Assembly (NCBI GenBank): GCA_964398335.1
Contig: CAYNOF010000902.1
Coordinates: 1-28,267 of the forward strand
Direction of reading: 5' to 3'
DNA length: 28,267 nt
Source: an uncultured Rhizobiaceae bacterium
GTDB taxonomy: Bacteria; Pseudomonadota; Alphaproteobacteria; Reyranellales; Reyranellaceae
Shown: piece after piece, positions 1 through 28,267 of the stretch
Position numbering within the stretch: the first letter of the stretch is position 1
Layout of the letters: each line of letters starts with the position of its first letter
Notes under the pieces: model-generated
What the model was told of the DNA's origin: nothing
The model's input: the letters and a program-made list of their open reading frames with translations, nothing else
The model's database searches: none
Made by a program: the position numbers and the translations under genes

Positions 1-889
1 CGCCGTAGCAGGCGATGCCGGCGGCCTCGCAGATCGCCGCCACCTTGCGGCCGGCCATCATGCCGCCGTGCTTCATGATCTTGATGCTGACCAGGTCGGC
101 CATGCGGTTGGCCGCAACCAGTAGCGCATCGGTCGGCGTGAACACGCTCTCGTCGGCCAGCACCGGTGTGTCGAGGGCGCGGGTGATCTCGGCCAAGGCG
201 GCGCGGTGATGGCCGGGCACCGGCTGCTCGATGAAGGTCGGCTTGAAGGCCTCGACATCGCGCAACTGGCGGATCGCCTCGTAGGTGTCCATGCCCTGGT
301 TGTAGTCGATGCGCAGCTCGGCATCGGCGGGCAGCTCCTTGCGGAAGCGCTCCATGCGCTTGAGGTCCGCTGCGTGGCCGGCAAAGCCGGTCTTCATCTT
401 GAACAGCCGCAGGCCCTCGCCGTAGAGCCGCTGCACCATCTCCATGTCGCGGTCGAAATCCGGGTCGGCGACCGAGAACGACAGCGGGATATCGTCGCGG
501 CAGCGGCCGCCCAGCAGCTCGGCCACCGGCAGGCCCGAGGCCTGGCCGACGATGTCGAACAGCGCCATCTCCATCGCCGCCTTGGCCTCCGGATGGCCGA
601 CCACGGCGTGGTCGGCTTCCGCCATCAGCGCCTCGACGCGATGCGGATCGGCACCGATCAGCAGTGGCCGCAGATAGACATCCAGCGCCGCGGCATTGGC
701 CTCGATGGTGCCGGTGAACACCGCCCACGGCGCGGCGTCGCCCCAGCCGGTGATCCCGGCATCGGTGTCGAGCCTGAGGATGGCGTTCTTGACGGTGCCG
801 CCGACATCGCCCGAGCCATGACGGCGCATCAGGCGCACGGGAATCTCGGTGACGATGACGGTCACCGCCGTGATCTTTAGCTGCTTCAT
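1..889 (-). CDS. Enolase superfamily protein, muconate lactonizing enzyme (MLE) subgroup (racemase/epimerase/cycloisomerase); 3' end runs off the window
   Basis: Hand translation from ATG at 889 (not recovered whole by the ORF track): MKQLKITAVTVIVTEIPVRLMRRHGSGD...GWGDAAP...AKAAMEMALFD...FKMKTG (KxK)...IDYNQG...EQP...DES...SIKIMK. These are the metal ligands D/E/D and the strand-6 Lys of the MLE subgroup. Confidence 0.9.
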   Translation of the reverse strand, partial: MKQLKITAVTVIVTEIPVRLMRRHGSGDVGGTVKNAILRLDTDAGITGWGDAAPWAVFTGTIEANAAALDVYLRPLLIGADPHRVEALMAEADHAVVGHPEAKAAMEMALFDIVGQASGLPVAELLGGRCRDDIPLSFSVADPDFDRDMEMVQRLYGEGLRLFKMKTGFAGHAADLKRMERFRKELPADAELRIDYNQGMDTYEAIRQLRDVEAFKPTFIEQPVPGHHRAALAEITRALDTPVLADESVFTPTDALLVAANRMADLVSIKIMKHGGMMAGRKVAAICEAAGIACYG

Positions 890-988
890 CCCCTACCCGA
901 CCTGTCTGTAACCTGACGTGAGTGCGCACTTGCTTTGAATCATATCCATGGTGAGAGTAGCGCGTCACGCCTGATCGGGAGCAAGACG

Positions 989-3295
989 ATGCGTCGGATC
1001 TTGATCGTCGCCGCCGCGGCTCTGCTGGCCATCGCCGCATCCGCAGCCTGGGGACAGACCTCTCCGACGGCTGCGACCTCCGGCAGCGGCGGCCGCGCGA
1101 TGATCGTGCTCGATGCCTCGGGCAGCATGTGGGCACCGGTCGGCGGCCGCGCCCGGATCGACGTGGCGCGTGAGGCGCTGGGTGAGCTGCTGAAGGGCTG
1201 GGATCCCAAGGTCGAGGTCGGGCTGATGGCCTACGGTCACCGCCGCAAGAACGACTGTTCGGACATCGAGGTGCTCGCGCCCGCCGGGCCGGTCGACGCC
1301 GCCAAGCTCACGGGCCTCGCGGCGCGTATCACGCCGCAGGGCATGACGCCGCTGTCGGCGGCGGTGAAGCAGGCGGCGGAGTCGCTGAAATACACCGAGC
1401 AGCGGGCCACGGTGATCCTGATCAGCGACGGCATCGAGACTTGCAAGGCCGATCCCTGCGCGCTGGGTGCCGAGCTGAAGAAGCTGGGCGTCGATTTCCG
1501 TGCCCATGTCATCGGCTTCGCCGTGCAGCGACAGGACGAAGGCGGCCTGCGCTGCCTCGCCAGCGCAACTGGCGGCAAGTACTACAGCGCCGGCGACGCC
1601 GCGCAGCTGCGCGAGGCGTTGCGCGCGGCAGGCCAGGAGGCCACCGCACCGCCCAAGCCGCCCGCGCCGCCGCCGCCCGCGGCCAAGGCGGCACCGCCGA
1701 AAGTCACGCTGAACGCCCCGAAGACGGTGGTCGCCGGCGACACGCTGCAGGTGGGCTGGAGCGGCGGCGCCGCCAAGACCGACACCATAGGGTTCACCGT
1801 GCCGCGCAACGAGAGCGTGTCGGGCAATTCGGTCGACACGGCGCAGAACCCGGCAAGCCTGCGCGCGCCCGACAAGCCCGGCGCCTACGAGATCGTCTAC
1901 CACGACAATGCCAGCGGCCGGATCGTGGCCCGCGCACCGATCGAGGTGACGCCGGCCAAGGCAACGCTGCAGGCGGTCGAGACCATCACCATCGGCGGCA
2001 CGGTCGAGATCGAATGGACCGGGCCGAACAACGCCAACGACTTCATCACCATCGTGCCGCCCGCCGCAGCGAAGGGCGACTATCGCGACTACGCCAACAC
2101 GTCCAACGGCTCGCCGGCCAAGGTGCGCGTGCCCGATCGGCCCGGCACCTACGAGATCCGCTACGTCACCGGCCAGACCAACGACGTGCTGGCGCGGCGC
2201 ACGGTGGTGGCGCTGGCGGTGCAGGTCGAGATCAACGCTCAGGACAAGGCACCGGCCGGCTCGTACATCCCGGTCAAGTGGAGCGGCGCACCCAACAATG
2301 CCGGCGACTTCATCACCGTGGTGCGGCCCGATGCCGACAAGGGCGCCTATACCGACTATTTCAACACCAAGGACGCCGATCCCGAGACCGCCCGGCTGCG
2401 CCTGCCGCCGCAAGCCGGCCTCTACGAGATCCGCTACGTCACCGCGCAGACCAACGAGATCCTGGCGCGCCGCCCGGTGATCGCCGAGGCCACCAGCGCC
2501 ACGCTCGACGCACCGTCGAGCGGCCCCGCCGGCGCGCGCGTCAAGGTCGGCTGGACAGGACCGAACAACGAAGGCGATTTCATCACCATCGTGCCGCCGG
2601 ATGCGCCCAAGGGCCAGTACACGCAATACTTCAACGCCAAGGGCACGAATCCCGACGACGCAACGCTGTTGCTTCCGACGCGGCCCGGCGCCTATGAGAT
2701 CCGCTACGTCGTCGCCGGCTCCAACGAGACGCTGGCGAAGCGGCCGATCACCGTGACCGCGGTGCAGGCCACGCTCGAGGTGCCGCCCGCGGCGCCGGCC
2801 GGCGCGCGCATCCGGGTGACCTGGACGGGCCCCAACAACGAGGGCGATTTCATCACCGTCGTGAAGCCGGATGCCGATCGCGGCGCCTATACCGAGTACT
2901 TCTCGACCAAGGGCATCGACCCCGACGACGCCAAGCTCAAGCTGCCGCCGCGGCCCGGCGAGTACGAGGTGCGCTACGTCACCGGCGGCGAGGCACGCGT
3001 GCTGGCGCGGGCGAAGATCAAGACCGAGCCCTTCACCATCACCATCGAGGCGCCCGACAGCGTCGGCGCCGGCAAGGAGCTCGAGTTCAAATGGACCGGC
3101 CCGAAGCTGGCGGACAACTACTTCGCCATCGCCAAGCCCAACGCCGAGCCCGATTCCTACGAGACCTGGGTGGGCGCGGAAGGCGATGACGAGCTGCGCA
3201 TCACGGCGCCCGACAAGCCCGGCACCTACGAGCTGCGCTACGTCGTGCCGGGCCTGAAGCGGGTGCTGGTCAAGAAGACCATCACCGTCCAGTGA
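989..3295 (+). CDS. Secreted VWA-domain protein with Pro-rich linker and six tandem ~90-aa beta-rich (Ig-like) repeats
   Basis: GGGAG ribosome-binding site precedes ATG at 989. Signal peptide MRRILIVAAAALLAIAASAAWG; MIDAS LDASGSM...TPL...SDG; linker PPKPPAPPPPAAKAAPPK; repeats W.GP.N..DFIT.V.P...PG.YEIRYV. Confidence 0.9.
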   Translation: MRRILIVAAAALLAIAASAAWGQTSPTAATSGSGGRAMIVLDASGSMWAPVGGRARIDVAREALGELLKGWDPKVEVGLMAYGHRRKNDCSDIEVLAPAGPVDAAKLTGLAARITPQGMTPLSAAVKQAAESLKYTEQRATVILISDGIETCKADPCALGAELKKLGVDFRAHVIGFAVQRQDEGGLRCLASATGGKYYSAGDAAQLREALRAAGQEATAPPKPPAPPPPAAKAAPPKVTLNAPKTVVAGDTLQVGWSGGAAKTDTIGFTVPRNESVSGNSVDTAQNPASLRAPDKPGAYEIVYHDNASGRIVARAPIEVTPAKATLQAVETITIGGTVEIEWTGPNNANDFITIVPPAAAKGDYRDYANTSNGSPAKVRVPDRPGTYEIRYVTGQTNDVLARRTVVALAVQVEINAQDKAPAGSYIPVKWSGAPNNAGDFITVVRPDADKGAYTDYFNTKDADPETARLRLPPQAGLYEIRYVTAQTNEILARRPVIAEATSATLDAPSSGPAGARVKVGWTGPNNEGDFITIVPPDAPKGQYTQYFNAKGTNPDDATLLLPTRPGAYEIRYVVAGSNETLAKRPITVTAVQATLEVPPAAPAGARIRVTWTGPNNEGDFITVVKPDADRGAYTEYFSTKGIDPDDAKLKLPPRPGEYEVRYVTGGEARVLARAKIKTEPFTITIEAPDSVGAGKELEFKWTGPKLADNYFAIAKPNAEPDSYETWVGAEGDDELRITAPDKPGTYELRYVVPGLKRVLVKKTITVQ
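1703..3292 (+). repeat. Six intragenic tandem domain repeats (258-273 nt period)
   Basis: Repeat starts at about 1703, 1961, 2225, 2498, 2768 and 3038. Shared DNA blocks such as aacaacga.ggcgatttcatcacc and ta.gagatccgctacgtc. Confidence 0.9.
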
Positions 3296-4359
3296 GCTGG
3301 CCGACGCCTCGACGCGGCGATCTGATCCGTGTCGCACGCATCGTCATCGCCGCGGCGATCTCCTTTGGCCTGGCCCACTGGCTGGCGCTGCCGCAGGGCT
3401 ACTGGGCGGTGCTGGCCTCGGTGATCGTGATGCAGGCCAGCGTCGGCGGCTCGTTGAAGGCGACCGGCGAGCAGCTCTTCGGCGCGCTGGCCGGCGGCGT
3501 CTGCGGCGTGGCGGCGGCGTTACTGATCCCGCACACGAGCATCGTCCTGCTCGCCGTCGCGCTGGCCGCGGCGCTGGCGCCGGCGGCGCTGCTGTCGCTG
3601 CTCAACCCGCGCTTCCGCGTGGCGCCCATCGCCGCCATCGTCGTGCTGCTGGGATCGGTCAGCCAGGCCGCCGGCCCGCTGATATCGGCCGCCGAGCGCG
3701 TGGCCGAGATCGCGCTGGGTGGCGGCGTGGCGATCATGGTGTCGCTCTTCATCCTGCCGGCGCGCGCCCATTCGGTGCTGACCTCGATCACCGGCGACAT
3801 GGTGAGCATGCTGGCCGAAGCCGTGCCGTCGCTGTTCGAGGGCGCGACCGGCGATACCGATCAGGACGCGATCGACCGGCGCTTCTTCGCCATGCGCGCC
3901 TCGCTGACCAGGCTCGAGACCGCCACCGACGAGGCGCTGCGCGAACGGCGCAGCCATCTTACCGACGCGCCCGATCCTGAGCCTTTCCAGCGTACGCTTC
4001 TGCGTCTGCGCCACGACCTGGTGATGATCCGCCGCACCATCGTCACGCCGCTGCCCGCCGCGATGATCCCGCGCCTGCGCGCCCCTTTGGCCGAGCTGTC
4101 GAACGAGATCACCGCCTTCATGCGCGCCACCGGCGCGGCGCTGACCGCGCGGCAGATGCCGCCGCCGATCGAGCCCGTCAACAACGCCATCGCGGCCTAC
4201 GACGCGGCAATCGCCGCGTTGCGCCAGGAAGGCGCCACGCGCCTGCTGTCGGTCGACGATGTCGGTCGCCTGTTCGCGCTGGGCTTCGCCTTCGACCAGC
4301 TGCGCGACCACCTCGTCGACCTGATGAACCGCGCAGCGGAGTCGGCCAGGCAGACCTAG
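3292..4359 (+). CDS. FUSC / aromatic acid exporter family membrane protein
   Basis: GTG start overlaps the VWA stop (GTGA). Hydrophobic N-terminal half with LPQGYWAVLASVIVMQ.S.GGS and ER..EI..G motifs, followed by a helical cytoplasmic C-terminus. Confidence 0.85.
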   Translation: MSWPTPRRGDLIRVARIVIAAAISFGLAHWLALPQGYWAVLASVIVMQASVGGSLKATGEQLFGALAGGVCGVAAALLIPHTSIVLLAVALAAALAPAALLSLLNPRFRVAPIAAIVVLLGSVSQAAGPLISAAERVAEIALGGGVAIMVSLFILPARAHSVLTSITGDMVSMLAEAVPSLFEGATGDTDQDAIDRRFFAMRASLTRLETATDEALRERRSHLTDAPDPEPFQRTLLRLRHDLVMIRRTIVTPLPAAMIPRLRAPLAELSNEITAFMRATGAALTARQMPPPIEPVNNAIAAYDAAIAALRQEGATRLLSVDDVGRLFALGFAFDQLRDHLVDLMNRAAESARQT

Positions 4360-4501
4360 GCGCGGGCGTGACGCAGCGCGTACGGTCGTCCCTGTTGTCC
4401 AGCGAGTCTGCTTGGGTTGCGGATGTCGCCCGAGGATCGGGTCGCCGGACGTCCAGCGGTCAGGCAACAACGATGGCTCATCACTGGCCGACACCCGCCT
4501 G

Positions 4502-6319
4502 CTACGCCGCACGCCGGGCGGCTTCACGTAATGTCTTCGCCAGCGCCGCCGGCACCTTCACCGGCATGTCGAGCGCCATCTGGGCGAAGGCCTTGGCCAG
4601 CGGGTCGGCCTTGATCGAGGCCATGCCGCCGCCGCCCAGCGCCTCGCGCAGCAGGAAGTTGAAGCCGCCGATACCGGGCAGGCGCCAACGCGTCACCTTG
4701 CCCTTGATGCGATGGGCGAAGAACCTGGCCATCGCTTCCTCGGTGACCTCGGATTCGAGGATCGGCACGTATTCGGGCCGGCGCGCGAAGATGCCGATAT
4801 TGGCGTTGTCGCCCTTGTCGCCGGAACGGCCATAGGCCAGCGCGATCAGCGGCACGGTCTCGCTCGCGCCGCTGATGCTCGAAGACGCGGCTGGCGCCTC
4901 GACCGGCAACTGCGCCTCGGTGAAGCCGCCGGCCCTGGCGCCCTCCTGCATCGCGATGCTCTTGCCGTCGATCTCGACGCTGACCGGCACTATCGACTTC
5001 GGGACGAGGCAGGAGAACATGCGGATCACCGGCTGCGGCGAGACGCGGCCGGCGCCGAAAGAGCCCGACATCCCGACCACGCCGCCGGTCGACATCGGCG
5101 CGATCTCGCGGCCCAGCAGCGACAGCGCCTCGCGCTGGTCGTGCCGCGCGGCGATCTTCACCACCACCTCGCGCGAATCGAGCGCGTGGCCGTGCGGGCC
5201 GTAGGTGTCCTCGCCGCCGATGATCTCGATGCTGACGTCGCGATAATCGCCGTAGTTCTTTTCGCGGAACATGCGGCGGGTCTTCTTGATGATCGACTCT
5301 GCGCTGTGGCGGCCCTTGGCCACCGCCTCGCGGCCCGAGAGCATGAAGATCGAGGCGAACTTGAAGCCGTCGGGCCAGGTGGTCGAGACCTTGTAGTGAT
5401 CGGTCGGCGGCCGGCCCTTGGCGCCCGATACGCGCACGCGATCCTTGCCGAGCTGCTCGTAGCGCACCTGGGTGAAGTCGCAGGCGACGTCGGGCACGAG
5501 ATAGGCGCGCGGATCGCCGATCTCGTAGAGCATCTGCTCGGCCACCGTCGCCGTGGTGATCAGCCCGCCGGTGTTGTCCGGCTTGCTGAGCACGAAGGAG
5601 CCGTCTTCCGAGACCTCGGCGATCGGGAAGCCCATGTCGTCGTAGCCGGGCACGAGACGCCAGTCGGTGAAATTGCCGCCGTTGCACTGCGCGCCGCATT
5701 CGAGGATGTGGCCGGCGAGCGTGCCGGCCGAAAGCCGGTCGTAGTCGTCCATCGTCCAGCCGAATTCGTGGATCAGCGGCCCCAGCGTGACCGCCGAGTC
5801 GACGCAGCGGCCGGTGATCACCACGTCGGCGCCTTCCGCCAGCGCCCGCGCGATCGGGAACCCGCCGAGATAGGCGTTCATGCTGACGATCTTGGCCGGC
5901 AGCGGTGCGTCGCCGCCCATCTCGGTGATACCCGCGGCACGCAGCTCGGGGATCTTGCCCATCAGGTCGTCGCCGATGACGACAGCGACCTTGAGCTTCA
6001 CGCCGGCCGCCTCGCAGGCCTTGCGCACGGCCTCGGCACAGGCCTGCGGGTTGACGCCGCCGGCATTGGTGACGACCTTGATCCCACGGTCGGCGATCTC
6101 CCTGGCCAACGGCGCCATGACCGCGGTGACGAAGTCGGTGGCGTAGCCGGCCTGCGGGTTCTTCATCTTCTGCGCCGCCATGATCGACATGGTGACCTCG
6201 GCGAGATAGTCGTTCACCAGGTAGTCGATGTTGCCGTGGCGCACGAGCTGGCCCGGCGCCGTCTCGGTGTCGCCCCAGAATCCCGAGCTGCCGCCGATGC
6301 GCACCGTCTTGCCGGCCAT
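4502..6319 (-). CDS. atuA: Acyclic terpene utilization AtuA family protein (DUF1446), with C-terminal AtuA-like domain
   Basis: RIGGSSGFWGD, DYLAEVTMSI, ITGRCVDSA, AGHILECGAQCNGGNF, EQMLYEIGDP..Y..PDV..DF and AYGRSGDKGD motifs. GGAGG lies 7 nt before ATG 6319. The symbol denotes the family, not proven orthology. Confidence 0.9.
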   Translation of the reverse strand: MAGKTVRIGGSSGFWGDTETAPGQLVRHGNIDYLVNDYLAEVTMSIMAAQKMKNPQAGYATDFVTAVMAPLAREIADRGIKVVTNAGGVNPQACAEAVRKACEAAGVKLKVAVVIGDDLMGKIPELRAAGITEMGGDAPLPAKIVSMNAYLGGFPIARALAEGADVVITGRCVDSAVTLGPLIHEFGWTMDDYDRLSAGTLAGHILECGAQCNGGNFTDWRLVPGYDDMGFPIAEVSEDGSFVLSKPDNTGGLITTATVAEQMLYEIGDPRAYLVPDVACDFTQVRYEQLGKDRVRVSGAKGRPPTDHYKVSTTWPDGFKFASIFMLSGREAVAKGRHSAESIIKKTRRMFREKNYGDYRDVSIEIIGGEDTYGPHGHALDSREVVVKIAARHDQREALSLLGREIAPMSTGGVVGMSGSFGAGRVSPQPVIRMFSCLVPKSIVPVSVEIDGKSIAMQEGARAGGFTEAQLPVEAPAASSSISGASETVPLIALAYGRSGDKGDNANIGIFARRPEYVPILESEVTEEAMARFFAHRIKGKVTRWRLPGIGGFNFLLREALGGGGMASIKADPLAKAFAQMALDMPVKVPAALAKTLREAARRAA

Positions 6320-6321
6320 GG

Positions 6322-6996
6322 TCAATCCTCCCGCGTCACTCTCCTCGTCTTCTTAGCGCCGATCCGGCGGCGGCCGGAAGATGCCGGGCGGACGTTCAGC
6401 CGCTCTGCGACCCCCGTCATCAGCATCGCGAGATTGGCCTCGAATTGCCGTTTCGCCTGCGCCGCCCCCAGCCAGCGTGCCGCGCGCGCCACATGCGGCA
6501 GGCGGCTCGCATCGACGCCGCGATCGGCCAGGGCCGGCCCGGTGCGGATGGCACGGTCGGCCAGGGCCGCGCCATTGGCGAAGGCGCCGAGGCCGCGGAA
6601 GATGTCGGCCGCCAGCGCCGGCGTCGCACCCGCCGCGGCCAGCGCCGCCAGGATGCGCTCGACGAAGAGCAGCGCCGGCTCGGTGTTGAAGCGCCGCGTC
6701 GCCAGCAGCGGGAAGGCCTGCGGATGCCGGCGCGCCACGGCGACATAGCGGCGGACCGTCTCGGCCAGCCAGGCCAGGATATCCGGCGAGTCCGGCGGCA
6801 GCTCGATGGCCCCCACCAGGCGCTCGGCAACGGCGTCGAGCAACGCCGCGCGGCTGGGAAAATGGTGATAGAGCGCCATGGCCTCGACGCCCAGGGCCTC
6901 GCCCAGCCGGCGTGTACTGAAGGCTTCAAGCCCGTCCTTCTCGATCAGATCGAGGGCGGCGGCGGCGATGCGCTGGCGCGACAGTCTGGTTCGCAT
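6322..6996 (-). CDS. TetR/AcrR family transcriptional regulator (TetR_C-type C-terminus)
   Basis: MRTRLSRQRIAAAALDLIEKDGLEAFSTRRLGEALGVEAMALYHHFPSRAALLDAV is a TetR HTH. It is the C-terminal part of track ORF 6322..7968. Its stop lies 2 nt before the atuA start. Confidence 0.92.
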   Translation of the reverse strand: MRTRLSRQRIAAAALDLIEKDGLEAFSTRRLGEALGVEAMALYHHFPSRAALLDAVAERLVGAIELPPDSPDILAWLAETVRRYVAVARRHPQAFPLLATRRFNTEPALLFVERILAALAAAGATPALAADIFRGLGAFANGAALADRAIRTGPALADRGVDASRLPHVARAARWLGAAQAKRQFEANLAMLMTGVAERLNVRPASSGRRRIGAKKTRRVTRED

Positions 6997-7004
6997 GTCT
7001 GTGA

Positions 7005-7050
7005 CTTTACATCGTAAGGTACATCCGGGCACTATCCTTACATCGTAAAG
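7005..7050. promoter_or_regulatory. Two near-perfect 15-bp palindromes, probable TetR operators in the divergent promoter
   Basis: CTTTACATCGTAAGG (7005-7019) and CCTTACATCGTAAAG (7036-7050), both TTAC-N3-GTAA, 31 bp apart, in a 75-bp AT-richer intergenic gap. Confidence 0.8.
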
Positions 7051-7071
7051 GTCGGAAGGCTGGAGGGTGCT

Positions 7072-7848
7072 ATGTCCGACGAAGCGGGACTGGTGGAAGC
7101 GGTCGAGGCCGCGGGATGGGCTGACCTGGTGCGCGCCTGCCCGCCGCCGCTGGCCCAGGGGCTGGGACTGGCGGTGATCGAGGGGGACGCAGCCGCCAGC
7201 TCGATGGCGCCCCGGATGCCGATTCCGCTGTTCAACCGGTCCTTCGGCTGGCAGACGCCGGACGAGTGGAGGGCCGCGCTGCAGCGCCATCGCGACAGCG
7301 GCGCGCCGGACTTCTTCCTGCAGCCGCCGCCCTGGCTGCATATCGACTTCGCGCGCGACGGCCTGCAGCGGCGCGGCCGCTGGGCCAAGACGATCCGCGG
7401 CCGCGAGCCCGTCGCCGCGATGCCGACCACGCTTCGCATCGCCGAGGCCCGACCGCAGGATGGCGAGGCCTTCGCGGCCGCTGCCGTCGGCGGCTTCGGC
7501 ATGCCGCCGGCGCTGGCGCCGTGGCTGGTGGCGATGGTCGGCCGGCCGGGCTGGCGCACCTATATCGGCTGGGACGGCGGGCAGCCGGTCGCGGCCGGCG
7601 CGCTCTATATCAGGGGCGACACCGCCTGGTGCGGGCTGGGCGCCACCCTGCCTTCGCATCGCGGGCGCGGCGGGCAATGCGCCCTGCTGGCGCGGCGCGT
7701 CAGCGATGCGCTGGCCGCGGGCTGCCGCGTCGTCGTCACCGAGACCGGCGAGGACACCGCCGACGCGCCCAACCCATCCTTCCGCAACATGATGCGCACC
7801 GGATTCCGCACCGTGCACGTGCGCGACAATTGGGGACCGCCGCGCTGA
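7072..7848 (+). CDS. GNAT family N-acetyltransferase
   Basis: GGAGG ribosome-binding site. C-terminal acetyl-CoA binding motif A: GATLPSHRGRGGQCALLARR; also S.RNM.R.GF. Confidence 0.85.
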   Translation: MSDEAGLVEAVEAAGWADLVRACPPPLAQGLGLAVIEGDAAASSMAPRMPIPLFNRSFGWQTPDEWRAALQRHRDSGAPDFFLQPPPWLHIDFARDGLQRRGRWAKTIRGREPVAAMPTTLRIAEARPQDGEAFAAAAVGGFGMPPALAPWLVAMVGRPGWRTYIGWDGGQPVAAGALYIRGDTAWCGLGATLPSHRGRGGQCALLARRVSDALAAGCRVVVTETGEDTADAPNPSFRNMMRTGFRTVHVRDNWGPPR

Positions 7849-7859
7849 CGCGCAGCTCT

Positions 7860-8513
7860 TCAGCCGGCCGGTGGCATGCCGGTGTTGACCGCCAGTTGCG
7901 CCGCGAAGGCCCGCTTGTAGGCGGGCCGCGCTTCGCCGCGGGCGACATAGGCGGCGAGGTTCGGGCATTCGTCGAGAAGGCCCGATGCTCTCAGCCTGAG
8001 CAGCACCGACACCATCATCAGGTCGCCGGCGCTGAACCCGCCGTCGAGCCAGTCGGCGCTGCCGAGGCGTGCGGACAACTGCCTCAACCGCTCGCGGACG
8101 CGGTCCTCGACCAGCGGCAGGCGCTCTTTGCTCCAGGGCTTGTCACCCTCGAGAAGCTTCGCGGCTGCCAGGTCGAGGATCGGCGGCTCCACCGTGTTGA
8201 GCGCGGCAAACATCCAGGTGATCGCGCGCGCCCGCGCATCGGCATCGTCCGGCAGCAGGCCGGCATGGCGCTGGGCGATATGCAGGACGATCGCGCCCGT
8301 CTCGAACAGGGCGAGGCCGCCGTCCTCGTAGGTCGGAATCTGGCCGAAAGGATGAAGCGCCAGATGCCGGGGCTCCTTCATCGCCCGGAACGACACGAGG
8401 CGAACCGCGTAGGGCTGGCCGACTTCCTCCAGCGCCCAGCGAACGCGCGTATCACGCGCCAGTCCCTTGCCGCCATCGGGTGACCGTTCAAAGGCGGTGA
8501 TGGTGATGATCAT
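7860..8513 (-). CDS. Glutathione S-transferase family protein
   Basis: ARDTRVRWALEEVGQPY, HPFGQIP (cis-Pro), LFETGAI and FSAGDLMM motifs. Confidence 0.92.
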   Translation of the reverse strand: MIITITAFERSPDGGKGLARDTRVRWALEEVGQPYAVRLVSFRAMKEPRHLALHPFGQIPTYEDGGLALFETGAIVLHIAQRHAGLLPDDADARARAITWMFAALNTVEPPILDLAAAKLLEGDKPWSKERLPLVEDRVRERLRQLSARLGSADWLDGGFSAGDLMMVSVLLRLRASGLLDECPNLAAYVARGEARPAYKRAFAAQLAVNTGMPPAG

Positions 8514-8581
8514 CGTGAGGCTCTCCTTGGCGAAAATCAGCGCCGCGCGCTACGGTGCGGGCAACAAACCGAGGGGCGTCC

Positions 8582-9574
8582 ATGAGCCGTATTCCGTCGC
8601 GTCATTCCCTGTCCCGCCGCACGTTCATCGCGGCGGGCGCCGGCCTGTTGGCCGCGCCAGCGCTGGCGCAGGGCGGCTATCCCAACCGGCAGATCCGCAT
8701 CATCGTCGCCTTCGCGCCCGGCGGCGCCACCGACATTCTCGGCCGCATCGTGGCCGACCATCTGTCGAAGGCGTGGAACACGCAGGTCATCGTCGACAAC
8801 AAGACCGGCGCCGGCGGCAACCTCGGCTCCGACCTGGTCGCCAAGTCGCCGCCCGACGGCTACACCCTGCTGCTCGGCACGGTCGGCTCGGCCGTCACCA
8901 ACCAGTTCCTCTACAAGAACATGCCGTTCGACACGGCGACAGCCTTCACCAACGTGGCACTGGTCGGCGAGGTCGCCAACGTGCTGGCAGTGCATCCCAG
9001 CGTGCCCGCCAAGACGCTGCAGGAGTTCATCGCGCTGGCCAAGAGCAAGCCCGGCCAGATCAACTACGGCTCGCCGGCGATCGGCGGTACCGGTCACCTG
9101 GCGATGGAGTACCTGCAGTCGCTGACCGGCATGAAGGTCGAGCACATCGTCTATCGCGGCAGCTCGCTGGTGCTGCAGGATCTGCTGGCCGGCAACATCC
9201 CCTCGACCATGGACAACCTGCCGGCCTATATCCCGCACATCAACACCGGCAAGTTGCGCGCGCTGGGCGTGTCGTCGGCCAAACGCTGGTTCGCGATGCC
9301 CGACGTGCCGACCATCGCCGAGCAGGGCGTGCCGGGCTATGACGCGGCGCCGTGGTGGTACGTCTCCGGCCCCGCCGGCCTGCCGGCGGAGATCACCAGG
9401 AAGCTGAGCGACGAGATCGTCAAGGGCGTGAGCTCGCCCGAGGTCGCCCAGCGCATCAAGGATGCCGGTTGCTCGCCGATCATCGGCGGCAGCGATGCCC
9501 TGACGAAGCAGATCGCCTCCGAGACGGTGAAGTGGAAGAAGGTCGTCGACGCCGCGGGGCTCAAGCCGCAGTGA
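8582..9574 (+). CDS. Bug/TctC tripartite tricarboxylate transporter substrate-binding protein
   Basis: Twin-Arg-like leader LSRRTFIAAG; YP.R.IRIIV.FAPGGATD, DNKTGAGG, PDGYTLL and H..YRG motifs. GAGGGG precedes ATG 8582. Confidence 0.93.
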   Translation: MSRIPSRHSLSRRTFIAAGAGLLAAPALAQGGYPNRQIRIIVAFAPGGATDILGRIVADHLSKAWNTQVIVDNKTGAGGNLGSDLVAKSPPDGYTLLLGTVGSAVTNQFLYKNMPFDTATAFTNVALVGEVANVLAVHPSVPAKTLQEFIALAKSKPGQINYGSPAIGGTGHLAMEYLQSLTGMKVEHIVYRGSSLVLQDLLAGNIPSTMDNLPAYIPHINTGKLRALGVSSAKRWFAMPDVPTIAEQGVPGYDAAPWWYVSGPAGLPAEITRKLSDEIVKGVSSPEVAQRIKDAGCSPIIGGSDALTKQIASETVKWKKVVDAAGLKPQ

Positions 9575-9603
9575 CTACCTTGCCCTGCCGGCAGGGCAGG
9601 TAG
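9575..9603. terminator. GC-rich hairpin between convergent genes (REP-like or bidirectional terminator)
   Basis: CTACC(T)TGCCCTGCCGGCAGGGCAGGTAG: an 18-bp perfect palindrome with 5-bp flanking arms. No clear U-tract on either strand. Confidence 0.55.
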
Positions 9604-9606
9604 GTT

Positions 9607-10392
9607 CTACTTGCGCTTGCGATTGACGAACGCGGCCATGCGCTCGGTGTGCTCGCCGGTCGTCGCGGACTGCGCGAAAGCGTCGATGCCGGCGCGGATC
9701 GCCTCGTCGAGCGGCAGCGCCTCCCAGCGGCGCATCAGCGACTTCTGGGCGCGCACCGCCTTGGGCGCGGCCGCGACGATCGCGGCGACATCGCGCTCGA
9801 TCGCCGCGTCGAGATCGCGCGGCTTCACCACGGTTTCGACCAGCCCCCACTCCAGCGCCTTCTGCGCACCGATGTTCTGGCCGGTCATCAACAGCCACGA
9901 GGTGCGGCCCCAGCCGATCAGACGCGGCAGCAACGCCGCCTCGACCACCGAGGGAATGCCGACATTGACCTCGGGCATGCCGAAGGCGGCGCTGTCAGCG
10001 GCGATGCGGAAATCGCAGGCGGCGGCGACCTCGAGCCCGCCGCCCAGGGTGTAGCCCTCCATGCGGCAGATCACCGGCACCGGGCACTCGCGGATCGCCT
10101 GGCACAGCACGTGGATGCGGGTGATGAAGGCGCGCGCGTCCTCGGCCGTCTTCATCTCGGCCATGTGGTAGATGTCGGCACCGCCGATGAAGGCCTTGCC
10201 GCCGGCGCCGGAGAACACCACGACGCGCAGCTGCGGATCCTTCGCCAGCTCGCGGAAGGTCGCGGCGAGATCGTCGAGCGCCGCGGGGCCGACGACGTTC
10301 AGCCGGCGCGCGTTGTCGTAGACCACCTGCGCCACCGTCCCGCCCTCGCGGATCTCGCGCGCCACCTCGATCTTGTGCGTGGATGTCGACAC
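9607..10392 (-). CDS. Enoyl-CoA hydratase/isomerase (crotonase) family protein
   Basis: FIGGADI, GGGLE and MPEVNVGIPS motifs, with both catalytic Glu present. Start chosen at GTG 10392 after GAGGGG; the track ORF extends to 10482. Confidence 0.9.
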   Translation of the reverse strand: MSTSTHKIEVAREIREGGTVAQVVYDNARRLNVVGPAALDDLAATFRELAKDPQLRVVVFSGAGGKAFIGGADIYHMAEMKTAEDARAFITRIHVLCQAIRECPVPVICRMEGYTLGGGLEVAAACDFRIAADSAAFGMPEVNVGIPSVVEAALLPRLIGWGRTSWLLMTGQNIGAQKALEWGLVETVVKPRDLDAAIERDVAAIVAAAPKAVRAQKSLMRRWEALPLDEAIRAGIDAFAQSATTGEHTERMAAFVNRKRK

Positions 10393-10487
10393 GGCCCCTC
10401 CGGTTCGCCTGACGAAAGCGCGGGCGCACCGCTTCCAGCGCCCCGGCTTTTCCCGTAATACAGCGCCAGCCCGCGTCGACAAGAGGA

Positions 10488-11417
10488 ATGACCGTGCCCG
10501 ATTCGCTGACCGCCCAGGATCTGTCGGGCTACAGCATCTTCGATCCGTCCGACCCTTTCGAGGATCACATCGGTCCGATCTATTACCAGCGGCGCGAGAC
10601 CGGCGTGCATTGCGCGATGCCGACGACGGCCGAGCACACCAATGCCGGCGGCATCCTGCATGGTGGCGCGATCCTGACCTTCGCCGACTACGCGCTCTGC
10701 GCCACCTGCGGCCACGCCGCGTCGGGCGGCAAGATGCCCGGCAGCTTCGCCATGACCGTGAGCCTGACCGTGTCGTTCCTCGAGGCCGGCGCCATCGGCC
10801 CGGCTATCGAGTCGCTGGGCGAGGCCACGCGCGTGACCGGCCGCATGGCCTTCGCGCGCGGCTCGGTGCTGCAGAACGGCAAGCGGCTGGCCACCTATAG
10901 TGGCGTGACGCGCCATATCGCACGCGACAAGGCGATGGGCCGTCGCGACGACGAGGGCCTGACCCGCGTCGCCGGCGGTACGCGCCCGCCCGGCCCGCCC
11001 GAGGACGTGGCGGCGCCCGAGGGCTATCGCCGCGAGCTGCGCTCGAGCCCATACCTACGCCACACCGGCCCGACCTTCTTCCGGGACAAGGCCGAGGGCG
11101 TGCACGTGATCCAGCCGACCTTCCAGCACATGCTGAACTCCGGCGCCTCGGTGCATGGCGGCATGCTGATGACCTTCGCCGACAACGCCTTCTGCACGGC
11201 GATCACCTCGCGGCTCAACAAGGCGCCGTCGACGGTGATGTTCACGGCGGAGTTCCTGTCGGCCGGCACGGTCGGCACGCCGCTGGAGACCACTGTCGAC
11301 CTCGCACGCACCAGCGAGCGCTTCGCCTTCCCCACCGGCACGGTGGTGCAGAACGGCACGCCGCTGTTGAACTACAGCGCCGTGGTCGCGTTGCGCGAGT
11401 GGAAGAAGCCGGCATGA
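10488..11417 (+). CDS. PaaI family thioesterase with two fused hot-dog domains
   Basis: Two copies of N..G..HGG......D (NAGGILHGGAILTFAD; NSGASVHGGMLMTFAD). GAGGA ribosome-binding site. Confidence 0.85.
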   Translation: MTVPDSLTAQDLSGYSIFDPSDPFEDHIGPIYYQRRETGVHCAMPTTAEHTNAGGILHGGAILTFADYALCATCGHAASGGKMPGSFAMTVSLTVSFLEAGAIGPAIESLGEATRVTGRMAFARGSVLQNGKRLATYSGVTRHIARDKAMGRRDDEGLTRVAGGTRPPGPPEDVAAPEGYRRELRSSPYLRHTGPTFFRDKAEGVHVIQPTFQHMLNSGASVHGGMLMTFADNAFCTAITSRLNKAPSTVMFTAEFLSAGTVGTPLETTVDLARTSERFAFPTGTVVQNGTPLLNYSAVVALREWKKPA

Positions 11418-11848
11418 GCGCCGAACCCGTCACGGCCGCCGCCGACATCCCCGAGCATTTCGAGCCGCTGCGCGGCAATGTCGGCTTCGGCGCACTGATC
11501 GGCCCGCTCTATCTGCGCAAGCCCCGCGATGGCCGCATCTACGCCTGGGCCTTCCGCGCCACCGACAAGCACCTCAATCCTGCCGGCATCGTGCATGGCG
11601 GCATGCTGGTGAGCTTCGCCGATACATGCCTGGGCGCACTCGCCTTCTTCGCCGGCGGCAAGACGCCGAGCTCGACCATCGACCTTGCCACCTCCTTCGT
11701 GGCGCCCGGCCGCGCCGGCGACTGGATCGAGTGCACCGGTACCGTCACGCGCACCACGCGTGACCTCATCTTCGTCACCGGCCGCATCTATGTCGGCGAC
11801 CGCACGCTCGTCGACCTCAAGGGCATCTGGAAGATCGTGAGGCGTTAG
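11414..11848 (+). CDS. PaaI family thioesterase (single hot-dog domain)
   Basis: ATGA overlap with the upstream stop; NPAGIVHGGMLVSFAD motif. Confidence 0.88.
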   Translation: MSAEPVTAAADIPEHFEPLRGNVGFGALIGPLYLRKPRDGRIYAWAFRATDKHLNPAGIVHGGMLVSFADTCLGALAFFAGGKTPSSTIDLATSFVAPGRAGDWIECTGTVTRTTRDLIFVTGRIYVGDRTLVDLKGIWKIVRR

Positions 11849-12207
11849 GGCTCGGCGTCCTGCCGGCTGCAGATCGCTAGGACCTGGATCCAGCCGGTAA
11901 CCAGGAAGGGGCCGACGGCGTGCCCGATCGGCGTCGTGGTGAGAAGCTGCGCCATATCGGGCGGCACGTCGCCGACGCGCACCGTGATGAGCCTGCCGAT
12001 GGCGGCGCCCGATGTGCGTTGGGCGATGGTGCGCAAATCCTCGCACTGCGAGACCTGCTCGACGATCCTGCGCGCGTCGGCCGCGCCGGTGGCCGTCGAC
12101 GGCAGCAACAGCTCCAGGACGGTGACCTTGGTGTCCTTGGGATCGGCTGCCGCGGCGGGCGATGCCATGGACGCGAGCACCAAGGCGCAGGCAACGGCAA
12201 GGCGCAC
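11845..12207 (-). CDS. Small exported hypothetical protein resembling a lone SurA/PpiC-like (parvulin-fold) domain
   Basis: From GTG 12207: signal peptide MRLAVACALVLASMASPAAA, then ...QCEDLRTIA...G.L..V..GDVPPDMAQLL..TPIGHAVGPF....IQVLAICSR. The similarity is recalled, not searched. Confidence 0.55.
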   Translation of the reverse strand: MRLAVACALVLASMASPAAAADPKDTKVTVLELLLPSTATGAADARRIVEQVSQCEDLRTIAQRTSGAAIGRLITVRVGDVPPDMAQLLTTTPIGHAVGPFLVTGWIQVLAICSRQDAEP

Positions 12208-12487
12208 GGCCCGATTCCCACCCTGAAACCTCGCGGCCGCAACCGCGCTATCACGGCGTAGCCCTGGTATTCGACGTCCTCCCCTTCGACCGGCCCCACG
12301 CCGACTCCCGGCGCGGGGCGCCTTTCGTGAGCGGCAGTCTACCATCGCGACCGCCGGAAAAGGACGGCAAGTCGTTCGGCCAACGTCCCTGCCCCATTCT
12401 CCTTGATCCCGCCACGGACGGACCGTGGCCGCGCCGCAAACGGCCTCGATGCTCCCACGCGCCTGATGTGAAAGGGAGAAATCACGG

Positions 12488-13597
12488 ATGAGGCAACTCA
12501 GCGCTCGGTTCAGGATCGCAGCGCTGGCGGCACTGGCCGCCGGCATCACTCTACCGGCGGCCGAGGCCGCAGATCTCAGGGCCACCGACTATCGGCTCTC
12601 AGGCCCCTACAGCCACGGCAACCTCACCCTCTACATGATCCACGGCAAGCCGGGCGATACCGGCAAGCCGCCGCTCACCCTGCAGGAAGCGCTGCAGCGC
12701 GGCACGGTGCGCGTGCGCGAGACCGGCACGGTGAGCGAGCTGGAGATCGAGAATCTCGGCGACCAGGACGTCTTCGTGCAGGCTGGCGATATCGTGAAGG
12801 GCGGCCAGCAGGACCGCGTGGTGCAGCTCGACCTGGTGCTGGCGCCACGCTCGGGACGCGTGCCGCTGGCGGCGTTCTGCGTCGAGCACGGCCGCTGGTC
12901 GGCGCGCGGCCGCGAGGACGTCAAGCAATTCGCCAGCGCCACCACCTCGCTGCCATCGAAGGACCTGAAGCTTGCCGCGCGCGGCGTGCCGCTGGCCAAG
13001 CCCAACGTGCAGCCCAATCCCGAGCCGCGCGACCCGCATGCGCGCGTGCAGCGCCAGACCGCGCGGCCGGCGCCGGGCGACAGCCAGGGCCGCGTCTGGG
13101 CCGGCGTCGCCGACATGCAGCGCAAGCTGAGCGACACCGTGCAGGCGCCGGTGGCCGCGCCGGCCTCGGCCAGCTCCCTGCAGCTGTCGCTGGAGAACCA
13201 GAAGCTTCAGGCGACGATCAAGGAGACCGTCGCGGCGCTGATGCCGGCGATCGACAAGGAACCCGACGTCATCGGCTACGTCTTCGCCATCAATGGCAAG
13301 ATCAACAGCGCCGAGGTCTACAGCTCCGGCGTGCTGTTCCGCAAGATGTGGCCCAAGCTCCTGCAGGCCAGCGCCGTCGAGGCGCTGTCGGAGCGCAAGG
13401 ACGCCCAGGGCCAGGCGGCGCCGACGGTCGAGGCGGTGCGCGCCTTCCTGGTCGAGAGCGAGGCCGGCAAGTCCACCGACCGCGGCCTGCCCGCCGACAT
13501 GAAGCTCACCACGGTCGACAGCGACAAGGCCGTCGTCTTCGAAAGCCGCAAGGCCGGCGCCGCGGCTCCGGTGCGCCGCAGCTACATGATGAAGTGA
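12488..13597 (+). CDS. DUF6569 / ARPP-1 family protein with N-terminal signal peptide
   Basis: GGGAG ribosome-binding site; signal peptide; ETGTVSEL..EN, GDIVKGGQQDR, FCVEHGRW and Q..VW..V motifs. Confidence 0.75.
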   Translation: MRQLSARFRIAALAALAAGITLPAAEAADLRATDYRLSGPYSHGNLTLYMIHGKPGDTGKPPLTLQEALQRGTVRVRETGTVSELEIENLGDQDVFVQAGDIVKGGQQDRVVQLDLVLAPRSGRVPLAAFCVEHGRWSARGREDVKQFASATTSLPSKDLKLAARGVPLAKPNVQPNPEPRDPHARVQRQTARPAPGDSQGRVWAGVADMQRKLSDTVQAPVAAPASASSLQLSLENQKLQATIKETVAALMPAIDKEPDVIGYVFAINGKINSAEVYSSGVLFRKMWPKLLQASAVEALSERKDAQGQAAPTVEAVRAFLVESEAGKSTDRGLPADMKLTTVDSDKAVVFESRKAGAAAPVRRSYMMK

Positions 13598-13604
13598 CGC
13601 CGTC

Positions 13605-13653
13605 CCTTCTCCCCGCGCAGGTCAGGGGCCGCGGGCGGCCGCGAGGGAGAAGG
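13605..13653. repeat. Inverted repeat between convergent genes (REP-like hairpin)
   Basis: Arms CCTTCTCCC (13605-13613) and GGGAGAAGG (13645-13653), extended inward by CGCG/CGCG. Confidence 0.55.
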
Positions 13654-13654
13654 A

Positions 13655-14488
13655 TCAGACCGTCTTGCGCAGATCGAGATCGGCGAACCGCGGCGCGCGC
13701 TTCTCGCGTGTCGCGGTGAAGGCTTCGGGCATGTCGGCACCGTGGATGAAGGCGGCGTTCCACACGCTCATGTAGTTCAGCGCCTCGTCGACCGAGTGGT
13801 CGCGCGCGTAGTTGATCATCTCCTTGCTGCCGTAGACCGCCAGCGGCGACTTCGCCGCGATGGTGCGGGCGATGCCCATCACGCCCTCGAGCATCTCGGC
13901 CTGGGTGGCGTAGACGGCGTTGACCAGTCCGGCGCGCAACGCCTCCTGGGCGGAGAGCGCGCGGCCGGTATAGGCGAGCTCGCGCACCAGGCCCTGCGGG
14001 ATCAGGTGCGGCAGGCGCTGCAGGGTGCCGACATCGGCGGTCATGCCGAGGTCGATCTCCTTGATGGTGAAGAAGGCGTCGTCGGTGCAGTAGCGCATGT
14101 CGCAGGCCGAGATCATGTCGACGCCGCCGCCGATGCAGCCGCCCTGCACCGCCGCCAGCACTGGTACCCTGACCTTCTCCATCACGCTGAAGGAGTCCTG
14201 GTAGGCCAGCAGGCCGCGGCGGAAACGCTCGCGCCTGCGGGCCGGATCGGCCTCCTCGGCGACGATCGAGCCGAACACCGAGAGGTCCATGCCGGCCGTG
14301 AAATGCGGGCCGGTCGAGGAGATCACCGCCGCGCGTACGTCGGGACACTCCTCGCCGATGGTGACGGCGAAGACCTGGCGGATCTCCTCCCAGAACTCCC
14401 TGACCATGGAATTGCGCTTGTCCGGCCGGTTCAGGCGGATATGGGCGACGTGATCGGCGACGTCGAAATCGAAGGTCGTATAGGCCAC
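13655..14488 (-). CDS. Crotonase family protein, delta3,5-delta2,4-dienoyl-CoA isomerase (ECH1)-like
   Basis: GTG 14488 follows GGGAGGA. HFTAGMDL, GGGVDM, IKEIDLG and ADVGTLQRLP give the Asp/Glu/Asp pattern of ECH1-type enzymes. The track ORF's extra N-terminus runs through the tRNA and is spurious. Confidence 0.88.
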   Translation of the reverse strand: MAYTTFDFDVADHVAHIRLNRPDKRNSMVREFWEEIRQVFAVTIGEECPDVRAAVISSTGPHFTAGMDLSVFGSIVAEEADPARRRERFRRGLLAYQDSFSVMEKVRVPVLAAVQGGCIGGGVDMISACDMRYCTDDAFFTIKEIDLGMTADVGTLQRLPHLIPQGLVRELAYTGRALSAQEALRAGLVNAVYATQAEMLEGVMGIARTIAAKSPLAVYGSKEMINYARDHSVDEALNYMSVWNAAFIHGADMPEAFTATREKRAPRFADLDLRKTV

Positions 14489-14565
14489 GTTGTCCTCCCG
14501 GCCGGGACAGGGTTGAACCGCGGGGGGGTGTATGGCATACCCCCGCCGCCCAGACGAGCTGAGCC

Positions 14566-14640
14566 GCTGCGGTAGCTCAGTGGTAGAGCACACCCTTGGT
14601 AAGGGTGAGGTCGAGAGTTCAATCCTCTCTCGCAGCACCA
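14566..14640 (+). tRNA. tRNA-Thr (anticodon GGT), CCA encoded
   Basis: GCTGCGG acceptor stem pairs with TCGCAGC; D arm AGCTCAGTGGTAGAGC; anticodon arm CACCC-TTGGTAA-GGGTG; T arm GAGAGTTCAATCCTCTC; ends in ACCA. Confidence 0.98.
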
Positions 14641-14644
14641 GTTC

Positions 14645-15019
14645 TCAGCTCGATGGCCCGCCCGTGATGAAGCAGAAGACCTTGCCGTAGGTCTCGCACA
14701 GATGGGTGCCCCGGTCGGGCGTCGGCATGGTGATGATCTTGCTCCTGGGCACCACCAGCCATTCGCGGCCATCCCAGACGCGATAGGCGCCGTCGTCACC
14801 CATATAGGACGGGGCCGGCCGGCAGTCGCCGGTCCGCCCATCGGCCGAGCCGTTGCAGCAGCTCATGCCGGTATCGGGCTGGCGCAGGTCCTTGTACCAG
14901 TCGTGATGCTGGGCGTGACCGTCGCCATGGCGGCCCGAGGGTTGTTGCGCGGCAAGCGCCGCGGGCCACAGGCACAGCATGGCGGCGACGATCGGAATCG
15001 GCTGGCAACGGACGCTCAT
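14645..15019 (-). CDS. Small exported His/Cys-rich hypothetical protein
   Basis: Signal-like N-terminus, then RHGDGHAQHHDWY, SCCN...DCRP...HLC...FCF; GC3-rich codons. Confidence 0.75.
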   Translation of the reverse strand: MSVRCQPIPIVAAMLCLWPAALAAQQPSGRHGDGHAQHHDWYKDLRQPDTGMSCCNGSADGRTGDCRPAPSYMGDDGAYRVWDGREWLVVPRSKIITMPTPDRGTHLCETYGKVFCFITGGPSS

Positions 15020-15088
15020 GGCATGCGCTTTCCCGCTCGGGATCGGCCGCGGCGATCCGCCAGAGTAGCGCCATTCCGCGCCCCGGTC

Positions 15089-16174
15089 TCAGCTTTCGAG
15101 GGGGTGGTTGGTGAACCGAGCGTTGCCCAGGCCAGTGCCGATGGTCAGCACGCCCCAGCGCTTGACGTCCTTCATCGTCGGCACCGCGCTCAGCCCCTGC
15201 ACGACCGCATCGTTGTGCATCACGATCGCCGGCTCATGGTTGCCGATCTTGGGCAGCTTCAGGCTGCTCGGCAGGTGAAACTCGTCGTCCTCCCAGTTGC
15301 CGGGCAGGTTCTGCCCGCCGCTGGTGATCGCGCCCCTCCCGTCGATCAGTCCGGGACAGGCGATGCCGACAAATGGCGCCAGTTTCACCTTGGCGCGCTC
15401 CGCCCGCTCGATCAGCTCGATGATCATCTTTGTCAGCCGCTTCACCGCTTCCTCGCGCGAGGGCTTGTCGTCGGCGTGCCGCCAGTGGCGCAGCTTCCAC
15501 ACCTTGGCCTTGGCGAGGCTGTCCTTCTTGGTGAGGTTGAGCTGCACGATGCCGGCCCGCATGTTGGTGCCGCCGATGTCGACGGCGAGGATCGCGTCGT
15601 GCCCGGCGAGAACCCACGCCGGCGCGAGTTGCACCGAACCCACCAGGCCCGCCTCGTCGGGGTGGTGCGAGACGGCGTTCAGCTCGATCTCGATGCCGTC
15701 GCCGGCCAGGATCATGCCGGCGCGGCCCATCGCCAGGGTGCCGATGTGGCTGGCGCTCAGGCCACCGCCCACGACGATGCGCTCGGTGCCCTTCCACGAC
15801 TTCAGGCGCAGGAAGCGGCGCACCACGCGCGCCAACTCGCCGGCGAACTCCTCGATTGCGGTATGCACCAGGCCAGCCGCCTTCGGATCGTCGCTGGCCA
15901 GCATCTTGTCCATGTCAGCCTTGCGGATGCGCTCCGTGGGCGTGTCGCCGAACGGATCGTCGCCCTGCTTGCGCACCAGCTCGCGCCAATCGTCGAGAAT
16001 GGCGCGAAAGGCGCGGCCGCTGGCGCGGTCGCCGACGAAGCCTTCCTCGTCGCGCAGTTCCTCGTTGTAGGTGTCGACCGTCACCGCCGGCAGCGTCTTG
16101 GCAGCGTGGCCCAGGATGGGGCCGGGTGACGCACTGTCCTGGGCCAATTCCTTCTTGTCCTTCCTGGGCGACAT
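15089..16174 (-). CDS. ROK/sugar-kinase family protein with circularly permuted motif order
   Basis: GAGGG precedes ATG 16174. Motif order is ASG (~res 51), IVVGGG (133), AGLVG, then DIGGT (199), G..CPG, NDA (321) and TIGTGLG (344) at the extreme C-terminus of 361 aa. Confidence 0.85.
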   Translation of the reverse strand: MSPRKDKKELAQDSASPGPILGHAAKTLPAVTVDTYNEELRDEEGFVGDRASGRAFRAILDDWRELVRKQGDDPFGDTPTERIRKADMDKMLASDDPKAAGLVHTAIEEFAGELARVVRRFLRLKSWKGTERIVVGGGLSASHIGTLAMGRAGMILAGDGIEIELNAVSHHPDEAGLVGSVQLAPAWVLAGHDAILAVDIGGTNMRAGIVQLNLTKKDSLAKAKVWKLRHWRHADDKPSREEAVKRLTKMIIELIERAERAKVKLAPFVGIACPGLIDGRGAITSGGQNLPGNWEDDEFHLPSSLKLPKIGNHEPAIVMHNDAVVQGLSAVPTMKDVKRWGVLTIGTGLGNARFTNHPLES

Positions 16175-16248
16175 GGCCAATCCCTCATGGGCAGTCCAAG
16201 GCAACGGCAAATCGAGGTCCCGGTTGCGCCCCCGCCTCCACGATCCTC

Positions 16249-16275
16249 GGAACCTGCCCCAGCGCGCTCCGTTCC
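16249..16275. promoter_or_regulatory. Candidate bidirectional EcfG/sigmaT/RpoE2 (general stress response) promoter
   Basis: Plus strand: GGAAC (16249-53)-N16-CGTT (16270-73), toward katE. Minus strand: GGAAC (16275-71)-N16-GGTT (16254-51), toward the ROK gene. Confidence 0.7.
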
Positions 16276-16310
16276 CCCGGTGGTCCCGAAGCGTGATCAT
16301 GGAGCGGATA

Positions 16311-18467
16311 ATGGCGAAGACGGGCAAACCAGCGGCAGCGCGGACCTCCGGCCAGGCGACAGAGAAGGATCCCGATGCTGTCGCGACCGAAACGCCCAAG
16401 ACCGAGCAGCTCGGGCCCTTCTCGCAGGCGCCGGGCGAGCGTCTGACCACCAACCAGGGCGTGGCCGTCAGCGACGACCAGAGCTCGCTCAAGGCACACG
16501 CCCGCGGCCCGACGCTGATTGAAGACATCCTGATGCGTGAGAAGATCACGCATTTCGACCACGAGCGCATTCCCGAGCGCGTCGTGCACGCACGCGGCGC
16601 GGCCGCGCATGGCGTGTTCGAGTGCTACGACGATCTCAGCGCTCTCACCATGGCCGCACCGCTGCAGGGCAAGGGGGTACAGACGCCGGTCTTCGTCCGC
16701 TTCTCGACGGTAGCGGGCTCACGCGGCTCGGCCGACACGGCGCGCGACGTGCGCGGCTTCGCGGTGAAATTCTACACGAGCGCGGGCGTGTGGGACCTGG
16801 TGGGCAACAACATGCCGGTGTTCTTCATCCAGGACGCCAACAAGTTCCCCGACCTGATCCACGCGGTGAAGCCGGAGCCCCACCGCGAGATCCCGCAGGC
16901 AGCGTCGGCGCACGACACGTTCTGGGACTTCGTCTCGCTCACGCCGGAGAGCGCGCACATGCTGATGTGGGTGATGAGCGACCGCGCCATCCCGTGCAGC
17001 TTCGCCACCATGGAAGGCTTCGGCGTGCACACCTTCCGCCTGGTCAACGCCAAAGGCGAATGGCGCTTCGTGAAGTTCCACTGGAAGCCACCGAAGGGCG
17101 TGGCTTCGCTGGTATGGGAAGAGGCGCAACTGCTGGCCGGCAAGGATCCCGACTTCAACCGCCGCAACCTCTTCGAGGCGATCGAACGCGGCGACTTTCC
17201 GGAGTGGGAGCTGGGCCTGCAGATCGTCGAGGAGAAGGACGAGCATGCCTTCGACTTCGACCTGCTCGACCCCACCAAGATCATCCCCGAGGAACTCGTG
17301 CCGGTGCGCCGCGTCGGCAGGCTGGTTCTGAACCGCAACCCCGACAATTTCTTCGCCGAGACCGAGCAGGTCGCATTCCACACCGGCCACATCATCCCCG
17401 GCATCGACTTCACCAACGACCCGCTGCTGCAGGGCCGCCTGTTCTCCTACATCGACACGCAATTGCGCCGCGTCGGGCCGAACTTCCACGAGCTGCCGAT
17501 CAACCGCTCGCTCGCGCCGGTCGACAACAATCAGCGCGACGGGATGGGGCGAACGACCATCGACAAGGGCCGCGTCGCCTATTTCCCCAACAGCCTCGCG
17601 CGCGGCTGCCCGATGCACAGGCCCGATGGCGCCGCGGCCTTCCGCTCGCTGATGATCGAGGAGTCCGGCGGCAAGACACGCGCGCGCAGCCCCGGCTTCA
17701 ATGACCATTTCAGCCAGGCGACAATGTTCTGGAACAGCATGAGCGATTGGGAGAAGGACCACATCGCCGCCGCCTTCGCCTTCGAGCTCAACAACGTCGT
17801 CGATGAGGGCGTGCGCAACCGCGTGATGAACGAGATCCTGGTCAACATCAATCCGGAGCTTGCTGCCGTGGTCTCGGCGCAGACCGGTATCGCCGTCGAG
17901 CCGGCCGGCACGCCCGACAATCCCACCCCCTCGGCGCCGACCCCCTCGGGTCCGCTCAAGCGCGATGCGGTGAAGCTTTCCTCGCCGGCGCTCAGCATGG
18001 ACAAGCCGGCTCCGACGGTGAAGGGCCGAAAGGTCGGCATCCTGATCGGGTACGGCGCCGAGGCTGCGGAGCTGACCGCACTCGTCGACACGCTGGGCAC
18101 GTCCGGGATCGTCGCCGAACTGATCGCGCCGACCGCCGGTCTGTTCACCGATGCCAAGGGCAAGACGGTGAAGGTCAACCGCGCGGCGCCCAACGCGCCC
18201 TCGGTGCTTTACGATGCTGCCCTGGTGCCGTCCGGCGTCGGCGCCGCCCTGGCCCAGGCCGGGCTCGCCATGCGCTTTCTCGCAGAGGCCTATCGCCACG
18301 GCAAGCCGATCGCCGTGGCAAATCCGTCCGCCGACCTGTTGAAGGCCTGCAATTTCGACTCCCTCGACGGCGTCGTGGTAGCCGACCCCGGCAAGCTGGC
18401 CTCGGAACTGGTCGGCGCGCTGGCGCAGCATCGCTTTCCCTACCGTCGGAAGCCGAAGAAGGGGTGA
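16311..18467 (+). CDS. katE: Large-subunit monofunctional heme catalase HPII with C-terminal DJ-1/PfpI-like domain
   Basis: FDHERIPERVVHARG (distal His), VRFSTVAG, DLVGNN and LLQGRLFSY (proximal Tyr) motifs, plus a C-terminal flavodoxin-like domain. GGAG precedes ATG 16311. Confidence 0.96.
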   Translation: MAKTGKPAAARTSGQATEKDPDAVATETPKTEQLGPFSQAPGERLTTNQGVAVSDDQSSLKAHARGPTLIEDILMREKITHFDHERIPERVVHARGAAAHGVFECYDDLSALTMAAPLQGKGVQTPVFVRFSTVAGSRGSADTARDVRGFAVKFYTSAGVWDLVGNNMPVFFIQDANKFPDLIHAVKPEPHREIPQAASAHDTFWDFVSLTPESAHMLMWVMSDRAIPCSFATMEGFGVHTFRLVNAKGEWRFVKFHWKPPKGVASLVWEEAQLLAGKDPDFNRRNLFEAIERGDFPEWELGLQIVEEKDEHAFDFDLLDPTKIIPEELVPVRRVGRLVLNRNPDNFFAETEQVAFHTGHIIPGIDFTNDPLLQGRLFSYIDTQLRRVGPNFHELPINRSLAPVDNNQRDGMGRTTIDKGRVAYFPNSLARGCPMHRPDGAAAFRSLMIEESGGKTRARSPGFNDHFSQATMFWNSMSDWEKDHIAAAFAFELNNVVDEGVRNRVMNEILVNINPELAAVVSAQTGIAVEPAGTPDNPTPSAPTPSGPLKRDAVKLSSPALSMDKPAPTVKGRKVGILIGYGAEAAELTALVDTLGTSGIVAELIAPTAGLFTDAKGKTVKVNRAAPNAPSVLYDAALVPSGVGAALAQAGLAMRFLAEAYRHGKPIAVANPSADLLKACNFDSLDGVVVADPGKLASELVGALAQHRFPYRRKPKKG

Positions 18468-18619
18468 CCTGGACGTTATCCCCAGCCAAACCCCGAACGC
18501 TCCATTTTGAACCCGATGCCGATGGACCGTTTCGCGCCATGCGAGCATTGGTGCAGCAGCACTGCGCGTCCCGGACGACCCCCGACCGATGAGCGTCGCA
18601 GCTGATTGCGAGGCACGAC

Positions 18620-18856
18620 ATGCGAGCGTGGTACGGTTGCGATCGTCACTGGTTCATCGTCGCGTTGCCATGGGGTTCGAGCGCCAAGGCCTATGGCTGG
18701 AGCGAGGACTCGATGAGCTGGGAGTACATCGGCCTGGAGCGTACGGACTGGGTCGCGTCGCGTTTCGGCCGTGAGATCGACCTCGACAAGATTCCCGCCG
18801 ATGTTCGCGAATTGTTGCCGAATCGTCGCGTCATCCAGCAACTGGTCGCCGCCTAG
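18620..18856 (+). CDS. Small Trp-rich hypothetical protein (78 aa)
   Basis: GAGG lies 6 nt before the ATG; codons are mostly G/C-ending; it fills an otherwise empty gap. No family recognised. Confidence 0.5.
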   Translation: MRAWYGCDRHWFIVALPWGSSAKAYGWSEDSMSWEYIGLERTDWVASRFGREIDLDKIPADVRELLPNRRVIQQLVAA

Positions 18857-18903
18857 CTCGGAACCCGGCTATAGTCGGGGCCCCTCAGCGGTCCCGACAG
18901 TTG

Positions 18904-19410
18904 ATGCGTCGTTCATTCGGGCTGATCGTCATCGCAGCGTATCTGCTGCTCGCGCCGGTGCTGGCGCCCGCGCCGGCGCGCGCCGAGATTCTCGCCGGGC
19001 CGGCCAACGGCCTCGATGAGGATTCGATCGCCGTCGGCGGCGAGCGCGTGCGCCTGTGGGGCATCGACGCGCCCGATCTCGGCCAGGCCTGCACGCGCGG
19101 CGGCAAGTCCTGGGCCTGCGGCCGAGATGTCGCCCAGGCCCTCGACCGGCTGGTCACCGGCAAGACCGTGCGCTGCCTGGTGATCGTGCGCGACAGGATC
19201 CGCCGGCTGGTGGTCGGCGACTGCACCCTGGGCGGCGAGAGCCTGTCACGCTGGATGATCGTCAACGGCTACGCGGTCATGAACACGCGCCAGACCGACG
19301 CCTACGCCAAGGAAGAGAGCGAGGCGCGCGAGGCCAAGCGCGGCATCTGGGGCAGCACCTTCGAACTGCCCTGGGAATGGCGCGCGCGCCAGAAGCTGCG
19401 CGGCCGCTGA
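18904..19410 (+). CDS. Thermonuclease (SNase-like) family protein, exported
   Basis: Signal peptide; D.DSI.V.G.RVRLWGIDAPD, DR..R.V..C and E..AR..KRGIW motifs. Confidence 0.9.
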   Translation: MRRSFGLIVIAAYLLLAPVLAPAPARAEILAGPANGLDEDSIAVGGERVRLWGIDAPDLGQACTRGGKSWACGRDVAQALDRLVTGKTVRCLVIVRDRIRRLVVGDCTLGGESLSRWMIVNGYAVMNTRQTDAYAKEESEAREAKRGIWGSTFELPWEWRARQKLRGR

Positions 19411-19417
19411 GCAGGTG

Positions 19418-19594
19418 ATGCTCAGCGACTGGTGGAGCACTTATCGCACGCGCGGCACGCCGCTTCGGCGCTGGGTGAACGGTACCCTCATGGTGGCGGG
19501 TATCGCCGCGTTGCTCTGGTTCCTCTGGTTCACCTTCAGGGTCGCGCTGATCATCGACGAGATAATCTCGCTGCTGCTGGGCCGGAAACCCTGA
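19418..19594 (+). CDS. Small single-pass membrane protein (58 aa), below the ORF-track cutoff
   Basis: Hand translation: MLSDWWSTYRTRGTPLRRWVNGTLMVAGIAALLWFLWFTFRVALIIDEIISLLLGRKP*. AGGT precedes the start, codon bias is good, and it begins 7 nt after the nuclease stop. Confidence 0.6.
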   Translation: MLSDWWSTYRTRGTPLRRWVNGTLMVAGIAALLWFLWFTFRVALIIDEIISLLLGRKP

Positions 19595-19608
19595 GCACGC
19601 ATTCCTCT

Positions 19609-19730
19609 ACCTTCCCTCGGAGCGGGAAGGTGCCCGAAGGGCGGAAGGGGGATGTTGAAGACGAACACGGGAGTCCGGCTTCGACATCCCCGTCTGTCGC
19701 TGCGCGCCACCTTCCCTCTCCGGGGGAAGG
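19609..19730. repeat. 122-bp palindromic intergenic element (RIME/CIR-like) with central GANTC
   Basis: Terminal hairpins ACCTTCCC-N7-GGGAAGG at 19609 and 19709; inner arms GGGGATGTTGAAG (19648-60) and CTTCGACATCCCC (19679-91); GAGTC at 19671. Confidence 0.8.
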
Positions 19731-19735
19731 AAAGA

Positions 19736-21274
19736 TCAGACCCGCGAGCTCTGGCGGTAGAACGGCTCGTGCTTCGCCGGGTCGAAGTAGTGGGTGTAGA
19801 ACTTCTTCACGTGCGGCAGCAGCGCCTTCGACAGCTTGCGCCGCTCCACCTCGTCGTCCGACAACGCCTACGACAGGTCGTCGTGCAGCGCCTTGAGCGC
19901 GCCGTCGCGGTCGACCTTGGTGAACTTGCCGCCCTGGTAGATCACCTCGCCGTCGCACATGGTCATGGTCACGCCGTCGGTCTTGGCGCGCTGGATCACG
20001 GCGTCGAGCAGCGGCATCTCCTCGTCGAGATAGGGATAGGCGATCTTCTTCCAGTCGAGCAGCACGAGGTCGGCCGCCTTGCCTTCGGCGATGGTGCCCA
20101 GGCGCTCGCCGAACGCCGTGGTGCGCGCACCGCCCACGGTGGCCATGCGCAAGACCTGCGCCATGGTCGGCACCTCGTCGCCGATGCCTGGCACGCGGTG
20201 CGCCCGCAGCACCAGGCGCATCTCCTGCAGCATGTCGCGATCGTCGTTGATGCCGGCCTCGTCGAGCCCGATGGCGGTGTTGATGCCCTTGGCCTCGAAA
20301 TGGTTGAGCGCCGCCACGCCGGAACGCAGCCTGAAGTTCGACGAGCAATTGTGACAGACGCAGCTGCCGGTCGCGGCCAGCCGGTCGATATCCTTCTCGT
20401 TGAGCCACACGCCGTGGCCCAGGGTCAGGCGCGGCCCGAGCATGTCGAAGCGGTCGATGTACTCGACGGCGGTGCAGTTGCCGCGGCGCCAGGCGTATTC
20501 CTTCTGCAGCGCCGTTTCGACCAGGTGCATGTGCATCGGCACGTCGTACTTCTTCGACGCCTCCGACAGCGCGGTCAGCGCCTTGTCCGAACACCAGTGC
20601 AGGTTGGCCGGCGCGAGCTGGATCTTCACCCGGCTCTTGTTGCCGTGCTGGCCGTGCAGGTGCTCGAACATGGACATGCAGTCCTCGAGCCCCATCTTGT
20701 AGCGGTCGAACCAGCGCTGCATCGGACCCTGCAGCTCCTTGGGCAGGCCGGCGACGAATTCCTCGTCCTTCTGGTAGACGAGCCGGTTCTGGTCGCGCAC
20801 CGCGAAGCAGTACGAGACGCGCATGCCGACGTCCTCGTAGGCCTTGATCACCTCGTTGGCCTTGGCCTCGACCTCCGGCAGATGGCCGGGCAGCCAGCCG
20901 TGAATGTGCTGCACCGTGGTGATGCCCGAGCCGATCATCTCGAAGGCCGAGTACAGCGTGTCGAGATAGAGGTTGAGGTTGCGGCTCACCATGCGGGTGA
21001 TGAACCACAGCTCCAGCGGCATATCAGGGGAGCCGAGCTGCACCGGCGTGAGGCCGACATGATGGTGGCCGTTGACGAAGCCCGGCACCATGATCTCGTT
21101 ACCGGTGCCGATCACCGGCGTGGTGGGATATTTGCGGCTGAGATCGTCGTAGGTGCCGGTGGCGACGATGACGCCGTCCTCCTGCAGCACGGCGCCGCCG
21201 GCGATCTCCTCCCAGCTTTCGCGGTTCTTCGCGCGCGTGATCATGGCGCGGCTGCGGATCAGGGAAGTGCCCAT
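19736..21274 (-). CDS. Metal-dependent amidohydrolase (Atz/Trz/SAH-deaminase-like) interrupted by an in-frame TAG at 19868-19870 near the C-terminus
   Basis: GAGGAG precedes ATG 21274. GFVNGHHH, HMHLVET, GHGVW and GLDE motifs. The frame continues 43 well-biased codons past the TAG to TGA at 19736. If the TAG is real, the CDS is 19868..21274. Confidence 0.85.
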
Positions 21275-21321
21275 GGCGATCTCCTCCTCTACTCTGTTCT
21301 CTTGGGTGAAGGGCGGGCGGT

Positions 21322-22149
21322 TCAGTCGGCTTCGGCGAGCGCTTCCTGTTCGGCGAAGGCGCGGTCGACCTCGTCGCGCAGCAGGCTGGTGAGATCGCGC
21401 CGCAGCGCCTCGCATTCGGGCGAGAACGGATCGCGCGGCCGCTTCAGGTCGACCGGCACGATCGATTTGATGCGACCCGGCCGCGAAGTGAAGATCACCA
21501 CGCGGTCAGCCAGCGCCACCGCCTCGTCAATGTGGTGCGTGACGAACAGCACCGAGGCGCCGCTGTCGCGCCAGACGTCGAGCAGGAAGTCCTGCATCTT
21601 CGCCCGGGTCTGCACGTCGAGCGCGGCGAACGGCTCGTCCATCAGCAGCACCTTGGGCCGCATGGCGAGCGCACGGGCCACGGCGACGCGCTGGCGCATG
21701 CCGCCGCTGAGCTCGTCGGGCCGCTTGTCCATCGCCTCGCTGAGGCCGACGCGCTGCAGCGCCTGGCGCGCCACTGCCTTGCGCTGCTCGACCGACTCGC
21801 CGCGGATCGACAGGCCGAAGCTGACGTTCTGCCAGACCGTCAGCCAGGGAAACAGCGAGGTCTCCTGGAAGATCAGGCTGCGGTCGGGCGACGGCTGCTC
21901 GACCGGCGTGCCAAAGGATTCGATCTGCCCTTCGGTGGCGTCCTCGAGCCCGGCGATGAGATAGAGCAAGGTGCTCTTGCCGCAGCCCGAGGGGCCGAGC
22001 AGGACGGTGAACTCGCCGGGCGCGACGTCGAGATCGATGCCGGTGAGCGCGACATGGGCGCGATCGGTGCCGGCGGCCCAAATCTTGCCGACGCCGCGGC
22101 AGGCCACGGCGTCGCGCGAGGACAGCGGCTTGTCGGATCTATAGGCCAC
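21322..22149 (-). CDS. ABC transporter ATP-binding protein (SsuB/TauB/NrtD-like)
   Basis: GPSGCGKST, LSGGMRQR, LLMDEPFAALD and FVTH motifs. GTG 22149 overlaps the permease stop. Confidence 0.95.
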   Translation of the reverse strand: MAYRSDKPLSSRDAVACRGVGKIWAAGTDRAHVALTGIDLDVAPGEFTVLLGPSGCGKSTLLYLIAGLEDATEGQIESFGTPVEQPSPDRSLIFQETSLFPWLTVWQNVSFGLSIRGESVEQRKAVARQALQRVGLSEAMDKRPDELSGGMRQRVAVARALAMRPKVLLMDEPFAALDVQTRAKMQDFLLDVWRDSGASVLFVTHHIDEAVALADRVVIFTSRPGRIKSIVPVDLKRPRDPFSPECEALRRDLTSLLRDEVDRAFAEQEALAEAD

Positions 22150-23074
22150 GCAGCACCCCCGCGGGTTCGGGCATCCAGTACAGGATCCGCCGCTGCACAA
22201 AGCGCATCGTCCAGTCCGACAGGAAGCCGCACAGGCCGATCAGCGCGATGGTGAAGAACACCAGCGACGGGTTGAAGGTGTTGCGCGCCAGCATGATGAC
22301 CTGGCCCAGGCCGTAGCCGACGCCGGTCGACTCGGCGACCAGCACCACCATCCAGGCGCCGAACAGGTTGAGCCGCAGCACCATGAACAGGCCGGGCAGG
22401 ATCGCCGGGACGATCACCCTGCCATAGATCTGCCGCTTGGTGGCGCCCATCGTGCGCGCCACGTTGATGAAGTTGCGGTTGACGCCGTCGATCTGGTTGA
22501 TGGTGGCGAGCACCATGTGGAAGAACAGCGCCACCACGACCATGAAGATGGCCGGCGCATCGCCGATGCCGAAGATGAAGATCGCCACCGGCAGCCAGGC
22601 GATCGGCGACACCGGCGACAGCAGGGTGATGGTCGGCAAAGTGAGCTTCTCGACCGCGACGAAGTAGCGGATCGTCACGCCCATGCCGATCGACAGGATC
22701 GCCGCGATCAGCAGGCCGACGAAGACGCGCATCGCCGAGGACGCCACGGTGATCAGCACCGCCATCTCCGGCGACGGGCCGGTGTTCATGCCGACGCCGA
22801 TCTGCCAGCGCTGCGCCGTGTTGAAGAACTTCAGCTGCTCGGGGAAGTTGCCGAGGAAGATGTGCGGCGGCGGCAGCAGCTTGGGATCGGCGATGTCGAA
22901 GGCCCACAGCAGCTCCCAGACGGCGCAGAACAGGCCGACCGAGAGCAGCCACAGGCCGATGCGCGAGGTGACGCGCGACAGCGCGGGCGCGAGCGCCGGG
23001 CGCGTGCCGGCGGCAGGCCCGCCCGACGTCACGCCCGGTACCACGGCATCGCTGGCGTCCGGCACCGCGGCCAT
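22139..23074 (-). CDS. ABC transporter permease (SsuC/TauC-like)
   Basis: LLPPP, SP.AWLP and EAA-like region VARTMGATKRQIYGRVIVPAILP; ATG overlaps the SBP stop (TGATG). Confidence 0.93.
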   Translation of the reverse strand: MAAVPDASDAVVPGVTSGGPAAGTRPALAPALSRVTSRIGLWLLSVGLFCAVWELLWAFDIADPKLLPPPHIFLGNFPEQLKFFNTAQRWQIGVGMNTGPSPEMAVLITVASSAMRVFVGLLIAAILSIGMGVTIRYFVAVEKLTLPTITLLSPVSPIAWLPVAIFIFGIGDAPAIFMVVVALFFHMVLATINQIDGVNRNFINVARTMGATKRQIYGRVIVPAILPGLFMVLRLNLFGAWMVVLVAESTGVGYGLGQVIMLARNTFNPSLVFFTIALIGLCGFLSDWTMRFVQRRILYWMPEPAGVLRGL

Positions 23075-24138
23075 CAGGCCGCCGCCTTGAACTTGAGCTG
23101 GCCGTAGAGCTCCTTGTTCTCGGCAATCACCTGCTCGAGCAGGGTCCAGTCGATCGCGTCGCGGCCGGGCTTCTTCTTGATGTAGCCCATCTCGACCAGC
23201 GAATCGGTGCGGTCGAGGATGAACTGCGTCTGCGAGCGCGCGTCGACCACCGCCGGCTGCTTGCTCATGGCGATCTTGGCGTTGGCCATCGACGTCTTGT
23301 AATAGGGGCCGACCAGCTTGCCGAGCACCTCGTCCGGCTTGGTCTCGGCCATCAGCTGCGCCTTCATCATGCCCTTGATCAGGGCCTTGAGCGCCTTGGG
23401 ATTCTGCTTGATCAGGTCGGCGCGCGAGGCCAGCACGCAATCGGTGTAGCCCTTGCCGTAGATGTCGGTGCCGTCCGACAGCATGTGCGAGCCCTTGACG
23501 TCGTTGAGCAGCGCCGTGCCGTAGGGCTCGATGGTGCAGATCCAGTCGATGGCGCCGGCCTTGAAGGCCTCGACCGCCTCGGGCGTGCTGCCCATGTAGC
23601 GCACCTTGACGTCCTTGAAGCTCACACCGTTCTTCTTCAGCCAGTCGTAGGGCAGTACCTCCAGCGTATCGAGCTGGAAGGTGCCCAGGGTCTTGCCCTT
23701 GAGCTTGGCGGCGCTGTCGAGGCCGGGACGCGAGACGATGATGCAGCCCTCGATGCCGCCGCCGGCCACCACCTTCACTGGCGCGCCGGCGTCGAACAGC
23801 GCCATGAAGCTGGTGTAGGGCATCAGCCCGACATCGACCTGGCCCATGCCGAGGAACGTCACCATCTCGGCCGAGGTCGGCGTGTTGACGAACACCAGCT
23901 CGACGCCGTCATCCTTCGCCGTCTGCAGCGCGTGCGACAGGAACATGTTGAGATTGCAGAAGCCGGTGCCGTGCGTCGACTTGATCGCGGTGTCGGCCGC
24001 GAGCGCGTGGCCGATCATGCCGGGGCCGACGCCAACGGTCAGCGTCGCGGCTGCGCCTGCGCCGCGCAGGAACGATCGGCGGTTGAAATCGAACGACCGC
24101 AGATGGGTCGGGTCCGTGCAGCCAATCCGCTCACACAT
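23074..24138 (-). CDS. ABC transporter substrate-binding protein (SsuA/NMT1/THI5-like), Tat-exported
   Basis: GAGGAG ribosome-binding site; FNRRSFLRG twin-Arg leader; LKGKTLG and A..AG.ID.....EPY motifs. Confidence 0.9.
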   Translation of the reverse strand: MCERIGCTDPTHLRSFDFNRRSFLRGAGAAATLTVGVGPGMIGHALAADTAIKSTHGTGFCNLNMFLSHALQTAKDDGVELVFVNTPTSAEMVTFLGMGQVDVGLMPYTSFMALFDAGAPVKVVAGGGIEGCIIVSRPGLDSAAKLKGKTLGTFQLDTLEVLPYDWLKKNGVSFKDVKVRYMGSTPEAVEAFKAGAIDWICTIEPYGTALLNDVKGSHMLSDGTDIYGKGYTDCVLASRADLIKQNPKALKALIKGMMKAQLMAETKPDEVLGKLVGPYYKTSMANAKIAMSKQPAVVDARSQTQFILDRTDSLVEMGYIKKKPGRDAIDWTLLEQVIAENKELYGQLKFKAAA

Positions 24139-24443
24139 GATCTGATCTCCTCTTTCGCAAGCCGACGCGATCGCACGCGCCCGGCGAACCGTGGAATGGG
24201 CGAAGACGGGTCAGGGGCGGCCAGTCACCTCCATTCGCTGGAGGTTCGCGACGGCAACAAGGAGAGCGCAGCGCGGGTCGGCCTGCCGAACGCGGCGGCT
24301 GTGGGAAGCCCGTTTGCCGTACCGGTCCGGCGCCTGCACACCGGAACCATTGAGGGGCTCGCTCATCGCGATCACCGCACAACAGCTGGATGGCACGCCA
24401 ACCTTAGCGATCGCTCGGAGCGACGCTGCGCTGGCCACAACCA

Positions 24444-24460
24444 TGCATCCGCCGTGCCAA
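24444..24460 (-). promoter_or_regulatory. Candidate sigma54 (-24/-12) promoter for the ABC-amidohydrolase operon
   Basis: Minus strand reads TTGGCACGGCGGATGCA against consensus YTGGCACGNNNNTTGCW. GG and GC are separated by exactly 10 nt, with one mismatch. Confidence 0.65.
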
Positions 24461-24520
24461 CCATGGACACTGCGGAACCGATGGATCGGACGAGAGCATG
24501 TGCATTCCGACGGCAGGCGA

Positions 24521-24537
24521 TGCCGACAAGTCGGGCA
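24521..24537. promoter_or_regulatory. Dyad TGCC-N9-GGCA, candidate enhancer-binding-protein site
   Basis: TGCCGACAAGTCGGGCA, about 88-104 bp upstream of the predicted sigma54 start site. Confidence 0.4.
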
Positions 24538-24588
24538 GATTCGGATGTGGGCGTTGCGCCAGTTACCCCGACGTGCCTACGCTGCCGC

Positions 24589-25827
24589 ATGGCCATCAAT
24601 AGACTGCGTCGTGTCGCGCTGCCCCTGGCGGCGCTGCTCACCCTGACCGTGCCTGCCGTCCACGCGGCGCCCGACGAGGAGTTGCTGGGCAAGGCCAGGG
24701 GCTATCCGGTCGGCACGCCCTCGACCTGGTTCTACGACCAGACCGTGCGGGTCGGCTCGTTCAGCCACATGGACAGCTTCCTGCCGCACCGCATGATCGC
24801 GCACGCGGACAAGGCGCGTGACCTGCCGAAGTCCGCGACCGAACCCGACTACACCTACCGCTTCGACCACGAGACGCGCAGCGTCCAGGACTTCCTGGCG
24901 CGCCGCCGCATCACCGGATTGCTGGTGATCAAGGACGGCGTCGTGCAGCTCGAGCGCTACCAGTACGACCGCACCCCCCAGCATCGCCTGCTGTCGAACT
25001 CGATGGCCAAGTCGATCACCTCGGTCGCCGTGGGCATGGCACTGACCGAGGGCAAGATCCGTTCGCTCGACGACACGGCGGCGACCTACGTGCCGGAGCT
25101 CGCCGGCTCAGGCTATGGTGAGACGCCGATCCGCGCGCTGCTGCGCATGGCCTCGGGCATCACCTTCACCGAGCGCTACGACGGCAAGGACGACCTGCAG
25201 AAATTCGTCACCCTCTCGATGCGCGAGGGCACGATTCCGGCGATCCGCGCCTTCAGCCGGCGCGATGTGCCGCCCAACACCAAATTCCAGTACGCCTCGA
25301 TCGAGACCCTGGTGCTGTCCTACGTGATGAAGGGTGCCACGAAACAGCCGCTCTCCGACTACGTCGCCGAGCGTCTGTGGCGGCCGATGGGTGCGGAGGC
25401 GGATGCGAGCTGGATCATCAACCGCGACGGCGTCGAGCTGGCGCATGGCAATTTCAACGCCACCCTGCGCGACTGGGGCCGGCTGGGCATGCTGCTGGCC
25501 GACGACGGCGCCCGCGACGGCAAGCAGATCATCCCGCGCGACTACCTGCTCGAGGCGACCGACTACAACCGCCACCCGCAGGCCTTCCACCCGCGCCAGG
25601 CGACGCGGTATTTCGGCTACGGCTACAAGTTCTGGCTGTTTCCTGCGACGCAGCGGCGCTTCGCGCTGCTGGGTGTCTACGGCCAGTCGATCTTCGTCGA
25701 TCCTGGCCAGCGGCTGGTGATGGTCATCACCGCGGTGCAGAAGGACGCATCCGACGGCGAGCAGTTCGGCGCCGAACGCGACGCGCTGTGGCGCGCCATC
25801 GTGCAGCGCCACGGTGGGCAGTGGTAG
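24589..25827 (+). CDS. Serine hydrolase, beta-lactamase class C / 6-aminohexanoate-dimer hydrolase-like, with signal peptide
   Basis: C-terminal part of track ORF 23485..25827. SNSMAKS (SxxK), FQYAS, YGY and GVYGQ motifs. Confidence 0.9.
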   Translation: MAINRLRRVALPLAALLTLTVPAVHAAPDEELLGKARGYPVGTPSTWFYDQTVRVGSFSHMDSFLPHRMIAHADKARDLPKSATEPDYTYRFDHETRSVQDFLARRRITGLLVIKDGVVQLERYQYDRTPQHRLLSNSMAKSITSVAVGMALTEGKIRSLDDTAATYVPELAGSGYGETPIRALLRMASGITFTERYDGKDDLQKFVTLSMREGTIPAIRAFSRRDVPPNTKFQYASIETLVLSYVMKGATKQPLSDYVAERLWRPMGAEADASWIINRDGVELAHGNFNATLRDWGRLGMLLADDGARDGKQIIPRDYLLEATDYNRHPQAFHPRQATRYFGYGYKFWLFPATQRRFALLGVYGQSIFVDPGQRLVMVITAVQKDASDGEQFGAERDALWRAIVQRHGGQW

Positions 25828-25835
25828 GCGCGCCG

Positions 25836-25903
25836 CGTCGTCCTGGCCGCCAGCGCGGCATCCTGCATCGGCACAGGGCTTCCTCGCTTCGCTCGGAAGG
25901 ACA
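25836..25903. repeat. Degenerate REP-like inverted repeat between convergent genes
   Basis: The right arm CTTCCTCGCTTCGCTCGGAAGGACA forms a hairpin and matches the left arm only loosely. Confidence 0.35.
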
Positions 25904-25935
25904 GGAGACCGAGAGCGCGCCTCAGGCGATGACGG

Positions 25936-27744
25936 TCAGATCGCCTCCTCCCAGCTGCGGCTCAGCCGCATCGCGGAGTTGATCAGGCCGACCATCGAGT
26001 AGGTCTGCGGGAAGTTGCCCCACAGCTCGCCGGTCTCGACGTCGGCGTCCTCCGACAGCAGCCCGAAGGAGTTGCGTCGCGTCAGGATGCGCTCGAACAG
26101 CGCGCGCGCTTCCTCCTTGCGGCCGATCGAGGCCAGCGCATCGACGTACCAGAAGGCGCAGATCAGGAAGCCGCTGGTCATGTGGCCAAAATCGTCGCGC
26201 GTGCCGTAGCGCACCAGCAGATCGCCACGCCTCAGTTCCCTGCCGATCGCCTCGACGGTGGCGGCGAAGCGCGGATCGTCGGCGCGCACGAAGTCGAGCT
26301 CCGACAGCAGCAGCAGGGTGGCGTCGAGATCCTCGCCATCGAAGGTCGACACGAACGTGCCGCGCGCCTTGGACCAGATACGCGGCTCGATCGCCGCACG
26401 CACGCGATCGGCGTTCTCCTGCCAGTACGCCGCGCGATCGTCGCGCCCCAGGATATCGGCGATGCGCGCGAGCCGATCCAGCGCCGCCCAGCACATCACG
26501 GCCGAGAAGGTGTGCACGCTCTGCTTGGTGCGCAGCTCCCAGGGGCCGGCGTCGGGCTGGTCGAAGGTCGCGAGCGCCCGCGCGCCGAGGCGCTCGAGAT
26601 GCGCGAAATGCGCGGCGTGGCCGGAGCGCATCAGGCGCCGGTCGAAGAAGGCATGGGTCGCCGCCAGCACGACGGCGCCGAAGCCGTCGTACTGCATCTG
26701 GCTGACCGCGGCGTTGCCGACGCGCACCGGCCCGTCGCCGCGATAGCCCTTCAGTGCCGTGGCGATGAACTCCTCGGTCGAGCCGTTGCGCGTGATCGAC
26801 AGCAGCGGCGGCAGATGGAATTCCTTCTCGGCCCCGAAGGTGTCGACCACGTTGCCCATGAAGTTGACGTACTCCTCCATGGTGCGCGTCGTGCCGAGGC
26901 GATTGAGTGCGTGCACGACGAAATAGGCGTCGCGCAACCAGCAGAAGCGATAATCCCAGTTGCGCGCGGTGCCCGGTGCCTCGGGGATCGAGGTGGTCAG
27001 CGCGGCGACGATGGCGCCGGTCTCCTCGAAATTGCACAGCTTCAGGGTGATCGCCGCGCGGATCACCGCATCCTGCCAGTCGAAGGGAATCGACAGCGCC
27101 CGCGCCCAGTCGCGCCACCATCCTGTCGTCTTGTCGAGGAACTCCCGCGCCGTGGCATCGACCTCCGACTGCAACGGCTCGTCGGCGCCGAGGAAGAAGG
27201 ACATCGGCCGGTCGACGGCGAACGGCGTCTCGTCGAGGATGTAGGAGATCGGCGCGTCGGTGGTCAGCCGCAGGGTCTGCGCCGTGCCGACATAGCGGAT
27301 ATGGCTGCTGCCGCGCGTGATGTCGGGCGGGCGCGAGCCCAGGCCAAAGACCGGCCGCACCGCGGCGAGCAGGCGCGGCCGGCCGGCGAGAGGCCGCACG
27401 CGGCGCACCATCTGCGGCGGACGGAAGGTGCGCTCGAAGCGCATGAAGCGCGGCGCGAAATCGGTGATCTCCAGCGTGTTGCCGTGGTCGTCGGACACCA
27501 CCGAGACGACGATCGCGGTGTTGTCGACATAGGCCTGCTCGCAGCGCGTCATGCCCACCAGGTCGAGGGCGAAGACGCCGCGCGACGGCGGCGCGTCGCC
27601 GTCGGAGTCGCCGCCATCGATCAGGGAGCAGAAGACCGGATCGCCGTCGAAGCGCGGAAAGCAGCTCCAGACGATGCGCGCCTTGCGATCGATCAACGCC
27701 GCGATCGAGCAATTGCCGATCGCCGCCAGATCCAACGAGCTCAC
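25936..27744 (-). CDS. Glycoside hydrolase family 15 protein (trehalase/glucoamylase-like)
   Basis: GTG 27744 overlaps the otsB stop and follows GGGAGGA. AIGNC...LID, W.C.PRFD, TTSIPE, RNWDYRFCWLRD and GNFPQTYS motifs. Confidence 0.95.
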   Translation of the reverse strand: MSSLDLAAIGNCSIAALIDRKARIVWSCFPRFDGDPVFCSLIDGGDSDGDAPPSRGVFALDLVGMTRCEQAYVDNTAIVVSVVSDDHGNTLEITDFAPRFMRFERTFRPPQMVRRVRPLAGRPRLLAAVRPVFGLGSRPPDITRGSSHIRYVGTAQTLRLTTDAPISYILDETPFAVDRPMSFFLGADEPLQSEVDATAREFLDKTTGWWRDWARALSIPFDWQDAVIRAAITLKLCNFEETGAIVAALTTSIPEAPGTARNWDYRFCWLRDAYFVVHALNRLGTTRTMEEYVNFMGNVVDTFGAEKEFHLPPLLSITRNGSTEEFIATALKGYRGDGPVRVGNAAVSQMQYDGFGAVVLAATHAFFDRRLMRSGHAAHFAHLERLGARALATFDQPDAGPWELRTKQSVHTFSAVMCWAALDRLARIADILGRDDRAAYWQENADRVRAAIEPRIWSKARGTFVSTFDGEDLDATLLLLSELDFVRADDPRFAATVEAIGRELRRGDLLVRYGTRDDFGHMTSGFLICAFWYVDALASIGRKEEARALFERILTRRNSFGLLSEDADVETGELWGNFPQTYSMVGLINSAMRLSRSWEEAI

Positions 27745-28267
27745 GAATCCTCCCTCAGCCCGATCTCGTCCGGTGATGGATGCCCTGAAGCCGCCCAACC
27801 CGCGAGACAGCGACGCAGCACCTCCGGAGTCGCCAGCCGCACGCCGGCGGCCGTCGGCCCCTCGCCGATCTTTACCGACACGCCGCCGTGCCGGTTGACG
27901 GCGGCGAAGGCGGCCTCGTCGGTGAGGTCGTCGCCGAAGAAGACCGGCCGCCGTCCGGCGTAGGGACGCAGCGTGAGGAACTCGTCGACCGCGCCGCCTT
28001 TGCTGACATGCGCGGGCACGATCTCGGCCACCGCGTGGCCATACTGAATGCGATAGGCCGGTCCGGCGGCGCTCAGCGCGCGGTCGACAGTCGACAGCGC
28101 CAGCGCCTCGAGTGCCGGCACCAGCCGCCAGTGGAACGCCACCGAGAGCTGCTTGTCCTCGATCACCAGGCGCGGCTCGTCACGCGCCATGGCCTGCAGC
28201 ACGTCGAGTGCGCGACGCAGGCCGGCGCGATCCGGCGTGTGACCGGGACGCTCGACACCGCCGATGC
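27741..28267 (-). CDS. otsB: Trehalose-6-phosphate phosphatase (HAD), 5' part outside the window
   Basis: The frame is open to the window edge. EDK..SVAFHWR, KG.A and FFGDDLTDE.AF motifs; adjacent to GH15. Confidence 0.88.
   Translation of the reverse strand, partial: IGGVERPGHTPDRAGLRRALDVLQAMARDEPRLVIEDKQLSVAFHWRLVPALEALALSTVDRALSAAGPAYRIQYGHAVAEIVPAHVSKGGAVDEFLTLRPYAGRRPVFFGDDLTDEAAFAAVNRHGGVSVKIGEGPTAAGVRLATPEVLRRCLAGWAASGHPSPDEIGLREDS

Follow-up and report, generated by a model that had tools for sequence, protein, structure and literature searches.

General-stress regulons of the PhyR-NepR-EcfG (ECF15) type have been described in Sphingomonas melonis Fr1 (PMC6599016) and Bradyrhizobium diazoefficiens (PMC8092242). 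Their promoter consensus, G(G/C)AAC-N16-17-CGTT, is the same as that found in the genome studied here, which also has phyR, nepR and ecfG and matching kinds of targets: catalases, CsbD, PRC-barrel, GSP26, Ku/LigD and trehalose synthesis. GCAAC is a listed -35 variant of EcfG-dependent genes (PMC6599016). Our literature search on EcfG targets found no permuted ROK-like kinase among them. Two further systems are close to the genes described below. The first is the ROK sugar kinases (PF00480), including the polyphosphate/ATP-glucomannokinase (PDB 1woq) and the N-acetylmannosamine kinase (PDB 2yhw), with which our protein has the ASKHA fold in common. The second is HPII (KatE) of E. coli, the stationary-phase, general-stress catalase.

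We analysed a stretch of 28,267 nt of alphaproteobacterial DNA (hereafter, the window), in which a katE gene lies head to head with a gene encoding a circularly permuted ROK-like protein. We consider it probable that these two genes are separate members of the EcfG regulon, standing head to head in one genus, and that the Cys/His-rich and Trp-rich genes beside them are neighbouring backbone genes. All the genes that the sequence-only reading had described in this 28-kb window are present, on the same strands and with the same 69-nt gap, and Pfam confirmed otsB and the GH15 gene, 7.5-10 kb away. The features are the following:

14645-15019, minus strand: Cys/His-rich exported protein gene, an ORF of 124 aa
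15020-15088, minus strand: ROK-to-Cys-gene spacer, 69 nt from the ROK stop to the Cys-gene start
15089-16174, minus strand: circularly permuted ROK-like (ASKHA) gene, 361 aa
16203-16227, minus strand: predicted EcfG-type promoter of the ROK gene, GCAAC-N16-CGTT
16249-16273, plus strand: predicted EcfG-type promoter of katE, GGAAC-N16-CGTT
16311-18467, plus strand: katE, large-subunit (HPII-type) catalase, 718 aa
18620-18856, plus strand: Trp-rich ORF, 78 aa with 6 Trp
25936-27798, minus strand: GH15 gene (Pfam)
27741-28265, minus strand: otsB (Pfam), truncated by the contig end

KatE is a large-subunit (HPII-type) catalase. It matches the Pfam families Catalase (592 bits), Catalase-rel and Catalase_C, all above the cut-offs, and resembles E. 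coli HPII in its large subunit and C-terminal DJ-1/PfpI-like domain. It differs from HPII in scoring 974 bits against the NCBIfam HPII model (NF008422), below the equivalog cut-off of 1102. Both catalases are placed under the general-stress sigma factor of their organism, which here, judging from the promoter motif, would be EcfG and not RpoS.

The ROK-like protein is a circular permutant and not a canonical member of the ROK family, since a full profile match requires artificial re-ordering of the sequence. In native order, residues 197-357 match positions 2-141 of the 294 of the Pfam ROK profile (PF00480, 41 bits), residues 111-185 align to the C-terminal end of a NanK profile, and no collinear full-length match to PF00480 was found. 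After re-ordering (residues 191-362 followed by 18-190), a single match covers profile positions 2-292 of 294, and the sequence aligns to 1woq across the artificial junction, into the LGH motif. The permutation proposed in the sequence-only reading is thus borne out both by the partial matches of the native protein and by the match of the re-ordered one. The N-terminal part of the protein holds the large-domain half (ExGH-like His, VVGGGLS, PDEAGLxGA) and the C-terminal part the small-domain half (DIGGTN, HNDAV, TIGTGLG).

Four nucleotide and catalytic motifs are invariant among 24 homologues, namely DxGGT, NDA with its catalytic Asp, GTGxG and GGG, and all of them align to both 1woq and 2yhw. 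The ExGH histidine is also common to both kinases: in the ExGH motif, only the His of xLGH is invariant among the homologues, with ELGH as its aligned counterpart in 1woq. The protein differs from the two kinases in its swapped halves, in the ExGH Glu, which is not conserved, and in the zinc motif (CxCGxxGCxE, the Cys cluster), which is absent; it also has invariant blocks of its own (FVGDRASxRAFR, HWRHxDDxP and GGQNLPGNWE). Its best sequence and fold matches are ROK kinases; from these matches and motifs, we predict phosphorylation of a sugar or of a similar hydroxyl substrate as its most likely activity. With a threshold of E<=1e-30, the family comprises 197 representatives at 50% identity, which are collinear with this permuted arrangement, and it was present in 8 of the 301 sampled alphaproteobacterial genomes.

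The divergent spacer between katE and the ROK gene is 136 bp long and contains two G[GC]AAC-N16-CGTT motifs, one per gene, each correctly oriented. Scanning both strands, these were the sole G[GC]AAC-N15-18-CGTT matches in the whole window; the background rate of the motif, calculated on ~1.5 Mb of related loci, was 0.025 per 330 nt per strand. The distance from the end of the -10 box to the ATG is 37 nt for katE and 28 nt for the ROK gene, and the two -35 boxes are placed back to back, with 21 bp between them. In four members of the genus, the -35 and -10 boxes of both promoters are invariant and the spacers variable. Over the 6-Mb genome, the strict motif with N16-17 gave 78 GGAAC and 104 GCAAC matches, and a wrong spacing (12-13) gave similar counts. 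Thus, a single match is weak evidence on its own, since chance matches occur, and it is position and conservation that carry the argument.

The sequence-only reading had assigned both genes to one shared dyad promoter. The dyad is real: the palindrome GGAAC-N17-GTTCC spans 16249-16275 and corresponds to the katE motif plus positions 16274-16275. It is better read as two back-to-back promoters, since the ROK gene has a promoter of its own, conserved in all contexts; facing the ROK gene, the motif at 16227-16203 is better than the dyad. Of the 32 non-redundant loci with ROK homologues, 27 have an EcfG-type motif upstream of the homologue; they represent at least four gene contexts unrelated to each other, and the homologues in L088, L096 and L097 are also preceded by the motif. 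Similarly, the motif is present at all of the katE orthologues L099-L109, and those of Reyranella (L102-L109), unlinked to ROK, also have G[GC]AAC-N16-CGTT.

The genome also carries the corresponding regulators. On one contig (C230), nepR (Pfam match of 26.2 bits, above the cut-off) is adjoined by an ECF sigma factor ORF, and a PhyR-like ORF (sigma-like plus receiver) is divergent, the identities of these two ORFs being read from sequence; phyR is preceded by GGAAC-N16-CGTT. Genome-wide, the motif lies upstream of CsbD, PRC-barrel, DUF2171, GSP26, LigD, DUF892, DUF883, YflT, OtsA and GH15/TREH_N genes. As predicted from these motifs, the set is a textbook general-stress regulon, and it agrees with the published EcfG regulons (PMC6599016, PMC8092242). 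Considering that katE and the permuted ROK gene both have conserved EcfG-type promoters, in a genome with PhyR, NepR and EcfG, their common EcfG general-stress control is likely. Of the co-regulated unit previously proposed, this part probably stands, and the part concerning the Cys-rich gene, which has no motif, is not supported. Under stress, EcfG would be freed from NepR and both genes would be turned on, each from its own promoter, as their motifs indicate; KatE would then remove H2O2 and the ROK-like protein would phosphorylate a sugar or a similar substrate. In comparison with the known EcfG regulons, the locus differs by a permuted-ROK motif conserved across several families, with an EcfG dependence deduced from the motif.

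By the sequence-only reading's own standard, a lack of co-conservation counts against the unit, and the neighbourhoods show such a lack. The katE/ROK/Cys order is retained only in genus-level genomes (four or five), and at about 30 ROK loci beyond the genus the genes katE, Cys-rich, ots, GH15, glgE and treS were all missing within 8 kb of ROK. The katE and ROK genes are unlinked in Reyranella and in five further families, and in five of the eight sampled ROK-positive genera ROK occurs without an HPII catalase. A module of four genes is therefore not supported beyond genus-level synteny, its parts being neither adjacent beyond the genus nor gained and lost together. The role suggested for the kinase, recycling glucose from trehalose or glycogen, has as its context the trehalose and alpha-glucan genes that flank the region in this genus and the predicted regulon co-membership with OtsA and GH15; it too is not supported beyond genus-level synteny.

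We judge unlikely the alternative of a functional two-gene pair that consists of katE and the permuted ROK kinase and excludes the Cys and Trp genes, its head-to-head order being favoured by selection. For example, stress-induced sugar phosphorylation would provide glucose-6-phosphate for NADPH or OtsA-dependent trehalose, with KatE clearing peroxide. Two observations count for this pair: glucose-6-phosphate is an OtsA substrate (PMC8092242), and OtsA and the GH15 trehalase-like gene have the same promoter motif. The distribution within the genus is also in its favour, as katE and ROK have identical presence/absence (both in G000, G001, G002 and G005, neither in G003, G004 and G006) and disappeared jointly through two independent deletions, whose breakpoints differ and which removed nothing else of note. 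The Cys gene was kept in both deletions and the Trp ORF in one. However, a deletion spanning adjacent genes removes both regardless of function, and the adjacency itself is limited to one genus. Among 41 relatives, HPII-type katE was found in 15/18 ROK-positive vs 2/23 ROK-negative genomes (Fisher p=2e-6, not phylogeny-corrected), but this co-occurrence is dominated by three clades. In the class-wide sample the values were 3/8 vs 15/293 (p=0.008), but p rises to 0.054 once the window's own genome is excluded, and the ROK-positive genera without HPII katE mentioned above also argue against the pair. We maintain, as the more probable reading, that the two genes are separate members of the regulon.

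The Cys/His-rich protein carries a Sec-type signal peptide as well as a GRHGDGHxxHHDWY motif, and its Cys54/55/66/108/116 are conserved. It matches no Pfam or NCBIfam family and has 52 homologous clusters; its AF2 model (pLDDT 71) is a small beta domain, for which no PDB fold match was found. The gene belongs to the backbone and is multi-copy, with 4-6 paralogues per genome in unrelated contexts, and it still adjoins SNase in G003, G006 and L125, all without katE and ROK. No EcfG motif was found upstream of its homologues, the one exception being a member of a tandem pair in L073. On this evidence it is probably a bystander, outside the stress pair, and its proposed membership in the unit was not upheld. 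In the spacer between ROK and Cys genes, neither an intrinsic terminator nor a sigma-70-like promoter was detected (fold z-score +0.66); as no terminator is seen in these 69 nt, the Cys gene may be transcribed in this genome by read-through from the predicted ROK promoter. Genomes without ROK have sequence homologous to this spacer ahead of their Cys gene.

The Trp-rich ORF is a real gene, independent of katE: its own frame has a pN/pS of 0.1-0.17, against >1 for the other frames, homologues and paralogues exist, and gene calls include it in both L095 and L125. It is absent in G001 and kept in L125, which is without katE. None of its homologues elsewhere lies beside katE, which argues against its membership in a unit with katE.

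A full co-regulated stress unit including katE, ROK, Cys/His-rich and Trp-rich genes is consequently very improbable, and largely refuted by the neighbourhood data. The same strand and short, terminator-free gap of the ROK and Cys genes, the order retained within the genus and the trehalose/alpha-glucan genes flanking it would speak for such a unit; against it are the persistence of the Cys gene beside SNase despite the katE/ROK deletion, its motif-free paralogues in unrelated contexts, the independent distribution of the Trp ORF and the absence of co-occurrence outside the genus. This four-gene stress module should not be propagated in annotation.

Finally, that the motifs arose by chance or belong to another ECF sigma factor, leaving the genes outside general-stress control, is scarcely credible: the genome-wide counts exceed the wrong-spacing controls by little, and the window sequence was found in soil DNA metagenomes only, with no RNA runs containing it, but both boxes are conserved while the spacers vary, the motif is found again before orthologues of ROK and katE whose contexts are unrelated, and the same motif precedes phyR and textbook general-stress genes in this genome.

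Tentatively, and with rather low confidence, we suggest that the permuted ROK-like kinase could be an undescribed dedicated EcfG effector, co-induced with OtsA, GH15 trehalase-like enzymes and KatE, which would phosphorylate glucose or a related sugar and thereby provide glucose-6-phosphate for trehalose and/or NADPH under stress. If this is true, a link between kinase and stress would be visible in, among other things, the head-to-head pairing with katE in the genus. More generally, the conserved promoters allow the permuted ROK-like family (~200 clusters at 50% identity, mostly from soil bacteria) to be placed in the EcfG regulon of several alphaproteobacterial families. An uncharacterised family thereby acquires a physiological setting, and a regulon made up mainly of proteins of unknown function gains a candidate metabolic enzyme. 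As a side observation, the joint losses of katE and ROK, their matching presence/absence and their above-background co-occurrence leave room for a functional link.

The window, 28 kb long with 68% G+C, is a contig of a Reyranellaceae-like alphaproteobacterial MAG. The four genes that the sequence-only reading had grouped into a general-stress module were found at the coordinates it had assigned, and the GH15 and otsB genes were confirmed too. The features relevant here are:

14566-14640, + strand: tRNA-Thr, abutting the Cys-rich gene
14645-15019, - strand: His/Cys-rich protein with a signal peptide, 124 aa
15089-16174, - strand: ROK-like protein, 361 aa, exactly 69 nt upstream of the Cys-rich gene and on the same strand
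16227-16203, - strand: ROK-facing motif GCAAC-N16-CGTT
16249-16273, + strand: katE-facing motif GGAAC-N16-CGTT
16311-18467, + strand: large-subunit catalase katE, 718 aa (Pfam Catalase, Catalase-rel and Catalase_C)
18620-18856, + strand: Trp-rich ORF, 78 aa, with six Trp
25936-27798, - strand: GH15 gene, near the right window end
27741-28265, - strand: otsB, near the right window end

Against the NCBIfam model of HPII, the large-subunit catalase type, KatE scored 974 bits, slightly below the equivalog cut-off. Two genes off, the genus backbone keeps an ARPP-1 domain gene (12488-13597; Pfam PF20208, 197 bits), whose product appears to have a signal peptide. A block at 19868-24138, flanked by the SNase and beta-lactamase-family genes, carries an amidohydrolase and an ABC transporter (ATPase, permease and NMT1-type binding protein); since the relatives' loci L042 and L095 are without it, the block represents an insertion or a deletion when set against that backbone.

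Then, we evaluated the architecture of the ROK-like protein. Its residues 197-357 matched the Pfam ROK profile at positions 2-141, and residues 111-185 matched the last 70 positions of a NanK profile; thus, the C-terminal portion of an ordinary ROK kinase comes before its N-terminal portion. When the sequence was cut at residue 190 and the halves were re-joined in canonical order, a single continuous match to ROK positions 2-292 of 294 was obtained. The re-ordered sequence also aligned to the polyphosphate/ATP-glucomannokinase (PDB 1woq), passing straight across the artificial junction, with the native N-terminal 'ILGH' falling on the ELGH sugar-binding motif. The AlphaFold model (pLDDT 85, pTM 0.83) gave no more than half-length matches to ROK kinases, and 400-column matches limited to tandem-duplicated hexokinases, the pattern that a sequential aligner is expected to return for a modelled circular permutant. 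The motifs DIGGTN, HNDAV, TIGTGLG, VVGGGLS and PDEAGLxGA, together with the LGH His, were invariant in 24 homologues, in which the ROK zinc motif was absent. At E<=1e-30 the family comprises 197 representatives (50%-identity clusters), which align collinearly in the permuted arrangement, and its distribution is patchy (8/301 sampled alphaproteobacterial genomes). Our literature search found no paper on a circularly permuted ROK/ASKHA kinase and none tying EcfG, PhyR, RpoE2 or SigT to a ROK-family gene. One homologue (L089, G188:C81:21941-22972) carries two in-frame TAG codons, possibly reflecting a pseudogene or an assembly error.

The 136-bp divergent spacer between katE and the ROK gene holds the sole two matches to G[GC]AAC-N15-18-CGTT in the window, both strands being scanned. 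In the spacer alignment of four genus members, all four boxes were invariant and the 16-nt spacers varied freely. A dyad in this spacer had been proposed as a promoter shared by the two genes, an arrangement that was not borne out. The palindrome GGAAC-N17-GTTCC (16249-16275) consists of the katE promoter and two further bases; its minus-strand reading is GGAAC-N16-GGTT, with only GGTT as -10 and a longer leader, about 70 nt from the ROK ATG. The proximal GCAAC-N16-CGTT is kept across the genus as well as in every other context of the ROK gene. This reverse reading of the palindrome and the recurrence of the proximal promoter led us to reject the palindrome as the main promoter of the ROK gene, and point to two back-to-back promoters; the palindrome could still act as a second ROK start site. 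A search for transcript evidence returned DNA metagenomes only among the runs containing this stretch.

The genome itself (G000) encodes the corresponding regulatory system. On contig C230 we found a NepR match exceeding the Pfam cut-off, next to an ECF sigma gene and with a PhyR-like gene in divergent orientation; GGAAC-N16-CGTT lies upstream of phyR. A genome-wide scan with the EcfG motif G[GC]AAC-N16-17-CGTT, the downstream genes being identified by Pfam, placed the motif 8-160 nt upstream of genes for CsbD, PRC-barrel, DUF2171, general stress protein 26, LigD, DUF892, DUF883, YflT, OtsA and a GH15/trehalase-like (GH15/TREH_N) protein. Together with phyR, these make up a textbook general-stress regulon. 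In Sphingomonas melonis the same gene classes are reported to be EcfG-dependent, and GCAAC is a -35 variant (PMC6599016); in Bradyrhizobium diazoefficiens EcfG controls trehalose synthesis (PMC8092242). Across the genome the strict motif also arises by chance, with similar counts at wrong spacing; our argument is therefore built on where the matches lie, which way they face and how well they are conserved, and not on any single match. The motif-led genes lie on contigs C46, C615, C116, C40, C988, C1166, C1283, C17, C150, C83 and C230, and the same scan also yielded many small hydrophilic proteins, response regulators and a PAS kinase. Contig C988, which carries otsA, was considered as a continuation of the window and rejected: what precedes otsA on that contig is not otsB, and no link to the window could be made.

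To compare promoter and neighbourhood, we assembled a set of about 45 loci bearing ROK homologues (56-91% identity), drawn from relatives, GTDB genomes and metagenomes. The EcfG motif lies upstream of the homologue in 32/37 loci, or 27/32 once duplicates are removed, against a background rate of 0.025 per 330 nt; it also precedes the homologues in loci L088, L096 and L097. At least four unrelated gene contexts are represented among these loci (divergent katE, downstream Crp-like gene, upstream hemerythrin gene, divergent cold-shock gene). In Reyranella (genus g4) the katE orthologues are not linked to the ROK gene, and all of them have the motif. Judging from the conserved promoters, katE and the permuted ROK gene are thus likely to be under common EcfG control. 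One katE homologue (L108, G014:C1:1206792-1208864) has an in-frame TGA and may be a pseudogene or an assembly error.

The neighbourhood behaved otherwise. Only in genus-level relatives, where identity is 79-91% and the entire region is syntenic, do genes for KatE, the Cys-rich protein, the Trp-rich ORF, OtsB, GH15, GlgE and TreS occur within 8 kb of the ROK gene. When ORFs within 5 kb were clustered all against all at 32 loci, we found no common partner of the ROK gene, the clustered neighbours being context-specific only (Crp-like regulator, hemerythrin or cold-shock protein). With co-conservation limited to the genus, an outcome that the sequence-only reading had itself named as refuting, the proposed four-gene module did not hold, and neither it nor the suggested recycling of trehalose or glycogen glucose is supported beyond genus-level synteny. 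As the predicted kinase has its promoter motif in common with OtsA and a GH15 enzyme, we hypothesize that it could supply glucose-6-phosphate. What appears to be new is an undescribed permuted ROK-like family as a conserved member of the general-stress regulon; the rest is ordinary.

A tighter reading, in which katE and the ROK gene form a functional pair, seems unlikely to us. Within the genus the two genes have identical presence and absence and were lost together twice, but a deletion of adjacent genes naturally removes both. Among 41 relatives, katE is found in 15/18 genomes with the ROK gene and in 2/23 without it (p=2e-6), an association driven mostly by three clades. In the class-wide sample, HPII catalase occurs in only 3/8 ROK-positive genera versus 15/293 ROK-negative genomes (p=0.008, rising to 0.054 once the window's own genome is left out), and the two genes are unlinked in those ROK-positive genomes.

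Probable common EcfG control is the part of the proposed co-regulated unit that we retain; the Cys-rich and Trp-rich genes are probably bystanders. In two relatives of the same genus (L069, G003:C49; L072, G006:C3) the order is SNase-Cys-ECH and window positions ~15089-18840 are missing; in L125, a relative from a metagenome, the missing stretch is 15112-18416, and what remains is 50 nt at the 3' end of katE, 22 nt at that of the ROK gene, and the Trp-rich ORF. The breakpoints differ, and these are two independent deletions, one of which removes the Trp-rich ORF as well; both spare the Cys-rich gene, which keeps the same 69 nt upstream of it. Neither a terminator nor a sigma-70-like promoter was detected in this 69-nt gap, and in this genome transcription from the ROK promoter may read through it, though not as a conserved feature.

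The Cys-rich family has 4-6 copies per genome in this genus, in unrelated contexts. These copies lack an upstream EcfG motif, except for one member of a tandem pair at L073 (G009:C1 ~3288572-3289357), which has GCAAC-N17-CGTT ~140 nt upstream; a tandem pair also occurs at L079 (G005:C15). Foldseek with the AF2 model (pLDDT 71) returned no PDB match with E<0.28, and its pattern of His and Cys does no more than hint at a metal or redox function. The Trp-rich ORF, which has homologues at 41-91% identity, is absent in the genus-level relative G001, and its homologues elsewhere are not beside katE. It is a real gene: against two genus-level orthologues, pN/pS was 0.1-0.17 in frame and >1 in the other frames.

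Directly past the Cys-rich gene, synteny ends at tRNA-Thr. Beyond it, the window, G001 and G005 continue into an enoyl-CoA hydratase gene, and G002 (L024) and L125 into glgE and treS/mak; this tRNA is possibly a site prone to rearrangement or integration.

Follow-up and report, generated by a model that had tools for sequence, protein, structure and literature searches.

A probable natural circular permutant of ROK-type sugar kinases behind EcfG-type promoters in Alphaproteobacteria

The window (the whole 28,267-nucleotide stretch of DNA analysed) carries a 361-codon gene on its minus strand that is matched by the Pfam model of the ROK kinases (Table 1). The reading frame is free of stops from 16570 to 15089 and the coding sequence begins at an internal ATG at 16174, which is likely the start codon since GAGGGA lies 6 nt upstream and close homologues start with the same MSPKKD. 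The kinase gene and a large catalase gene, whose probable ATG is at 16311, are divergent and 136 bp apart, and two ECF-type promoter-like sites stand back to back between them. Just downstream of the kinase gene is an ORF of 124 aa that is present in its closest relatives only. The G+C content across the window is 65-73%, and two plus-strand ORFs (14702-16129 and 15297-16070) overlap the kinase gene in antisense with third codon positions in common, the usual by-product of 68% G+C.

In canonical ROK kinases the motifs run in the order DxGGT, G..PG, NDA, T.GTG.G, ExGH/Zn-Cys motif, ASG, IV.GGG and finally the AGL.GA helix at the C-terminus. An earlier note on this DNA had read the two halves as swapped, and every motif it quoted is found in its place in the translation: RASGRAF (residues 50-56), ERIVVGGGLS (131-140) and EAGLVGS (174-180) come first and are followed by AVDIGGT (197-203), GIACPG (270-275), HNDA (320-323) and TIGTGLG (344-350), with exactly 11 residues remaining to the C-terminus. 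The key residues of the first part are His23, GFVGDRASGRAF (45-56), VVGGGLS (134-140) and DEAGLVGS (173-180), and those of lobe I are the phosphate-1 motif DIGGT (199-203), CPG (273-275), GQNLPGNW (287-294) and the catalytic HNDA (320-323). All homologues end about 5-12 residues past GNARFTN. A DNA-binding domain is absent, the disordered 19-residue tail being the only extra sequence seen by Pfam and AlphaFold2.

Table 1. Features of the kinase gene, its product and its upstream region (positions in the window).
Feature	Coordinates	Strand	Evidence
Complete CDS, probable circularly permuted ROK-type kinase, 361 codons + stop	15089..16174	-	ORF and translation; Pfam ROK match above cut-off; at least 8000 full-length collinear homologues
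GAGGGA, Shine-Dalgarno-like, 6 nt 5' of the ATG	16181..16186	-	Read from sequence
EcfG-type promoter-like site GCAAC-N16-CGTT, 28 nt 5' of the kinase ATG	16203..16227	-	Sequence
Perfect GGAAC-N16-CGTT before the divergent catalase gene	16249-16273	+	Sequence
Residues 1-19, variable disordered N-terminal tail preceding the new N-terminus of the fold	16118..16174	-	pLDDT <50 for residues 1-17; unconserved in alignments A1 and A3
Residues 20-185, C-terminal part of canonical ROK: lobe II from strand 3' on, adenosine motif, last helix	15620..16117	-	hhalign, de-permuted alignment, NanK model, N-half fold matches
His23, probable remaining ExGH histidine	16106..16108	-	No variation over the 60 sequences of A3; pairs with the His of GEFGH in NagK and of ELGH in PDB 1woq
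Residues 186-193 (PAWVLAGH), new linker from old C-terminal helix to old N-terminal strand	15596..15619	-	Follows helix 172-183 and precedes strand 194-200 in the model; short helix 186-189
Residues 194-335, lobe I, the canonical N-terminal domain	15170..15595	-	Pfam ROK; hhalign to NagK 2-141; key residues invariant in A3
Residues 336-361, first two strands of lobe II with phosphate-2 TIGTGLG (344-350), then the new C-terminus	15092..15169	-	Model strands 339-345 and 349-356

The swapped order is borne out by comparison with family models. The Pfam ROK profile (PF00480) aligns residues 196-356 with its positions 2-141 of 294 at 41.3 bits (gathering cut-off 22.9), and the NCBIfam NanK model aligns residues 110-184 with its positions 217-286 of 288. 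The named ROK subfamilies of NCBIfam (BglK, GlcA-type glucokinase, NanK, AlsK) all score far under their cut-offs, the best at 21.7 bits versus 550 for BglK. Using hhalign, we compared a family profile built from 31 diverse full-length relatives (alignment A1) with a template alignment of E. coli NagK, Mak and NanK. In the native order two pieces were obtained in swapped order, residues 195-356 on NagK 2-141 (95.5%, E 1.6e-8) and residues 83-185 on NagK 206-301 (78%, E 1.8e-5). When the alignment columns were re-joined as residues 189-361 followed by 20-188, the de-permuted family gave one collinear alignment of 276 columns to NagK 2-301 (97.9%, E 5.4e-13) with a score of 95.1, against 65.7 for the best single native-order piece. 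The native chain thus departs from the canonical succession of lobe I, lobe II and C-terminal helix and becomes collinear with it only once de-permuted. In these alignments the VVGGG adenosine motif and the terminal D.AGL.G motif have the correct order and spacing, and the 8-residue linker PAWVLAGH has no counterpart in canonical ROK proteins. The N-terminal half alone scored 44.9 against the canonical ROK alignment, whereas 200 column-shuffled versions of this template reached 20.8 at most (median 12.9) and its reversal 15.4.

Searches of lower sensitivity do not see this half. Pfam gave no match to the N-half alone, and an HMMER profile of it run against PDB sequences found no ROK protein, only a designed helical bundle at E 6.8. 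De-permutation of the single sequence barely changed its Pfam score (41.9 versus 41.3 bits), its second half being too diverged for sequence-to-HMM search. The kinship of the N-half to ROK is detectable only through profile-profile and fold comparison, and it is by this route, not by Pfam or HMMER, that the N-terminal ~190 aa align to the ROK C-terminal part as the earlier note had predicted.

The predicted structure agrees with the alignments. AlphaFold2, given a 60-sequence alignment of 55-100% identity (A3), folded the full-length protein into one compact fold with a mean pLDDT of 89.5 and a pTM of 0.87, in which only residues 1-17 are disordered. The model contains all ten core strands of the two-lobed fold. 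Lobe I is made of strands 194-200, 205-211, 224-231, 265-273 and 316-321 and helices 240-260 and 322-328. Lobe II is assembled from both ends of the chain: the C-terminal share provides strands 339-345 and 349-356, and the N-terminal share strand 31-36, helices 47-70 and 97-122, strand 132-136 (VVGGG), helix 143-158, strand 164-167 and the terminal helix 172-183. Judged by strand order only, the new termini would be close in space. Since Foldseek aligns in sequence order, a permutant is expected to give just a partial match, as was obtained with single-domain ROK kinases (about 175 columns, TM ~0.35; TM-score 0.33-0.41 and rmsd 3.6-4.0 Å for human NanK 2yhw/2yhy). Foldseek also returned long alignments to tandem hexokinases (408-435 columns), which fit a permutation; we discounted them since a single-domain glucokinase also gave 344 columns. 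Residues 18-190 modelled alone reached a pLDDT of 74 and a pTM of 0.71, with confidence dropping in the first strand and the last helix, which fits the packing of these two elements against the missing parts. The best PDB matches of this isolated half were E. coli NanK (2aa4), P. multocida NanK (6jdh), a ROK repressor (5f7q), 3r8e and 3vov, aligned over about 140-150 columns with TMq 0.42-0.45 and marginal Foldseek E-values of ~1e-2; eight of its ten best structural matches are ROK proteins.

The alignments also indicate where the chain has been cut. In the de-permuted hhalign alignment the invariant His23 falls on the His of GEFGH in NagK, and GFVGDRASGRAF falls on GC[IV]E.y.SG.gF, directly after the zinc motif, a segment that is retained as GF[V]GDRASGRAF. 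In a phmmer search of PDB with the de-permuted protein, the alignment to 1woq crosses the artificial junction, placing ILGH(23)A on ELGHL, and rises from 21.9 to 24.1 bits. These alignments place the new termini in the hairpin that links strand 2' of lobe II to the ExGH motif, with a predicted cut just upstream of the ExGH His, of which His23 is probably the survivor. No CxCGxxGCxE zinc motif, which is present in most but not all ROK kinases, was found: residues 20-60 hold no conserved Cys, and the sole invariant Cys of the 60-sequence alignment is C273. Of the ExGH motif apparently only the His is kept. Its Glu has no counterpart, the alignments showing no conserved Glu upstream of His23, and where canonical enzymes have the second sugar-binding Glu the family has the invariant pair G48-D49. 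The earlier note had taken the whole ExGH/zinc motif to be absent; this stands for the Cys ligands and the ExGH Glu but probably not for the His, which is matched in both NagK and 1woq. The sugar pocket is thus remodelled, having neither zinc Cys nor ExGH Glu and carrying Gly-Asp at the site of the second sugar-binding Glu. A remodelled pocket may in turn accept another substrate than the characterised ROK kinases do. With two canonical sugar-binding residues lost, activity on a hexose would not be assured.

This arrangement is far from unique to the window. At least 8000 sequence clusters at 90% identity match the protein in a word-indexed search, and the best 120 of these are all full-length (342-402 aa, 67-100% identity). 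An exhaustive search of 50%-identity representatives returned 1281 clusters at E <=1e-3, 197 of them at E <=1e-30, and full-length matches stay collinear down to about 35% identity. By genome scan, relatives are present in at least 585 species genomes, mostly of Alphaproteobacteria. Among the matches listed the closest relative is from a Reyranellaceae MAG (83% identity), which makes Reyranellaceae the probable origin of the window. Further carriers are Reyranella, many Bradyrhizobium species, Rhodoplanes, Roseomonas, Roseococcus, Muricoccus, Xanthobacteraceae and the gammaproteobacterial Steroidobacteraceae. Their source annotations read 'ROK family protein', 'predicted NBD/HSP70 family sugar kinase', 'glucokinase' or 'hypothetical protein'. 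Together with the de-permuted profile, the shuffle control and the predicted fold, these collinear relatives support the proposal made in the earlier note of an intact, permuted and zinc-free ROK subfamily. Longer 'fusion' proteins among the representatives were mostly frameshift or read-through products and were set aside. Only one fusion was clear, to an inositol-monophosphatase-family domain, but it comes from a single sequence (2.8-kb contig) and is too thin for a substrate assignment.

Over the 60 sequences of alignment A3, D199, G201, G202 and N204 (phosphate 1), C273-P274-G275, Q288 to W294, H320-N321-D322-A323, T344 to N351 (phosphate 2) and G136-G138 (adenosine) are invariant, as are His23, G48, D49, D173 and A175-L177. 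A degenerate DxGGT, NDA or GTG motif is seen in about 1 in 6 of the diverse representatives (A1, n=31); about 5 of the 31 no longer have the catalytic Asp. This minority clade, with for example AELSG for DIGGT, HNAT for HNDA and GER for GTG, is probably non-catalytic as judged from these substitutions.

We consider the protein to be a natural circular permutant of a ROK-type sugar kinase that is zinc-free, probably active and part of the general stress response, and give this reading a probability of roughly 0.8. The chain would begin inside lobe II, just before the ExGH His, and continue through the remainder of this lobe including the adenosine GGG. After the helix that normally ends the protein, the 8-residue linker would lead into lobe I with the phosphate-1 DxGGT and the catalytic Asp of NDA, and the chain would end past the first two strands of lobe II, which bear the phosphate-2 GTGxG. 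The swapped chain is thus predicted to restore in three dimensions the two-lobed cleft with which proteins of the ASKHA (actin-like ATPase) fold bind ATP. Close relatives show no variation in the catalytic base or in any of the nucleotide-binding motifs, from which we infer that the reaction would be phosphoryl transfer to a hydroxyl of a sugar-like substrate. Such a protein probably arose when a ROK gene was duplicated in tandem and the copies fused, both ends then being lost.

The upstream region suggests when the gene could be expressed. In the EcfG regulon of Sphingopyxis the -35 boxes are most often GGAAC or GCAAC, the -10 consensus is CGTT, the spacing is N16, and catalases are direct EcfG targets (PMC7083833). 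The site upstream of the kinase gene at 16203-16227 conforms to G[G/C]AAC-N16-17-CGTT, the consensus drawn from that study. Across 83 family loci, strict GGAAC-N16-17-CGTT precedes 13 of the family genes where about 0.5 would be expected. With one -35 mismatch allowed (G[C/G/A]AAC-N16-17-CGTT), a site is found upstream of 58 (70%), against about 3 expected from the same loci and 54 of 770 (7%) other genes there. Fisher's test gives P 1e-38 for this difference, a value that is overstated as the loci are phylogenetically related, although the spacers do differ between lineages. The -35 box is GCAAC in 36 loci, GGAAC in 13 and GAAAC in 8, and the spacer is 16 nt in 49. The carriers in Steroidobacteraceae, outside the Alphaproteobacteria, have no such motif. 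Neighbouring genes in other genomes include stress genes (catalase, OsmC, Usp). Judged by these promoters only, the kinase gene probably belongs to the EcfG general stress regulon and would be stress-induced, and in most alphaproteobacterial carriers it would stand alone behind its EcfG-type promoter. Nothing relevant on ROK or sugar-kinase genes as members of EcfG regulons turned up in the open-access literature. The neighbourhood of the 83 loci holds no family-wide partner. The commonest neighbours, genes for ribosomal protein L21, an acetyltransferase and a hydrolase on the opposite strand, reflect Bradyrhizobium synteny. Trehalose genes are found 4-10 kb away in some loci, a loose linkage.

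Other explanations of the swapped order have been weighed against this one. The overlapping plus-strand ORFs, one of which a simple GC3-based caller first favoured, might suggest an artefact of assembly, rearrangement or gene calling peculiar to the window. We regard the chance of this as negligible: antisense ORFs with the same third codon positions are the usual companions of such a base composition, and the identical full-length arrangement in thousands of independent genomes and metagenomes in effect already refutes it. It could also be argued that nothing has been permuted and that an unrelated helical N-terminal domain was fused to a truncated ROK N-terminal domain, as the lack of a ROK match for the N-half in HMMER-level searches and the marginal Foldseek E-values of the isolated half would allow. 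However, the profile match of the N-half to NagK 206-301 scores well beyond anything seen with shuffled templates, de-permutation yields one collinear alignment in which VVGGG and D.AGL.G are rightly ordered and spaced, ROK proteins make up eight of the ten best structural matches of this half, and the full-length model is one compact fold, so that we find a fusion of this kind very improbable.

More serious are the alternatives that accept the permuted fold but assign it another function. The protein could lack enzymatic activity altogether and act as a pseudokinase, a ligand sensor or a regulator. Repressors without catalytic activity are known in the ROK family, and one of them (5f7q) turned up among the structural matches of the N-half. 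The losses of the ExGH Glu, the second sugar-binding Glu and the zinc site point the same way, as do the degenerate DxGGT, NDA and GTG motifs of several divergent clades. Invariance of the nucleotide-binding motifs and catalytic Asp in 60 sequences of this protein's own clade, down to 55% identity, is nevertheless hard to explain without catalysis, and beyond the disordered tail there is no extra sequence and no DNA-binding domain; we consider such a role unlikely. A permuted gluco- or mannokinase dependent on polyphosphate, the donor that the earlier note gave as an example, would be in keeping with stress-regulated expression, and polyphosphate glucokinases likewise are not known to carry the Cys motif. 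The best match among the sequences of solved structures is indeed the polyphosphate/ATP glucomannokinase 1woq, a weak match (E 8e-4 in the native order, 2e-4 de-permuted) than which no PDB sequence is closer, and the spacing from GTG to the His is the same in both once the disordered tail is removed. Yet 1woq is ahead of the NanK matches by a few bits only, and the sugar-binding Glu residues of 1woq-type enzymes are lost here, which makes this assignment improbable in our view. We retain the permuted, probably active sugar kinase with a remodelled pocket as the preferred reading.

The permuted protein descends from the ROK sugar kinases and departs from them in three canonical features: chain order, ExGH and zinc motif. 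With the canonical members (PF00480; E. coli NagK, NanK and Mak; human NanK 2yhw/2yhy), which are its best structural matches, it has in common the two-lobed ASKHA fold, and it keeps DxGGT, CPG, the N-L-x-G-x-W loop, N-D-A, GTGxG, GGG and the D.AGL.G helix. Unlike them, it has a permuted chain order with an 8-residue linker between the old termini, no CxCGxxGC, no ExGH Glu and a Gly-Asp in place of the second sugar Glu, and the Pfam ROK model covers only half of it. Like 1woq (from Arthrobacter) it has a short hairpin between GTG and the (E)xGH His with equal spacing, whereas 1woq has the canonical chain order and keeps the ExGH Glu (ELGH). Natural circular permutants are known elsewhere, in the cpGTPases (YlqF/YjeQ type) and in permuted DNA methyltransferases, where the motif order is swapped and the fold and active site are kept; these represent the same kind of evolutionary event in different folds. 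The likeness to genes of the EcfG/PhyR stress regulon, with G[G/C]AAC-N16-17-CGTT directly upstream, is known here from promoter sequence.

In searches of the open-access literature we met no account of a ROK or ASKHA protein with a circularly permuted chain; where both terms occur together, 'circular permutation' serves just in the definition of kinase fold groups. Neither Pfam nor NCBIfam has a dedicated family model for the arrangement. The permutation is thus apparently undescribed, as the earlier note supposed. The broader claim, which we would advance only tentatively and which may well prove too strong, is that it is the first natural circular permutation recognised in the ASKHA (actin/Hsp70/sugar kinase) superfamily and that it defines a large, so far unrecognised family of stress-induced kinases whose zinc-free, remodelled pocket serves a differing substrate or a different donor such as polyphosphate. 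If our preferred reading is correct, a well-populated natural circular permutation would be added to a much-studied ATPase fold, and the ASKHA cleft would tolerate new termini beside the substrate pocket, a point of interest for protein topology and for ASKHA enzymes. Thousands of genes, including those of Bradyrhizobium and other soil- and plant-associated bacteria, are labelled from a half-length match; the permuted family deserves a family model of its own, and glucokinase function should not be inherited. The EcfG-type promoter at 70% of loci would suggest that the general stress response of Alphaproteobacteria includes a phosphorylation step yet to be characterised, a role of interest for stress physiology that is testable in tractable species.

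In the window the kinase gene and a gene for an HPII-type large catalase are transcribed divergently, and a perfect EcfG-type site, a motif resembling promoters of the general stress response, precedes the catalase gene. The same catalase/kinase arrangement recurs in a close relative (L004/L005). Further away in the window lies a gene for a GH15/trehalase-like hydrolase, and in L004 (1-3615) otsA, otsB and the gene for this same hydrolase are found 4-6 genes from the kinase. The trehalose genes are only loosely linked to the stress genes. The position of the gene encoding a secreted ARPP-1-domain protein is also conserved in L004.

Features neighbouring or overlapping the permuted ROK-type kinase gene
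Feature	Position	Strand	Remarks
GH15/trehalase-like hydrolase gene	25936-27798	-	~10 kb from kinase
Secreted protein, ARPP-1 domain (PF20208, E 7e-58)	12488-13597	+	among enoyl-CoA hydratase and thioesterase genes
HPII-type large catalase gene	probable ATG 16311, stop 18467	+	Catalase, Catalase-rel and Catalase_C domains
EcfG-type site GGAAC-N16-CGTT, perfect	16249-16273	+	38 nt upstream of probable catalase start
Antisense ORF, 475 aa	14702-16129	+	overlaps kinase gene
Antisense ORF, 257 aa	15297-16070	+	overlaps kinase gene
124-aa ORF	14645-15019	-	70 nt downstream of kinase, same strand

The two long antisense ORFs have their third codon positions in common with the kinase gene, and a simple GC3-based gene caller chose one of them over the real kinase gene. 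We rejected both as genes and regard them as by-products of high G+C content. The 124-aa ORF has a start resembling a signal peptide and several cysteine residues, and gave no Pfam match; it follows the kinase in the three closest loci only (77% identity).

Within the permuted family, an alignment of 31 diverse full-length relatives (A1) revealed a divergent clade (P0153, P0167, P0171, P0258 and in part P0130 and P0146) in which DxGGT, the NDA aspartate and GTG are gone while VGGG and the terminal helix motif are retained. Its members are probably pseudokinase paralogues. The permuted kinase is present twice, on separate contigs, in several genomes, namely MAGs of Reyranella and Rhodospirillales (L026/L027, L016/L028, L029/L034).

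In P0209 (L090 1012-2820), a protein of 602 aa, residues 19-270 form a domain of the inositol-monophosphatase family (E 2e-32), which is fused to a permuted ROK domain of divergent sequence. This fusion, seen in one sequence only, from a 2.8-kb contig of a low-G+C organism, may hint at the substrate or may be an artefact of gene calling. Another member, the 33%-identical P0245 (L088/L089 8001-8972), is encoded on a contig bearing archaeal-type helicase domains and the permuted family therefore extends beyond Proteobacteria. The P0245 gene adjoins a potassium-channel gene, with a TreT-type trehalose synthase gene three genes off.

Follow-up and report, generated by a model that had tools for sequence, protein, structure and literature searches.

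In the 28,267-nt stretch of DNA analysed here (the window), an HPII-type catalase gene, katE, and a ROK-family gene diverge from a 136-bp intergenic region, in which a 27-bp palindrome, GGAAC-N17-GTTCC (16249–16275, both strands; GGAACCTGCCCCAGCGCGCTCCGTTCC), can be read in either direction as a general-stress promoter. The locus raises the question of whether one sequence serves both genes or each gene possesses a promoter of its own. An earlier note on this DNA had taken the palindrome for two fully overlapping, mutually exclusive divergent promoters. The comparison of related loci points instead to two back-to-back promoters of the EcfG type, which probably describe the katE/ROK region better than one shared two-way promoter. 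Such a back-to-back pair is a known and ordinary arrangement, and the nepR-ecfG and phyR loci also contain back-to-back divergent EcfG-type promoters.

The divergent katE and ROK-family genes

The katE gene (16311–18467, plus strand) encodes a large-subunit, HPII-type catalase of 718 aa with the Pfam domains Catalase (E 6e-178), Catalase-rel and Catalase_C and an NCBIfam match to catalase HPII (E 3e-293). Its start is placed at ATG 16311 by the alignment of relatives, in some of which the in-frame ATG 16299 falls out of frame. The Shine-Dalgarno sequence GGAG is located at 16301–16304 on the plus strand; in most relatives it reads GGAGCG and lies 6–9 nt before ATGGCGAAG, with L109 and L001 differing. 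The ROK-family gene (15089–16174, minus strand; ATG 16174) encodes a sugar-kinase-like protein of 361 aa with an ASKHA fold, identified by its translation and by a match to Pfam PF00480 (ROK) that is limited to residues 196–356. The start of the protein, MSPRKDKK, is kept in relatives. The sequence GAGGGA (16181–16186, minus strand), read as the Shine-Dalgarno element, is positioned 6 nt before the ATG, and a purine-rich equivalent, mostly GAGGGA or GGAGG, precedes the gene in most, not all, relatives.

A conserved ORF of about 123 aa without a Pfam match (14645–15019, minus strand) is invariably found behind the ROK-family gene in the same orientation, 65–70 nt downstream in L107–L115 and the window, with 236 nt in L109, and is probably co-transcribed with it. 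In L107, this ORF is followed by a trehalose-6-phosphate synthase gene (Glyco_transf_20). A tRNA-Thr (GGT) gene (14566–14640, plus strand) is situated in the window between this ORF (124 aa) and an enoyl-CoA hydratase gene. The 5' end of the longest hydratase ORF (13655–14638) overlaps the tRNA, so the true hydratase start must be further in.

Metagenome-assembled genomes of Reyranellaceae are the source of the closest proteins, and the DNA runs containing the locus are exclusively soil metagenomes. Across Reyranellaceae, the ROK-like protein is more than 60% identical (homologues P0001–P0120), and some genomes carry two or three separate ROK-like loci, for example Reyranella soli, on three contigs. 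Genome and metagenome scans with the ROK protein, together with look-ups of close relatives, yielded 115 related loci. The divergent katE–ROK pair is kept in 13 of them, 10 of which are distinct, with the ROK protein 79–91% identical; in all remaining loci the ROK homologue has other neighbours. A plasmid origin was rejected, given that plasmids match only the coding part of the catalase, at 73–79% identity; these matches served as outgroup katE promoters. The RNA runs searched with katE returned no match, and the one metatranscriptome that matched the ROK and intergenic stretch contains nothing but short divergent fragments of the conserved coding parts, from other organisms, none of them over 16154–16523.

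Two outward-facing motifs in the intergenic region

The palindrome consists of two arms, GGAAC (16249–16253) and GTTCC (16271–16275), separated by a 17-nt spacer, and the earlier note had given its sequence and coordinates between the divergent genes exactly. On the plus strand, the proposed katE promoter (16249–16273) comprises the -35 element GGAAC (16249–16253), a spacer of 16 nt and the -10 element CGTT (16270–16273). On the minus strand, the same dyad reads GGAAC-N16-GGTT, or GGAACG-N15-GGTT. The consensus of EcfG/RpoE2 promoters is GGAAC-N15-17-CGTT (PMC4914127, PMC7083833, PMC6599016), katC of S. meliloti is controlled by RpoE2 (PMC8226930), and two catalases are EcfG-regulated in S. 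melonis (PMC6599016). The published work bears out the consensus of GGAAC-N16/17-CGTT and the control of katC, on which the earlier note had relied.

The plus-strand reading is the sole strict match to GGAAC-N16/17-CGTT in the window, although by itself such a match is not significant in 28 kb (0.32 expected; at least one match in 27 of 100 shuffles). The looser dyad GNAAC-N17-GTTNC occurs twice in the window, with both copies inside the 136-bp intergenic region and 0.16 expected. GGAACC and CGTT do not vary among the 10 distinct loci linked to katE, where the spacer is N16 or N17 and its sequence varies with a per-column majority of mostly 0.3–0.7. This conservation in relatives indicates that the katE motif is functional. 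Similar motifs are found upstream of katE homologues elsewhere, namely GGAAC-N16-CGTTCG, GCAAC-N16-CGTTGC and GCAAC-N17-CGTTCA in other Reyranella, GGAACC-N16-CGTTGG in Paracoccus, GCAAC-N17-CGTTGA in Sphingomonas hankookensis and a comparable motif in Aminobacter; the best upstream motif of the Sinorhizobium katE (katC) homologues is GGAAC-N16-GGTTT. Having the GGAAC -35 element, CGTT after 16–17 nt and a short-leader placement, the plus reading of 16249–16275 is very probably an EcfG-type general-stress promoter of katE, and this part of the earlier proposal holds, with boxes invariant in all 10 loci, the second rank in the matrix search described below and the related motifs at katE homologues.

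In S. meliloti, the 5' end of GGAAC lies 32–36 nt before the transcription start site (PMC4914127), and this rule places the predicted katE start at about 16280–16283; a start near 16281 would leave a leader of about 30 nt to ATG 16311. The leaders of about 30 nt for katE and about 70 nt for the ROK gene that had been derived from the palindrome agree with ATG 16311 and ATG 16174, respectively. No sigma-70-like promoter was found in 16000–16450 and no Rfam match in 16100–16400, and the repeat finder returned no longer inverted repeat in the region.

A second dyad of 27 bp, GCAAC-N17-GTTGC (dyad A, 16201–16227), is located 48 bp to the left of the reported one (hereafter dyad B) and had been missed in the earlier note. 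Its minus reading, cGCAACcg...cCGTTg, constitutes the proposed ROK promoter (16203–16227, minus strand), with the -35 element GCAAC at 16227–16223, a spacer of N16 and the -10 element CGTT at 16206–16203. The minus strand at 16227–16203 therefore contains every element of an EcfG promoter, that is, GGAAC or GCAAC, N16–17 and CGTT. All 10 distinct relatives, L001 included, have both boxes, GCAAC and CGTT, unchanged. The predicted ROK start, at about 16194–16197, would lie upstream of the Shine-Dalgarno sequence GAGGGA (16186–16181) and give a leader of about 22 nt. GCAAC is an established -35 box: in the S. granuli general-stress regulon it is the second most frequent after GGAAC, and both EcfG paralogues of that species drive in vitro transcription from a GCAAC/CGTT promoter (PMC7083833), while the EcfG targets of S. 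melonis include high-scoring GCAACC motifs (PMC6599016). At its left end, dyad A has the pentamer GCAAC in 4 of the 10 relatives and CCAAC in 6. Its plus reading is thus not conserved as a promoter, which makes dyad A a one-way promoter, palindromic by happenstance in this genome.

By contrast with both outward promoters, per-column identity in the 10 loci drops to about 50% in spacers and flanks. Between the two -35 elements, a box CACGATC (16239–16245) stands out, with a column conservation of 0.8–0.9 in the 10 relatives versus about 0.5 in the columns beside it.

The four readings of the two dyads were compared with a position matrix built from 85 distinct promoters of ROK genes that do not belong to the katE clade, and all window positions on both strands were scored. 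The matrix promoters had been picked by G[GC]AAC-N17/18-GTT only, leaving the base before GTT free. Dyad A in the minus direction, towards ROK, obtains 19.8 bits and ranks first of 112,888 positions, followed by dyad B in the plus direction, towards katE, with 16.7 bits (rank 2). The best other site in the window, which defines the background maximum, has 12.5 bits (rank 3), and dyad A in the plus direction has 10.3 bits (rank 9). Dyad B in the minus direction, which the earlier note had assigned to ROK, lies inside the background with 7.2 bits, 20 other window sites scoring higher (rank 21), on a matrix that was derived from a single gene family's promoters and may score a GGTT -10 element, functional in other Alphaproteobacteria, too low. 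For dyad B, then, the katE orientation rises above the background and the reverse orientation does not (16.7 versus 7.2 bits, with the background reaching 12.5). The reverse reading (minus strand, 16275–16251) has GGTT in place of CGTT, and the base before GTT is C in 83 and G in 2 of the 85 matrix promoters; likewise, G follows GGAAC in 2 of 32. Against a ROK promoter within the palindrome stand these figures and the fact that the ROK gene has an invariant, better placed promoter of its own, the best matrix match in the window. The proposal of fully overlapping, mutually exclusive promoters is accordingly not supported, and GGAAC-N16-GGTT is at most a weak candidate for a promoter of the ROK gene.

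The favoured arrangement thus comprises P_katE and P_rok as separate, outward-facing ECF-sigma promoters, probably of the EcfG (ECF15) general-stress type, with their -35 elements 21 bp apart and their predicted start sites about 86 bp apart. Release of the general-stress sigma factor, presumably through the PhyR–NepR partner switch, would turn both genes on together, each from its own promoter. Both the boxes and the spacer of 16–17 nt, in addition to the distance of less than 100 nt to the start, resemble the EcfG/RpoE2/SigT (ECF15) promoters of S. meliloti katC and the S. melonis catalases, and an HPII catalase is a typical target of these regulons. In contrast to the reported EcfG systems, EcfG dependence is a prediction here and no sigma gene was seen in the window: Pfam scans of 20 ORFs in the 28-kb window found no PhyR, NepR or ECF sigma factor. 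Since phyR, nepR and ecfG are absent from the window, the sigma factor is assigned from the motif and the gene content, and the presence of PhyR–NepR–EcfG in Reyranellaceae is assumed from its general distribution in Alphaproteobacteria. The Ku–katE pair of Aminobacter also has two separate outward motifs, one per gene, but these are about 112 bp apart, compared with 21 bp between the -35 elements here, where each motif is in addition a 5+5 dyad in this genome. The EcfG regulon papers searched report no ROK-family target, and the literature searched contains no published stress-response work on Reyranellaceae, an uncultured-rich soil family. With this analysis, the predicted general-stress regulon of the family gains an HPII catalase together with an ASKHA-fold, ROK-like gene that had not been linked to it before.

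Two promoter forms upstream of ROK homologues

Among the 111 loci with enough sequence upstream of the ROK homologue, 100 show a strict match to G[GC]AAC-N16/17-CGTT in the ROK orientation, where shuffles predict 0.25 loci. The median distance of the motif upstream of conserved codon H22 is 120 nt, and it is present irrespective of the neighbouring gene. In many loci without katE, a second outward motif exists on the opposite strand, 20–45 bp upstream of the ROK motif. The back-to-back partners of ROK homologues in other Reyranella are a bacterial topoisomerase IB or a Zn-ribbon/Peptidase_Mx protein (L005, L025 and L067; L024, L049, L055 and L060), and in the majority of these cases the partner has an outward motif of the GCAAC or GGAAC type to itself. 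In S. melonis, EcfG also regulates topoisomerase IB and Ku (PMC6599016). Back-to-back EcfG-type promoters are thus a recurrent layout around the ROK-like gene. In L106, the two -35 boxes are separated by an inserted nested inverted-repeat element of 156 bp (3784–3939), which lies precisely between them and disrupts neither motif; its 36-nt arms are 86% complementary, its inner 16-nt arms are 100% complementary, and it is absent from the window and 122 other loci. Because the insertion touches neither of them, the proposed katE and ROK promoters are separable modules. If the palindrome of this locus served ROK in reverse, the same insertion would stretch the reverse leader to more than 200 nt.

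Two alternating forms, GGAACT(TT)-N16/17-CGTTC and GCAACC-N16-CGTTG, occupy the same position before ROK homologues. In 92 distinct promoters, the second base of the -35 element is strongly associated with the base after CGTT, to which it is mostly complementary (GG..C 19, GG..G 8, GC..C 3, GC..G 53; Fisher p = 9e-10, a value that carries no correction for shared ancestry). The base after AAC also tracks the -35 form, being T for GGAAC and C for GCAAC. The two forms could reflect the specificity of sigma paralogues or simply two inherited promoter lineages. If different ECF sigma factors or EcfG paralogues read GGAAC..CGTTC and GCAACC..CGTTG, katE and the ROK gene would not be strictly co-regulated. 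The linkage of the second -35 base to the bases after CGTT and after AAC speaks for such a division, as does the existence of several EcfG paralogues in many Alphaproteobacteria (PMC3892343, PMC4814048, PMC7083833). However, the association, uncorrected for shared ancestry, may be explained by ROK paralogue groups, EcfG1 and EcfG2 of S. granuli both transcribed GGAAC and GCAAC promoters with one consensus (PMC7083833), and P_katE itself is a mixed form, its GGAAC being followed by C. A division of labour between two sigma factors is thus conceivable but unlikely, and one general-stress sigma factor for both outward promoters is preferred.

The palindrome and its reverse reading

The AAC of the -35 element and the GTT of the -10 element are reverse-complementary and 17 bp apart; hence, two extra bases suffice for a 5+5 dyad, and [G/C]C after CGTT is the condition for a promoter reading on both strands. 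A both-strand reading, G[GC]AAC-N-NGTT, is found in 19 of the 92 distinct ROK promoters (21%), close to the roughly 23% estimated from a GC content of 68%. Palindromic extension is therefore not above chance in this promoter class. Furthermore, the dyad is not linked to a divergent gene: the katE promoter of L125, GCAAC-N16-CGTTGC, is a dyad with a co-directional upstream gene, and L126 has a divergent neighbour, yet no palindrome. As the core of the EcfG consensus is self-complementary, a motif in two directions is expected by chance in about one-fifth of cases, and such a reading should not count as evidence of bidirectional use.

The earlier note had suggested examining whether the dyad is conserved in katE/ROK pairs. 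At the 10 loci, GGAACC and CGTT are invariant, and all 10 members of the katE clade share the [C/G]C with which the dyad is completed (columns 0.9 and 1.0), but within a longer block, CCATG, whose conservation of 0.9, 1.0, 0.8, 0.9 and 0.8 then falls to about 0.5 and extends beyond the dyad. The constraint on CC is thus real, though it does not appear specific to a reverse -35 element, since the next three bases are conserved too. In L001, the dyad reads GGAAC...GTTGC, so that the reverse -35 element is GCAAC, not GGAAC.

An inverted repeat, TCCATG or TCCAT followed after about 10–12 nt by CATGGA or ATGGA, is present in L002, L106, L107, L108, L110 and L114 (aligned to 16273–16305). In most relatives the TCCATG repeat overlaps the CC and the end of the -10 element as well as the katE Shine-Dalgarno sequence; the window does not have it. 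This TCCATG...CATGGA repeat may be an operator or a DNA or RNA hairpin. A hairpin in the 5' untranslated region as the cause of the conserved CC was rejected, its 5' arm being upstream of the predicted start and the window lacking the repeat.

The reading in which EcfG binds the single dyad at 16249–16275 both ways, with a katE start at about 16281 and a ROK start at about 16244 that exclude one another, has to be weighed against these observations. For ROK, this reverse promoter could then be the only one or serve as a distal P2 located upstream from P_rok. Its -35 element is a perfect GGAAC with an N16 spacer, G[G/C]AAC is retained there by all 10 clade members, and the conserved [C/G]C constraint could include reverse use. 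Moreover, GGTT is a frequent and working -10 element in S. granuli, where departures from CGTT nevertheless lowered transcription (PMC7083833), and GGTT is found in high-scoring S. melonis motifs and in the best motif upstream of the Sinorhizobium katC homologues. However, the hexamer GGAACG, which the reverse reading contains, is the one hexamer without a peak linked to transcription starts in S. meliloti (PMC4914127), the conservation past CGTT reaches beyond the dyad, and the symmetry occurs at the chance rate in promoters with and without divergent genes. With the invariant promoter of the ROK gene itself and the background-level score, these points make a single dyad serving both genes doubtful, and reverse initiation from it is unlikely even as a minor event. 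The reverse reading is best regarded as a weak, poorly supported candidate promoter, at which weak initiation is conceivable because GGTT is a working -10 variant in Sphingopyxis granuli (PMC7083833).

Symmetric sigma-70 promoters do fire both ways (bioRxiv 10.1101/2020.01.31.928960), and the bidirectional sigma-70 promoters of Warman et al. (bioRxiv 10.1101/2020.01.31.928960; PMC12825309) likewise involve symmetry and mutually exclusive binding. There, one TATAAT-like -10 element overlaps itself and the starts are 7–25 bp apart, mostly 18. In the reported dyad, unlike the sigma-70 case, the -35 element of one reading would overlap the -10 element of the other, the sigma factor would be of the ECF family, and about 37 bp would separate the starts. 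The literature searched yielded no example of an ECF-sigma bidirectional promoter. It is improbable that an ECF holoenzyme binds GGAAC/GTTCC-type dyads in both orientations with divergent starts about 37 bp apart. If it did, an ECF counterpart of the sigma-70 bidirectional promoters would exist in which the -35 element of one reading is the -10 element of the other, and about one-fifth of the EcfG-type promoters in these genomes would potentially be two-way; a demonstration of reverse initiation would carry the symmetry-based concept of bidirectional promoters beyond sigma-70 to the ECF sigma factors.

Perfect 6+6 dyads, GCAACG-N15-CGTTGC, were observed in L029 (about 3851–3877), L033, L037 and L038, and also in L025 and L061. 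They match the strict motif on both strands and are conserved in one group of ROK paralogues, in which no other ECF-type motif precedes the ROK gene; the dyad lies some 130 nt ahead of the likely start. The ORF upstream of the dyad differs between L029 and L033, and none was found for L037 and L038. The dyads of L029, L033, L037 and L038 are the best natural candidates for two-way ECF initiation.

Some ROK-family proteins are repressors, and two GNAAC-N17-GTTNC dyads 48 bp apart in one intergenic region, together with the 6+6 dyads conserved upstream of one paralogue group, might be taken for operators of a dimeric factor, either a shared repressor or the ROK-family protein itself. Such an operator role is highly improbable. 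Conservation is asymmetric in a way that favours promoters: GTT is almost always preceded by C, whereas the symmetrical place behind AAC may be C, T or G. In addition, only 4 of the 10 relatives have GCAAC as the left half of dyad A, the motifs are placed and spaced with respect to the start codons like -35 and -10 elements, and the ROK-like protein models as an ASKHA kinase fold, with no helix-turn-helix detected. As a dyad-binding repressor, the protein was considered and found unlikely, though not disproved, the PDB profile and fold searches giving ASKHA matches only and no DNA-binding domain.

The predicted structure of the ROK-like protein (pLDDT 78) adopts the ASKHA kinase fold, and its fold and PDB profile matches include sugar kinase, hexokinase, N-acetylmannosamine (ManNAc) kinase, exopolyphosphatase (PPX) and Hsp70. 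The fold search yields no more than partial sequential matches, with TM values of 0.3–0.4. Residues 196–356 are equivalent to what is the N-terminal half in an ordinary ROK kinase, and residues of about 100–190 (VVGGGLSASHIG ... DEAGLVGSVQLA) resemble, by eye, the usual C-terminal half, an order that suggests a circularly permuted ASKHA kinase.
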